Below are positions 1-64,000 of a stretch of 64,000 nt of DNA, one piece after another (position 1 is the first letter of the stretch; every line of letters begins with the position of its first letter). This stretch comes from an uncultured Planctomycetota bacterium. GTDB taxonomy: Bacteria; Planctomycetota; Planctomycetia; Isosphaerales; Isosphaeraceae. The stretch spans positions 1-64,000 of the forward strand of contig CAWJTV010000020.1 of NCBI GenBank assembly GCA_963845755.1, read 5' to 3'. Both the position numbers and the translations under genes were made by a program. The notes beneath the pieces were generated by a model that worked only from the letters and a program-made list of their open reading frames with translations, was not told the origin of the DNA and did not search any database.

Positions 1-23
1 GAATTGGAGAATTCGGCATAATT

Positions 24-413
24 TCAAGTGAAAAGAATCAGGAAAGTTTGAATGCCCACGATGATCCACCCGATTCCCGACGCCGCTCCCAGCAGGATTC
101 CCGCGGTTGCCAGCGGTGAAGCCCGTCCATCGCCGTGATCGATACGACGGCCCGTCCATCCGAACCCGACGCTGACGACGGCAAGGCCCAGCATCGTCGC
201 GATCCCCCACCAGCATCAAGATGGCGTAGATCGCGACGAGAGATTTCGGCCCCCGGGGCGACTGCGACAGGACCAGGTTCAGGACCAGGATGATCGGGGC
301 GACGAGTAACGCGACCGCGCCAAGGGAGATGGACGCAAGACCCACGCGACACCGCCCGAATTCGTCGTCGATCCCTTGGACGCGCCGAGGTCCGAGAGTT
401 CATCGATAGCCAT
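24..413 (-). CDS. Small membrane protein (frameshifted reading)
   Basis: ATG at 413 overlaps the upstream stop (TGATG). Hydrophobic segments (LASISLGAVALLVA, ATMLGLAVVSVGFGW, AGILLGAASGIGWIIVG) lie in different frames. Confidence 0.35.
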
Positions 414-883
414 CAGAGCGAGACCTCCATAGAGCAAGATATGAGAAAAATTCGCCCGACCTCGATGTCGAGCTGCAAGTCGTCGTCGTACTCGTAACAG
501 ACCCCGACCTTCCGATCGCCGTTCGTCTCCTTCCGAACGACGATCCTCGGGGATCGCTGGAGATCAGCCTCCTGGCACGACCGCCGCAGTCTCTCTTCGA
601 TGAATGCCTTCGCCTCCTTCAGGCCGGCCCCGGTGGCCTGGCGGTAGTGCTTGATCGCCTGGATTTTCTCCCTCTTTCGCAGGGCTTCGATCACCGTCGG
701 AGGGAGATCGGCGTAGGGATCGTAGTGGAGTCCGGCGTTCTTGAGCAGCAGGTCGACCTTGCCTTCCAGCCTCGACACCGCGGCCAGTCGCTTCTGGAGT
801 TCGACGTGCCGAGCATACAACCCCGTGACCAGGACAACCGTCATCATGGCGAGCCAGAGTGTCCAGAATGTCACCATTTCCAT
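413..883 (-). CDS. Membrane protein with ribosomal L7/L12 C-terminal-like motif
   Basis: N-terminal TM helix, then KIQAIKHYRQATGAGLKEAKAFIE; GGAGAGG RBS before ATG 883. Confidence 0.7.
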   Translation of the reverse strand: MEMVTFWTLWLAMMTVVLVTGLYARHVELQKRLAAVSRLEGKVDLLLKNAGLHYDPYADLPPTVIEALRKREKIQAIKHYRQATGAGLKEAKAFIEERLRRSCQEADLQRSPRIVVRKETNGDRKVGVCYEYDDDLQLDIEVGRIFLISCSMEVSL

Positions 884-1100
884 GCGTGTCCTCTCTCCGA
901 GCATCGATCCACGTTATCCGCCCATCACCCGAGGCACGGCCCGATTGCAGGGCGTCCATGATCATACCCGAAATCGAGGGATCGGGAACGGAGTGGCTCG
1001 GTGAGCCGTGGCATCGCCCGGCGATCCCGGATCACGACCATCGCGTCAGGAAGTTGCGCCCGGACGAGTCTGATCCGCCCCGGGTTTCTCCGGATCCTTG

Positions 1101-1545
1101 AAGTCAACCTCCGCAAGATCCCTGCGCCATGTGCGCCTGTGGGGGATGCGAGATCCCGAACTCCGGCATCCCGAATCATTCTTCATCCGGAATCCGGAAT
1201 CTCGGATCGTGAATTCCTCGTGGATTGCGGCCGAAGGCCACGTTCGAGTCAACCTCCGCAAGATTCCTGCACCGTGCGCGCCTTGGCGGATCCGAGATCC
1301 CGATTTCCGGCATCCCGGATCCTCCTTCATCCGGAATCCGGAATCTCGAATCGTGAAGTCTTCGTGGATTGCGGCCGAAGGCCACGTTCGAGTTGACCTC
1401 CGCAAGATCCCTGCACCGTGCGCGCCCTTGGCGGATCCGAGATCCCGATTTCCGGCATCCCGAATCCTCCTTCATCCGGAATCCGGAATCCGGAATCTCG
1501 AATCGTCAATCCCATTTGGGTTCCGGCCGAAGGCCGCGTTCGAGT
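1101..1545. repeat. Three tandem ~145-bp units of a dispersed repeat family
   Basis: Units start at about 1101, 1246 and 1390. Each has GGAATCC-type heptamers and ends in a GGCC-GAA-GGCC hairpin. Confidence 0.9.
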
Positions 1546-1558
1546 GTTCCCTCACGAC

Positions 1559-2741
1559 CTAGATCAGCTCCTCAGGCAGCGGGATCGTCCAATCATTGAC
1601 CTGGCCGGCGCGCACCGAGAATCGTCCCTCAAGCCGACTCCAGTAAGACGAGGGAACGGCAACACCGCGCTGGAAGTTGTCGAGAGACATCGGCGTTCGA
1701 GGCGACGGCTGGCCGTCATCCGGATCCTTGTAAAAAGCCGTGACATCATCTTCAAATAAATATTCGGGGGTTCCGGCGGTGTGGGCGAGCACGTCGAACC
1801 ACTCACCCTTCCTGCCCGGATCCCGGGAGGCACAGGGTCGGAGGACGACCAGACGCCGCAGCAGGTAGTGTCCCGCCTCCATAGCCACCGCATTCGATTC
1901 GGATCGGACTCCCGGAGCAGGGGGGTTATCGAAGACACACTGAACGTCCCAGGATTTCGGTGCCTGGTAGAAGTGCCACGGGTCGGATTTCGTCGCTCCC
2001 CCACTCGCGATCTGTCGGGATCCCGGCCCGTAGACGATCTTCCGGCTCCGGTCATGACCGTACAAGTTCAAGACCCTCCACTCCCGAGGCTGTTGAAACG
2101 TTGTCGCGCCTGGACGAACGTCATTTCCATCAGTAGGTTCTTGTCGACAAGATCTGCCGGCCATGGAACGCGAAGTTCGACCGCGGACTGAACGGGATGC
2201 GGCTCCGGCCGGGGCAGATGATCGTCTCGTCAACCTTGGTCCCGAGCTTGACGTTGATGGTGCCGCGACATGTCCAGCTATGCTCTTCGTCCCAGGACGT
2301 GGAAAGCTCGAACGACCAATCGCCGGGCTGAACCACGCCGAAATCGACTCGGCCGCCGGAATCCGACACGCGGCGGATGGCTCGCGAGTTGAATCCGATC
2401 GGCGGTTTTTCCGAGTCCTTTTCCAGCGCGGCCTGATACCCGACTGCGGGAGAGCCGTCGTTGGATTCCAGCACGAGCTTGAATTTGACGGGGATCCAGT
2501 CGGGCGCTCGAGTTGACTGCGCAGCCTTGGCCATCGTCCGCAGTTGCTCCAGGATCTCCGCGTCGGCCATGTGCGATTGGGTGAGCAGCTCGATCGTTTT
2601 CGCCTGGTCAGCGGCCTGACCCTCGGCCAATCGCCGCGCGACATTCATGGCCTGGTTCGACCGGTGCCAGCCCAGGCCCGAGAGCGACAGGGTTGCCAGC
2701 ATGACGATCAGACAGGCTGCCATCGATCTGCGCTGAGCCAT
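1559..2741 (-). CDS. Secreted/membrane-anchored hypothetical protein (frameshift near 2140)
   Basis: GAGGAGG RBS and hydrophobic N-terminus; ORF 2130..2741 continues into the 1559 frame. Confidence 0.6.
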
Positions 2742-2960
2742 GAGTCTCCCTCCTCAACTCGACGAGCCAAAGCCGGCCGTCCTCGGCCGCCGAAACCGCC
2801 CGGGTTACAACCGGTCCGTGCTCCACCTCTTGATGTGGCACAAGTCGCGATGATACGCAAACCATGGATCGTTGACCAGGATCTTGTGAGCCCCACCGCC
2901 GGCGAGCACGACCACGTTTGAGCGATTTACCGATGGGTTGCGCGGCAAACAGCGGATCTT

Positions 2961-3135
2961 CTGCGGCCCCAAGGGCCGCCGGAGCCCAGCCCGGGGTGGA
3001 AACCCCGGGACTCGGTCGCACCGCCCCGACGGGTGCACTATGAAGGGGTGCCGGCGGGGGTCTCCTGCGGCCCTACAGGCCGCTCGGATGCGGGTTTGCT
3101 GTTCGGACCCCGGGTTTCACCCGGGGCTTGGCTCC
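2961..3135. repeat. REP/BIME-like palindromic cluster; right arm split by the recombinase element (rest at 5144-5162)
   Basis: 2961-3010 is an imperfect inverted copy of 3107-3135 joined to 5144-5162; central hairpin GCGGCCCTACAGGCCGC at 3067-3083. Confidence 0.8.
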
Positions 3136-5143
3136 TATGACCCCAACAGAGTGGCATACAGCCCGTTGATACCTGATACTGTCATCCCTCTGAGCCGCCT
3201 CAGAGGGCGTTGAACCCGACCCTGACGCCGGACTGCTGCTTGCATGGAGGTGATCGTCCTCGCGACGTCCTACCACGGAGAGCGGACATGACACGACGAT
3301 CGGCCTTGGGACGGCACAGCCTCCGCATCCACCGGGAGTTCGTCCCCTCCCGCTGCCAGCTCCGCGCCCTGGCCTTGGCCTTCGAGCAGGCCCTCCCCAT
3401 CATCCGGAGGCCGCTGACGACGCCGGCACGACCACAAATGTTCGTTGATTCTGATTTGAATTCGTTCACACAACCAGGCCGTTCGGGGGCCCTCCGATGA
3501 CCGAACCCATCGACCGCCGCGCCGCCTTGTACGCCAGGGTCTCCACCGAACAGCAGGCCCAAGAGGACACGATCGCCAGTCAACTCGATCTGTTGCGCCG
3601 GCGAATCCAGGCCGATGGCCTGACCGTCGCCCAGGAACTCCAATTCGCCGACGACGGTTATTCGGGCGAGACCTTCCGGCGCCCCGCCCTGGAACGGTTG
3701 CGCGACACGGCCGCCGCCGGGGCGATCGACCGGATCTACATCGAGTGTCCCGACCGATTGGCACGGGATTACCCGTATCAGATGGTCGTGGTCGACGAGC
3801 TGCGCCGCCAGGGCGTCGAGGTCGTCTTCCTCAATCACGACCTCGATGAGAGCCCCGAGGGTCGACTGCTGTTGCAAGTCCAGGGGATCATCGCCGAATA
3901 CGAGCGGGTCAAGGCCCGTGAGAAGTGTCGCCGCGGCCGGCTCTACGCGGCGCGGTCGGGCCAGGTCAGCGTCCTGGGCGGCGCCTTACGGATACCATTA
4001 CCACACCAAGCAGGAGGGAGGTGGCGCGGCCCGGTATGTCGTCCAGTTCGCCGAGGCCCAGGTGGTCCGAGAGATCTTCACCTGGGTGGGGATCGAAGGA
4101 TGTTCGCTCAGTCAGGTGTGCCGACGATTGCGAGAACGCGGGCTCCTTACCCGCACGGGCAAGGCGCAGTTGGGATCGGGCCACGGTCCTGGGCATGCTG
4201 CGCAACCCGGCTTACATGGGGACAGCCCACTTCAACAAGGTCCATTGCGTCCCGGCCCGTCCCCGGTTCGCCCGCGTCGGGGAGTCCCCGAGTTTCCACG
4301 GCGACACACCGCCAAAGCGGCGACGCCCCCCGAGGACCAGATCCCGATCCCGGTGCCGGCGATCGTGGAGCCGGCCCTGTTCGAGGCCGTGCAGGAGCGG
4401 CTGGCGGAGCACCGCCGACATCCCGGCCAGGCGGCCCCCCGGCCGCGCCATCTGCTGGCGGGCTTGGTGGTGTGCCAGCGGTGTGGTTACGCGTATCGCG
4501 GTCGGGCCATGAAGAAGAAGGGAGGGAGTCGCTATGGCTATTACCGCTGTTATGGGGCGGAGGCCGAGTCCTTCGCCGGCCGGGCCCGGATCTGCGACAA
4601 TCCGGCGATCCGGATCGAACGTCTGGACGAGGCGGTGTGGTCCGATGTGCGCGGGTTGTTGCTGGAGCCGGAGCGGTTGGCTGAGGAATTCGAGCGGCGG
4701 TTGAGTCGGGCGAACCGAGGCGAGGGGACGACTCAGTCGAGTCGGAGCCTGGACAAGTTGATCGGTCAGGTCCGCCGCAGGCTGGCGCGGCTGGTGGAGA
4801 TGTACGCCGACGGATACATCGAGAAGGAGAAATTCCAGAGAGATATGGATATTTCTCGAACACGAATGTCAGAATTGGAGTTGGAGCGTCGGGCGATGGA
4901 CCAGGAGGAACAGCAACGGGAGGAGTTACGGTTGGTGATGGGTCGGATCGAGGAATTCGGGCGCAGGTACGCGCCGGTTTGGATACCAGCGACGTGGCGA
5001 CGCGTCGTCGGATCATTTGTGCACTGGTCAAGAAGGTCGAGATCGATGCCGAGGCGGTTCATATTGTGTATCGTGTGAGCCCTCGCCCTTTTGCCCAAAC
5101 GGCCTCGACAGACGGTAACATGCCACACTGTTGGGGCCGTTCC
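3134..5143 (+). mobile_element. Compact large serine recombinase integrative element (attL core 3133-3136, attR core 5141-5144)
   Basis: TCCT repeated at both junctions. The 22-bp arms 3136-3157 and 5120-5141 are inverted (18/22). Removing the element restores the REP arm. Confidence 0.85.
3288..3500 (+). CDS. 70-aa accessory ORF of the recombinase element
   Basis: GGAG RBS; ATGA overlap with the recombinase start at 3497. Confidence 0.6.
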   Translation: MTRRSALGRHSLRIHREFVPSRCQLRALALAFEQALPIIRRPLTTPARPQMFVDSDLNSFTQPGRSGALR

Positions 5144-5242
5144 TGCGGCCCTTCAGGCCGCCGCAGGACGTCCCCCAGGCTTCGGGCGGGGCTCGATTGC
5201 TCTCGCCGGAGACGTGCGCAACGCAACCGTAAAGCGCTCTAG
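3497..5242 (+). CDS. Large serine recombinase (resolvase + recombinase + zinc ribbon + coiled coil); several frameshifts
   Basis: YARVST catalytic motif, DDGYSG..RPAL, DRLAR, LRNPAYMG, LLAGLVVCQRCG..YYRC, spread over ORFs 3497, 3846, 3925 and 4979. Confidence 0.92.
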
Positions 5243-6658
5243 ACCGACAATCCTCAATTGAGACACCAACAGCTTGATGACCCGGCTAGAATTACCCGGA
5301 TTCGCTAGCTTCGCAACCACCAGGGAGGCTCTCGCCATGCCGGGCAAGACGGCCAAGGTCACCATCACCGAACGTCAACACGATCTCCTGGAGACGATCC
5401 ACAAGGCCCCCACCGCCTCGTCTCAACTCCGCCAGCGTGCGGCCATCATCCTCTGGGCCTTCCAGAAGCGGGACAACGCGGAGATCGCCGCCGCAGTCGG
5501 GCTGTCGCGGCGGCAGGTCAGCACCTGGCGACGACGTTGGGCCGATGCCTGGGAGCGGCTCATCCGCATCGAGTGCACCCAGACCCACGCCGCGTTGCGC
5601 AGGGCCGTCGAGCAGGTCCTCCGCGATGAGCCCCGCGCCGGCTCCTCCGGCAAGTTCACTCCCGAGCAGGTCGTGGCGATCCTGGCACTGGCCTGCGAGC
5701 CCCCGGAGAAGTCCGGCCGGCCGATCACTCACTGGACGGCCAAGGAGTTGGCCGACGAGGCCATCAAGCGCGGCATCGTGCCCTCGATCTCGGTCACTCA
5801 AGTGGGTCGCTATCTCCGCGAGGCCGCCTTGCAGCCGCACAAGAAGCGGTATTGGCTCAACACCCGCGAGAAAGATCCGGTGGTCTTTGCGGGGCGGGTC
5901 CAGGCGGTCTGTGACACCTACCAGGAGGCGCCGGCCCTGGCGAGGGACCAGGGGACGCACACCGTCAGCACCGATGAGATGACCGGGTTGCAAGCGCTGG
6001 AGCGGAGTGCCCCCGATCAGCCGATGACCTACGGGAGGCCCGAGCGGATCGAGGCCGAATATACGCGGCATGGGACGCTGACTCTGATCGGCAACTTCGA
6101 CGTGACGACCGGCGAGTTGATCACCCCCACGATCGGCCCGACGCGGACGGAGTTGGATTTCGTCGAACACATCGCGCACACGGTGGCGACCGACCCGGAG
6201 GCGGGGTGGATCTTCGTGGTGGATAATTTGAACATCCATGGCTCGGAGATGCTGGTGCGGTTGGTGGCCAAGGCGTGCGGGATCGCGGAGCCGTTGGGGA
6301 GGAAGAACATGCACGGGATCCTCAAGTCGGTGGCCAGCCGGCAAGCGTTCCTGTCGGAGAAGGGCCACCGGATCCGGTTCGTGTACACGCCGAAGCACAG
6401 TTCGTGGCTGAACCAGATCGAGACGGTCTTCGGAGTAATCATGAGGAAGGTGATTCGGCGCGGCTCGTTCAGTTCGGTGGACGACCTGCAGAGCAAGCTG
6501 TGGAACTTCATCGCGTATTTCAATCGGGTGTTTGCCAAGCCGTTCCACTGGACCTACACCGGTCGCCCGCTGCGGGTGAAGGTGGCGTGAAAAGAGGCAA
6601 ACGACCAAGGATGGAGAAGCCACCTTGCTCATGCTCACTCAATTGAGGATTGTCGGTC
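5242..6658 (+). mobile_element. IS630-family insertion sequence
   Basis: Perfect 21-bp terminal IR GACCGACAATCCTCAATTGAG (5242-5262 / 6638-6658); TA duplication at 5240-41 and 6659-60. Confidence 0.93.
5337..6590 (+). CDS. IS630 transposase
   Basis: HTH domains, STDEMTG, EYTRHGT, VVDNLNIH, YTPKHSSWLNQIE. Confidence 0.95.
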   Translation: MPGKTAKVTITERQHDLLETIHKAPTASSQLRQRAAIILWAFQKRDNAEIAAAVGLSRRQVSTWRRRWADAWERLIRIECTQTHAALRRAVEQVLRDEPRAGSSGKFTPEQVVAILALACEPPEKSGRPITHWTAKELADEAIKRGIVPSISVTQVGRYLREAALQPHKKRYWLNTREKDPVVFAGRVQAVCDTYQEAPALARDQGTHTVSTDEMTGLQALERSAPDQPMTYGRPERIEAEYTRHGTLTLIGNFDVTTGELITPTIGPTRTELDFVEHIAHTVATDPEAGWIFVVDNLNIHGSEMLVRLVAKACGIAEPLGRKNMHGILKSVASRQAFLSEKGHRIRFVYTPKHSSWLNQIETVFGVIMRKVIRRGSFSSVDDLQSKLWNFIAYFNRVFAKPFHWTYTGRPLRVKVA

Positions 6659-6820
6659 TAGAGCGCGGAACAGTTGGGTTGCGCACACGCTATGAGCTGG
6701 TCTTCGGCGGCCCGAAGGGCCGCTGGAGGGCGGCGCCCGGGCCTGGGCGGAATCGGATCGCTCACGCCGGGCGCATGCGCAACGCAACGGATAGTCGCGC
6801 TAATCGAGATGCTTAGATTC

Positions 6821-7927
6821 ATGAGACTTCCCACGCGGTTCTTGCGGACGATCCCGAAAACGTCCCCGATTGTCGCCTTCGCCTTGTCTCTCGTCCTCAT
6901 CGCGGCCACACCGGGAGATGGCCGGGGGCAGGTGGGGCGCACGGCGACGAGCCTCGAAGGGATCGTCGCCCAGGCGGAGGTCGTGGTGCGCGCCAAGGTC
7001 GCCCGAGTGGCCCGCGGCGCGATGAAGGACATGCGTTGGCCGGAGGCGGTGACCCTCAAGGTTACCGAGAGGCTCCAGGGGCCGCCACGAGGGATGCTGA
7101 CGTTCGTCCACTCTTATGCTTTCCAATCGGACATCTTCGGGGCGTGGAAAGCGGCGGGCCGCGAGCATCTGTACGTCCTGGTCCGCAACGAGCAATATCG
7201 CGAGGACGCCGCGCTGGACGACCTTGATGCACGCTATCCACTGAGTCTCGAGCGGGTCGTCCGACTCGGACCCGTCGTGCAGGCCGAGACGAATTACGGG
7301 CCCTCGGGGCAAGGACCCTGGCATCTGCCGCTGTTCACGCTCGACCTCAAGGTCGTCGGCGAGCCCGAGGCGATCCTCAAGGCCACGCGCACGGCCGTCG
7401 CCGAGTGGCGTGGACGCGGGAGACCCGAGATGCATCGGCTGGACGTGCCGGGGGTCGTGATGAATCAGACCGGCGAGGCCGGCGACGTCAACGCCCTGTA
7501 TCTCCCCGTCGATCGTCACCTCGAAGACCTCGCGCGGCGGATCATCCGGGCCCCGGCCGACTACATCAAGACGTCCGATTTCCAGCCGCCGAAGGACGAG
7601 GCCGCTCGCAAGAACAACGAGGTCTGGCTCGGATACTCCCGTGACCTGCTCCGCGCCGCGGCCGTCAAGGCGCTCGGCCACTTCAAGTCGGACGAGAACA
7701 TTGCTTTGCTCAAGCCGCTGCTGGACGATCCGGCGTTTTCAGGGATCACCCACTTCGAAGGAGGGCAGCCGATCGATCTGGGCCGGGAGTATTACATTCG
7801 CAAGGCGACTTACGAGGTACTCCGTGAATGGGGTGTCGCCGTGAAGGAGCCGGTGATCCGAGAGAAACCGGCGCAGAGCGGCCCCGTCGGGCGGCGCCCT
7901 ACCCGCCGAGCCGGCCCGGCGGACTGA
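6821..7927 (+). CDS. Secreted hypothetical protein with C-terminal HEAT-like helices
   Basis: Signal-like N-terminus; LRAAAVKALGHFKSDENIALLKPLLDDP. Confidence 0.65.
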   Translation: MRLPTRFLRTIPKTSPIVAFALSLVLIAATPGDGRGQVGRTATSLEGIVAQAEVVVRAKVARVARGAMKDMRWPEAVTLKVTERLQGPPRGMLTFVHSYAFQSDIFGAWKAAGREHLYVLVRNEQYREDAALDDLDARYPLSLERVVRLGPVVQAETNYGPSGQGPWHLPLFTLDLKVVGEPEAILKATRTAVAEWRGRGRPEMHRLDVPGVVMNQTGEAGDVNALYLPVDRHLEDLARRIIRAPADYIKTSDFQPPKDEAARKNNEVWLGYSRDLLRAAAVKALGHFKSDENIALLKPLLDDPAFSGITHFEGGQPIDLGREYYIRKATYEVLREWGVAVKEPVIREKPAQSGPVGRRPTRRAGPAD

Positions 7928-8040
7928 CAGGGCGGCCGCCAGGTCATTCGGCTCCGGAAAGCGTTTCCTCGGCCTTACCGCGGCTTATACGCGTGCATTC
8001 GGGGCTGGCTTCATCTCCCGCTTGAAGTCGATAACACCGG

Positions 8041-9123
8041 TCAGGTAAGGCCGGTCCGGTTGCGGGCTATGCTGGACGGGTCATCGCGACGGTTTCGCCA
8101 GGGCGGGTGGTGGAAGTGGATGACGAAATCACCGTTGTAGGAAGCCACGGCTTCCTCGAATACAATGCGCCCGATGCGCTTCCAATTCTCGATGATGCAA
8201 CGCTGGGCGAGGAGCCCCTTGGTGTGCCCCTGGTCGGACACCTCGATGTTGAACGTGAGGGTTCTTCTCGGCTCGCTCTCTCCCTTGTCGTAGATCTGAG
8301 CCAGGATTTCCTCGCGGAAATCGAGCCGATCGCCGGACACCCGTGGCTGGTCCCGATGAACCATCAGGCGCAGGAATTCCGGCGACCGGGTCGGCTCGTC
8401 GTCGGGCTTCCCGAGCTCGGCAATCGGGTAGAGTTGGCGGATGGTGGGCTGCTTGTCGGCTCGCTGGAAGGCGAGTGCGGACACCAGGAGGACCGGGAGA
8501 CCCAAACCCCGCCTCCACGGGGTTGTGTCGGGCGCGTTGCGGAGTTCGGCATCATTGATCGTCGGGCTCCGAGCGCCACCCAGGTCTTCTTGTGTGATGA
8601 AATTCGCGGTCCGATACGGCTCGGGATGATCCCGGTCGGTCGTCGGATAGAGCTTTCCGACCAGGGCGAGGGAGCGATCATACCCGCTGCGCGTTTCCGT
8701 GCAGCAGGTGGAGTATCGGCCGACGATCAGGGCCCGGCTGCCTGGTTTGAAATAGCCCGTATACGCCGGTCCTTCCGGGGCATCGTCGATCTCCCAGGTG
8801 CCGGTCAAGCACACGCCGTTGGGATGGACGATCCGCCGGAAGCCACGGCCATCGGGCCCCCAGCGGAGGTCCGCCTGAGACGCGAGGGTCCTTCGGGCGG
8901 CCTGGAGGAACTTCCAGCCATTGCCGAACGACAAGATTCCACGCACTGCTCGGCCGAGCGTGACGTCATAGATGGGGAGCGGTGGTTCGCCCGGCCCTCC
9001 CCACGTCCGGTAGTAGGGGATCGCAAAGAGGGCCGCACGGACTTCCGAGAACCGAGACCCGGCATAGAGCCGATCACTGTCCGTGACCTCCTCCGGGCCA
9101 TCGTAGCTCCGATCAACGATCAT
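8041..9123 (-). CDS. Catalase-like domain protein
   Basis: RIVHPNGVCLTGTWEI..YTGYF..IVGRYS resembles the catalase HxKG..G.F..VRFS region. Confidence 0.6.
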   Translation of the reverse strand: MIVDRSYDGPEEVTDSDRLYAGSRFSEVRAALFAIPYYRTWGGPGEPPLPIYDVTLGRAVRGILSFGNGWKFLQAARRTLASQADLRWGPDGRGFRRIVHPNGVCLTGTWEIDDAPEGPAYTGYFKPGSRALIVGRYSTCCTETRSGYDRSLALVGKLYPTTDRDHPEPYRTANFITQEDLGGARSPTINDAELRNAPDTTPWRRGLGLPVLLVSALAFQRADKQPTIRQLYPIAELGKPDDEPTRSPEFLRLMVHRDQPRVSGDRLDFREEILAQIYDKGESEPRRTLTFNIEVSDQGHTKGLLAQRCIIENWKRIGRIVFEEAVASYNGDFVIHFHHPPWRNRRDDPSSIARNRTGLT

Positions 9124-9234
9124 AATTATGTGTCCCGGTCAGTCGCCTCGTCGCGCCGCGGCCTGGGAGCATCCGAGGTCATGCGGCCGTTTCAGGTCGG
9201 ACTCCCGGGCCGAGCGCCCATGATACGGGCCGGC

Positions 9235-10094
9235 TCATGGCGCCTGCATCTCTTCGATCGGTGGGATGTCCCGGTCGAAGTAGGCCCGGAATCGTTGCTT
9301 CTCATCTTGCACGGGCGAGCCGTACGGGATCAATGGGGCCGCGAAAACTTCCTTGCCTTTATGCCGCACGACGAGTCCGAGATCGGTGAGTCGGCAGATG
9401 GCGTAGTCCCAGACGGGGCCATCGGCCGCGGCGTGTGTGCGTGCCTCGATGACCAGCAGTGCCTCGGGATCCGTGGAGGTGACGAATGCGAACAACGCGC
9501 CGTCGAGGACGGCCGGCTCGGTGCTTTCATAGCGAAAGAGGGGCTGGGGCAAGAGGCGTAGCTCCAGGCGCTTCTCCGAGTGGTCCCTGGTCGAGGCCGA
9601 AAAATCACGGGCCAGCGCCGCATCTGGGACAGCCGCTGCGCGGCGGATCCGGCGGGACGAGGCGCGCCCGTGAGCGCCGCCAACTCGATACCCGGGGCCG
9701 AAGGGGTCCAGGTCGAACTATGCGTCCCGACGCGCGAAACGTCGAGGACCGACAGGGACAGCGAATGGAACTCGTGGAAGAGCTTGCGTGGCCCGATCGA
9801 GGGGAAGGTAAAGAAGGTACCGATGACCTCGGGGCGGCCCCGGTTCGTCCACACAAAGACGGCGCCGTCACCGCCGAGCCGCGTCGGATTTGAGCAGACG
9901 AGGACCGGTTCGCGCCGCAGCTCGACCCTGTCTTTGCGGCTGGCGTCGCGGTGGATGGTATATTCGGCCGCATCGCTCCGATAAATCTCGAGAATCCGTT
10001 CGTGCTTCCTCTGGGCAGCCTGCTTGGACTCAGAATCGTCCTTCGCCTGCATCGTGACGGCGAAGAGGAGAATCAAGCGCGTCGCAACGCTCAT
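9235..10094 (-). CDS. Secreted planctomycete-type hypothetical protein (frameshift near 9620)
   Basis: Signal peptide; GAVFVW..RPEV, HEFHSLS, then QPLFRYE..DGALFAFV..TDPEALL in a second frame. Confidence 0.7.
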
Positions 10095-10327
10095 GGAACA
10101 CCGGCCTTCGACAGGGCGATTGAAGAATCGGACCAGGCCCTCGGGCAGATGACGAATCGAGTCGTATGACTACAAATATCGCCGTTGCGGATAGGTTGTC
10201 AACGAGAATCTTCGGCACTTCGACCGAGGGACTACCTCAATACGCCGCCAGCGACCCGCGGGACGAGGGTGGCGTCGGACAGAAGCGGGCCGAGGCCGGG
10301 AATCGTCGGCCCGGAAGCCGAGGCGGC

Positions 10328-11975
10328 TCATGGGGATCGGAGCGCGGCGAGGAGCTGCCGGCCATTCGGGCTGCCCCAACCCGTGGAGGCATCCCACCCG
10401 GAGCCCGCGGTATGCCCTTTCACATTGTCGGTGCCGTTATTCCCCTCGGTGATGTCGCGGAGAACGCCATCGGGTCCAAGCTTCTTGTACAGGAGCGGAT
10501 TGATGAGGCCGACGTTACGCCCCAGGCCCTGATTGATCAATGCGATCAGTCCCGCCCACAATGGGCCGCTCGCCGATGTTCCCCCCACCTGCGTGGCCTG
10601 TCCGTGAATGTAGACCAGGTAGCCGGAATCCGGCGAGGCATTCGCCGCGACGTCCGGGATGCCTCGACCTGGCTTACCGTCCTTCCGAGGGGGGACGTTC
10701 ACGGCCGATTGCCAGTCCGGTCGGGGGAAGAGCGTACTGACACCGCCCCCGGTTGCGCCGCCAGATCGATTGTTCCATGTGACTTCCGAGGTGATCTTGC
10801 CTCCGCTTCTGACCAGGCGGGTGCCACCGACCGCGAGTACGTAGGGACTCGATGCGGGGAAGTCAACGTGGGCTTCCCCGTCCTCGATTCCATCCGTGAC
10901 GCCCCGGTCGCCGGTCCCGGTGACCACGGTTATGCCCTGTAATGAGCCCTCCAAGAACATCTTATTGAGCGCATGCGCTGCGGGAGCGGACCACTGGCTT
11001 TCCGGCGATCCCCAGGAGATACAGAGCACGGACGGACGATTGGCGGCATCATGGGCTGCGGCAGCCACCGCGTCGAACGAAACCCACATCGGTGTTGGGG
11101 GCGAAGTAAACGACGATATGGGCACCGGGGGCGACTGCACCCGCGATCTCGATATCGAGGGTGACCTGCGAATCCGCCTCCGTGCCCGGCTGATTCTGCA
11201 CTCCGTGGACAGAGACCGACGTGACCTTGGGCCTTGGAAGATTCAGGCGGGCGAAGTAGGCGTCCAGGTCCGAATCGGAATAACCGCCGCCCAGTTCGAT
11301 GAGTCCGATCGTTTGACCCTTACCGTCGAATTCGGTCGGGAAGTCGTAATACTTCGCGATTTCCGGGACGGACAACGGAGCCGGCGCGGCCTGGGGACTC
11401 GGGCTGCGGAGCGTCTGGGGCGGCCCTGAGCCGGGACCGGTGCGTTGCACCAGCACCGTGATGATACTGTCTGCCTGCCCCTTATCTTTCTGGATCGCGC
11501 TCAATAAATCCTGGGCCTCTCCCTGAGCCTTGGCGAGGAACTCTTGCACCTGTTGCCGAGTCGATTCCACGAGCTTTCTGTTCGTTTCGACGGATGCGGC
11601 AGCGTCGAGTATCTTCTGGTTGGTCTTTTGGACCTGGTCCTGGGACTCACGAATCGTTATCTGCATGTCTTTGACATCGGCCTGGGCTCGCTGGACGACT
11701 TCGGCGGCGTCCCTGACCTTGTCGGCGGCCGTATCGATCTTGAATCCCCAGATGACACCGCCAACCAGGGTGAAGATCGTCAGCACCGCCCCGACGAACT
11801 TCCCGAACCGGATCAGGCTCTTGTCGACGATGTACACAGCCTGATCCGGCCCGGGGGCCGGTGTCGCGACCGTGGACTCGGGGCCGGGCTGGGGGAGGAT
11901 CAGTGACGACGCACAGTACCGGCACTTGACCGCGTCGTCCCGGATCTCTTCTCGGCAGAATGGACAGGTTTTCAT
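10328..11975 (-). CDS. Zinc ribbon-TM-coiled coil-S53 (kumamolisin/sedolisin) peptidase fusion (frameshift near 11085)
   Basis: CPFC..CRYC, TM helix, IGLIELGGGY, LDIEIAG, ISWG, GDRG, FPASSPYVLAVGGT, GGTSA. Confidence 0.85.
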
Positions 11976-12249
11976 GGAGAGGCTCCCGGCAGCTTGGTCG
12001 CGTTGCCGATGTCCGGAAGATACACGTCTACGTGCGGAATACTCGGAAATCCCAACCGCGTCGGACTCGAGAGCGAACCCACGCACTCGACGTAGACGTC
12101 AGCAACGCGGGGCGCAACCCGTCTCACGGCCGGATCACCGCGCTCGAAAATCAAATCGAGGTCGATCATGACCGGTTTGGACGCCTATAATACAACGAGA
12201 CCGTAATCCAGGTCTCGATCCCCTCGGCGGATTTCCGGAGTGCTCGTCC

Positions 12250-12609
12250 TTGTGGAACGACCAGAGCCTCGAAGAGCTGCATCAACTTTCGTCGTTGAAG
12301 CACGTGCTGAGCTGGTCGTTGGACCGGAATCCGCGCGCGGAATTCGTCGATGTGGTCGTGCAGGACGAGTATCATCACGACGTCTTCGTTCGGATCTCGG
12401 ATCGGGTCTTCGCCGTGTTTGAGACGAGCTGACTGGGCGCCGTGATGGCGGTCGCCATCTGGGACCATCACCCGACGCCGCGGGAGTTGCTCGATCGTCG
12501 GCTGGAGCGCGGTTGGCGGCCGACTCCCACGGCGATGAGGGACGGCGATGTCATCCTCGGTTTCGCAGCCTGCTGTTCGCCTGAGATCGGGTCCGCCGGG
12601 TCGTGTTGA
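12250..12609 (+). CDS. Candidate selenoprotein (Sec TGA 12430-12432); true start may be ATG 12168 with an indel
   Basis: Frame stays open for 58 codons after the TGA; SECIS-like hairpin starts 11 nt downstream. Confidence 0.65.
12430..12459 (+). promoter_or_regulatory. Putative bacterial SECIS element
   Basis: TGA + 11 nt + GATGGC-GGTC-GCCATC stem-loop; same spacing and GGUC loop as E. coli fdhF. Confidence 0.65.
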
Positions 12610-12675
12610 TTCCCAGTCCAGGGAGAGTCCTCGCACGACGATCGACCGCCGGGCTTTAGTGGAAGGAAAGCCACC

Positions 12676-12912
12676 GTGACGAACACAGTCGATGCTCTGG
12701 TCCTCGACCTGCTCGAATGGATCGGCTCGGATGCTCGCCCCTACGCCGAAGTCATCGACGCGTGGCGGACGTCTTGCCCGCGCCTACCCGTCTGGGAAGA
12801 GGCCAATCAAAGAGGTTTCATCGAACATCAGCATGAAACCGGACGCGGAAGGTCCGTATCCGTTTCAGCCTTGGGAACCGAGCACCTGAGGACCTATCGA
12901 CCGCCGCGTTGA
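12676..12912 (+). CDS. Small hypothetical protein (WRTSCPRL motif)
   Basis: GGAAGGA RBS and GTG start; LDLLEWI..RPYAEVIDAWRTSCPRLPVWEEA. Confidence 0.75.
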   Translation: MTNTVDALVLDLLEWIGSDARPYAEVIDAWRTSCPRLPVWEEANQRGFIEHQHETGRGRSVSVSALGTEHLRTYRPPR

Positions 12913-12955
12913 AACCCTCCCGACGGATCGCCCGGACGGTATTGCGTGGTAGGCT

Positions 12956-13014
12956 CCTCGCGCGTTCTTTGACCGCAGCCCAGGAAGGATTCCTGATCCG
13001 AGATTCCAGATTCA
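12956..13014. repeat. Degenerate partial copy of the ~145-bp repeat
   Basis: Aligns by eye to 60332-60390. Confidence 0.55.
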
Positions 13015-14010
13015 ATCCGGGATGTAGAGCAGATACTCCGGATTGTCGGGCAGCGGATTGGCGGCCCAGGCGGTGGACGATGAGAAGTCGGGCGTGTACT
13101 TGAAGACGTCGTACTTCGTCCGGATGGCGACGTGGAAGTAGCCCTGGCTATCGAAGGCCATGCCGGAAACGTCGCCCGAAAGGTTCGAAAGCGCGGGGAT
13201 CGGCGTGAGGGTCCAGGGCGGCACGATCGCCGAGGCGGGGTTCGGGATCGGGCTCGAGAGGACCTGATTGCCAGCGCCCACGTAGATCGTGCCGGCGTGG
13301 ATCAGGACCTGGACGGGTGAGGTCAAGAGATTGCTGTTGAGGATCGGCTGGCCGGTGGTGGGGTCGTAAATGCGGACCAGCCCGCCGGGCTCGTCCACGA
13401 CGAAGAGCAGGCCGGAATTGTAGAACAGACCGCGTACCGAGTTCTTGACCTTGCCCTGCTTCTGCTCGACCCCCAGCCCGCCCTGGGCGACCGTCACGTC
13501 GGAAGGGGGATGCTTCGTCACCTTGGCCACGTCGGGTAAATCCCCCACGCTGGAGGCCACGAGCGTCCCTTTGAGGAATTTGCCCGAGAGCCCCAGACCC
13601 GCCAGGTAGGGCGACGCGTCGAAAGCCGGCGACGCCGACTGGCCGTCGGTGGCGACGTCGAAGGCGGCGACCACGTTCGAGTCCTGGTTCGACACGTAGC
13701 AATGCCCCGCGCCGTCGAAGCTGAGCGCGTAGGGGTGAATGAGCGACTTCGGGCCGCCCGCGGACGGCGAGGGGATGAAGGTGCTCTTGTAGGTGTAGCT
13801 CGTCAACGAGCCCTCGAAGCAGAGGACATTGCTGGTCGACGCGGCCCCGTTGGCCACGTAGAGCAATCCTGCTGCCGAGTTGAGGTACAGCCCCCGTAAC
13901 TCTGCCAGAGTCTGGCCGGAGGGGTTGAGGACGTTTGCAGCGGTCAAGTTGCCATCGTCGTCGTAGGCGTTGACGTTGGCCACGGTCTGGTGGAATGTCA
14001 CGAAGAACAT
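13012..14010 (-). CDS. Beta-propeller (NHL/SMP-30-like) protein
   Basis: HPYALSFDGAGHCYVSNQDSNVV, SGMAFDSQGYFHVA repeats. Confidence 0.7.
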   Translation of the reverse strand: MFFVTFHQTVANVNAYDDDGNLTAANVLNPSGQTLAELRGLYLNSAAGLLYVANGAASTSNVLCFEGSLTSYTYKSTFIPSPSAGGPKSLIHPYALSFDGAGHCYVSNQDSNVVAAFDVATDGQSASPAFDASPYLAGLGLSGKFLKGTLVASSVGDLPDVAKVTKHPPSDVTVAQGGLGVEQKQGKVKNSVRGLFYNSGLLFVVDEPGGLVRIYDPTTGQPILNSNLLTSPVQVLIHAGTIYVGAGNQVLSSPIPNPASAIVPPWTLTPIPALSNLSGDVSGMAFDSQGYFHVAIRTKYDVFKYTPDFSSSTAWAANPLPDNPEYLLYIPD

Positions 14011-14033
14011 GGTTCGACCTCCCGGGGTCAGGA

Positions 14034-15212
14034 TCACCTTCGGATGCGACCGGCACCGGTCTCATCGCGCGCGGGCTTCAGGACGTGTTCCAGGAAGAGA
14101 TACAGTTGCTCGTTCGACTCGGCCGTCGGTGCGTGGCTCGGGCGGTTGGTCATCGCGACACGCCGCTCCTTGCCCAGGAGCCGGTTGACCGCAATCGTAT
14201 GGTTCAGCGCCTTCCAGCGCTCGGGCGGATCCTCGGAGCCGCCCGAGACCAGGAACGGCCGAGGAGCCATCAGCGCGTGCAGCTCATGGAGGTCATGCCT
14301 GGCATCGACCAGTCTCTTGTAGGCGCCGGTCCTCGGATTCTCGGCGAAGGGAATACCCGGCTTGCGCGTTCGGCCCGGCTCCCAGCCCAGATACCAGGGT
14401 TCCCAGTAGTTGACGTTCGGTCGGGTCTCGTCGAAGACAATGCCCGGGTCGGACCACACCGCGCAGGCGAACCTGTCGAAGAGACAGGATGCGAACATCG
14501 CCCACTTGCCGCCATACGAATGCCCGAGGACGCCGATTCGGTCGGGATCGACCTGAGGCATCCTCGCCAGCGCGTCGTAAGAATTCGCGGCGATATAGGC
14601 GTGAAAGGAGAGCGGCTGGAGCTCGGGCGCCTCCGGGTTCGGATAAGTCGCCGCCGGGTCGCAACCCAGCGATAGCGTTACGTATCCCCGCCGCGCCAAT
14701 TGAAAGGCGAAGTCCAGCAGTCCCGGCCGCCCCCGACCGATGCCCGTCTTCGCGTCGTAGAAGACCACCAGCACCGGCGGGAACGGCCCGTCGCCGTCGG
14801 GAAGGAGGAGATAGGCGTCCTCCGTGGTGCGATCGGGGGCGATCTCGAGGCGGACATGGTGCTGGGTCAGGTTGTCGCGCCGTTCTCGCTCGAGGTACTC
14901 GATGCGGGGCCGCGCGATCCGTGGCGGCCAGGTGCCAAGGAATCCGTGCCAGGTCTGCTTGATCTCAATACGGCGCCGGTTCCAGTCGACGACGGTTCGG
15001 ACGGGACTGCCGTCGCGGAATCGCAGGGGCGAGCGATAGGTGCCCAGGTCGTTGGCCAGGTCGGCCGGCGGGCGGAAGAACGGCGCGAGACGGTCGCCGA
15101 GGGCTTGCCGACCCTCCCGGTCGAGAGGCGGTTGAGCGTCGTCGCCCGAGGCGGCGGCGGGCCATACCGCGAGGATGCCGGCGAGAAACCAGGAGCAGCG
15201 TGTCATACTCAC
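14034..15212 (-). CDS. Secreted alpha/beta hydrolase (dienelactone hydrolase-like)
   Basis: Signal peptide; DPDRIGVLGHSYGG; HELHALMAPRPFL. Confidence 0.85.
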   Translation of the reverse strand: MSMTRCSWFLAGILAVWPAAASGDDAQPPLDREGRQALGDRLAPFFRPPADLANDLGTYRSPLRFRDGSPVRTVVDWNRRRIEIKQTWHGFLGTWPPRIARPRIEYLERERRDNLTQHHVRLEIAPDRTTEDAYLLLPDGDGPFPPVLVVFYDAKTGIGRGRPGLLDFAFQLARRGYVTLSLGCDPAATYPNPEAPELQPLSFHAYIAANSYDALARMPQVDPDRIGVLGHSYGGKWAMFASCLFDRFACAVWSDPGIVFDETRPNVNYWEPWYLGWEPGRTRKPGIPFAENPRTGAYKRLVDARHDLHELHALMAPRPFLVSGGSEDPPERWKALNHTIAVNRLLGKERRVAMTNRPSHAPTAESNEQLYLFLEHVLKPARDETGAGRIRR

Positions 15213-15257
15213 GAGACCCGTCCCCAGGGAATGGTCGTCGATCGAGAACCGTCACTC

Positions 15258-16307
15258 TCAGGCACCGAGGCCGGGGATCCAGCGCAGGGCGTTCTCGCGG
15301 AAGATCTTCCGCAAGACACCGTCGGGGAGGGCCAGGCCCTGCGTCGGATGGCCATCGTAATCGAACCTGTCACTGCCCGAGAAGAACGCCCAGTCCCGGT
15401 CGTGCCTCGCCTGGAACGACCGAGCAGCAGCGGCAGGACTGCCGTCGCGGAGGGAGAAGTCGGTCGCATAGAGGATTCGGTCTTGATACTGGGTCAGAAA
15501 CTCCCGGACCTGGTCGCGGTCGCCACGAACGAAGTAGCGCACGCGCGCGGCCGTGTCCACCGCGAAATTGGGATAGGCGTCGAGGCGTTTCGCTTGTCGC
15601 TTCAGGTTGTCCTCGTCGCTGCCCAGGTGGCAGCCGACCACGCGCAGTTTCGGATAGCGAGCGAGAACCCGATCGCGGGCCGTCAGAATCGATTCCTTGA
15701 CGGGCGCTCCGGCCTTGCCATACATGTGCCATTGCGGGTTGTTCGAGTAGTACGTGATTTCCGGATTCCTGGCATCCAGCGGCAGCCACGCTCCGTCCGG
15801 CTCGGCGAGGTGGGCGATCAGTGTCTTGCCGGCTTTCTGGATCGCCTCGTAGATCGACAGCAGGGCGGGATTGTCCGGAAGGAGATAGGCGCCGGTCTTC
15901 GACTTGATGGACATCCCGATGTTCTTCCAGATCTTGACTGCGACAGCACCGTCGTCGAAGGACTGGCGGATGCGATGGATCGCGCGGTCGGCAAACCCGG
16001 GACTCTCGAATGCGCGGGCATCGAACGTCGACGCCCAGGCCAGCTTGCCGCCGCTGTCGCGCTGGACCTTCAAGGTGGCGCGGAGCTTCTCCTCGAGGTC
16101 GAATGATTCGTCGCCGCTGGCGGGGCAGACGACGATGTCCAGCCCATGCCACTTCCAAGTCTTCAGGGCGTCCAGGAACTCGGGGGCGTCGCGGTGAATG
16201 TGGACATGGGTGTCGATCCGCTCGAAGTCGGGCCCTTCCGCGGCACGGGTTACCCCAACGAGCGCCGGCACGGGGATCAAGCGAAGGACATCTCTCCGGG
16301 TCAGCAT
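15258..16307 (-). CDS. Tat-exported amidohydrolase family protein
   Basis: TRRDVL twin-Arg signal; IDTHVH; VGCHLG; RILYATD. Confidence 0.85.
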   Translation of the reverse strand: MLTRRDVLRLIPVPALVGVTRAAEGPDFERIDTHVHIHRDAPEFLDALKTWKWHGLDIVVCPASGDESFDLEEKLRATLKVQRDSGGKLAWASTFDARAFESPGFADRAIHRIRQSFDDGAVAVKIWKNIGMSIKSKTGAYLLPDNPALLSIYEAIQKAGKTLIAHLAEPDGAWLPLDARNPEITYYSNNPQWHMYGKAGAPVKESILTARDRVLARYPKLRVVGCHLGSDEDNLKRQAKRLDAYPNFAVDTAARVRYFVRGDRDQVREFLTQYQDRILYATDFSLRDGSPAAAARSFQARHDRDWAFFSGSDRFDYDGHPTQGLALPDGVLRKIFRENALRWIPGLGA

Positions 16308-16344
16308 AGAATCACCTCATGTGTATTTTTACAATCGCGATCGT

Positions 16345-18327
16345 TCAGGGGGCTTTCGGCGATGATGCCTTTTCGGGTGTGCGGAGCGTTCGCAAGCGTT
16401 CGCGGGCGGCTCGGTCGATCCACGAGGTGCGGCATTCCTCGCAGAGTTGCTCGAAGAGTCGGATCGCCGCGTCTTTCTGGCCTGCCCGTGCAAGGGCGTT
16501 GGCCTTGTTGAATCGCTCTTCGCCCGTGGTGAGGACCGTGGCCATGATCCGGATGGCCTCGTCCCGGGTCACGTTCGACGGGACCTTGGCCAGGACCGGC
16601 GGGTTGGGTTCTGTGAGCGGCCCGTAGGCCTCCGGAACACGCTCGCGGAACAGACGACCGCGCATATCTTGCTGGGTATTGTAGGCGTCGCCGCCCTCGC
16701 GACCTCCGTGGGGATCGATGTCAGCGATGGCCAGTCCATCGGGTTCCTGCGCGGTGGCGATGATCTTGCCGTGCGGTGAGATGATCATGCTGCCCTGTCC
16801 GCGCATCGCGACGACCAGGTAGACGAAGTTCTCGGCGGCCCGAGTGCGGAAGGCGGCCAGGCTGAGGTCGTCGTCGCCAATGGCTGCACCGCCGAGCGTG
16901 GGATGGAACACGATGTCGGCCCCTCGCAAGGCCAGGCACCGCGCCGCTTCCGGAAAGACCATGTCGTAGCAGATCAGCATCCCGACCGTTCCCAGGTCGG
17001 GCGTGGGGAAGACCGGGAACTCGTGACCACGCGCCCGGCCCTGCTCGATGAGCGGCAGGTTTACCTTGTGGTAACGGCCGATCTCCTGGCCGTCGCGGCC
17101 GAGCAAGAACGACGTGTTGTACGCGCGCCCGTCGCTTTCGAGCGCGTCATTACACACGATCAGATACATGCGATGCTGCGCGGCCGCCCGGCCCAAGCGG
17201 TCGAGCATGCTTTGAACCGACCGGGGAAGCACCGCGTCGAGCGACTCGGGGTTCGCCGCTTCCCAGCGGAGAAGACCCAGGGTATCCTCCGGGAACGCCA
17301 TCGCGTTGCAGCCGGCCTTGCCGGCCTTGTGGACCAGACTCTCCAGCTCCGTCAGCGACTGATCGACGCGTGCGAGGACCTCGGCAGGTCGGAGCCGGAA
17401 GTCAATCGTCCGGTTCCTGGGCTGGGCCGCGGCCACGCGCATCCGGTCGTGTCTCGCCGGTTCGGCGACGCTGCTCAACCGACTGGTCCCGACGGTCAGG
17501 TCGTCGATCCAAAGGGTCTGTTCGTGCGGCAGCAGGCCCTCGCCGAAATACGGAGCGATCAGGAACTGGTTGAATTGCATCTTCGGGAAATCGGTCGAGC
17601 GGAGGACCACGTCGGTACGGTCCACGACGAGCCGGCCGTCGAACCACCCGCGCACGATTCCGTCATGGTTCGGCCGGTCGGCCTTCAGGTCCAGGCTGTT
17701 CAGCGTGAACAGGGCCTCGACGCAGTGCCAGGCATCGTCCGTGAAGAGCTTGTCTTTGCTGTCGTAAAACGCCCCATTGTAGCCGCCGCGGAGCGGGCCC
17801 TGGGTCAGTCCATGGGGGGCGTTCTGGTTCTGGATGTCCTGGGCCGCGAGTCGCAACCGGCCCTCCTGGGGCTCGATGTACAACGTCAGGTGGCTGGCGG
17901 CCGGGCCGTGGTAGCGGTCGTTCTCGGTGGTCAGGAAGTGCATCAGGTGCGGATGGTACGAGCGACCACTCCAGCTCCATCCCGGCGAGAGTTTGATGAA
18001 GAATCGCACGTAAACGGTGTCCGACGGCCGGAACAGCCGGCGCAGGATCGACGAGCGTTCGGGAGTCGTCGTGCGCGGTTTCCATTCGTATTCGATACAG
18101 CCGCCGGCGTGAGCGCCTTCGCGGGAGATCGCGAAGGTTTGTCCGTCGTACCAGCCTCTTTCGGGCAGTCGGGCGTCATCGAAGGATTCGCGGAAGAGGA
18201 CGTCTGGCACCTGGTCCGAGGCTTCCTCACCGGCGACTCTGAGGGTGGTCGTCCCGAGGACGGCCGCGGCCCAGAGTGCTGCCGCGATTACACCTCGACG
18301 GCATTGATTAAATAAAGTGATATTCAT
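16345..18327 (-). CDS. Secreted fusion: beta-jelly-roll (lyase/lectin-like) domain + carbon-nitrogen hydrolase
   Basis: FPE, YHK and ICYD nitrilase triad motifs; N-domain WHCVE..DGIVRGWFDG..WIDDL. Confidence 0.8.
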   Translation of the reverse strand: MNITLFNQCRRGVIAAALWAAAVLGTTTLRVAGEEASDQVPDVLFRESFDDARLPERGWYDGQTFAISREGAHAGGCIEYEWKPRTTTPERSSILRRLFRPSDTVYVRFFIKLSPGWSWSGRSYHPHLMHFLTTENDRYHGPAASHLTLYIEPQEGRLRLAAQDIQNQNAPHGLTQGPLRGGYNGAFYDSKDKLFTDDAWHCVEALFTLNSLDLKADRPNHDGIVRGWFDGRLVVDRTDVVLRSTDFPKMQFNQFLIAPYFGEGLLPHEQTLWIDDLTVGTSRLSSVAEPARHDRMRVAAAQPRNRTIDFRLRPAEVLARVDQSLTELESLVHKAGKAGCNAMAFPEDTLGLLRWEAANPESLDAVLPRSVQSMLDRLGRAAAQHRMYLIVCNDALESDGRAYNTSFLLGRDGQEIGRYHKVNLPLIEQGRARGHEFPVFPTPDLGTVGMLICYDMVFPEAARCLALRGADIVFHPTLGGAAIGDDDLSLAAFRTRAAENFVYLVVAMRGQGSMIISPHGKIIATAQEPDGLAIADIDPHGGREGGDAYNTQQDMRGRLFRERVPEAYGPLTEPNPPVLAKVPSNVTRDEAIRIMATVLTTGEERFNKANALARAGQKDAAIRLFEQLCEECRTSWIDRAARERLRTLRTPEKASSPKAP

Positions 18328-18337
18328 AATTTTATCT

Positions 18338-18487
18338 TAACTCGGCTTTTGGCCGCAACCCGATAGGGATTCCGGATTCGAGATTCCGGATTCGAGATTC
18401 CGGATGAGAAGGACTCGGGAATCTCGAATTGACGGGACTCCGCACGATTCGCGCATGCCGTGGACATCGTACCAAGGAAGACACGAC
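18338..18487. repeat. Full copy of the ~145-bp repeat (inverted relative to the 1101 array)
   Basis: CGGCTTTTGGCCGCAACCC-GGATTCC heptamers-GGAATCTCGAAT...GGAAGAC. Confidence 0.8.
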
Positions 18488-18571
18488 TCACGTGGGAACC
18501 AGGCTCCCACCTCCGATTCCAGTAGGATAGCCATGCAGGCTGGCGGCCGCCATCTCCCAGAAGGACTGGGG

Positions 18572-19712
18572 TCAGGATGTCGCCACGCCCATCGGATTCA
18601 GCACCGGCAAATGGTAGAGCATCAGATAGATGACGACGCCGGTGATGGCAACGTAGAGCCAGATCGGGAATGTGAGCGTGGCGATCCGCGTGTGTCCGGC
18701 GAGGTTGCCACGCCAGCCGCGGAGGACCGTCATGACGATGAGCGGGACGGAGGCCGTCGCCAGCACGGTGTGGGAGAGCAGGATCGCGAGGTAAACAACG
18801 CGGAGAAGTCCTCCCTGCGGGAACCGGACGCTGCCGGCACGGTAATGATAGACCAGATAGGAGGTGAGGAACAGCGTTGAAGTGGCGACCGCGGAGACCA
18901 TGCACGTGATGTGCGCCTTTACCAACGGATGGCCCCAGATGGCGGGTTGGAAATCCGGTGCGACAGCGTCGGGTCTCGTGGCCGCGATCCGATACTGACG
19001 GATCAACAACCAACCGGTCAGGAGCAAGGCGGCGCTCAGGGCATTGAGGCTCGCGTTGACGGTCGGGAGCAGCCGAACCCACCCCGGCAAGGCCCGGCGC
19101 CGGGCCTGGACGACCAGGGCATCGACGACCTCCGGGTCGCTCGACTCGAACAGGCCCACAATGCGGCCGCGATCGACCAGAGCAAGGCGATCGCTATGGC
19201 TGATCGCCTCCGTGCCGGTCTCCGGGTCGGGGGAGGCGGCCTCCATCACGGGCAGCTTGAAACGGTCCCGGATGAGGTCGTAAATCGTCGCCTTGGGACC
19301 TGTCAGGAACCACCAGCGATCGGCGACCGCACCGAAGCGCTGGGCGTAGTCTCGAAGGACCGAGGGTGAGTCATGCTCCGGATCGACCGAGATGCTGACC
19401 AGCAAGACGTTCGACCCGGCCAATCGAGTTTGCAAGCCCTTCATCACGCCCGAGATCCGAGGACAGGAGAGCGGGCATCGGGTGAAGATGAACGAGGCGA
19501 TCGCCACCCGATTCGCCAGGTCGTCCTGGGTGACCGTGCGGCCCGATCGTTCCTCCAGCCGGAATGGGCCCAGTGATGGGGCCGACGGGCCCAGATCGTG
19601 GGCGGCGAGGGGCCGCGGGCCCGTCGCGGCTCGCCGTGACCAGGCAGGCCACGGCCGAGATCAAGACGGTCCCGAAGACGATCCGGACACCCACTCGATA
19701 GAATCTGGACAC
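18572..19712 (-). CDS. SCO1/SenC + DUF420 fusion (frameshifted)
   Basis: FTRCPLSCP, SVDPEHD, HSDR; LPTVNASLN, YLAILLSH, WLYVAITG. Confidence 0.85.
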
Positions 19713-19792
19713 GGTATCGCTCGGGATATGGGGTGGACCTACCGCGGTTTTCGTTCAGGAGCAGGAGAGCTTCGGTCGGTCCGTGGGCGGGT

Positions 19793-20230
19793 TCAGGACA
19801 CCCGCGCACCTCGGCTCCCGACGGGGAACGCTGATGGGATGCCGGGCACGTGATCCGCCGGCGCCACCCACACCGCCGTTTCCGATTCTTCTTCATCATC
19901 CGTCGGCTTGAAGGCAACATCGGGACAGAGCGCCGTAACGAGGATGGTTGCCAGGATCACCGCCGGGATGATCAAGGCATAGACCCACTTTCCCTCGAAC
20001 TTCAGGTGCATGAAGTACCAGCCCACCATCCCGGCCTTGATCCCCGCCACGAGCAGCAGGCCCGAGAGCAGGATGAGGAAGACGTCCTTGGCGATGAAGG
20101 CGTAGAAATACTCGACCAGGGTGAAGACCAGCAACCAGAGCCAGACCCACAGATAGGGGGCATGGGCTTCCTTCTGGTGTTCTTCGGCGACTTCCGTCGG
20201 AGACAGGACCTTGGTATCGGGCATCGGCAT
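19793..20230 (-). CDS. ctaF: Cytochrome c oxidase subunit IV
   Basis: YLWVWLWLLVFTLVE..KAGMVGWYFMHLKFE. Confidence 0.85.
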   Translation of the reverse strand: MPMPDTKVLSPTEVAEEHQKEAHAPYLWVWLWLLVFTLVEYFYAFIAKDVFLILLSGLLLVAGIKAGMVGWYFMHLKFEGKWVYALIIPAVILATILVTALCPDVAFKPTDDEEESETAVWVAPADHVPGIPSAFPVGSRGARVS

Positions 20231-20271
20231 GATCCTTAATACAGGAGGACGAGGTCCTAGCGTACACCCCA

Positions 20272-21219
20272 TCAAACCAGGTAAACGATTGTGAACAGGA
20301 TGATCCATACGAGGTCGACGAAGTGCCAGTACAACCCGGCCAACTCGACCGTCGAGTAATTCGTTGCCGAGTATGCGCCCCGCATCGAACCGATGAACAC
20401 GCACAGGAGCAGGATCACACCTCCGGTCACGTGCGCCCCGTGAAAGCCGGTCATGGTGTAGAAGCACGAGGCGAACAGGCTGACGCTCGGTCGAAAGTGA
20501 CCGGTCGCACTGACGCCGGGCGGGTAATGGTGGAACATCGATAGCTGGCAGTATTCGTAGACCTGGATGCCGAGGAAGCACGAACCGATGAGCACGGTCG
20601 CGAGGAGGAAGAACCTCCCCTTAAGCTGGTTGCCGCGCTGGAACCCGGAGAGGGCCAGGACCATCGTGACCGACGAACAGATCAGGACGAAGGTATTGAA
20701 GGCCGTGAGGTTGATGGCCAGCGGGTTGGTCAGATCGTCGTAGGGGACCGGCCATTTGTGCATCTTGAGTTGCTCGATTTCGACCTCGGCGCCCGCCGAG
20801 TGGAGCTGGGCCTTCAGCGTCTCGGCCTTCTCGTGAGTGAGATTGGGAACGATCGCGTGGCCCGAGTGCTCCACTTGCTCGACGATGCCCTTGATCGCCT
20901 CGGGGCTCAGGCCGGCGGTCGCCTGGATGGCGTGCTCCACGCCGGCTTCGCTCGAGCCCAGTGACTTGATGAGCACCCCCTCGGTCTTCTCCAGGCCCTT
21001 CAGGGACGTCGCCGGAGAATACAGGTTGCTATAGTAGTTGTGCGGGCTGCCGGCGCGGAGGACGATATACGACCCGATCAGCCCGGTGAAGAACATGACT
21101 TCCGTGGCGAGGAACAACCACATGGCGACCTTCCCCGGCGAGACGGGCGCCGCGAGATGCGCCGCGTGATCGTGGCCGGCGGGCGTCACGTGGGGTGAGC
21201 TGTGGGTGGCGATAGCCAT
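20272..21219 (-). CDS. ctaE: Cytochrome c oxidase subunit III with inserted domain
   Basis: MWLFLATEVMFF, NTFVLICSS, TGFHGAHV, LYWHFVDLVW. Confidence 0.93.
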   Translation of the reverse strand: MAIATHSSPHVTPAGHDHAAHLAAPVSPGKVAMWLFLATEVMFFTGLIGSYIVLRAGSPHNYYSNLYSPATSLKGLEKTEGVLIKSLGSSEAGVEHAIQATAGLSPEAIKGIVEQVEHSGHAIVPNLTHEKAETLKAQLHSAGAEVEIEQLKMHKWPVPYDDLTNPLAINLTAFNTFVLICSSVTMVLALSGFQRGNQLKGRFFLLATVLIGSCFLGIQVYEYCQLSMFHHYPPGVSATGHFRPSVSLFASCFYTMTGFHGAHVTGGVILLLCVFIGSMRGAYSATNYSTVELAGLYWHFVDLVWIILFTIVYLV

Positions 21220-21257
21220 CGTTATATCGGCCCTCCGTCGTTGGTCATGACCAAGGA

Positions 21258-22190
21258 CTAATGACTAATGGGGTTGAGCAGCAGCAGGAGCAAGATCGCG
21301 GGCAAGTAGACGAATGAGGTTCGGAGCAACCGGCGCGCCCTCAGGTCGCTCGCGTCGAGCCAGAACCGGACCGAGGCGCCCAAGTAGATCAGGCCGAGGA
21401 TCAGGGCACCTGCGAAGTAAGTGGCTCCGGCCAGTCCGACCGTTGCCGGCAGCAGACCGGCCGGTACCAAGGCCAGTGCATACGACACGGCCTGACAGCC
21501 GGTCATCCGGCCGTTGTCATCCCGGACGGTGAGCATTCGGAAGCCGGCGCGGCGGTAGTCGTCCCGGTAGATCCAGGCAATCGCCAGGAAGTGCGGGAAC
21601 TGCCAGAGGAACACGATGAGGAACAGGGACCAGGCCTCGATTCCCAGCCGGCCGGTCGCGGCCCCCCAGCCGATCATCGGCGGCAGGGCGCCGGGGACCG
21701 CGCCGATCACCGTGTTCAGCGAAGTCACGGGCTTGAGCGGGGTGTAGACGAAGACGTACAACAAGAACGTCACCAGCGCGACCGAGGCCGCCAACAGGTT
21801 GGTACCCAGCAGCAACAGCACGGTGCCCGCGACGCCGAGGAAGATGCCGAAGGAGATCGCTTCTCCGACGGTCAGTCTCCCGCTGGGCAAGGCCCGGCCG
21901 GCTGTCCGCCGCATCAATCCGTCCCGGGTTCGTTCCAGCCACTGATTCAGCGCACCGGCACCACCGGCCACCAGGGCCGTGCCCACGAGCGTCAGGGCCA
22001 GCGTCGCCGGGCGCGCCCCGCCGCGTGCACCCAGCAGGTAGCCCACGGCGACGGTCACCAGGACCATCAGCACCAGGCGCGGCTTGGTCAGCGAGAGGTA
22101 CGCGACCAGGCGGCTTCCGACCGCGGACAAAAGGCCGTCTGACTCGGTCACGGCCAGCAGGGGTTGATCGAGCGATGCCAGCGTTTTCAA
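21258..22190 (-). CDS. ctaB: Heme o synthase (protoheme IX farnesyltransferase)
   Basis: LTKPRL, NQWLER..D..M.RT..R.LPSG, YTPLK, WQFPHF. Confidence 0.95.
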   Translation of the reverse strand: MKTLASLDQPLLAVTESDGLLSAVGSRLVAYLSLTKPRLVLMVLVTVAVGYLLGARGGARPATLALTLVGTALVAGGAGALNQWLERTRDGLMRRTAGRALPSGRLTVGEAISFGIFLGVAGTVLLLLGTNLLAASVALVTFLLYVFVYTPLKPVTSLNTVIGAVPGALPPMIGWGAATGRLGIEAWSLFLIVFLWQFPHFLAIAWIYRDDYRRAGFRMLTVRDDNGRMTGCQAVSYALALVPAGLLPATVGLAGATYFAGALILGLIYLGASVRFWLDASDLRARRLLRTSFVYLPAILLLLLLNPISH

Positions 22191-23167
22191 GCGACGGCCT
22201 CCCAGTCCAGCGCGGCCGCTTCAGGCCGGCCCACTGGCCTTTCTCCGGTCTGCCCGTCGACGACTCGCGTCGCCCCGGCCAGATGACGATAAGCGCGTAA
22301 AGTCAGCACGATCGCCGCGGCGAACACCAGCGCGGCGTTCGTCTGATGAGCGGTCCGGACGACGGCCTGGTAAGAGGTCACCGGTCGAAGATTGCCGCCC
22401 ATCGGCAACACGAAGGCGAGTGCGGCCAACCCCAGCAGGATCTGGACGGTCAACGTCAGGCCCAGCACCCGGGACGAAACCAGGAGCGGTGCGAGCTCCG
22501 TGCGCCGGCGTTCGATCCGGTAGGTGAGGACGACCGCATGAAGCCAGACGGCCACTGCGAAGATCGCATGGGCCCACAGGGCCGTGGGTGACCCGAAGTG
22601 GCGCAGCCAGCCTCCCAGCCCGATCTGCATGTAGACCAGGCCCAGGACGACGGCCGATCTCCGGCGCAGGTGATCCGGATCGACCGCCGGTTCCGCGCCT
22701 CGGTTCCAGTCGCGGCCGGTCAGGACACACAGCACGACCATTAGCCCGAAGAATGCCTGACCGGTCGCCCCGTGCACGGCGGCCAGGACGGTCGAATGAT
22801 GCGTCACCCGGATCCCGCCCAGCACGCCCTGGAGGATGACCGCCGCCAGGGCAAATACACCGAGGCCTTTCAACCATCGCCGGCGCTCGAACGCCAGGAA
22901 GCTGCCCGTCAGGACGATCGTGGCCAGTCCCACCGCCGCACCGTACAGCCGATGCGCGTGCTCCAGACGGACGCCGAAGGGGGCTTCCCAGAAGTTATAC
23001 AGGAACATGTTCTCGTCGAACGTGGTCGGCCAGTCGGGCACGGCCAGGCCGACACGATACGTCGTCACCGAGCCGCCCACGTAGAGCAGCGGCAGGGTGA
23101 ACACCGCCGCGAAGACCGCGACCGCGTGCACTATCCAGCTCCAGCGATAGCCTTCGGGCGATTTCAT
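22187..23167 (-). CDS. ctaA: Heme A synthase (COX15/CtaA)
   Basis: GLAVPDWPT, EHAHRL, QGVLGG..V, conserved His residues. Confidence 0.9.
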   Translation of the reverse strand: MKSPEGYRWSWIVHAVAVFAAVFTLPLLYVGGSVTTYRVGLAVPDWPTTFDENMFLYNFWEAPFGVRLEHAHRLYGAAVGLATIVLTGSFLAFERRRWLKGLGVFALAAVILQGVLGGIRVTHHSTVLAAVHGATGQAFFGLMVVLCVLTGRDWNRGAEPAVDPDHLRRRSAVVLGLVYMQIGLGGWLRHFGSPTALWAHAIFAVAVWLHAVVLTYRIERRRTELAPLLVSSRVLGLTLTVQILLGLAALAFVLPMGGNLRPVTSYQAVVRTAHQTNAALVFAAAIVLTLRAYRHLAGATRVVDGQTGERPVGRPEAAALDWEAVA

Positions 23168-23197
23168 TCGCTCAAGATGCTTTCGTCGTGGCTCGTC

Positions 23198-23270
23198 GTA
23201 GGGTGCTCTGTGAGCACCAGAACCGGATCTCTCCGTCACCTCACCACCTGGTGCTCACAGAGCACCCTAC
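23198..23270. repeat. GTAG-type REP doublet
   Basis: Perfect 23-bp IR GTAGGGTGCTCTGTGAGCACCAG (23198-23220 / 23248-23270). Confidence 0.85.
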
Positions 23271-23284
23271 TTGCCGCTCGCGAA

Positions 23285-25160
<1,876 letters not shown>

Positions 25161-25165
25161 CCGAA

Positions 25166-25990
25166 TCACCTCCCCTCGGTACCAGTCGCCATGGTGAGCT
25201 GACTGCGATCCTGCTCCGCCAGCTTCTCATCGATCCACTGCTGGAGATCGGCTTCCGTCTCGTGGACGGTCACCCGGCCGCGCATCTTGTAATGACCCCA
25301 GCCGCACAGCTCGGCGCAGGCCAGGTCATATTCCCCGGAGACCCTGCAATCGAACCAGACCGGGATCGTGATGCCGGGAACGGCGTCCTGCTTGATTCGC
25401 ATCTGCGGCAAGAAGAACGAATGGAGGACATCCGACGATTTCAGATAGATCAACGCCATCTTCTCCTTGACGAAATGGAGGTCGTTGACCACGACCAGGT
25501 CGTCGCGAGTGTTGAGCCGGCCGTCCGGTCCGGGATAGCGCATCACCCACTGGAACTGCCGGGCGGTGATCTCCGCCAGGGCCGGGACCTTGGGCGCCGA
25601 GGTGCGGAACTTGATCTCGGCCCACGTCCCCATCTGGTAGAGCGCGATGAACACCAGGATGGCGGCGGGGATGATCGTCCAGATCACCTCGAGGCGCTGG
25701 CTGCCGTGGAAATAGGTGGCCTTGCGGACCGGCCGGCCCTGGGCATCTCGCACGTCGACGAACCGGTACGCCGCGATCACGAAGACGATCTGCGTGCCGA
25801 TGTAGACGATTCCCGTGATCCACAGGATGATCACGAAGAGGCTGTCGATCTCTTTCCCGAACGTCGAGACCACAAGGCCATTGGCGCTGGGGTTGTTGGG
25901 CAGCCACCAGTCCGGTGCGAAGGGTGCGTAGACGAACGCCGCCACGGAGGCCACGGCTGCCAGGGCAAAGAGGATGCTCCAATATCGCAT
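25166..25990 (-). CDS. ctaC: Cytochrome c oxidase subunit II
   Basis: LEVIWT, DVLHSF, CAELCGWGHYKM CuA site. Confidence 0.95.
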   Translation of the reverse strand: MRYWSILFALAAVASVAAFVYAPFAPDWWLPNNPSANGLVVSTFGKEIDSLFVIILWITGIVYIGTQIVFVIAAYRFVDVRDAQGRPVRKATYFHGSQRLEVIWTIIPAAILVFIALYQMGTWAEIKFRTSAPKVPALAEITARQFQWVMRYPGPDGRLNTRDDLVVVNDLHFVKEKMALIYLKSSDVLHSFFLPQMRIKQDAVPGITIPVWFDCRVSGEYDLACAELCGWGHYKMRGRVTVHETEADLQQWIDEKLAEQDRSQLTMATGTEGR

Positions 25991-26110
25991 GTCCGTTGTC
26001 CGTTGTTAATTGTCCGTGGATTAGTTGCTCGTGCTACCCATCGCCAAGCCGCTCCGACGTGTCCTCGGGCAGGGACATTGCGGACCGACGGACGAGAGGA
26101 CCCCTGAGCC

Positions 26111-27400
26111 CTACTTGACGTTAGCCACCGCAGTGCCCGGCGTGGCCGCGGGTAGGGGCGGCGCGTTCCTGAGTAGGTCGGGCTCATATGGCAGGGCCAG
26201 TACGAAGTTGACGACATCCCACGTTTGCTGGTCATTGAACGGCGAGGGATAATGGGCCGGCATCTGGGCGCCGTTGATCCCCTTGGCGATGCGCCAGTAG
26301 AGGTCGATCGGCCGGCGGCCGCCCTTGTAGATGCCGCGATTCAGGTTCGCCGGGCGGAGCGGGTTGCCCCAGTCGTCGGGCTTCTGGTCCCAGAGGGTCT
26401 TGGTCTTCTCGTCGAGTGCGGCGACCCGCGCCGGCCGTTCGCTGGGATTGCCGCCGAAGACGACCTCGTTGAAGATACCCTGGTTGACGAAGCTCTCGCC
26501 GTCGCCCATGGCCAGCCGGCCGTGGCAGTCCTTGCAGTCGAACTGGAGGAACAGGTCGCGGCCGCGGAGGATGCTCTCGTGGGTCGGCGGCGTGCGGGCG
26601 ATCGGGGGATTGACGACCTGAGTCTGTGCCATCTTCCACTGGTTGAAGACCCCGTTGGCGACTTCCTTGGCGATCTCGTCGGTGAATTCCTCGGGTTTCT
26701 TCTCGTCGTAGGTGTTCGCTTCCACGATCAGCAAGAGCTCGGTCTCGCCCCGCATGCTGAGGAAGATCACGTAATCGATGACCTGCTCGATCTCCGCCTC
26801 GGTGAGGAGGGACTCGAAGGCCGGCATCGAGGTCCCGTGCAGGCCATTCGTGATCGTCCGTCGAAGGTCGTCGCGATGGGGGCGTTTGCCGCTGGGGGTC
26901 GAGGTGAACTTGAAGATTCCCCTGCGATAATCGCGCGGGGTGGGGTAGAGAAACGGCGCCGTGGGGCCGTCGCCGGCGCCCGAGACCCCGTGGCAATGCA
27001 CGCAGTTCCGCCGATAGAGCGCATAGCCGCCTTCCTGCGGCTTGAGGTTGGGATCGGCCTTGCTTTCGCCCTGGTAGATCCGCTTCCTGACGGCGTTCTC
27101 CCCCTCGCCCTGCTGGAGATAGTTGGCGAGATAGACCCCGCCAAAGGGCAACCCGGAGCCCTCGGGAACGCGGATCCGCTGGGGGGACGGGCCGAAGAGT
27201 TGCGCGAGGTTCTTGCGGACTCGGTTCTGGAGGTTGGGCTTGCCGGCGAGATTCGGCATCTTGGGACCGAGGTCCTTGGTCAGCACCTCGCTCTCTTCGT
27301 ATTCAATAGGGCCGGCATTGAGCGCGTCCGAACAGCCGGCGGTCGCGACGGCAAGCCCCAGGCAACTCACGAACAATGCGAGACGACATCGTGATTCCAC
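26111..27400 (-). CDS. Diheme cytochrome c lipoprotein
   Basis: Lipobox ATAGC; CVHCH and CKDCH, each followed by a distal MPA motif. Confidence 0.88.
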   Translation of the reverse strand: MESRCRLALFVSCLGLAVATAGCSDALNAGPIEYEESEVLTKDLGPKMPNLAGKPNLQNRVRKNLAQLFGPSPQRIRVPEGSGLPFGGVYLANYLQQGEGENAVRKRIYQGESKADPNLKPQEGGYALYRRNCVHCHGVSGAGDGPTAPFLYPTPRDYRRGIFKFTSTPSGKRPHRDDLRRTITNGLHGTSMPAFESLLTEAEIEQVIDYVIFLSMRGETELLLIVEANTYDEKKPEEFTDEIAKEVANGVFNQWKMAQTQVVNPPIARTPPTHESILRGRDLFLQFDCKDCHGRLAMGDGESFVNQGIFNEVVFGGNPSERPARVAALDEKTKTLWDQKPDDWGNPLRPANLNRGIYKGGRRPIDLYWRIAKGINGAQMPAHYPSPFNDQQTWDVVNFVLALPYEPDLLRNAPPLPAATPGTAVANVK

Positions 27401-27805
27401 GCGTCGATCCTCCCAACATCGAATGACCATCAAACGACGCAGCACCCGTGTCCCAACCACGGATGGAGACGCCGATCGGGCTGCGTCGGGATCCTTGGCA
27501 GGAATTCGACGACCCGGTCGAGCACGCCCACGACCCATGATACGCGCCGATTAGGCAGGCGGACGACGATGGCGCCGAAAAGCGTCGCCATTCTGAAAGC
27601 GAACCCCCACGTCCGTCAAGGTGCTGGGGATCCTGATTTAGGGATTATGGTAGCCTTCCCCATCGAGCGCTACAAGGCGCCGACCGATTTCGTATTTTTC
27701 GGCCGCGACAAAAACGATAATAATAATGAAATCCTCGTACTCCGGGCACTCGGGCGACGAGGGCCGACGCCGCTCGGGGGGTTCCTGAGAAAGACGGTGG
27801 CCTCC

Positions 27806-28639
27806 ATGGTTCCGCGACTCTTTCCGCGACCCACGACCCGACTGCGCCGCGGCAGGCGGGGTGCGTCCGCGCAGACGCCAACCGGGCCGCAGGAGTGGCT
27901 GCGGGAGCATCGGCCGGCCTCGTACTGGGTGGCGACCCGGCGGCCGTTTCCCTCGCTGCTGTTCGTGGCACCGCTGGCGATCTTCTACGAAGCCGCCATC
28001 TTCGGACTGGGTGGCGCGGGCAGCGTGAGGGCCGGGGCCGACGCCTGGATGTGTCGGATGCTGGCCTCGGCAGGTCTCAATCACCCGTGGTTCCTCCCGC
28101 TATTGCTAGTCGTCATCCTGATGGGGTGGCAGGTCGGGACCTCGCAGGACTGGCGGTTCTCGCCGTCGATCCTGGGGGGCATGATCGTGGAGAGCCTGAC
28201 CTGGGCCATCGCCCTGTTGGGCATCGGTCGGCTCCTCGACCTCGGCTTCTCCTATCTGGAGCAAGGCCGCTTGCCGAGCCTGGCGATCGATGCGGCGACG
28301 ACACCGCACGTCGCGTTCACAGCCCTGGTCGGCTACATCGGGGCGGGCGTTTACGAGGAAACCCTGTTTCGCCTGATGCTGATCCCCGCGTTCTTCGGGA
28401 TCCTCCGGCTGCTCCAGATGCCCCAGGTCCTCTCCAGCAGTTGGGCGGTGACCGCCTCCGCGCTGCTCTTTGCCCTGGCCCACCACGCGGGGAGTCCTGG
28501 TGAGGCGTTCACCTGGTATGCCTTCGTGTTTCGATGGATGGCCGGCGTCTTCTTCGCCTGGGTCTTCATCATCCGCGGATTCGGGATCGCCGTCGGCACG
28601 CACACGGCGTACGATATCCTGGTCGGTTGGATTGGATGA
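27806..28639 (+). CDS. CPBP-family intramembrane glutamic endopeptidase
   Basis: YEETLFR, FALAHH, HTAYD. Confidence 0.88.
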   Translation: MVPRLFPRPTTRLRRGRRGASAQTPTGPQEWLREHRPASYWVATRRPFPSLLFVAPLAIFYEAAIFGLGGAGSVRAGADAWMCRMLASAGLNHPWFLPLLLVVILMGWQVGTSQDWRFSPSILGGMIVESLTWAIALLGIGRLLDLGFSYLEQGRLPSLAIDAATTPHVAFTALVGYIGAGVYEETLFRLMLIPAFFGILRLLQMPQVLSSSWAVTASALLFALAHHAGSPGEAFTWYAFVFRWMAGVFFAWVFIIRGFGIAVGTHTAYDILVGWIG

Positions 28640-28695
28640 CAGTTTTCGGTGTTCAGCAACCGCCGACCTGAACCCGTCTCAACTGGCCACTGACT

Positions 28696-29580
28696 GTGCG
28701 CATCGTTCACGTTTCGGACATCCATTTCTGGCGGTATGCCTTCAATCCGTTGCGGCTGATGAGCAAGCGGATGCTGGGCATGACCGCGCTGCTGGCGGGA
28801 CGTGCGAGGCGGTTCCACCTGGGGGGAGTCTCCCGGCTGGTCGATCGTGTCCGCCAGGTCGAGCCGGATCACATCCTGATCACTGGCGATCTGACGACGA
28901 CGGCCTTGCCGGAGGAATTCCGGTCGGCGCGGCGGGCGTTGGCGGACTGGCTGGGCGACGCGTCTCGGGTGACGGTCGTGCCGGGTAACCATGACCGGTA
29001 TACCTGGTGGGCACATCGGAGCCGCCGATACGAGAAGTACTTCGGGGAATTCGCGCCGCGTGCCGACTTCCCCTGGCTGCGCCCGCTCGACCCCGACACA
29101 GCGATCCTGGGGCTGGACCCGACCCGGGCCGGCATCTCGGCGAGCGGCAAGCTCCCGTCGCGGCAATGGGTCGAGGCACAGCGGCTCGTCGCGGACCCGC
29201 GCAGCCGGCCGGCTCGGCTGGTGATCGCCTGCCATTATCCGGTCGCCGTGCCACACGGGTTCGAACGTGCGCTGGCCCGAAAACCGATGGTCAACGCCGA
29301 GGACGTCCGGTGCGGGCTACGCGGCCTCGGTCCACACCTCTTCTGCTGCGGGCACATCCATGCAGCCTGGGCGTTCCGGACGCGCGAGGTGCCCAACCAG
29401 CTCTGCATCAATCCCGGTCCGCCGTTACTCCCGGGCCGCTTCGGGCACAATCATCCCGGCTTCATGGAGATCCAGCTCGACGAGGCTGGGGTCGCGGTGG
29501 ATCATCACTCCTGGACCGGTGAATCCTGGAAAGTCGACCGCCTCTGTCACGAACATGAGTTTTTCAACGGCCGGCCGTAG
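28696..29580 (+). CDS. Metallophosphoesterase
   Basis: SDIH, TGD, GNHD, CGHIH. Confidence 0.9.
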   Translation: MRIVHVSDIHFWRYAFNPLRLMSKRMLGMTALLAGRARRFHLGGVSRLVDRVRQVEPDHILITGDLTTTALPEEFRSARRALADWLGDASRVTVVPGNHDRYTWWAHRSRRYEKYFGEFAPRADFPWLRPLDPDTAILGLDPTRAGISASGKLPSRQWVEAQRLVADPRSRPARLVIACHYPVAVPHGFERALARKPMVNAEDVRCGLRGLGPHLFCCGHIHAAWAFRTREVPNQLCINPGPPLLPGRFGHNHPGFMEIQLDEAGVAVDHHSWTGESWKVDRLCHEHEFFNGRP

Positions 29581-29632
29581 GGGGTTGACGTCGATCAGTA
29601 CGGGTTCGCCGCGGGTTTGCCGACAGGACTGG

Positions 29633-30085
29633 CTACGGCCGACGCGCGTGGCGTGCCACGCGAATCATGCCGCGGGCACGGTCGACGGCCCGCTGATGGT
29701 CGGCAAACTCCAGGTCGGTGACGGCGCGCTCCGACTCGACACGCTCGAGCTCCTTGGCGGCCGCCGCCGCATCGAGCTGCTCGACCGGGATGGCGCGGTG
29801 GGTCAGGACCGTGACGACGTCGTCACGAACCTGGACGAACCCACCGTCCACGAAGTAACGCTGTACCGCCGCGCCGGACTTGGTCCGGAGCTCGCCGTAG
29901 CCCAGCCGAGCGATCAGCGGCGTGTGGCCCGGCAAGACGCCGAGCTCGCCGTCATATACGGGGAGCACGATCGAATCCGCCAGCTCGTCGAGCCAGGTCT
30001 TCTCCGGAGTGACCACCACGCACTGGAGCCTCTTCTCGCCCGGCTTTAACCCCTTTTCCTCGCCCACCGTCTCGTGAACTGCCAT
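29633..30085 (-). CDS. atpC: ATP synthase F1 epsilon
   Basis: VVTPE, GELGVLPGHTPL, VDGGFVQV. Confidence 0.93.
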   Translation of the reverse strand: MAVHETVGEEKGLKPGEKRLQCVVVTPEKTWLDELADSIVLPVYDGELGVLPGHTPLIARLGYGELRTKSGAAVQRYFVDGGFVQVRDDVVTVLTHRAIPVEQLDAAAAAKELERVESERAVTDLEFADHQRAVDRARGMIRVARHARRP

Positions 30086-30117
30086 TGGTCCCTGGTCCTT
30101 TGGTCCTCAAGACATTG

Positions 30118-30213
30118 TCCGAGAATGGCGTTCGGACTTTGTAGGGTGGGTGAAACCCCACCGGGATCGGGCCACTTCTCGGTGGGATTCACCCACGCTA
30201 CGGGATTCTCGGA
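30118..30213. repeat. GTAG-type REP doublet
   Basis: GTAGGGTGGGTGAAACCCCACC ... GGTGGGATTCACCCACGCTAC. Confidence 0.8.
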
Positions 30214-30230
30214 TGGTCGCTCAGAACCAA

Positions 30231-31805
<1,575 letters not shown>

Positions 31806-32022
31806 ATGGATTCAAGACCCCACACAGCCTACAAGCCGTCGCGGTGGAAGTAAAGCCGATGCTTACTTCCGACCCCGTTCGGGCGGCGCGGGAACGGTTC
31901 GATACGGGTCGGCTAGAGCTGCTGCAACCTCCTCGCAAGCCGATTATATTGAAGGCAGTTACGCTGGTCCCGGATCGCTCCGGCCTCCCTGCCACGGCGG
32001 GCATTTGTGAACGAGAGCCACC

Positions 32023-33567
32023 ATGTTGACCCGGTTGAAGGTCTCTGGATTCAAAAATCTCGTTGACGTGGATGTTCGATTCGGCCCTTTCACCTGCATC
32101 GCCGGCGCGAACGGAGTGGGAAAGTCGAACCTCTTCGATGCCATTGGATTCTTGAGCGCACTGGCCGAGTTGCCGCTGATGGAGGCGGCGAAATCGATCC
32201 GCGATGGTCGAACGGCTGATGTCGCCAATCTCTTTCATCGCGTCGGCGGACGCCACGACGAGACCATGTCGTTCATGGTGGAAATGATCATCCCGAAATC
32301 AGGGGCTGACGACCTCGGCCAAGAGGCCCAGGCCACCATTACCTTCTTGCGCTATTCCCTCGAACTGGCTCACCGGAAAACGGAGGGAAGTGTCTCCTCC
32401 GGTGGGCTCGAACTTCGCAGGGAAGAGCTCGAGCACATTAAGATCACTGACGCCAGTCAGCACTTGCTGTTTCCGTCCTCGAAGGAATGGCGTCAATCCG
32501 CCCTCCAAGGGCGTCGAACCGTACCATTTATCTCGACTTCTCCCGGAGAACCTGCGATTATCCAGTTGCACCAGGATCGCGGAGGAAGTGGTGGCGGTCG
32601 GCCCGCTCCGTTCCTTGCCTCGACGCTTCCCCGTACGGTCCTCTCATCGGTGAACGCTGGGGAAACCCGCACGGCCGTGCTCGCGCGTCGAGAAATGCAA
32701 TCGTGGCGTCGGTTGCAGCTGGAACCTGCCGCGCTCCGCGAACCCGACACATTTGCGACCCCTGCCAGGCTCGGGAACGATGGCTCGCATCTCGCGGCCA
32801 CACTTTTCCATCTCGCCCACGGAGGCACAGGGACTTGGGTTCGAGCTTCAGAACACCCTCCCGAACCAGACCCCTCGACGATTTACACTCGGGTCGCCAA
32901 TCGCCTCACGGACCTCATCGACGATGTCCGCGATGTGGGCGTCGCAGTCGATCCGCAACGTGAGCTCTGGACCCTCTTCGCAAGTGGAAAAGATGGCACC
33001 AATCATTCCGCCCGGGCACTGTCGGACGGGACGCTCCGCTTCCTCGCCCTGGCGGTCCTGGAGCTCGACCCCGTCGCCCAGGGAGTTCTCTGTCTGGAAG
33101 AGCCTGAGAACGGCATCCATCCAGAACGCATCCCTGCGATGCTCAGGCTTCTTAAAGAGATCGCCACCTCTACCGACGACCCGATCGGATCGGACAACCC
33201 ACTTCGGCAGGTCATCATCAATACCCACTCGCCGGCGGTCGTCAGAGAAGTTGACGATGATTCCCTGCTTTTCGCCCGGCTCCGCGAGGTTGTAAGAGAC
33301 GGCCAACGATTCCAGAGCGTCCATTTCGCCTGTCTGTCCGATACATGGCGAGCGACTGGAAATGAACCCGCCGAGGAGATCAGCAAGGGTGACATCCTTG
33401 CCTATCTGAGCGGTCCCCGCCCTGCCAGCGATCTGGATTCCGAGGCTGACAAGTCACCCTCACCAAACGGCCACTCGAGACCGGTGAAAACGCTTCGAAA
33501 ACGCCGCCGCGTGTCCGATCGCGCCGATTTACAACGCCTTCTTCATTTTGGTGATGATCCAGAATGA
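32023..33567 (+). CDS. ABC/SMC-like ATPase (AAA_21 type)
   Basis: GANGVGKSN, LSDGTLRFL, LEEPENGIHP, NTHSP. Confidence 0.92.
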   Translation: MLTRLKVSGFKNLVDVDVRFGPFTCIAGANGVGKSNLFDAIGFLSALAELPLMEAAKSIRDGRTADVANLFHRVGGRHDETMSFMVEMIIPKSGADDLGQEAQATITFLRYSLELAHRKTEGSVSSGGLELRREELEHIKITDASQHLLFPSSKEWRQSALQGRRTVPFISTSPGEPAIIQLHQDRGGSGGGRPAPFLASTLPRTVLSSVNAGETRTAVLARREMQSWRRLQLEPAALREPDTFATPARLGNDGSHLAATLFHLAHGGTGTWVRASEHPPEPDPSTIYTRVANRLTDLIDDVRDVGVAVDPQRELWTLFASGKDGTNHSARALSDGTLRFLALAVLELDPVAQGVLCLEEPENGIHPERIPAMLRLLKEIATSTDDPIGSDNPLRQVIINTHSPAVVREVDDDSLLFARLREVVRDGQRFQSVHFACLSDTWRATGNEPAEEISKGDILAYLSGPRPASDLDSEADKSPSPNGHSRPVKTLRKRRRVSDRADLQRLLHFGDDPE

Positions 33568-34133
33568 AGTCACTTCGGTTCACTCTGGTGACCGACGGGG
33601 CATCCGATGGCGAGATGTTGATCCCCATCCTCGAGTGGCTGCTCCGAACGCATTGCGGAAGCTTCGGTATCAACGTGGTCCACGCCGATCTCTTGCGGTG
33701 CCGTGAGGTTCCCAGAGGACTCAAGAAAAAGATCGAGTTCGCGCTCGAAGCCTATCCTTGCGATTCTCTGTTCGTCCATCGCGATGCGGAGAGAGACTCA
33801 CCCGAATTGCGCCGGCAGGAAATCCAGAAGGCCGTCGAAAGCGTTGGTGCCAAGATGTGCGTTCCTCATGTCTGCGTCGTACCGGTTCGAATGACAGAAG
33901 CCTGGCTGCTCTTTGATAAGGCCGCGATTCGACGTGCCTCGGGCAACCCCAACGGAAAGGTCCAACTGACTCTTCCGCCCCTCTCGAGCCTCGAAGACAA
34001 GCCCGACCCGAAGCAATTGCTTCACGAGCTATTGACCACCGCGAGCGAATTGTCTGGGCGTCGTCGGAAATCGTTCGATGCTAGGAGCCGAGTCCGCCTC
34101 ATTGCCCGATCGCTCGACGATTTCTCCCCCTTA

Positions 34134-35040
34134 GAGTGCTCGGAAAAAATGAATCCACTGGCACGCTGTCTGCTCTTGAGTCCTTCGGAGAGTGATCTCC
34201 CGAACCGAAGGAGGACCACCATGAAACCCCTTGTCTCCGATGCGCTGTGGAAGCGCCGGAGCCCTTGCTGCCACCCCCGCCTCCGCGCCGCTTCCGCTTC
34301 CCGGGACGCAAACCCCTGGACTACCGCAAGATCCTCACCGGCATCTTGTTCGTGCTCAAGACCGGCATCGCCTGGGACGACTTGCCCGCCGACCTCGGCT
34401 GCGGCTGCGGCAAGACCTGCCGGTCCTACCTGCAGGCGTGGCAGCAGGCCGGTGTCTGGCGCCAGTTGCACGCCGTCTTGCTGGCCGAGCTGCAACGGCG
34501 CCGACGCGATCGACTGGGAGCGGGCGCTGATCGACGCCTCCTTCGCCAAGGCCCCGGAAGGGGGCGAGGATACCGGCCCGAATCCGACGGACCGGAGCAA
34601 ATCCGGCAGCAAGCACCACGTGATGACCGACGCCCAAGGCGTGCCGCTGGCGGCGACGGTGACCGCCGCCAACGTCCCCGAGATCACCCAGGTCTTCACG
34701 ACGCTCGACGACATGCCGCCGGTGGGCGGCAAGCCGGGGCCGAAGCGGCAGAAGCCCGACCGCTTGCAGGGGGATCGGGGCTACGACTCGGAACCGGTGC
34801 GGCAGGGTTTGCGCGGCCGGGGGACCACGCCGGTGCTGGCGGCCCGCAATACGGAGCACGGCAGCGGTTTGGGCAAGTCCCGCTGGTACGTAGAGCGGAC
34901 CATCGCGTGGCTGCACTCCTTCGGCCGGCTGCGCCGCCGTTTGGATCGGCTCACCGAGATTCAAGACGCGTTCCTCAAGTTAGCATGTTCCTTGATCTGT
35001 TTGAGGCTCCTGGGCCAGTGAACTATTTTTTCCGAGCGTT
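34134..35040 (+). mobile_element. IS5-family insertion sequence
   Basis: Imperfect IR GCTCGGAAAAAAT..CACTGGC at both ends; TA/TTA flanks. Confidence 0.9.
34221..35021 (+). CDS. IS5 transposase (frameshifted)
   Basis: LTGILFVLKTGIAWDDLP, GPNPTDRSKSGSKHH, GDRGYD, RWYVERTIAWL. Confidence 0.92.
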   Translation: MKPLVSDALWKRRSPCCHPRLRAASASRDANPWTTARSSPASCSCSRPASPGTTCPPTSAAAAARPAGPTCRRGSRPVSGASCTPSCWPSCNGADAIDWERALIDASFAKAPEGGEDTGPNPTDRSKSGSKHHVMTDAQGVPLAATVTAANVPEITQVFTTLDDMPPVGGKPGPKRQKPDRLQGDRGYDSEPVRQGLRGRGTTPVLAARNTEHGSGLGKSRWYVERTIAWLHSFGRLRRRLDRLTEIQDAFLKLACSLICLRLLGQ

Positions 35041-35146
35041 TACGACAACTTTCGGCATTTCAGGAGTTGGAGAGCGATGTTCAGCGACTCGTCAATGAGA
35101 GGCGATGGAATGAATGATCGTGTCGCAACTTGCCGCGGAGTGGTCC

Positions 35147-37126
35147 TCAAGGGTTGAATCGGTTGGGCGTTAACGGGCCGAGTGTCAGCCGCGACAGGAC
35201 CTCGCGCATCCGCTCGAGTCGGGGATGAGAGCTGGCGGAGGCAGCGATGTTGTGCTGTTCCCGCGGGTCCTCGCGCAGATGATATAGCTCCTCGAGCACC
35301 TCGCCCTCGCGGCGGATGTAGCTCCAGCCGCCCTCCGCCAGTGCGGCCAGGGGCCAGGGACGTCGGGACGGGTCCGGCGCGCGGCCATCGAGCGTCTCGT
35401 TGGGGACGAGCTCGGCCAGGGCGTCCTCCCCGGATCCGGCGTCGCCCGGCGGACGGGACGACGGGCGCCATAGCCGGGCCAGCGATGCGCCGGGGAAGGG
35501 CGAGTCGGCGCCCACGCCCGTGAGGTCGACGATCGTGGCGGCCAGGTTGCGGAGGCTGGCCGTCTCCGCGACGACCGGCTTGATCCGCGTCCCCGGCGGG
35601 GGGAGGACCACCAGCGGGACGTGCAACTCGGTCTGATACAAGCTCGACCCGTGGAGGTACACTCCGGCATGTTCCCCGAAGCTCTCGCCGTGGTCCGCGA
35701 CGAGGATGACCCAGGTCCGATCGAGGGCCTTGCGGCGCTCGAGCTCGTCGAAGAGCCGGCCGAGCTGTTCGTCGACCCACGCGACGCAATCGTCATAGGC
35801 GTCGAAGATGAACGCGAGATCCTGCGGCGCGAGCCGGCTCTTGTCCATGGTCCACCACTCCTGGATCAGTCGGAACTCGCGCTCGTCGCTGGGCTTGACG
35901 CCGAAGCGGTGGACCCGCCGCGGTGAGAGCTGGTAAGGCGTGTGGGCGTCGCAGTAATTCAGGAAGGCGAAGAACGGCCGCTCCGGTTGGGGGCGTTGCA
36001 CCAGCCAACCGAGGAACTCCCGGCTGACCACGTCGGCCTCCTTGCGGTCGGTCTCGAATCGCTCCCGGACGCGCCGGGCGCCGGCTTTCAGCCAGTCCAG
36101 CGCGAGAGTGTCGCCCAGTGCGTCCCCGATCGTCTGCAACCCCTCAAGAGACCTCCGGACCAACACCGACGTCCGGAAGGGCGAGAGCTCGTAGAAGATG
36201 TAGTCGCGATAGACGGTATAGCCGCGGCCCAACCCCGAGTCGGAGGCGCAATACGTCATGTTGGCGATGAAGCCCGCCGTGGCGTACCCTCGCGCACGCA
36301 GGAACTCGGCCACCGTCGGCGAGGCCGCGTCGAGCGGGGTCCGCCAGCCGACCGACAGCTCGTGAGGCCATCGCCCGGTGAACATGCTCGCGTGAGAGGG
36401 GAGTGTCCACGAGGACGCCGAAAGTGCGGCGTCGAACCGGCTGCCGCGCCGGGCCAGCTCCTCGATCGCCGGGCTGGTCGGGCGCCCGTAGCCATAGAGG
36501 GCGAGGTGATCGGCGGCGACGGTGTCCATCACGATCAGGAGGATGTTGGGGGCGCCCTGTGGGATCGGTCGCCCTCGCTCGCGCCTTTGCTGGAGCCGAT
36601 CGGTCGCCCAGGGGAACGCCGCTAGGGCCGCCAGCGTCACGGCAAGGATCGGAGCGCTGGAAAGGACGACGCGGCGGAATGTGGCACCGTACCGCTCCAG
36701 GATGGGGACCAGGCGGGCCGATACCCCCAGGGCCACGAACAGCCAGGCCAGACCGTAGACCCGCGGGAAGGCCACGAGGAGCATCGGCAGCAAGGTGAGG
36801 GCGCAGAGCATCCCCGCGACCGCCCAGCGACCACCTGCGGGCCGGAGGATCACGACCAGACATCCGGCCAGGCCGACGAGCAGGAGCAGCAGCAGGTCGG
36901 CCAGGGGGACCAGCCAGATGAAATGACGGGTCATGCCCAGCAGTTGGTTCGTGTCGAAGAACCGCTTGTGCACGACGACCGTCACGACCTCGAGCAGGCC
37001 CGCGACCGTCCCGCACCACGCCGCCAGGCCCAGGAGCGCGAGGGGACCGCGCCGGCCCGGGCGGTCATCCGCAGGCCCGGACTGGCCCGCGATCGCACCC
37101 CGGGATAATAATGAAGTCAGGATCAT
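35147..37126 (-). CDS. Membrane-anchored sulfatase-like (alkaline phosphatase superfamily) protein
   Basis: About 5 TM helices, NILLIVMDT, WTLPSHASMFTG, DAHTPY, ADHGE. Confidence 0.9.
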   Translation of the reverse strand: MILTSLLSRGAIAGQSGPADDRPGRRGPLALLGLAAWCGTVAGLLEVVTVVVHKRFFDTNQLLGMTRHFIWLVPLADLLLLLLVGLAGCLVVILRPAGGRWAVAGMLCALTLLPMLLVAFPRVYGLAWLFVALGVSARLVPILERYGATFRRVVLSSAPILAVTLAALAAFPWATDRLQQRRERGRPIPQGAPNILLIVMDTVAADHLALYGYGRPTSPAIEELARRGSRFDAALSASSWTLPSHASMFTGRWPHELSVGWRTPLDAASPTVAEFLRARGYATAGFIANMTYCASDSGLGRGYTVYRDYIFYELSPFRTSVLVRRSLEGLQTIGDALGDTLALDWLKAGARRVRERFETDRKEADVVSREFLGWLVQRPQPERPFFAFLNYCDAHTPYQLSPRRVHRFGVKPSDEREFRLIQEWWTMDKSRLAPQDLAFIFDAYDDCVAWVDEQLGRLFDELERRKALDRTWVILVADHGESFGEHAGVYLHGSSLYQTELHVPLVVLPPPGTRIKPVVAETASLRNLAATIVDLTGVGADSPFPGASLARLWRPSSRPPGDAGSGEDALAELVPNETLDGRAPDPSRRPWPLAALAEGGWSYIRREGEVLEELYHLREDPREQHNIAASASSHPRLERMREVLSRLTLGPLTPNRFNP

Positions 37127-37272
37127 CGGGAACGGGCTTCGCGAATCGGGGAGGCTCGTGAGGTCGCGGATCGCAGGGAGAGTTTCTCGGATCGATCCGA
37201 CGGCAGAGGTTTCATCATAGTGCCCGGCCGACGGCTCGATCAAGCGAAGGACCGGCATGGAAGGAACGGCGG

Positions 37273-38570
37273 ATGTGGCGGCGCAACGACCGATGGGCGG
37301 CAGTCGTCTTGCCGGCCATCGTCATCGGGGGGCTCTCCTGGTGCGGCTGGCGCTGGTGGGACGTGCGGCGATACCGGGACGCCATGGCGCGGATCGACGA
37401 CGCCATGCAGACCGGCCGGTACGGCACGGCCGCCCGCGACTTATCGGCCCTCCTGGCCCGGAGACCGCGATTCTGACCGAACTGCCTATCTGTTAGGCGT
37501 CTGCGAGAAGGCCCGCGGGCGGGCGCAGGAAGCGGACACGGCCTGGGCCCGGATTCCACCGGACTCTGCCTTGATCGGACAGGCGGTCACGGGCCGAATG
37601 GATCTGCTCATCGAACGCGGGTTGCTGGCCGACGCCGAGCGTGTCATCGAGAGTGCGGCCGATGCCCGCGGGCCCGACGGATCGGCCCTCCGGATGTTGC
37701 TGATCCCGACCTTGATGCAGGAAGGCCGGACGGCCCAGGCTGAGCGGCTGATCGAGTCGCGGTGGTGGAACCTGGATGCGAAGGGCGAAGGGGCGCACGA
37801 GCAGGCTATCAACCTGGCACGGCTGCATATGGAGCTCCGCTGGACAGTCCCGCCAGCGGACGCGGTCCGTGCGTACCTCGACCAGCTCGGCCGGCTCGCT
37901 CCCGACGACGACCGGATCTGGCTGGCACGAGCGAACCTGGCGATTCGCGTCGGCTCTCACGATGAGGCGGCGCGATTGGATCGACGCCTGCCTCCAGCGC
38001 CGCCCCGATGATCCATCCGTCTGGCGGGCGCGGCTGGACTGGGCGATGAGAACGAACCGGCTCGCCGACGCGCGGACCGCCCTGAAGCACCTTCCGGCCG
38101 AGCCGGCGACTCCCGCGGAGATCCACCGCCTGTCGGCCTGGTTGGCGGCGGCGTGCGGAGACCTCGAAAGCGAGCGCCGCGAGCTGGCCTCCCTCGTCGC
38201 CGAGGCCCCCGAGGACTTCGAGGCCCTGGGGCGCCTCGAGACGTTGGAGCTGCGGGAGGCGGCGAAGCGGTTGTCGCGGAGCTGCGGCGACGGAGGGCGG
38301 AGATCGAACGCGCCCAGGCGCGATATCGCGAGCTCTATCGGCGCAATCAGCCGGCCCGCGATGCCGAGGAGATGGCCCGATTGGCCGAACGGTTGGGCCG
38401 ATCCCTTCGAGGCGATGGTCTTCCTGACCGCCGCGATGGCCGACGAGCCGGACCGCGCCGACCTGCGAGAGGCCCTCCATCGCCTCCAGAAGGCCGCCCA
38501 CAAGCCGGACGACACGGGCCGAAGCTTGTTCGACAGGCTCCGGCTGACTGCGGCGAAAAGAGCCGCCGAG
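37273..38570 (+). CDS. TPR protein (multiple frameshifts; end uncertain)
   Basis: TM anchor; AYLLGVCE..RGR, APDDDRIWLARANLAIR, PDDPSVWRARLDWA. Confidence 0.7.
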
Positions 38571-38868
38571 GGAGTGGGCCCGGGGCATCTGCCGGATCGT
38601 CGGCTTCCCGCATCACCGAGCTTCGGTCCCCGCGCGGGTCTCCCTGTGACCGCGCCCTTCTTTGCGGCCTGGTCGGCCTCGCGCTTCGCGGCTTTTGGCC
38701 AGGCTTGTACTCCGCTTGCCTCGTACTCCTTTGCCTGGGGATGGGCCACTCGGGCTGAGCTCGAACGTCAGCCGGCTTCTCCGTGGCGCTGCTACTCCCG
38801 CCGCTGTCGCAGCCGCTAGCCGGAATCGAGAGCATCAGCGCGGCGAAGAGGAGAGCGAATCGCTTCAT
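38560..38868 (-). CDS. Small lipoprotein (end uncertain)
   Basis: MKRFALLFAALMLSIPASGC lipobox; GGAG RBS; lies directly downstream of the DUF1559 gene. Confidence 0.55.
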
Positions 38869-38970
38869 CAGAACTCCTTGGTCGAGTATGCGGGCAGGAA
38901 AACGACAAGCCCTGAATGATGGGCGGCCTGGCCTCGCCGGGGCGAGGCCGAGGCCGACCGTGGAGGGAAC

Positions 38971-40155
38971 TCAATACTGATCCGAACTGATGACCTCACC
39001 GAGGTTGCGGCTGCCGAGGGCCCACCAGGTATTCGGCGCGACGGAGTTCTTGATGAAATGAACCGAGCCATCGGCGAAAGCCACATTCACGCCGCCCGGG
39101 TGCAGGCTGCTGGGCGGGGCGCTGCCGATCGCGGTGACGTAGTAGCCCGCCCAGGGCGAGTTGTGGTCGGTGGTGTCGGAGGTATTCGTGCAGTTGATCT
39201 GGTTGGGCGTGCCGAAGTGATTGTACGACTGCCAGACCAGGTAGTCCGGGAAGGCCCCGGCCCACAGCTCGCCGTTGCCGCAGAACCGAATGCCCGTGGT
39301 CCCCGGCGCGTTGGCACACGACTGGTGCATTTGCAAGGCACCCACCGGTCCCGAGCCCTGGGCCGCCCCGATCGGGCTGTGGATCGCAGCAGCGGGTGGC
39401 ATCTTGCTGCCGGCGGCCGCGATGGTGCCCGGATACGGGTAGGGTATCCCCATCAATCGCTCGCTGACCAGTCCCGTGTTTGACGTGCCATCGGTGATCG
39501 AGGCGATCCGGACCGGGCCCCACGACGCTCCCGGGTACAGGTTGAGAGCCGTGGTGTGCTTGGGTTGGTCAGGTTGGGCGCCGTGCCGATCATCCAGTTA
39601 TTGGCAGGGATGATCGTCCCGCTCATCAGCGAGATCACGCCAGGGCCACCGTAGTTGCCCATGTAGTTGGTCCGGCCGGCATAGGGGTCCCGTGACGGAG
39701 ACGTCTGATACGTCGGCGTTATTCATCGATTTCCGATGGGCAGAGGAGGACGTTGAGACTCGATGCGGTCGCCGTCGAGTTGGCGTACGATCCAATCGCG
39801 GTGCCACCGACAATGTCGAGGCTGAAGTTGATGGCATTGAAGTGCGGCTGCGGCCTCGGTGAACTGGAGCACGCCGCAGATCCAGCTCGGGAGGATGTCG
39901 GACCTGGGCGGTCGGGCTCGCGTTTTGTGACTGCAACGGGAAGCACGAGTTGGTGCTCTCGTAGTTCATGCAGGCGAGAGCCAGTTGCTTGAGGTTGTTC
40001 GTGCACTGGATGCGCCGGGCCGCTTCGCGAGCGGCCTGGACGGCGGGCAAGAACAAGGCGATCAAGACGGCAATGATGGCAATGACCACGAGAAGCTCGA
40101 TCAGCGTGAACCCGCCCCGAACTACTCCGCGACGAAACCGATGACAACCGATCAT
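38971..40155 (-). CDS. DUF1559 prepilin-type protein (several frameshifts)
   Basis: [52 protein letters not shown]. Confidence 0.93.
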
Positions 40156-40627
40156 AGATAGCGACTCCCTTTCTCAGCAGGATCGACAGAACATGACAAT
40201 AAGAACGGAACTGTCCGAATTGAGAGTAGCCCCATCGGCGACCAATCGACTCTCAATTAGTTATGAGCGACAGCCTCATTCGGGTCGTCCACAATTTTTG
40301 TTGAGACAAATCCGTTTTGCGGCTGAGCGAAGCCCATGGATCGAATTGGGTTGGGAGGGATGCCCATCGATCGAGGGAGAATTCGGAGCATGGTCCTTCA
40401 AAGATGGAGGACGAAAGAATTCGTTCTCCGGCAGCCTTAGTTACCTTGTTGGAGAAGGTCGGTCTATGCGACCAAGGAGTGCTTCCCCACAATTCAAGAG
40501 GAGTCTACCATGTGGAACATCCTGCTTGCAAGCCTCGAAAACGTAATTCTTCGGGGAGAGGTGTCGATGCGCTCGGCGAACGACCCTGGCGATAGGGACG
40601 ACGAGCGGAGCCGACCGAGGTCGGATT

Positions 40628-41554
40628 TCATTGCAAGGCCGCCGCGGCTCCGACGATGTCGGCGAGCTCGCGGGTGATCTGGCTCTGGCGGGCGCGGTTG
40701 TATTGCCTCGTGAGCGACTTGACGAGGTCGTCGGCGTTCTTGGTGGCGCCGCCCATGGCCACCATCCGCGCGATCTGCTCGCTTACGGCGGCATCCAGGA
40801 AGCACTTGAACAAGCGGACCTTGAACGAGACCGGCACGATCTCCTCGAGGATGCTCCGCGGGTCGGGCAGGAACTCGTAGGGGACGGCCTCACTCCGTCG
40901 TGCGGGGGCCGCCGATTCCCCGGCCGCCGGTCTGGACTGGCGCACCGACGCGGTCGACTTGCCGATGTCGGCCGTGGCGATCGGCAGGAGGGTCTGCACC
41001 TGCGCCAGTTGCTTCGAGGACGAGATGAACTGCGTGTAGGCGACGTCCAGCCGGTCGATCGACCCCTGGACGTACAACTTGATGTACTTCTCGGCAAGGG
41101 CCTCGACTTCCTCGTATTGAGGACGGTCCTCGAACTGGGTGTACGTGGTGTCGGTCGGGACCCGCCGGAACCGGAAGAAATTGATCCCACGCTTGCCGGC
41201 GACTTCCAGCGTGGTCTCGGTCCCCTCGGTCTGGTTGTCGAGCAATCGGCTGTTGGCCGCCCTCAGCACGTTGCCATTATAGGCGCCGGCCAGTCCGCGA
41301 TTGCTCGTCAGGACCAGGAGCAACGACTTGCGGATCGGATCCCGGCGCACGAGCAAGGGGTGCGTGACTTCCCGCGACGTCTCGCCCAAGTCGGCGACCA
41401 GTTCGGCGATTTTCCGGGTGAACGCCTCGGCCTCGGTCGCGCGGTTTAAAGCCTTGCGGAACCGATTCGTGGCGATCAGCTCCATGGTCCGCGTGATCTT
41501 GCGGATGTTCTCGATCGACTTGCGCCGTTTGATGATCGCTCGGGCTTTGGCCAT
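40628..41554 (-). CDS. atpG: ATP synthase F1 gamma
   Basis: KITRTMELIA, SNRGLAGAYN, SEQIARMVAM, YNRARQSQITREL. Confidence 0.97.
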   Translation of the reverse strand: MAKARAIIKRRKSIENIRKITRTMELIATNRFRKALNRATEAEAFTRKIAELVADLGETSREVTHPLLVRRDPIRKSLLLVLTSNRGLAGAYNGNVLRAANSRLLDNQTEGTETTLEVAGKRGINFFRFRRVPTDTTYTQFEDRPQYEEVEALAEKYIKLYVQGSIDRLDVAYTQFISSSKQLAQVQTLLPIATADIGKSTASVRQSRPAAGESAAPARRSEAVPYEFLPDPRSILEEIVPVSFKVRLFKCFLDAAVSEQIARMVAMGGATKNADDLVKSLTRQYNRARQSQITRELADIVGAAAALQ

Positions 41555-41671
41555 TGGGTTTGCTCGCTATTTGCTCGCTATTGGCAAGTGACAAGTGGCA
41601 AGTGGCAACGTTAGCTGTTCTTACGCACTCGCGACAAACGCTTGCGACTTGCTCTTGTCACTTGCCGCTTG

Positions 41672-43336
<1,665 letters not shown>

Positions 43337-43930
43337 GCGTCTTTCCTTCGATCAGTCGATTGCGAAGCTGTGCGAGTCGGCTCTTGACCGACGCGTCGTA
43401 AAGGTGGTCACCAACCTGGACGACCAGGCCCCCGATCAGGCCGGGGTCGGTCAACAGGCTCAGGATCGGGGTGCCGTCGATCAGACTCGCGAGCCGGTCG
43501 CGGAGGGACTGCAACTGTCCGTCGTCGAGAGGGACGGCCGAGCGGACGCGGACCGGGATCCGGCGGTTGCGGCGGTCCCAGATGGACTGGGCCTCGCGGC
43601 GGATCGTCCCCAGCAGACCGAACCGGTCGTGACGATTGAGCACGCGCAGGAAACGCAGGACGAGGCTACTCGCGCGGCCGTCGAAGAGCTCGAACAGGAT
43701 GCGATCTTTCTCGGCCCTCGGCACCCGCGCCGAGGCCAGCACCTCGGCGAACCGCGGGAATGGCTTGAGGACTTCGTCCTCGATCTCGCCCAGCTCTTCG
43801 AGTATCGGGTCGACCGATCCCTCCTTCTGGGCCGCGTCGACCAGCGCCTCGGCATAGCGCCGGGCGACGGCGATGTTCTCATCGTGAAGGCCGAGTTCCT
43901 CGGGCGGAGGACCGGCGGCGTTCTCGGCGC

Positions 43931-44606
43931 TCATGCGGCATGCCCTCCGTGCCCGTTGGCCCCTGAGGCGGGCAGCTCCTTGATGGCCGCATCGAGCAGG
44001 CGGCGATGATCGTCCGGATTGAGCTGTTTGCCCAGCACGCGCCCGGCGATCGAGACGGCCAGGTCGGCCGACTTCTGCCAGATCTCGCCCAGGGCCTGAT
44101 CGCGGGCGGAGGCGATGTCGCGCTGTGCCCGCTGGCGGGCCGCCTCCGCCTCCTCCTGCGCCTGACGGACGATCTGATCGGACGCCGCCTGGGCGTCCTG
44201 CCGCGCCTTGTCCAGCAGGGCACGCACCTCATCCGCGGCACGGGTCATCTGCTTGCGGTGCTCGGCCAGCAGGCTCTCGCTCTCATTCCGCGCCCGCTCG
44301 GTGTCCTGGAGTACGCGCTCGAGATGGCTCTCCCGCTTCTGCAAGGCCGCGAGCAAGGGCGTCCAGGCGTACTTGCCCAGGACGAGCAGCAAACCGACGA
44401 AGACGACGAGCGTCCAGATCGTCAGGGTCGGCTCGGGCTTCAGAGGGTTGATCATCTCCTCGCCGGACCCGTGCTCGGCGGCCGTCGCGGCCGGTCCCTC
44501 GACGGCATGTGCCGGCTCCTGAGCCCCGGTGCTCCGCGGCGCCGGCAAAGACCAGAATCAGGGCCAGGCCCCCGATCGCAATTCCCAGGTTCAATCGCCG
44601 ATGCAT
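43931..44606 (-). CDS. atpF: ATP synthase Fo subunit b (frameshift near 44540)
   Basis: IWTLVVFVGLLLVLGKYAW.PL..L.KRE followed by coiled coil. Confidence 0.93.
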
Positions 44607-44778
44607 GGACGAATACCCCTGCTCCCAGAGAGAAACCACCCGACCTTCTCGAATCAATTTCAGGCGATCGGCGTCCGAGACCCTTCGCCAACGGCCGCCG
44701 GAAAACCGCCGGGCCGGTTGCTCCGGCCCGCGATCCGGCCGGCACCCCGGCGGACGATCCTCGAGTGCGACCCGTCGG

Positions 44779-45075
44779 TCACTTGAAGAAGATTTGCAAG
44801 AGGATGATGATGAGAGCAAGGAAGGTCACGCCCTCGATCAGCGCGGCGGCGAGGATCATGGCCGCGTTGATGTTGCCGGCGATCTCCGGCTGACGCGCCA
44901 TGCTCTCGACGGCCCCCTTGGCCAGGCTGCCGATACCGTAGGCCGCCCCGATGATGACCAGTCCGGCGCCGATTGCCTTGAGGTCCGAGAACGGCGCGCC
45001 CGTCTGGGCGTGCGCCGTACCATGGGTGACGAGGAAGAAGCTACCTGCCAACACGATGGACTTGATCCACTTCAT
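44779..45075 (-). CDS. atpE: ATP synthase Fo subunit c with signal-like leader
   Basis: GAGL..GAAYGIG, ARQPE, ALIEG. Confidence 0.95.
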   Translation of the reverse strand: MKWIKSIVLAGSFFLVTHGTAHAQTGAPFSDLKAIGAGLVIIGAAYGIGSLAKGAVESMARQPEIAGNINAAMILAAALIEGVTFLALIIILLQIFFK

Positions 45076-45200
45076 CGGAAACGCGACTCCTGTTTCGATT
45101 GCCGCTGGTTGAGAGGGAAGACCGCTCGAATCACCGCCTGCCCCGGGCGTCCGCCGGCCGGCCCCGCCGCCGGTGCGCGGCCGCGGCCGGTGTTCCTCCG

Positions 45201-46028
45201 CTAGTGAGGATGGACCGATAACCCGATGAACATGGCGGACAAAAAGGTGAAAATGTAGGCCTGTAGCACCGCGACGAACAGCTCCAGGAGGCTCAACAGC
45301 ACGACGCCGACGAGGCTGGTCGGCATCACCGCCCAGAACGCCCACGAGGCGTTGGCCATGAGGATGAAGCCGAGGATCACGGCGAGCACGACGTGCCCCG
45401 CGAACATGTTGGCGAAGAGCCGGATGCCCAGCACGATGTGTCGGATCAGGAGCCCGGAAACCTCGATGATGAACATCAGGCCCCACATGGCGTGTTTCAT
45501 CCACCACGGGACCTCCATGTGCGGGACCAGCCCTAGCCAGTAGCCCACGACCCCCATCTCCTTTATCCCGGCCCGCACGACCATGAAGAGCGTCATCAGG
45601 GCGAGGGCCGCGGTGACATTGACGTTCCCCGTCGCCGAGGCTCCCCCCGGGATCATGCCGAGCAGGTTGGCGAACAGGACGAAGAAGAAAACGGTCCAGA
45701 GATATGGCAAGAACCGGTCGGCGCCGTGGCCGCCGATGGCCGGCCGGGCCACCTCGTCCCGGATGAACAGGAGCATGGCCTCGAACATGTTCATGAACCA
45801 GCCGCGGCTGACGTGGCTCCGCGCGATGTGCCGAACCACCGGGATCAAGATCGCGATCATCAGAACCGCGGCGATGAGCTCCATCACCATGATTTTCGTG
45901 ATCTGGATCCCGAAAATCGGGTCGTGTCCCAGGTGGATCTTCAGTTCATAATGGGGCGGGAACCACGGAATCTCGATCGTGGGATGGTCGATGACGTGAT
46001 TCAGCGGGTTCTCAACGTGTCCAGCCAT
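45201..46028 (-). CDS. atpB: ATP synthase Fo subunit a
   Basis: NLLGMIP, RLFANMFAGH, LQAYIF. Confidence 0.96.
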   Translation of the reverse strand: MAGHVENPLNHVIDHPTIEIPWFPPHYELKIHLGHDPIFGIQITKIMVMELIAAVLMIAILIPVVRHIARSHVSRGWFMNMFEAMLLFIRDEVARPAIGGHGADRFLPYLWTVFFFVLFANLLGMIPGGASATGNVNVTAALALMTLFMVVRAGIKEMGVVGYWLGLVPHMEVPWWMKHAMWGLMFIIEVSGLLIRHIVLGIRLFANMFAGHVVLAVILGFILMANASWAFWAVMPTSLVGVVLLSLLELFVAVLQAYIFTFLSAMFIGLSVHPH

Positions 46029-46109
46029 GGTTGTCCAGGATCGTCTGACGCGACGAGGGCGGGCCGCGACGGGTCGTCGGGGCCGGATCTGGGTGTTGGT
46101 TCGTTCCCG

Positions 46110-46400
46110 TCAATTGGGCGGTGCTGGAGGTCCTTGGGGTCCCTGCCCTCGCGGTGGCCGGCTCTCCCGATCCCCCGATCCGCCGGCGAATTGCCGCGCC
46201 ATCCTCACCGCGTTTGACATCCCCGCGGCGAATCCCAGCACGGCCCCAGTGATCGTCGCCACCGGGATCGTGTGCAGCCAGGAATCCACGCCGTACCCGA
46301 CGACCGCCGGCAGCGCGAACATCAGCCCGATCGTCGTGACCCGCGACGCCCATTCCATCCCCAGGGCCAGTGAGGACCGCGACTCAGGCCGCTCGACCAC
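46110..46400 (-). CDS. AtpZ/AtpI family protein
   Basis: Two TM helices with GYGVDSWL; first gene of the atp operon. Confidence 0.8.
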   Translation of the reverse strand: MVERPESRSSLALGMEWASRVTTIGLMFALPAVVGYGVDSWLHTIPVATITGAVLGFAAGMSNAVRMARQFAGGSGDRESRPPRGQGPQGPPAPPN

Positions 46401-47167
46401 GCACGACTCCCACTTCCCGGATGCACTCGCTCGATCTCAGAGCACGCCGAGATCCCCACATCCGTCGGCCCAGACCATCGGTAGGTGAAACCCGGTTCTT
46501 TCGTCGAGGGAAGTCCAGGCAGGAGACCATCGAATGCGACCAGTCTACTGGGCAATTCCGCCGTGTCAACTCCTCAGCCTCCGATCGAGAAATTTTTCAC
46601 AAAGTCGGGCTGCCGGTTTTGTTAATCTTTGATTCAATGCTTTTTCAACGTCCTGAAATGACTCAGGACCGCCATTCTCCCCAACCTTCCACCCTCATCG
46701 CGATTGTCCGTTTTCGAACACAGGGGGGTGCGACGATTGACAGAACTCGGGCCGATATGGTATGTGGTAGCAACGCGAACGGAAAGGCAACGGGCTCAAC
46801 CTCAGACACGACGTTCCTCGACTTGTCCGGACCACCCAGTCAGGGGACTCGCCATGACGCCATGCTTGCGCGAACAGTCCCTTTCGAGACAGCCATCCCA
46901 GGCGGCTTCAAGCCCGAGTGACGGGCTTGAAAGCCGCCTTCGTTATTGTTGGATGCTGATCGTGGTGGCCGGGCCCCGACGCTGGGGGATTTCGTAGGCG
47001 TTGCGATCACCGGTCAAGCGGCTGCCTGGCGACGAGTCGCACCTTCCAGTCCGGGACGCATGGAGTTTTCCGGATCGGTCCACTCACGGATGATTCTCGT
47101 ATCAATGAACAACCATCTCTCGCAGAGACCGGCGAGGCGAAGCGAGGGGTGATCGGAGTGGTACCGT

Positions 47168-48259
47168 ATGACCGTCGATACTCTCAAGGACTGCAATAAG
47201 CGACACCTGGCCCAGTTGGCCAAAGCCCGGGGGATCGCGGGGTGGCACGCGATGAGGAAGGATCAGTTGATCCGGGCGTTATCGCTGCCGCGTGCCGCCG
47301 ATTCTCGCAAGGACAAGAAGGCGGGTGCTCGGCCTCAAGGTCAGCCCCGCGGCAAGGTTGCGGGGTTACCGGGATCGGCCGCATCGAACGGCCGGGCGGC
47401 CCCGCCCTCGGTGGCAGCCCCACCGCAGATCCTGGATCACGCGTGCCAGAAAGACCGGATCGTCGTGCTCACGCGCGATTCTTATTGGTTGCATGCCTAT
47501 TGGGAGTTGAGCCGGACCACCCTGGCCCGAGCCCAGGCCGCGCTGGGCCAGGATTGGCACACTGCCCGTCCGATCCTCCGGTTGATGGACGTCTCCAGTG
47601 ACGACACGACGTCGGCGGCCCAGCGGCACGTGCGCGATATCCCGATCCACGGGGGGGTGAATAATTGGTATATCGACGTGATGGAGCCGCCCCGTTCCTA
47701 CCGGATCGACATCGGCTATTACTCGCGGCAGGGCCGGTTCTACGTCCTGGCCCGCTCGAATGTGGTGACGACTCCGAAGGCGGGGGTCACCGACCCGCTC
47801 GATGAGAACTGGATCGACGTCCAGAAGCAGATCGATCGGATCGAGACGCCGGCGTCGGTCGGCAGCGGTACCAATGGGCACCATCACACCAACACGGCCC
47901 TGGATCTCCGCGACCTGTTCGAGGAGCGGCTCCGCCGCCCGATGTGCAGCCTCGCCGTCCAGAACTTCACGACGCCCACCTTGCCCTCGCTGGGACGCGA
48001 CTTCCATTTCCAGATCGATGCCGAGCTCATTGTCTACGGCACGACCGAGCCCAACGCGCGGGTCACGCTCCAGGGAGAGCCGGTCCAGCTCCGCGCCGAC
48101 GGCTCGTTCACCGTCCGCTTCAGCCTGCCGGACTCGCGCCAGATCATCCCGGCGGTCGCCGCCAGTGCCGACGGCATCGAGGAGCGGACCATCGTGCTCG
48201 CCGTGGAACGGAACACGAAAGAGCTGGAGCCGATGATCCACGATAACAGCGAGATCTAG
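47168..48259 (+). CDS. DUF4912 protein with Rho N-terminal-like domain
   Basis: LAQLAK..GI.GW..MRKDQLI; RDSYWLHAYWE; LARSN.V.TP; DAELIVYG.TEP. Confidence 0.85.
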   Translation: MTVDTLKDCNKRHLAQLAKARGIAGWHAMRKDQLIRALSLPRAADSRKDKKAGARPQGQPRGKVAGLPGSAASNGRAAPPSVAAPPQILDHACQKDRIVVLTRDSYWLHAYWELSRTTLARAQAALGQDWHTARPILRLMDVSSDDTTSAAQRHVRDIPIHGGVNNWYIDVMEPPRSYRIDIGYYSRQGRFYVLARSNVVTTPKAGVTDPLDENWIDVQKQIDRIETPASVGSGTNGHHHTNTALDLRDLFEERLRRPMCSLAVQNFTTPTLPSLGRDFHFQIDAELIVYGTTEPNARVTLQGEPVQLRADGSFTVRFSLPDSRQIIPAVAASADGIEERTIVLAVERNTKELEPMIHDNSEI

Positions 48260-48411
48260 TCCTTGGGTCCTTGAGTCCTTAAGTTCTTGAGTCCATTGGT
48301 CCGTTGCGCGAGGACACCACGCTTGACAAGACGATCCGCGATCCTCGAGAGAAAGCCAACGGACCCGAGACCGAGAACTCAAGGACGCAAGTACTCAAGG
48401 ACCAAGGACCA

Positions 48412-49165
48412 ATGAGCCAAGACATCCGGCCGATCCTGGCCGGCTGGGATTTCGAGCCCGAACGGGTGCAGGTCCGGATCATCTCCGGTGATGATCGCAC
48501 GGAGAAGATCCAAATGCGGATCGACCTGGGGCTGATCCAGGCTGGAGATCGACGGCCGGCCCGATGGGGAGCGGCCGCAGGGCTACGAGTCGCTGCTGGA
48601 ATTCTACGAGGCCAGGGCCGGCGATCCGGCCGCCGCTGGCGAGCCGTTCACACTCAAAGCCGAGGACTGCGCCCTCCTGATGCGCGAGGGCCTCCAGTAT
48701 TACCATCGGTATGTCTCCGCCTTCCAGCTCGAACGGTACGACCTGGTGGAGCGGGACACCGCGCGCAACCTCCGGCTCTTCTCGTTTGTCGCCAGATACG
48801 CGACCCGGTCGCGCGACCGGATGCAGTTCGAGCAATATCGGCCGTACGTGCAGATGATGTACACACGCGCCCGAGCGATGCAAGCCCTGAACGTCAACGA
48901 CTACCGCGGCGCCCTGGGCGCCATTGACGAGGGGATCGCGGCGATTCTCAGCTTCCTCGTCGAGTATCACCAGGAGGATCGGGAAGCCCAATGCTCCGAG
49001 CTGCGGTATCTCCGCCAATGGCGCCAGGAGATCGACAACGGCCGGCCGTTGGGGCCCATCGAACTCCTCGAACAGCAGCTCCAGGTCTCCGTGACACTCG
49101 AGGACTACGAGGAAGCCGCGCGAATCCGCGATCAGATCCGGAGGCTCGGTCCCCTGGAAGGATGA
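48412..49165 (+). CDS. UvrB/UvrC-motif protein (frameshift near 48540)
   Basis: QMRIDLG..DGRPDG.RP; REGLQYYHRY; EDYEEAARIRDQI. Confidence 0.85.
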
Positions 49166-49328
49166 AGGCTGAAGGATGACTCGGAACCGGTTCATACATC
49201 CTTCAGCCTCCATCCTTCCCGACACCACCAGCCGTCGCTTCGCGAAATCCTCCCCCATCGAGGGAGGAAAGGACCTTGATCCCCGGCCGGGGCGCGGGTA
49301 GATTGATCGTGTCTGGTTTATCCAGGCG

Positions 49329-49498
49329 AAGCCTCTGCCATGTACGATCCAGGGTGGTCCTTTTGGCGAACCAACATTAAACCCGTAGGGAACCGATGCT
49401 AGCTCCGTGGGGCTGGTCTCCAGCCTCTCGAGGGTCACAGGTACCCACTTGAACTGCGGGTTCTCAAAAGCACCTTGCCGGCATTGCGGCGGAGGTTT
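49329..49498 (+). ncRNA. ssrS: 6S RNA
   Basis: About 170 nt with paired ends (AAGCCTCTGCC / GGCGGAGGTTT), a CTTGAAC..GGGTTC 3' motif, and a position upstream of 5-formyl-THF cyclo-ligase. Confidence 0.75.
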
Positions 49499-49619
49499 AT
49501 TCTGCCCGTGCTGTCCCTCCTCCATCGAGGGCAGTCACGGGCATTCTTATTGGTTCATGTCGAGCGCACGTTCGGACATCGCTCCGTCGCGATCGGCTCG
49601 GCGGAGGCCCATTGCGACG

Positions 49620-50282
49620 ATGAACCGGCCGACTGGGCGGGATCGCGAGGTGGTCGTTGCGAAGCGGGATTTGCGTATGGCGGTCCTCGCGAAGATCGCA
49701 GCGCTCGACCCGGCGCTGCGCCGCGCCGAGGAGAACGAGCTGGCAAGCTCGGTTCCCCGACCTGCCCGGCTGGTCGGACGCCGAGACCGTACTGCTCTAT
49801 GTCACGGCGTTCCCCGAGGAGCTCAGGACTGACGGATACCTGGTGCGGGCCTATGAGTCGGGGAAGCGTGTGATCTGCCCCCGGGTTGACCGAGCCGCGA
49901 GGCTGTTGCGTCTGCACCGGATCCGCGATCCCCAGAGCGAGTTGAGGCCCGGGACGCTGGGCATTCCGGAACCGCGCGCGGACCTGGCCGAGGTTCCCCC
50001 CGAGTCAATCGACTGGTGCTCGTGCCGGGACTGGCCTTCGACGAGCAAGGCTATCGCCTGGGCCGCGGGGCCGGTCACTACGACCGACTGTTGCCGCGAC
50101 TGCGGTCGGATGCGGTCTGCTGGGCCCTCTGTCTGAGCTGCCAGTTGCTCTCCCGGCTGCCGATCGAGCCGCACGATCGGCCCCTCAATGGGGTCTCCGC
50201 CCCCGGGCGCACGGTTTTGGGCGCCCGGGGAGACCTCGGCGGTCAGTCGGCCCGGATCTCGACCGCCGGGGGCTCGCTGTAA
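49620..50282 (+). CDS. ygfA: 5-formyltetrahydrofolate cyclo-ligase (frameshifts)
   Basis: K..LR, GIPEP, LVPGLAFD..GYRLGRGAGHYDR, EPHD. Confidence 0.9.
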
Positions 50283-51520
50283 GCCTGGAATAGCGCGGGC
50301 ATCCCGATCATCGCGGTGTCGTCCTTGTGCAGGATCACGCGATAGCGGAATCGGATCGACTGGCCCGAGGGCACGGTGTACTCGCCCTTGTCGGGTTTCT
50401 TGAAGTCGTGCCCGCCGAAGGGATTGGCGGCGAACAAGCCATAGTCCCGGACGTGCCAGGTCGTCGGATATCGGAAGCTCTGGGGATGGTTGAGGATCGC
50501 AATCCCCACGGTCTTGCCCTGGACGGGACCGACGTAGTTGACCCAAGGGGAAGGTTCTCCCCAGGCCTTTAGATCGGTCAATCCCTCGGCGTTGGTGATC
50601 CGCCCGCCGGTCTTGTTCTTGACGTCCATCGAGGAAGCCACCCGCAGGCCGAACATCCCTTCCTTGGTATCGCCGAAGGTGACCGGTCCATCCGAGGCGT
50701 GGATCGTCACGTCGAAGTCGATGATCCGTGGACCCTCGGTGCGATAGAACGTCACGGTGCGCTCGTCCTCGCAGACCTTTCGATTGCCGGGTGCGAGCCA
50801 GGCATTCCGGGTCCAGAGCCGCGCCAGGACCGGCCCCTCGACGAGGATCCGCCGCGCCATTTCGCGAATTGTGCCGGCATTCTTCGTCTCGGACCAGAAG
50901 TCCACTCCATTGACGTTTCCGTGGGTGAACCAGAACGAGCGTTGATGGGGATGATCGCGATCCTCGCCGGGGACGGACTCCATGGGAAAGGCCCGAGTGA
51001 AGGAAACGCCGGTCGGCCCGATCACGGGGAAGAAGAAGGGTTTGTTGCCGGTGTCGATCCGGTACTCGGTCAGAGGATGGTCGTCGAGCGTGATGATGAG
51101 GTTGCGGCGCGTGCCGTCAGGATCGGGGTCCCGCCGCGCCGACACGGGAAAGTCGCTGACGAACGGCCGACCATGCGCCTGGAACCGGATCCCGCCGGAA
51201 GTGCGCGAGTCGGGTGCCGGCAGTGGCTTCATCGCATAGGAGAACTCCTGTCGTGCCGGGACGCGGGGCAAGATGGTCGCGAGGACGTGCCGATCGCCGT
51301 CCTGGAAGACGACAGCCGGGATCGATTCGCCCGAGGTGGGGCCGGTCAAGGAATAAATCCCGTCCGTTGCGGGGACCTTGAGTGCAACGACGATCGGCGT
51401 TTCGCCCAGTTCGCTATCGCCGCCCCGGCCGCTAAGACGCCAGGTCTGGGCCTGGGCGACCGGGGCGCTGATCCCCAGGGTGAGGATCGCCGCGACGAAG
51501 CCGTAGCCGCGTGAGGACAT
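50243..51520 (-). CDS. Secreted PmoA/DUF6807-like protein
   Basis: KPFFFPV, DHPHQRSFWF.HG, FGDTKEG, WHVRDYGLFAANPFG. Confidence 0.8.
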   Translation of the reverse strand: MSSRGYGFVAAILTLGISAPVAQAQTWRLSGRGGDSELGETPIVVALKVPATDGIYSLTGPTSGESIPAVVFQDGDRHVLATILPRVPARQEFSYAMKPLPAPDSRTSGGIRFQAHGRPFVSDFPVSARRDPDPDGTRRNLIITLDDHPLTEYRIDTGNKPFFFPVIGPTGVSFTRAFPMESVPGEDRDHPHQRSFWFTHGNVNGVDFWSETKNAGTIREMARRILVEGPVLARLWTRNAWLAPGNRKVCEDERTVTFYRTEGPRIIDFDVTIHASDGPVTFGDTKEGMFGLRVASSMDVKNKTGGRITNAEGLTDLKAWGEPSPWVNYVGPVQGKTVGIAILNHPQSFRYPTTWHVRDYGLFAANPFGGHDFKKPDKGEYTVPSGQSIRFRYRVILHKDDTAMIGMPALFQAYSEPPAVEIRAD

Positions 51521-51962
51521 CGCTTGGTGCTCCTTGTCTCGCGCCCGGTCGCACCGGGGAAGGAATGCGGCATCGACCAGGCGGATCCTGGGGGAAGCCG
51601 GGTGCGGAGTTTCGCGCAATCTTATCGTTGACCGCGCTACCGAACCAGCCTGTTGTCGGGCCAGATCCCACGTGAGCCCTGGCTCCCATTGTCTCGTGTT
51701 CTATCGTCGAACACGAACGATTTCGGAGATTTCGCCCCGGTCGAAATTTTTCTCGTTGCTACCGAACCGCGGGATTCCTATACTTTTCATTGCAACGATC
51801 CAGGCTGACAGTGGCCGGCTGGGCATCGCACTCGCCGTCTGCCGCACCAGGATTCGGTTGCCGAGGTCAGCGGGGACCGGGAACTCCGCCGGGTCTCACG
51901 CCGCCTCGTCGGGGTTGGTCCTTCCGTGCAGGTCGGTGGAGAGCCTTTTCCGGGCGATTGCG

Positions 51963-52307
51963 ATGGCGAAGCGGCTTTACGTTGGTAACCTCAAGTACAC
52001 GGTCACGTCCGAAGAGCTTCAGGAATTGTTCGAGCCGTATGGGACGGTCAGTTCCGCCCAAGTCCTGAGCGACCGCGAGACCGGTCGAAGCCGGGGATTC
52101 GGCTTCGTGGAAATGGTCAATGATGATGAGGCCCTGAGCGCGATCGAGAGCCTCGACGGCCAGGATCACGACGGTCGGCGGCTCACGGTCAATGAGGCGA
52201 GGCCCCGCACCCCGGGCGGCAGTGGTGGTGGTGGCGGTGGCGGCGGGTATCGGGGAGGCGGCGGGAGTGGGTATCGCGGCGGTGGTGGCGGCTATGGCGA
52301 CTATTGA
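51963..52307 (+). CDS. RRM RNA-binding protein with Gly-rich tail
   Basis: LYVGNL, RSRGFGFVEM, LTVNEARPR. Confidence 0.95.
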   Translation: MAKRLYVGNLKYTVTSEELQELFEPYGTVSSAQVLSDRETGRSRGFGFVEMVNDDEALSAIESLDGQDHDGRRLTVNEARPRTPGGSGGGGGGGGYRGGGGSGYRGGGGGYGDY

Positions 52308-52533
52308 TCGTCGTCCCGTCAGCCTGTCCGTCGATCCCGGATCTCATGACATCGGGAACTTGTGTCCGCGTCCGCGGTCGAGCGATGGTGTCGTGCCTCG
52401 GCCCGATCCAATTGACAACTCAACGTTCTCCGGCCCCGGGTTACCAGATGGAATTCGGGGTTTTTCGTTGCGCACGGAGAACTCCTGCGTCATCAACGCT
52501 CATCCCGAATCCTCCAGGCGGCCCGTCGCTATC

Positions 52534-52809
52534 ATGCCAACACAAAACATCGAGAGTTCGTCATCGTCGAGTCGCCAGGAGCTCCTCGCGAGGATCGAGC
52601 GGGTGCTGGATGAGCGCGTGCGTCCGGATTTGCGAACCGATGGCGGAGACATTGTGCTCGTGGGGATCGACGAGGACAATATTGTCCAGGTTCGACTGAC
52701 AGGGGCGTGTCAGGGATGTTCCTCGGCGATCGTGACATTGAGCATGAGGGTCGAGTTGACACTGAAGGCCGCCATACCCGAGATTCGGTTCATCGAGGCC
52801 GTCCCGTGA
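52534..52809 (+). CDS. NifU-like domain protein
   Basis: VRPDLRTDGGDI, GACQGC. Confidence 0.9.
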   Translation: MPTQNIESSSSSSRQELLARIERVLDERVRPDLRTDGGDIVLVGIDEDNIVQVRLTGACQGCSSAIVTLSMRVELTLKAAIPEIRFIEAVP

Positions 52810-53975
52810 TGGGAAACGCGGAGGTTGGGGAACACGATCCGCGATGGCGATGGCCGCGCGCCGCGTATGTTCACATCCCGTTTTGCGCCGACAAGTGCGG
52901 CTATTGCGACTTCGCCTCGCTGGCCGGTGTCGATCACCTCGCGGATCGCTACCTGTCGGCCCTGGAGCGCGAGATGGCGATGGCGCTGGGGCATCCCCAC
53001 GAAGTGGACACGATCTTCGTGGGCGGCGGGACACCGACCCGGCTGGATGCCGCCGGGCTCGAGCGCCTGACCGGCATCATCCGGCGATGGCTGGTCCGGG
53101 CGCCGGGTGCGGAGTGGACCGTCGAGGCGAATCCCGGCACCCTCGACGTCGAGAAGGCCGAGATCCTGGCCGCGGCCGGTGTTGACCGCGTGAGCCTGGG
53201 CGCCGAGTCGTTCCGGACCGAATCGCTCCGGGTCCTGGAACGCCACCATGGTCGGCCCGAGGTGGAACAGGCCGTGGCGATCGTCGGCCCGCGATTCCCG
53301 CGCTGGTCGCTCGACCTGATCTTCGGAGTGCCCGGCTCGGGACTCGACGACTGGCGGAGCGATCTGGAGATCGCCCTCGGATTCGGTCCGGAGCATCTCT
53401 CCTGCTACGGGCTGGTCTACGAGAAGGGGACCGCGCTGTGGAAGCAACAGCAGAGCGGTGAGGTGAGGCCCGTCGAGGAAGAGGTCGAGCGGTCGATGTA
53501 CGAGGCGACGATCCAGCAGCTCGCCGGGGCCGGCCTGGCGATGTACGAGATCTCGAACTTCGCGCGCCCCGGCCATGAGTCGCGGCACAATCTCGTCTAC
53601 TGGGCCAACGAGGCCTACTTCGGTTTCGGCGTGGGGGCGGTGCGCTATGTTCGGGGCGTGCGATCGGTCAATACCCGGGATCTCGCGGGCTACCTCCGCC
53701 GGATCGAGGCCGGCGAGCCGGCCACGGGTCCGAGCGAGGAACTGGTGCCCGAGGAACGCGCCCGCGAGACGGCCATCCTCATGCTGCGCCGCACCGTAAT
53801 GGGACTCGATCGCGACAACTTCCGCAAGCAGACCGGCTTCGAGATCGATCGCCTCGCCGGACCCGCCATCGAACGATTTCGAACCCAGGGATACCTCGAG
53901 GATGACGGACGCCGGCTCCGGCTCACGCACGAAGGCGTCTTTATGGCGGATCTGGTGCTTTGTGCGTTCCTGTAA
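52809..53975 (+). CDS. hemW: Radical SAM heme chaperone HemW
   Basis: YVHIPFCADKCGYCDF, GGGTPT, YEISNFA, HNLVYW. Confidence 0.92.
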   Translation: MGNAEVGEHDPRWRWPRAAYVHIPFCADKCGYCDFASLAGVDHLADRYLSALEREMAMALGHPHEVDTIFVGGGTPTRLDAAGLERLTGIIRRWLVRAPGAEWTVEANPGTLDVEKAEILAAAGVDRVSLGAESFRTESLRVLERHHGRPEVEQAVAIVGPRFPRWSLDLIFGVPGSGLDDWRSDLEIALGFGPEHLSCYGLVYEKGTALWKQQQSGEVRPVEEEVERSMYEATIQQLAGAGLAMYEISNFARPGHESRHNLVYWANEAYFGFGVGAVRYVRGVRSVNTRDLAGYLRRIEAGEPATGPSEELVPEERARETAILMLRRTVMGLDRDNFRKQTGFEIDRLAGPAIERFRTQGYLEDDGRRLRLTHEGVFMADLVLCAFL

Positions 53976-53999
53976 TCAAGCGCGACTACCGGATCTTGA

Positions 54000-54917
54000 T
54001 CAGTTGGCTGCGCGCGAGTTGAGGCTGAAGACGGCGGCCTGGAAGAGGGCGCGGGTCTTGTTCTTGGCGGTGCGATACGCCTCGTCAAAACCATCGGCCT
54101 TGGTCCAGTCGACGACCTGCTGGACCTGCTTGGCCATGAATTCGAGCATCTCGTCGATGGTTGACGCGGCGGGCTCGACGGGTTCGGCGAGTGCCGCCTC
54201 GCGGTGTGATGGGCCGGCTCCAATACCTCCGCCGGGAGTCCCGGCCAGGTGGGCCGGAGCCGCGGCAGTGTCGTCCCAGGGGGGCGCGGCTTTCATGCCG
54301 CGGCGGCCCTGCTCGCCCGACTCCTCACCGCTCCACTTGTGGTCGCGCCGCTCGCGCTCGCCCGGCTCGTCGACGGCGCCCGCGGCCTCGTTATCGCGGG
54401 GAAGCCGTTCGTTCTTGTCCTTGGGAATTCCGGCGGACGTGTAGAGCTTGCCGTCGGCACCCACGCGACCGGGCGAGTTCGGGATCTGGTGCGATTCGAT
54501 CAACTGTTTGCGGATCTTCAGCACGAGCTCGCGGCTGACAGCCAGCTCCTGGGCCATGCGGCGATCGGACCAATCGTGATGCAGCTTCAACTTGACCTCG
54601 ACGGCCCGACGGCGCTCGGCCCGGGTCAGTGGGAGGCCGTGGAACAGGTTGACGCTGGCGACGAAGTCGAGCCCCTCGGTGAACGTGCCGACGCGGACCT
54701 CCGCCGGTATCGTCCGCTTGCCGAGCATGATCGCGGCCGCGTGACGATGGAATCCGTCGGCGATCAGCAGGCGACCCTCGACCTCGAAGACGGTGATCGG
54801 CGGCAGGCGCTCCCATGAGTCGGCATACCGCTCTACCGTGAAATCGTCCAGGCGGTCGCGGAGGTTGAGGTTCGGGTCGAGGACGAGATCGTCTAGGGGA
54901 ACCTCGAGGATATTCAT
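54000..54917 (-). CDS. ParB N-terminal (CTPase-fold) + HTH protein
   Basis: LPPITV, DGFHR, N..HGLPLT..ERR, WSDRRMAQELAVS. Confidence 0.85.
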   Translation of the reverse strand: MNILEVPLDDLVLDPNLNLRDRLDDFTVERYADSWERLPPITVFEVEGRLLIADGFHRHAAAIMLGKRTIPAEVRVGTFTEGLDFVASVNLFHGLPLTRAERRRAVEVKLKLHHDWSDRRMAQELAVSRELVLKIRKQLIESHQIPNSPGRVGADGKLYTSAGIPKDKNERLPRDNEAAGAVDEPGERERRDHKWSGEESGEQGRRGMKAAPPWDDTAAAPAHLAGTPGGGIGAGPSHREAALAEPVEPAASTIDEMLEFMAKQVQQVVDWTKADGFDEAYRTAKNKTRALFQAAVFSLNSRAAN

Positions 54918-55065
54918 GTCGGAGCTTCTTTCGTGGTCAACGTGACCGTGCAGACCCGGGGATGTTCCCAAGTGCCCTACTGTCCGCCTATGATCGGCCG
55001 GGAAGTTCCGGGGGCTTGCGTCAAGTTTGACGAGAAGTTCTGGGTCACGAAGGGAGTTGACGGTC

Positions 55066-55941
55066 ATGAGGATTGTGGTGACGGGATCCAGCGGGCGACT
55101 GGGGAGCTACCTGGTTGATCGCCTGGTCAGTGGCGGGCATGAGGTCTTCGCCTGGAGCGGGACGGTGCGCGGGACGCGCGGCGGGATCGCACTACGGACC
55201 GTAGACCTGACCGACGAACGCGCAACCGTCGCCGCGCTGGCGCAGGCGGACCCGGAGGCGGTGATCCACGCCGGGGCCTCGAGCTCGGCCGAGGCGGTGT
55301 TTCGCGACCCGGCGCGGGGATGGGCGGTCAACGTCGAGGCGACACGGCAGCTCGCCGAGTGGGCTCACCGCCACGATCGGCGCCTGCTGTTCACCTCGAC
55401 CGACCTGGTGTTCGACGGCTCGAGGTCCTGGTATCGCGAGCAGGACCCGGCGGAGCCGGTCCTCGCGTACGGCCGGTCCAAGCGCGAGGCCGAGGCGTTC
55501 GTGCTCGCGATCCCGCGCGGGATCGTTGCGCGGATCAGCCTCCTGTTCGGCCCGACCCACGGCGAAAGCCCCGGCTTCTTCGACCTCGCCATGGCGTCGC
55601 TGATTCGGGGCGAACGGCGGTCGTTCTTCGCGGATGAATTCCGCACGCCTCTCGATTATCTCACGGCCGCTAAGATCATCACACGATTGATCGAATCCGA
55701 CTCGACGGGGATCGTGCACGTCGGCGGTCGGGAGCGGCTCAGCCGGTTCGAGTTGATGCGCCGCGCGGCCATCGCCTGGCAGGTCGACCCAGATCGGGTG
55801 TGTGCCGACCGCCAGGCCGACGCGACGTTTTCCGAACCCCGGCCCGCGGACGTCTCGCTCGACACCACCCGGCTCGCGGCCCTGATCCCCGGCCTCGAGC
55901 GCCCTGACGTCGAGGCGGCCCTCGCGGCGATGTCTGGTTGA
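55066..55941 (+). CDS. dTDP-4-dehydrorhamnose reductase-like SDR
   Basis: GSSGRLG, STDLVFDG, YGRSK. Confidence 0.88.
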   Translation: MRIVVTGSSGRLGSYLVDRLVSGGHEVFAWSGTVRGTRGGIALRTVDLTDERATVAALAQADPEAVIHAGASSSAEAVFRDPARGWAVNVEATRQLAEWAHRHDRRLLFTSTDLVFDGSRSWYREQDPAEPVLAYGRSKREAEAFVLAIPRGIVARISLLFGPTHGESPGFFDLAMASLIRGERRSFFADEFRTPLDYLTAAKIITRLIESDSTGIVHVGGRERLSRFELMRRAAIAWQVDPDRVCADRQADATFSEPRPADVSLDTTRLAALIPGLERPDVEAALAAMSG

Positions 55942-56093
55942 GGCGAGGCGCGACCCGACGGAATCCTCTGGATTCTTGAAACCGTCCCCTGGCCGAATGG
56001 GCTATCATCAGAAGAGACGAACGGGGCGGATCGTGCGGCTTGAAGCGCGCCGTGGTCGTTCCTTGTCGAGTCTGATCACCCGGAAGAGATTGC

Positions 56094-57488
56094 ATGATGG
56101 ACCTGCGAAAGAAATCGTTGCGGTCGTGTCGTCCCGGTCTGGCCATTTTGATCGGGGTTTCGATCGGAATGCCCGTCGCGGTGCGCGGAGGCGAGGCACC
56201 AACCTTTCATCGCGACGTCGCGCCGATCCTGCAGAAGAACTGCCAAGAATGCCATCGACCTGGACAGGTCGCGCCCTTCTCGCTGCTGGATTACGCGCAG
56301 GCGCGGAAGCGTGCCCAGGACATCGCCGCGGTGACGGAGGAACGCACGATGCCCCCGTGGCATGCCTCGACGACGGAAGGGGGACCGTTCCAGGGCGCGC
56401 GGGTACTGACCGAAGGGGAGTTGAAGACGCTGGCGGACTGGGCCGACGCGGGAACGCCGGAGGGAGATCCGAAGGACGGAGCGCCGCCGCGCAAGTGGCA
56501 TTCCGATTGGGCCCTGGGGCCGCCCGACCTGGTCCTCAGGATGCCCGAGCCGTACAAGCTGGGACCTTCCGGGCCGGATGAGTACCGCGTGATCGTGATC
56601 CCGGCCGGTCTGGCGGAAGGGCGCTGGATCACCGCCGTGGATTTCAAGCCCGGAAACCTGAAGGTCGTCCATCATATTTTGGCGGCTTATGACGTGACGG
56701 GCAACGCGCGGAAACTGGACGCCGCCGACCCGGGCCCCGGCTATGCGACGTCCGGCGGCGGTTATGGCCGCCTCCCCAACGGCCTGCCCTTCATCCCCTC
56801 CGGCCAGCTCTGGGGTTGGGCGCCGGGACGGACGCCTCGGCGGGCGCCCGAAGGCACGGCCCGATCCCTGCCGGCCGCCGCCGACGTACTGCTCCAGATC
56901 CACTATCACAAGAGCGGCAAGCCGGAGAAGGACGCCACGGTGATTGGCCTGTACTTCGCCCCGGGGCCTGTCGATAAACAGATCCGCTCCGCCATGGTCT
57001 TGCCCCGCCGCGCCGGCTTCTCGCTCCGGCCCGAGCTGCGCATCCCGCCGGGCGATGCCAACTACGAAGTCATGGGGAGCCAGACGATTCGTCAGGATTC
57101 CCGCCTGCTGGCCGTGTTTCCCCACATGCACCTGCTCGGCAAGGACTTCTTGCTGCGGGCCATCCGGCCCGATGGCTCGGAGCAGACGCTCATCCGGATC
57201 GACGCCTGGGACTTCAACTGGCAGAACCCGTACGACTTCGTCACGCCGGTGGCCCTGCCCATGGGGACCCGGATCGAGATGACAGCCCACTTTGATAACT
57301 CCGCCAGCAATCCGAGCAACCCGAGCAAGCCCCCGATCGAAGTCCATTGGGGCGAGCAAACCACCGACGAGATGTGCATCGGCTTCCTGCACCTCACTCG
57401 CGATGCCGAACACCTGAAGGATCGCTCGCCGGATGCGGGCCGGCCGGCGACCCGTCGCGCGGCGCTCGACGTGCCGGCAAGACCCTGA
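56094..57488 (+). CDS. Secreted cytochrome c + copper type II monooxygenase-like protein
   Basis: CQECH..MPPW, VVHH, QIHYH, PHMH, WDFNWQ, DEMC. Confidence 0.88.
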   Translation: MMDLRKKSLRSCRPGLAILIGVSIGMPVAVRGGEAPTFHRDVAPILQKNCQECHRPGQVAPFSLLDYAQARKRAQDIAAVTEERTMPPWHASTTEGGPFQGARVLTEGELKTLADWADAGTPEGDPKDGAPPRKWHSDWALGPPDLVLRMPEPYKLGPSGPDEYRVIVIPAGLAEGRWITAVDFKPGNLKVVHHILAAYDVTGNARKLDAADPGPGYATSGGGYGRLPNGLPFIPSGQLWGWAPGRTPRRAPEGTARSLPAAADVLLQIHYHKSGKPEKDATVIGLYFAPGPVDKQIRSAMVLPRRAGFSLRPELRIPPGDANYEVMGSQTIRQDSRLLAVFPHMHLLGKDFLLRAIRPDGSEQTLIRIDAWDFNWQNPYDFVTPVALPMGTRIEMTAHFDNSASNPSNPSKPPIEVHWGEQTTDEMCIGFLHLTRDAEHLKDRSPDAGRPATRRAALDVPARP

Positions 57489-58094
57489 CCCGGGCGCGGA
57501 GCGTCGGCATCGAGCATCGGTCTCACCAGAATCCGGTACGAAACCCTTCCCCCCAAGGGTTTACGCTTCTTTGCGCAATTCTTACTAATTCCTGGGTACG
57601 ACCTCTCGCGACATGACGCCGAGCTATCTGTGCGGGTATGCGACAAGGGTCTCCCCGATCCTTCCTGCCGAGCGCATCGCTCGAGGCTTGTCGATTCGAG
57701 ATCCCGAGAGGCCGGATTACGGACATTTCGGTAGTCCGTGATCTCGAATCAGCAGTCTCCTTGCGACCGAGTCACGTGCAGGATGAGTCGGGCCGTGGGA
57801 GGCTCAACGTCGCGTAGCCGACCAACTTGACCACGAAGGAGCCGCGCACTAGTGTGTGGCGGCGGGTTGGGTGTGTTGTGCGCGGCACTACCCGGGTCCC
57901 GGTCGCCGAGGACGAGTCGTAGACCCAAGCAGCCCGGATATGGAGTCTTGAAGAGTGCCGTGCTCGGCAGACGGGGTGCTTGTGCGCTGATGGCGCGGTC
58001 AGGCGTGCGGCCGGCTTGTGCCAGGACTGCGCACGGAATCGAGTCCCCCGCTGCTCTGCGACGGCCTTACCCCATGACGCGAGTGAGAACTTTG

Positions 58095-60158
58095 ATGGAT
58101 GCGACTTCACCCGAAGCCGTGGCTCGGCGAGAGTCGGGCCAGATGCCACTCTCCCCGTTGGGCGCGGTCCTGCTGGCAATTTCGTTCGGACTCTTCGCAG
58201 GCTACATGGATCTGGGGGTGATGCTCTTCAAGAAGACCTTTTTGAATCAAGAGGGGGCCTTTCGAAGCGGCAGGGATTTCCCCTGGACGGTCCCGCTGGG
58301 CCACGTGGTCCTCATGATGATTCCGGGTCTGATCGTGGCTGTCACGAACCGGATCCGGCCGAAACCCCTCTCCCTGTGCGCGGCGTCGTGGTGGTTCGCG
58401 ACACTTGCGATCTGGGGGGCCTTGCTGCGGCTGCCGATGAACGACGTTTGCCGCGTGATCATGGCCGTCGGAGCGGGTCGGTGGATCGGCACAACGATTG
58501 TATCCCACGGCTTGCGGTCTCGATTGATACGCTCCATCCGGTTGTCGCTCGTTGGCCTGTTGCTCGTGCTCGCGGCACTCTCGACAGGCTGGCAGGTGTT
58601 CCAGGAATACCGCGCAGTGGCCGGATTGCCGGCCGCGCCGTCGGGCGCCCGCAATGTCGTGCTGATCGTTTGGGACACCGTCCGTTCTTACAATCTGAGC
58701 CTCTCGGGCTATCACCGGGATACCACACCATTCTTGAAGCGTTGGGCTCAACGAGGAGTCAACTATCGCCTCGCGCTGCGCGCCGCTCCCTGGACGTATC
58801 CCTCGCATACCTGCTTCTTCACCGGCCAGTGGCCCTTCGAGCTCAATACCCAGTGGAAGTTCCGCCTGGATACGCCCCAGCCGACCCTGGCCGAGTTCCT
58901 GGCCTCACGCGGCTATCAGACCGCCGGGTTCGCGGCAAACACCAACTGCTGTAGTTATGAGAGCGGGCTGGCGCGGGGGTTTGCCCATTACGAAGACTAC
59001 GCGTTGACGCCGTGGTCCTTGCTCACTCGCACGGTTCCGGGCAAGTGGATCCTCGAGAACGTCTTGGATCCCAGTAGCTTCTTCGACCGGAAGTGGATCG
59101 ACCTGCAATCCCGCCATGCATACGAGCTCAACGAGACCTTCCTCACCTGGCTGGGTCGGCGCCGGACGGATCGCCCCTTCTTCGCCTTCCTGAACTACTT
59201 CGACGCCCACGAGCCGTACCTTCCTCCAGAGGACCATTTCGGCCAGTTCGGAATCCGGCCCCAGTTCCCGCGAGATCATCGATTCCTGATGGAATATGTG
59301 GGGACGATCAAGAGCCTGCTCCGATTGCGGGACGTCGAGATGGCCCGCGACTGCTACGATGACTGCATCGCCTCCCTCGATGAGCAACTGCGTCGCTTGC
59401 TCTACGCACTCCATAGCCAGGGGCTCCTCGAGAACACGGACGTGATCATCACGTCCGACCATGGGGAGGCGTTCGGCGAGCATACGACGTTCGGCCACTC
59501 ATACACTCTCATGCTCAACGAGATCGGCGTCCCGCTGGTCATCGTCTCCCCCCGCGCTCCGGCGGGGAAAGTGGTGACTAGCCCCGTCAGCCTGCGCGAC
59601 CTGCCGGCAACCGTGGTCGACCTGCTAGGCCTCTCGGACGGCTCGCCGTTCCCGGGCCGTTCGTTGGCGGCTCACTGGGAATCGGCAGAGGGGGAGGATT
59701 CGGAGATCACGACCCCCGCCCTGACCGAGCTGGTCGATGCGACCGCATTCCAGGCGCAGCCTGGGCACGACGGCGGGCACGCGGGCTTCCAGATGTCCCT
59801 GGTGGCTTCGGGCCACCATTACATCCGGTCCGCCCTGGGAGCCGAGGTGCTTTTCGACCTGAAACGCGATCCCTACGAGCGATACGACCTGATGCAGTCC
59901 ACTGAAGGCAATCGACAGGTGGCGGTCTTTCGGAAGAAACTCCTCGAGGTGCTGACCGAGAACCGCGGCTCGGTCGAGGCGGAAGCGAGTTACCTTCGGG
60001 ATTACCGCAAATCGCTCGAAGCCCTCCTTCGCCAATCAGATCCGCAATTGTCTTCAGCCCCCGAACAGGGGCGTCAAGACGCAGCCAGGGATGTCAGCTC
60101 CCGGAGCACGCCGGGCCATCACCCCGCCGGGGCCCTTCGGATAGCCTCTGACAGATAA
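58095..60158 (+). CDS. Membrane-anchored sulfatase-like protein, copy A
   Basis: TM N-terminus, NVVLIVWDT, WTYPSHTCFFTG, DAHEPY, SDHGE. Confidence 0.9.
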   Translation: MDATSPEAVARRESGQMPLSPLGAVLLAISFGLFAGYMDLGVMLFKKTFLNQEGAFRSGRDFPWTVPLGHVVLMMIPGLIVAVTNRIRPKPLSLCAASWWFATLAIWGALLRLPMNDVCRVIMAVGAGRWIGTTIVSHGLRSRLIRSIRLSLVGLLLVLAALSTGWQVFQEYRAVAGLPAAPSGARNVVLIVWDTVRSYNLSLSGYHRDTTPFLKRWAQRGVNYRLALRAAPWTYPSHTCFFTGQWPFELNTQWKFRLDTPQPTLAEFLASRGYQTAGFAANTNCCSYESGLARGFAHYEDYALTPWSLLTRTVPGKWILENVLDPSSFFDRKWIDLQSRHAYELNETFLTWLGRRRTDRPFFAFLNYFDAHEPYLPPEDHFGQFGIRPQFPRDHRFLMEYVGTIKSLLRLRDVEMARDCYDDCIASLDEQLRRLLYALHSQGLLENTDVIITSDHGEAFGEHTTFGHSYTLMLNEIGVPLVIVSPRAPAGKVVTSPVSLRDLPATVVDLLGLSDGSPFPGRSLAAHWESAEGEDSEITTPALTELVDATAFQAQPGHDGGHAGFQMSLVASGHHYIRSALGAEVLFDLKRDPYERYDLMQSTEGNRQVAVFRKKLLEVLTENRGSVEAEASYLRDYRKSLEALLRQSDPQLSSAPEQGRQDAARDVSSRSTPGHHPAGALRIASDR

Positions 60159-60331
60159 CGACTTACGGCCCACTACAAATCGTAATGGAGCCGGGGCTCG
60201 ACGGCCGCGACGTTGCGGAATCGTAAAAGGTCGGCTCGTGGGCCTGGATTGGTTGAGGATCGTGAGTGTAAGGTGGAGCTAACCACCCTAAACAGCATCG
60301 GGCGCAGGTCGTTCCCTTTTTTGATCCGTGA

Positions 60332-60485
60332 CCTAACGCGGCCTTCGGCCGCAACCCAAGAGGGATTCCGGATTCGCGATTCCCGATTCCCGAAGGGGAA
60401 TGATTCCGGTATCGGGAATCTCGAATCCGGAATTCGGAATCCCCAGAGGCGCACGGCGCAGGGACCCTACGCAGGAAGACTCGAA
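60332..60485. repeat. Full copy of the ~145-bp repeat
   Basis: Its reverse complement aligns with the 1101-1245 unit (CCCTGCGCC.TG.GCGCCT.TGGGG ... TTGCGGCCGAAGGCC.CGTT). Confidence 0.85.
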
Positions 60486-60632
60486 GTAAGAGGTTTACGT
60501 CACGTTTCGTAAGGCGCACTCCTGTGCTGCGCGGACGGCGGAGTCGGGCGTGTGCCCGGCTGACATCGGGACGCGGCCGGAATCTTGCCTGACGGTGCTG
60601 CGACGGCCTCTCCCAGGATGCGAGTGTGAGCC

Positions 60633-62572
60633 TTGACGGACGCGACTTCACCCGAAGCTGTGGCTCGGCGAGCGCCGGAGCCGACGCCACTTTCCCCGAT
60701 CGCCACACTCGTGCTGGCGATTTCGTTCGGCCTCTTCGGGGGCTACCTGGACCTGGGGGTGATGCTCTTCAAGAGGACCTTCCTGAATCCGGAGGGAGCC
60801 TTTCGAAGTGGCAGGGATTTCCCCTGGACGGTCCCGCTGGGCCACGCGGTCCTCATGATGATTCCCGGGCTCATCGTCGTCGTGGCGAATCGGGTCCGGC
60901 GGAAACCCCTCTCCCTGCGCGGCGTCGTGGTGGTTCGCGACACTCGCGATCTGGGGGGCTTTCTTGCGGCTGCCGATGAACAACATCGGCCGCCTGCTCC
61001 TGGCCGCCGGGCTGGGTCGTTGGATCAGCGCCGGAATCGCAGGTTCCGGCTGGCGGTCACCGATGTTGCGCTCAATCCGGTTGTCGCTCGTTGGCCTGTT
61101 GCTCGTCCTCGCGGCGCTCTCCTCGGGCTGGCAGGTGCTCCAGGAATACCGGGCGGTAGCCGGACTGCCGGCCGCGCCATCGGGCGCCCGCAACGTTGTG
61201 CTGATCGTCTGGGACACCGTTCGCTCGAACAATCTGAGTATCGCGGACTATGCGCGCGATACCACACCGCACCTGAAGCGGTGGGCTCAGCGCGGTGTCA
61301 CGTACCGCCTCGCGCTGCGCCCGCTCCCTGGACGTATCCCTCGCATACCTGCTTCTTCACCGGCCAGTGGCCCTTCGAGCTCAATACCCAGTGGAAGTTC
61401 CGCCTGGATACGCCCCAGCCGACCCTGGCCGAGTTCCTGGCCTCACGCGGCTATCAGACCGCCGGGTTCGCGGCAAACACCAACTGCTGTAGTTATGAGA
61501 GCGGGCTGGCGCGGGGGTTTGCCCATTACGAAGACTACTCATTGACGCCGTGGTCCTTGCTCAGTCGCACGGTTCCGGGCAAGTGGATCCTCGAGAACCT
61601 CGTGAGTCCGGGCAACTTCTTCGACCGGAAGTGGATCGGCCTGCAAACCCGCCATGCGCACGAGCTCAACGAGACCTTTCTCACCTGGCTGGGTCGGCGC
61701 CGGTCGGATCGCCCCTTCTTCGCCTTCCTGAACTATTTCGATGCCCACGAGCCCTACATTCCCCCACTCGAACATTACGGCCAGTTCGGTATCCGGCCCG
61801 CATTCCCCCGGGATTTCCGATTCCTCATGGATTATGTGGGGACGATCAAGGATCTGCTCCAACTGCGGGACATTACGATGGCCCGCGACTGCTACGATGA
61901 CTGTATCGCCTCCCTCGATGAGCAACTGGGCCGTTTACTCGAGACCCTGCAAAGCCGTGGGCTCCTCGAGAACACGGACGTGATCATCACGTCCGACCAT
62001 GGGGAGGCGTTCGGCGAGCATAAGACCTTTGGCCACTCATACAGCGTCATGCTCAACGAAGTCGGCGTCCCGCTGGTGATCCTCTCCCCCGCGCTCCGGC
62101 CGGGAGAGTCGTGAACAACCCTGTCAGCCTGCGCGACCTGCCGGCAACCGTGGTGGACCTGCTAGGTCTCTCGGACGGCTCGCCGTTCCCGGGCCATTCG
62201 TTGGCGGCTTACTGGGCGGACTCGGCCGGGGAGGATTCGGAGATCACAACCCCGGCCCTCTCGGAGCAGGTCGATGCGACCGCATTCCAGGCGCAGCCCG
62301 GGAGCGATGGCGGGCACGTTGATTTTCAGATGTCCCTGGTCACGGCGGGCCACCATTTCGTCCGATCCGGCCTGGGAGCCGAGCAGCTCTACGATCTGAG
62401 CCGCGATCCCTACGAGCGAAACGACCTCATGCTGTCGCCCGACGGCAACCGGCAAGTGGCGGTCTTTCGGAAGAAACTCCTCGAGGTGTTGACCGAGAAC
62501 CGCGGCTCGGTCGAGGCGGAAGCGAGTTACCTCCGAGATTACCGCAAATCGCTCGAAGCCCTCCTTCGATAG
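60633..62572 (+). CDS. Membrane-anchored sulfatase-like protein, tandem copy B (frameshifts)
   Basis: Colinear paralog of 58095-60158 spread over ORFs 60633, 60964 and 62111. Confidence 0.88.
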
Positions 62573-62595
62573 CAACTGACGTGTAAAGCTATCGA

Positions 62596-64000
62596 CTACG
62601 AGCGACGACCTGCTCGACGGAAGAACGCGTAGGCCGGCACGCCGAGCAGGATGATCCCCAGCCCGACCAGGGAGGGGACGCGGGTCGTGTCGTCCACCAG
62701 CATATTGCCGAGCAAGATGAGTGCGGCGGCCACGTAGATCAGGGGCGTCACCGGATAGCCCAGCGTGCGATACGGGCGGGGCAGGTCCGGCTGCCGGGCG
62801 CGGAGCACGAACACGCTGGCGATGGCCAGGGTGTAGAAGATGGTGGCGCCGAAGATCACATAGGTGAAGAGGAGATCGTAGAGCGGTGTCTGACTGAGCT
62901 TGGACCATGCGGCCAGGATCCAGGCGGGCACTCCTTGATGTGCGTCGGTGGGCGGAAACACGATCAGGGCCGTGCCGGCGACCGTCAGGATGATGGCCCA
63001 GATCCCCTGGGAGAGGATGGCGTTGGCCGGGGTCTGGAAGGTGGGATGGACCCGGCAGAGTCCGGCCGGGAACAGCCCGTCGCGGGCCATGGCGAAATAG
63101 GCGCGTGGGCCGGTCAGCGCGTTGCCGTTAAGCGAGATGAACGTCGAGCACATGACGAGGATCGAGATGGCCACGACGCCCGGGCGCCCAGGAGATGCTC
63201 GCAATACACGGCGGCCGCCGCCTTCTCGAATTGAGCGGACTCCCGGCTCGCCGAGCTGATTTCCTTCATCGGCAGGACGTAGTGATAGGCCAGGGTCATA
63301 CCGACATAGACGGCGATCAGCACCGCCGTGCCGTAGAGCAAGGCGCGGGGGATGCTGCGTCCGGGGTCGCGAATCTCCTCGGCGAGCGGGGTCACATTGG
63401 TCCAACCGTCGTAGGCCCAGAGCACGCCGACCATCGCCACCATCGCGCCGGAAAAGATCGAGCCCGCCCCCATCGTGGGCCAGACCGGCGTCAGGTTCGC
63501 GATCGCGCCGGCGCCGAGCGCAAAGGGCAACGCCATCATCACCGCGATCCCGCCGACCTTGAGGGCGGTCCCCACGACCTGGAGCATGCCCCCCCGCCGC
63601 GTGCCCAGGACATTCACAGCGGTCACCACGGCAATGGCCAGCACCGCGGCGCCCGCCTGCCACACCTTCACTGAGACACCCGCGGGCGGGCGGGCCAGTT
63701 GCGAGAAATATCGCGCGAAGGCCGCGGCCAGCGTCGCCATCGAACCGCTGCGCACCACCAGGAACTCCACCCAGCCGAACAGGAATGCCGGCAAGGCGCC
63801 ATACGCCGCACGGAGGAAAACGTAGAGCCCGCCGGCCTGCGGCAACATCGCACCTAGCTCCGCGAGCGTCAGGGCTCCGGCGGCGATGAAGATCCCGCCA
63901 ATGATCCACACCAGCACGATCCCGCTCAGGAACGGGACGTTATACGCCACGGTCGCCGGCACGAGGAAGATTCCCGAACCGATCACCGACCCGACGACGA
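62596..64000 (-). CDS. APC-family amino acid permease (5' partial; frameshift near 63185)
   Basis: IGSGIF, AELGAMLPQAGG.Y, WAYDGW, EEIRDP, FAMARDG, RPYRTLGYP. Confidence 0.93.

Follow-up and report, generated by a model that had tools for sequence, protein, structure and literature searches.

An IS-sized, cargo-free element with a large serine recombinase inserted in Acido-Lenti-1-like two-hairpin repeats

The window, by which the whole 64,000-nt stretch of DNA analysed here is meant, contains at positions 3137-5140 what is very probably a copy of an IS-sized, cargo-free mobile element that uses a site-specific large serine recombinase (LSR) as its transposase and moves by the circle cycle proposed below. 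Serine integrases are prized genome-engineering tools, and the known natural ones are mostly either phage enzymes with single sites or promiscuous transposons. The family of the element supplies small enzymes (about 550 aa) whose natural attP/attB pairs can be read off, its lineages are tuned to different long and specific targets, and this genome alone holds six occupied sites along with 47 strict (78 profile-level) empty ones. It would add a serine-recombinase member to the repeat-targeting IS families and shows a consistent strategy of nesting inside other mobile elements, while Acido-Lenti-1, an abundant motif, would gain a concrete role as a landing site. The suggestion, made in a sequence-only reading of this DNA, that the element could be a multi-targeting safe-harbour integrase is reasonable as a candidate reading.

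Ends, copies and target sites

The coordinates of the features are listed in Table 1. Both junctions were re-read with the same sequences and the same cores (3133-3136 and 5141-5144) as in the sequence-only reading. The terminal arms form inverted repeats with 18/21 matches, and the 18/22 given earlier for an attP with 22-bp arms around CC was obtained again on recounting with the one extra base included. Once joined, the ends give a near-palindromic attP with the arms GGGGCCGT and ATGACCCC around TCCT and with CC in the centre, and the CC at 3134-3135 is the proposed crossover dinucleotide. The motif CCCCAACAG..GTGGCA of the left end is common to a sister family and to relatives described below. 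The right-end hairpin has a DNA fold of -15.3 kcal/mol in the copy located on contig C42, and a 42-bp remnant at C9:40977-41018 is exactly this hairpin piece; as a possible family hallmark, it was present in this and the sister family and was not seen in the five other subfamilies folded.

Table 1. Features of the element and of the host repeat around it, in positions of the window
Feature	Position	Strand	Remarks
Left part of host MITE-like composite repeat	2917..3136	.	Three target pieces inside
Empty diverged target motif in left host repeat	2964-3009	minus	Rfam Acido-Lenti-1 match
Lone second-hairpin module in left host repeat	3061-3083		
Left half of occupied target, hairpin 1 and linker	about 3106-3136		
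Left junction			...GGCTTGGC TCCT(3133-3136) ATGACCCCAACAGAGTGGCAT(3137-3157); sequence read-out
TCCT of left junction, attL overlap	3133..3136	+	Single TCCT at empty sites
Left-end frame, extending the recombinase ORF only once the ends are joined	3136..3213	+	Y-DPNRVAYSPLIPDTVIPLSRLRGR, stop TGA 3211-3213
Left terminal inverted repeat, P' arm of attP	3137..3157	+	Same end in 6/6 copies
Small ORF, 70 aa	3288..3500	+	ATG 3288, TGA 3498-3500
Large serine recombinase gene	3497..5140	+	ATG 3497-3499; Pfam domains
Right-end hairpin	5099..5140	+	Inner inverted arm copy (ACGGCC.CGACAG) pairs with outer arm CTGTTGGGGCCGT
Right terminal inverted repeat, P arm of attP	5120..5140	+	Reads MPHCWGR in the recombinase ORF
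Right junction			ATGCCACACTGTTGGGGCCGT(5120-5140) TCCT(5141-5144) GCGGCCCTTCAGGCCG; sequence read-out
Right half of occupied target (TCCT 5141-5144, linker, hairpin 2) and remaining host repeat	5141..5248	.	Repeat end ...GCGCTCTAG

The BLAST search of the window's own genome (14.3 Mb in 49 contigs, 87.9% complete) with 3137-5140 resulted in six full-length copies that are 99.3-100% identical. All six have identical ends, the same two flank halves and the same orientation, an agreement that chance would not come near to giving, and the proposed tabulation of the other copies thus found shared boundaries and repeat-type flanks in 6/6. An IS is defined here operationally as shorter than about 2.5 kb, with defined ends, genes for its own mobility only and several copies per genome; the element has 2004-2009 bp, two ORFs, six copies with identical ends and only genes presumably serving its own mobility. 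A conservative recombinase alone does not account for the increase to six copies.

The 4-bp flank sequences of part of the copies differ between the two sides: attL reads TCCT in five copies and TTCT in one (C42), attR reads TCCC in two C11 copies and TCTA in the C13 copy, and the left and right 4-mers are clearly unequal in three of the six copies, with a fourth unequal on an uncertain reading, which argues that TCCT is not a target duplication. The fourth base of attL, on the element side, and the first base of attR are T throughout, in agreement with a crossover inside TCCT. To suit all six copies, any single dinucleotide needs one mismatch or later mutation. In the window copy the shared stretch is the 4-bp TCCT with CC at the symmetry centre, where cleavage would take place.

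REP and BIME sequences are short extragenic palindromes tied to the RAYT transposase. The target had been described as a REP-like palindrome; it is a two-hairpin motif resembling Rfam RF01687 (Acido-Lenti-1) inside a larger MITE-like repeat. RF01687 has 46 nt consisting of an 8-bp hairpin, a 12-nt linker and a 5-bp hairpin, and the insertion point lies within the linker. Target-type empty sites align to all 46 positions with scores of 26-34 bits against a cut-off of 37 bits, while other copies of the motif within the same repeats reach 37-37.9 bits. At least 66 matches with E up to 0.01, at least 33 of them over the cut-off, were found in the genome among the 150 of 3281 candidates that were scored. 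The supposed intact inverted partner at 2961-3010 belongs to the same class of repeats, in a diverged form and on the opposite strand (2964-3009, minus strand; 29.1 bits, E 5e-4, under the 37-bit cut-off), and the additional right half-site at 3061-3083 matches 5139-5161 in 20/23 positions. Of the 78 profile-level sites, 31 are located 40-124 bp away from the conserved repeat end ...GCGCTCTAG, suggesting that the target motif is part of a MITE-like composite.

In a fuzzy search of the genome for both flank halves, allowing up to 4 mismatches per half, the halves were 2004-2008 bp apart six times, representing the occupied sites, and abutted with a 4-bp overlap 44 times and with a 3-bp overlap three times. 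The latter are the 47 strict empty sites, each holding one TCCT, so that the predicted empty site is indeed present in the same genome. A profile built from 44 of them gave 92 matches, 78 of which are near full length, and conservation of the target consensus extends along about 45 bp. All the empty sites are paralogous repeat copies and not orthologous loci; no orthologous empty site was found in the same-genus genome G001, which is without the element and has about 80% DNA identity, since it shows no synteny with the C42 site and only paralogous repeat copies with adjacent flank halves. Taken together, the recombinase domains given below, the same site and orientation in 6/6 copies and the 47-78 empty sites bear out the earlier view of a minimal LSR element using a multicopy repeat as attB.

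No back-joint of a circle (5140->3137) was present in the contigs of four soil runs covering 2900-5400, which is neutral because contigs cannot show rare forms. The skip joints 3132->5141 and 3128->5143 were rejected as excision products, their shorter side being 21-22 nt, and were read as other repeat copies. Regex searches for the joined ends gave zero matches in the assembly for this family (hereafter the CC family) and the sister family alike, and a gapped pattern gave zero in viral contigs.

Recombinase gene and small upstream protein

Judged by its sequence, the recombinase is an LSR with an N-terminal catalytic domain (PF00239 Resolvase, E 1.6e-30, residues 9-156) followed by PF07508 Recombinase (2.5e-21) and the zinc ribbon PF13408 Zn_ribbon_recom (2.3e-13). 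In the YARVS serine motif, 54 aligned homologues share Y12, A13 and R14 without exception, while the conservation of V15 and S16 is at least 90%.

The recombinase frame of the window copy is broken at about 3981 (-2), 4169 (+1), 4268 (-1) and 4958 (-1). A fully open frame is absent from all six assembled copies, the two best being short of a G at 4958. The copies differ in 9 indel and 13 substitution columns, a ratio nearer to long-read consensus error than to decay. Short-read contigs from the four soil runs carry the frame-restoring version at 3980, 4169, 4268 and 4958, and none carries the version of the window copy, although such contigs lose rare variants and are not assignable to one copy. 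Assembly error may account for the frameshifts in the window copy.

Within the element the recombinase frame meets no stop codon. When integrated, the last frame continues to a TAG in the flank at 5240-5242, while across the joined ends the ORF enters the left-end peptide Y-DPNRVAYSPLIPDTVIPLSRLRGR, which is kept in relatives despite many synonymous codon changes. The missing stop together with the peptide conserved over the joined ends suggests that a gene of full length is probably present on the excised circle only. In the left end of the sister family, the antisense (wobble-sharing) frame and the junction frame are equally good, with synonymous to non-synonymous ratios of 110:55 and 110:50, respectively, which leaves some probability that the antisense frame is the conserved one. 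The left-end peptide was present as a protein tail in 0/32 close database homologues having a recognisable end motif and in 0/12 longer, more distant homologues. The arrangement suggests a serine recombinase gene remodelled by its own reaction, which in the literature found is described only for tyrosine integrases.

The claim that the element has two genes is borne out by the conservation of the small upstream ORF (about 70 aa) across subfamilies. This ORF ends in a TGA (3498-3500) that shares bases with the start ATG of the recombinase (3497-3499). The protein has no match in Pfam at E up to 5 and none in NCBIfam, and its atlas neighbours are only 'hypothetical protein' clusters (best score 0.91). 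It is a candidate accessory or directionality factor; the predicted complex with the recombinase scored 0.14 against a mark of 0.32, which speaks neither for nor against binding.

Relatives and alternative explanations

Relatives found in several phyla are elements of about 2.0-2.25 kb inserted in group II intron reverse-transcriptase genes, IS5-type transposase genes or hairpin repeats. Among 31 metagenome loci, 25 are 2.0-kb elements with ACAATGTTGC-type inverted ends, three are 2.23-kb elements with another end type and three are without a convincing end pair. The inverted ends co-vary with the recombinase subfamily across phyla, and the elements encode nothing else. Family members are also located on plasmids of cultured Microvirga, Rhizobium, Methylocystis, Nitrobacter and Pseudomonas. 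The attL/attR overlap is exactly 2 bp in an alphaproteobacterial subfamily (GT) and in genome G049 (CT, checked against five empty sites) and 3 bp in some other relatives; the five copies of G049 have open frames of 558-584 aa. The sister family, found in the same genome as the window copy, has an attP that is a perfect palindrome centred on AT and is inserted in three copies one way and in three the other, in contrast to the CC family with 6/6 one way. The family is widespread, nests in other selfish DNA and is apparently undescribed: a literature search that did not extend to ISfinder, TnCentral or the supplementary files of Durrant 2022 and Weinberg 2010 (where members or motif details may be listed) found neither a published cargo-free multicopy LSR element nor a published LSR targeting REP-like repeats, group II introns or IS5 genes.

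Three other explanations of the copies were weighed against an LSR-driven element. It might be suggested that the copies are dead relics of a past entry into the repeat family, their recombinases now being frameshifted pseudogenes with no movement in this genome, given that no assembled copy of the six is free of frame-breaking indels when compared with the rest (there are four in the window copy) and that a circle or excision product was seen neither in the soil-run contigs nor in the assembly. We hold this to be rather unlikely, considering the 99.3-100% identity of the copies, the 9 indel against 13 substitution columns that look more like long-read consensus error, the frame-restoring version in short-read contigs at all four indel sites of the window and the five intact copies of G049.

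The identity in all 15 copy pairs drops from 99.4-99.9% in the element to 57-92% in the outer 120 bp, pointing to six independent insertions, and the left flanks fall into at least two repeat subtypes. Both observations make it very improbable that the element is a passenger spread by a mobilised or duplicated host MITE-like repeat or by ectopic gene conversion between repeat copies, even though all the insertions are in one repeat family whose copies could pair and the 25-30 bp adjoining each junction are highly similar from site to site. Moreover, relatives in other phyla are inserted equally precisely, with overlaps of 2-3 bp, in quite different conserved targets, which suggests that it is the recombinase that chooses the site. 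The same overlaps, showing no fixed duplication, together with the unequal flank 4-mers in three of the six near-identical copies (four if an uncertain reading is accepted), the site- and orientation-specific insertion in 6/6 and the inverted ends that track the recombinase subfamily across phyla in elements encoding nothing else, leave hardly any probability for a classical inverted-repeat transposon with a 4-bp TCCT duplication that is moved by a DDE transposase in trans and has the serine recombinase as mere cargo or resolvase. What would fit such a transposon is the 21-bp terminal inverted repeats, the TCCT on both sides of the window copy and the abundance of DDE elements nearby, for instance the IS630-like gene at 5274-6590.

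Proposed cycle and comparison with known systems

In the cycle proposed for the LSR-driven element, the LSR would bind both element ends, which with the flank halves make up attL and attR, and would cut at the central CC of TCCT, releasing a circle and restoring the two-hairpin repeat. The joined ends of the circle would form the near-palindromic attP, and the circle would re-integrate into another repeat copy, the non-palindromic CC restricting it to a single orientation. The linker that separates the hairpins of the Acido-Lenti-1-like motif is the putative attB, and this motif, being a module of a dispersed MITE-like repeat, would offer dozens of harmless landing sites. The conserved small protein, presumably coupled translationally to the LSR, is a candidate cofactor. 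With the LSR frame crossing attP, the full-length protein would probably be encoded by the circle only, and integration would exchange the last ~26 residues of the LSR for flank-encoded ones.

A broader reading that combines these points is offered only tentatively. The element could be the founding example of a phylum-spanning, undescribed IS family with a sequence-specific LSR transposase, a 'parasite of parasites' whose lineages each enter a conserved part of some other multicopy selfish element (the Acido-Lenti-1/MITE repeat, PQGG|SPLLAN of group II intron reverse transcriptases or KRWIV|ER of IS5-type transposases). Its gene would be split by its own attP, with the full-length enzyme made from the circle only and the C-terminal tail swapped on integration, and together with the coupled small protein this might act as an internal sensor that tells the integrated from the free state and determines in which direction recombination runs. 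If so, Acido-Lenti-1, listed as an RNA of unknown function, would, in this lineage at least, act at the DNA level as a repeat module and landing pad.

The recombinase has the same three-domain architecture as the large serine integrases that phages and integrative elements use (phiC31, Bxb1, A118, TP901-1). The attP of such integrases has inverted arms around a short asymmetric core, their attB is only loosely similar to it, and the central dinucleotide sets the orientation, which matches the contrast between the CC family, inserted one way, and the AT family, inserted both ways. Unlike those systems, the element has no phage or cargo, consists of 2.0 kb with two genes and is multicopy in a genome, it has a dispersed repeat as attB (where relatives have a conserved segment of another mobile element) and its ORF crosses attP. 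The nearest NCBIfam models, XisF (105 against a cut-off of 375) and CcrB (104 against 900), are far under their equivalog cut-offs.

Transposons of the TnpX/TndX type carry cargo genes. As far as the passages drawn on go, TnpX (Tn4451/Tn4453), TndX (Tn5397) and the multi-targeting clade resemble the element in that an LSR moves a transposon via a circular form into many genomic places, DUF4368 is present in 63% of the LSRs of the clade, and the target preference of one example is relaxed and AT-rich, with TT as the core (Durrant et al. 2022, PMC10083194). Assignment to this clade was rejected, as no DUF4368 was detected among the Pfam matches of the recombinase at E up to 0.01, the target is long, specific and GC-rich with two hairpins (~45 bp) and there is no cargo. 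IS607 elements are likewise IS-sized, with a serine recombinase as transposase and no true target duplication; in the parts of the sources consulted, the DNA-binding domain of their TnpA is N-terminal, terminal inverted repeats are lacking and target specificity is low (PMC6188088, PMC4058570). Membership in IS607 was also rejected on the basis of the N-terminal catalytic domain, the 21-bp inverted ends, the high specificity and an NF033518 score of 33 bits against the 110-bit cut-off.

The REP-targeting IS1397 and ISKpn1 (IS3), ISPpu9, ISPpu10, ISPa11 and IS621 (IS110) insert, according to the available text of the source, at one position and in one orientation (PMC1525189), and are thus similar to the element in being multicopy with a single position and orientation in extragenic palindromic repeats. 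They use DDE or DEDD transposases, IS110 with a guide RNA; the five REP-targeting families named in that text are IS3, IS110, IS4, IS256 and IS5, and the word 'serine' is absent from it (PMC1525189). An attP within the gene is known, from the portions of two articles used here, for Mx8 Int, where integration creates a new 3' gene end (PMC6070905), and for the 'suicidal' integrases of the SSV type, where it splits the gene holding attP (PMC7253208). Those are viral tyrosine recombinases, whereas here an IS-like serine recombinase would have only its last ~26 codons beyond the site, as comparative evidence suggests.

Copies of the element and its target repeat

A BLAST search with the 2.0-kb serine-recombinase element (3137-5140) against all of G000, the assembly of 14.27 Mb in 49 contigs whose C20:1-64000 is the window, resulted in six full-length copies with 99.3-100% identity. 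On the left, TCCT (3133-3136) is followed by ATGACCCCAACAGAGTGGCAT (window sequence 3120-3160) and, on the right, ATGCCACACTGTTGGGGCCGT is followed by TCCT (5141-5144) and then GCGGCCCTTCAGGCCG (window sequence 5100-5165), in agreement with the sequence-only reading. The ends are inverted repeats matching, by a count on the window sequence, at 18 of 21 positions or, with the one extra base of the arms originally proposed, at 18 of 22; the additional right half-site reported at 3061-3083 is real as well (20 of 23 positions matching). All six copies have identical terminal bases, the same boundaries and the same repeat-type flanks: the left flank has a CCCGGGTTTCACCCGGGG-type hairpin with CTGGGCTCCT, the right one TCCTGCGGCCCT..AGGCCGCC, and the recombinase gene always points the same way relative to them.

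Locations of element copies and associated features
Feature	Location	Remark
Element copy	C20:3137-5140	BLAST
Element copy	C42:185478-187483	BLAST
Element copy	C11:819391-821395	BLAST
Element copy	C11:827481-829486	BLAST
Element copy	C18:9665-11671	BLAST
Element copy	C13:234426-236434	BLAST
Sister-family copy	C16:2836-4854	
Sister-family copy	C24:275-2293	
Sister-family copy	C47:14623-16640	
Sister-family copy	C6:31937-33955	
Sister-family copy	C22:802-2827	
Sister-family copy	C3:156927-158947	
Small ORF	window 3288-3500	70 aa
Left-end hairpin	window 3186-3207	perfect, 9 bp
IS630-like element	window 5249-6650	ORF 5274-6590
Tandem repeats	window ~1000-1560	
Right-end remnant	C9:40977-41018	42 bp
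pWW53 recombinase fragments	L103 2480-6448	NC_008275
Acidimicrobiaceae segment	L037, L038, L039: 2425-4605	2181 bp

The copies are not duplications of a larger segment, since in all 15 copy pairs the flank identity (62.5-91.7% over the left 120 bp, 56.7-74.2% over the right 120 bp) is far below that inside the element (99.4-99.9%). When the two flank halves were searched across G000 with up to four mismatches per half, 62 left and 146 right matches were found. The halves abut with a 4-bp overlap at 44 places and with a 3-bp overlap at three, are separated by 2004-2008 bp at the six occupied places and by 67 bp at one other. The proposal that a multicopy repeat serves as attB (the empty target site) is supported by a single insertion point in all six copies and 47 empty sites.

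A profile built from the 44 sites with the four-base overlap has 92 matches in G000 at E ≤ 1e-3, 78 of them near full length; the target consensus is tCCCcGGGTTTCACCCgGGGCTgGGcTCCtGCGGCCCttcaGGCCGCc, and, of the two Cs of TCCT, 36 of the 44 sites have the first and 43 the second. Because a conserved repeat end, GCGCAAC...GCGCTCTAG, lies 40-124 bp downstream of 31 of the 78 sites, the target is regarded as one module within a larger MITE-like repeat; in the window this repeat unit occupies about 2917-5248 and, with the insert removed, measures about 324 bp.

An Rfam scan of window 2700-5400 gave a single match, on the minus strand at 2964-3009, to the two-hairpin motif Acido-Lenti-1 (RF01687), covering all 46 positions (E 5e-4). 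The intact repeat placed at 2961-3010 by the sequence-only reading is therefore present, but as an Acido-Lenti-1 match scoring 29.1 bits, below the 37-bit cut-off, rather than as a plain REP-like palindrome. Scanning of 14 loci holding repeat copies gave ten matches, five of which coincide with target-type empty sites (32.1-33.8 bits, also below the cut-off of 37); the others score 37.9 (three), 37.0 and 29.2 bits. At least 66 matches at E ≤ 0.01, at least 33 of them above the cut-off, occur in G000, with 150 of 3281 first-look candidates scored. The alignment consists of hairpin 1, a 12-nt linker (CUGGGUUCCUGC) containing the TCCT insertion point, and hairpin 2. The public description of Acido-Lenti-1 mentions nearness to group II introns. 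In Weinberg et al. 2010 (PMC2864571) the motif appears as a likely RNA found in Acidobacteria and Lentisphaerae.

The surroundings of the IS630-like element are a pile-up of nested mobile DNA. This element has DDE_3, HTH_32 and HTH_28 domains and inverted ends GACCGACAATCC..., and is inserted at the TA of CTAG where two MITE-like repeat copies abut. In the tandem repeats the same stretches of about 50 aa recur in ORF translations of both strands. The C9 remnant, which has exactly the layout of the hairpin at the element's right end, lies in a repeat copy between inverted and direct right target arms, with about 130 bp of the repeat replaced, and may be a scar left by an aberrant recombination event at an internal site resembling an arm.

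Junctions and the proposed crossover core

The 4-mer at attL (the left junction) is TCCT in five copies and TTCT in one, and that at attR (the right junction) is TCCT in three, TCCC in two and TCTA, possibly a sequencing error, in one. Were TCCT a target duplication, equal left and right 4-mers would be expected in such young insertions; they are clearly unequal in three of the six copies. The last base of attL is the element's T in all six copies, and that of attR is set by the target, which has T or C there; this pattern fits exchange within TCCT. The joined ends (attP) have their centre of symmetry at CC. We infer CC as the exact core, in which case the C42 copy with its TTCT would need a later change or a tolerated mismatch.

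Three comparisons support a putative exchange of 2 bp. The sister family, with 48% protein identity to the CC-family recombinase and six copies of about 2019 bp with perfect inverted ends, has an empty site on C13 (GGAGGGATCATCTCTCC), from which follow an overlap of 3 bp and an attP that is a perfect palindrome around AT. In the alphaproteobacterial subfamily exactly GT is common to attL (ATC-GT-GACCGTT) and attR (GGCGTTG-GT-CGAGCG), and the joined flanks, a deduced empty form, restore W-I-V-E-R of the interrupted transposase. Genome G049 carries five copies (63% protein identity, open frames of 558-584 aa) and, by pattern search, five empty sites, the flank extending to ...ATTCAC; from these, exactly CT is common to attL and attR, with symmetric arms of 16 nt.

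In serine integrases the central dinucleotide alone sets polarity. The CC family has one orientation (6/6); the sister family, with flanks judged by eye, has three copies one way (C16, C24, C3) and three the other (C47, C6, C22). No circle junction was seen with the joined-ends pattern in the G000 assembly and viral contigs or in soil contigs, which are blind to rare forms, and no orthologous empty site was found for the C42 site in the same-genus genome G001. For a conservative cut-and-paste enzyme, our guesses at how the element rose to six copies are either that post-replication excision is followed by re-insertion in front of the fork, or that the element entered repeatedly.

A family nested in other mobile DNA

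The contigs carrying close homologues mostly measure 2.0-2.9 kb and roughly match the element in length, which is what one would expect, since repeats break short-read assemblies. Among 31 metagenome loci, 25 hold elements of 1997-2055 bp with ACAATGTTGC-type inverted repeats, three hold 2228-bp elements with ATGACTCCCCGAACGCAAA ends, and three have no convincing end pair; the genome-derived loci (Alphaproteobacteria and one unclassified bacterium) behave alike. According to Pfam searches of the flanks, two kinds of gene are interrupted. In the sister family and in the relatives at loci L084 and L055 it is the gene of a group II intron reverse transcriptase, with the break in RVT_1 at profile position 124/126, between PQGG(V/I) and SPLLAN, and with the GIIM and HNH domains further downstream. 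In the alphaproteobacterial subfamily it is the gene of an IS4/IS5-type DDE_Tnp_1 transposase, broken after KRWIV (profile position 163). A flank-encoded tail, xAPSG or TPSA, which is the translation of hairpin-2-like GC..CC.TCAGG, was found in 17 of those 32 homologues of the window element's clade whose end motif is recognisable, which makes the repeat target clade-wide; the G049 copies adjoin another GC hairpin repeat.

Homologues also occur in 50 plasmid records of cultured bacteria (E ≤ 1e-40), annotated, where at all, solely as 'recombinase family protein'. The same annotation is borne by fragmentary family recombinase genes located by benA on the TOL plasmid pWW53 of Pseudomonas putida. 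In the CAVYGS01 contigs of an Acidimicrobiaceae MAG, a recombinase segment is 100% identical in three loci and, in one of them, points the other way within the repeated 4.1-kb context around it; with 26-bp inverted overlaps at its borders, it has the look of a module that inverts or was re-inserted.

The description that fits the window element best is a site-specific serine-recombinase element, IS-like and without cargo, which has an Acido-Lenti-1-like repeat as landing pad and belongs to a widespread family nesting in other selfish DNA. No description of such a family was found in the literature searched, a scope excluding ISfinder and TnCentral. The overall interpretation of the sequence-only reading is upheld by the copies, the site and orientation specificity, the empty sites and the domains.

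Recombinase gene, small ORF and a probable frame across attP

The best open copy, on C42 (locus L002), has a 527-aa ORF with the Pfam domains Resolvase (E 1.6e-30), Recombinase (E 2.5e-21) and Zn_ribbon_recom (E 2.3e-13); DUF4368 was not found in the Pfam search, and the nearest NCBIfam models, XisF, CcrB and CcrC, are all far under their cut-offs. The second of the two genes originally proposed is the small upstream ORF, the stop of which overlaps the recombinase start (ATGA) and which is present in relatives. Its core motif was matched by regex in 30 of 38 sequences examined, among them the CC family, L055, 26 alphaproteobacterial-subfamily loci and two loci of genome G017, and it was recognised by eye in the sister family and locus L054. 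M1, F18, R22, A31 and R41 are invariant in an alignment of 25 sequences. In 23 unique alphaproteobacterial sequences, the variable sites at codon positions 1/2/3 number 18/17/29, and ten variable codon columns are purely synonymous versus two and two in the shifted frames. The equivalent 65-aa ORF of a Microvirga ossetica plasmid, adjoining a 'recombinase family protein', is a hypothetical protein in RefSeq; no Pfam or NCBIfam family matched the small protein.

Comparison of the six copies gave 13 substitution columns and nine indel columns at seven places, with four frame-breaking differences from the majority in the window copy alone. Contigs assembled from short reads of four soil metagenome runs (one study), not assignable to the window copy and with rare variants dropped, were aligned to window 2900-5400 and have +GC after 3980 (three runs), -1 at 4169 (three runs), +G after 4268 (one run) and +G after 4958 (two runs); the contig of a third run has +C after 4960 and is unlike the window at 12 other positions. 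The window's version at the four indel places is in no soil contig of the four runs over this region, and one 1305-nt contig with a C42-type left flank matches the assembled C42 copy. These contigs indicate that an intact recombinase gene is present in the soil communities. The breaks in the window copy would be either assembly errors or copy-specific decay, and we favour assembly error because of the high indel-to-substitution ratio and the 87.9% completeness of G000. The homologues (547-600 aa) share the ending ...VHIVYRVSPRPFAQT...MPxCWGR plus a variable tail, which shows the true frame to be that with G at 4958. At 14.27 Mb G000 is a very large genome, yet its completeness is only 87.9%, and many single-base indels are seen among its repeat copies, which suggests a long-read assembly with leftover indel errors; apparent pseudogenes elsewhere in G000 call for caution.

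No stop codon was found inside the element in any lineage examined: the recombinase ORF runs through the right arm as (M/L/W)(P/Q)HC(W/T)G until it meets a stop present by chance in the flank (TAG 5240-5242 for the window copy). When the ends are joined at the deduced cores, the left end prolongs this frame in all lineages with a placeable core; it reads ...HCWGRS-Y-DPNRVAYSPLIPDTVIPLSRLRGR and then a stop in the CC family, ...CWGHS-NGPNRLAYRGLIPDTVIPLTSLRGRRY... in genome G091, ...CWGR-AS-VTNRVGHRHLIPDTVISVTTLRARRRHP and then a stop in G049, ...HCWGRD-HAPNNVAKLSLIPDSVISRSRLRPKYGQGW... in the sister family, ...DASNNVAKHLVEFSSGIPRERLRPSYGSGF... in L055 and ...DRLYNVAKLDFEWSSFIERR... in the alphaproteobacterial subfamily. 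The last part of the junction-frame peptide is overlapped by a perfect hairpin, CCCTCTGAG CCGC CTCAGAGGG, situated just within the element on the left; a possible role of this hairpin is that of a terminator or an insulator protecting from read-in transcription.

The junction peptides of the CC and sister families are identical at 14 of 24 residues, with different codons at eight of these 14, including serine AGC versus TCG. Pairwise synonymous to non-synonymous differences among eight sister-type left ends are 110:50 in the junction frame and 34:135 and 13:152 in the other forward frames. For 25 alphaproteobacterial left ends the ratio over the first 17 codons of the junction frame is 1144:1007 with no stops (other forward frames 251:1707 and 131:1844), the signal being lost further in. 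These counts are evidence that the junction frame may be under protein-level selection, with the caveat of the wobble-sharing antisense frame, which has 110:55 in the sister set, has 812:1163 with four stops in the alphaproteobacterial set, and would encode just a 16-aa peptide. On balance, the recombinase reading frame probably spans the junction of the joined ends; if so, the full-length enzyme would be encoded only by the excised circle or a tandem pair.

No report of attP inside a serine recombinase gene was found in the literature searched. An attP within the integrase gene has been described for the Mx8 integrase (PMC6070905) and for the SSV-family integrases (PMC7253208), which the window element would resemble in this respect, although theirs are tyrosine integrases and its own enzyme is a serine recombinase.
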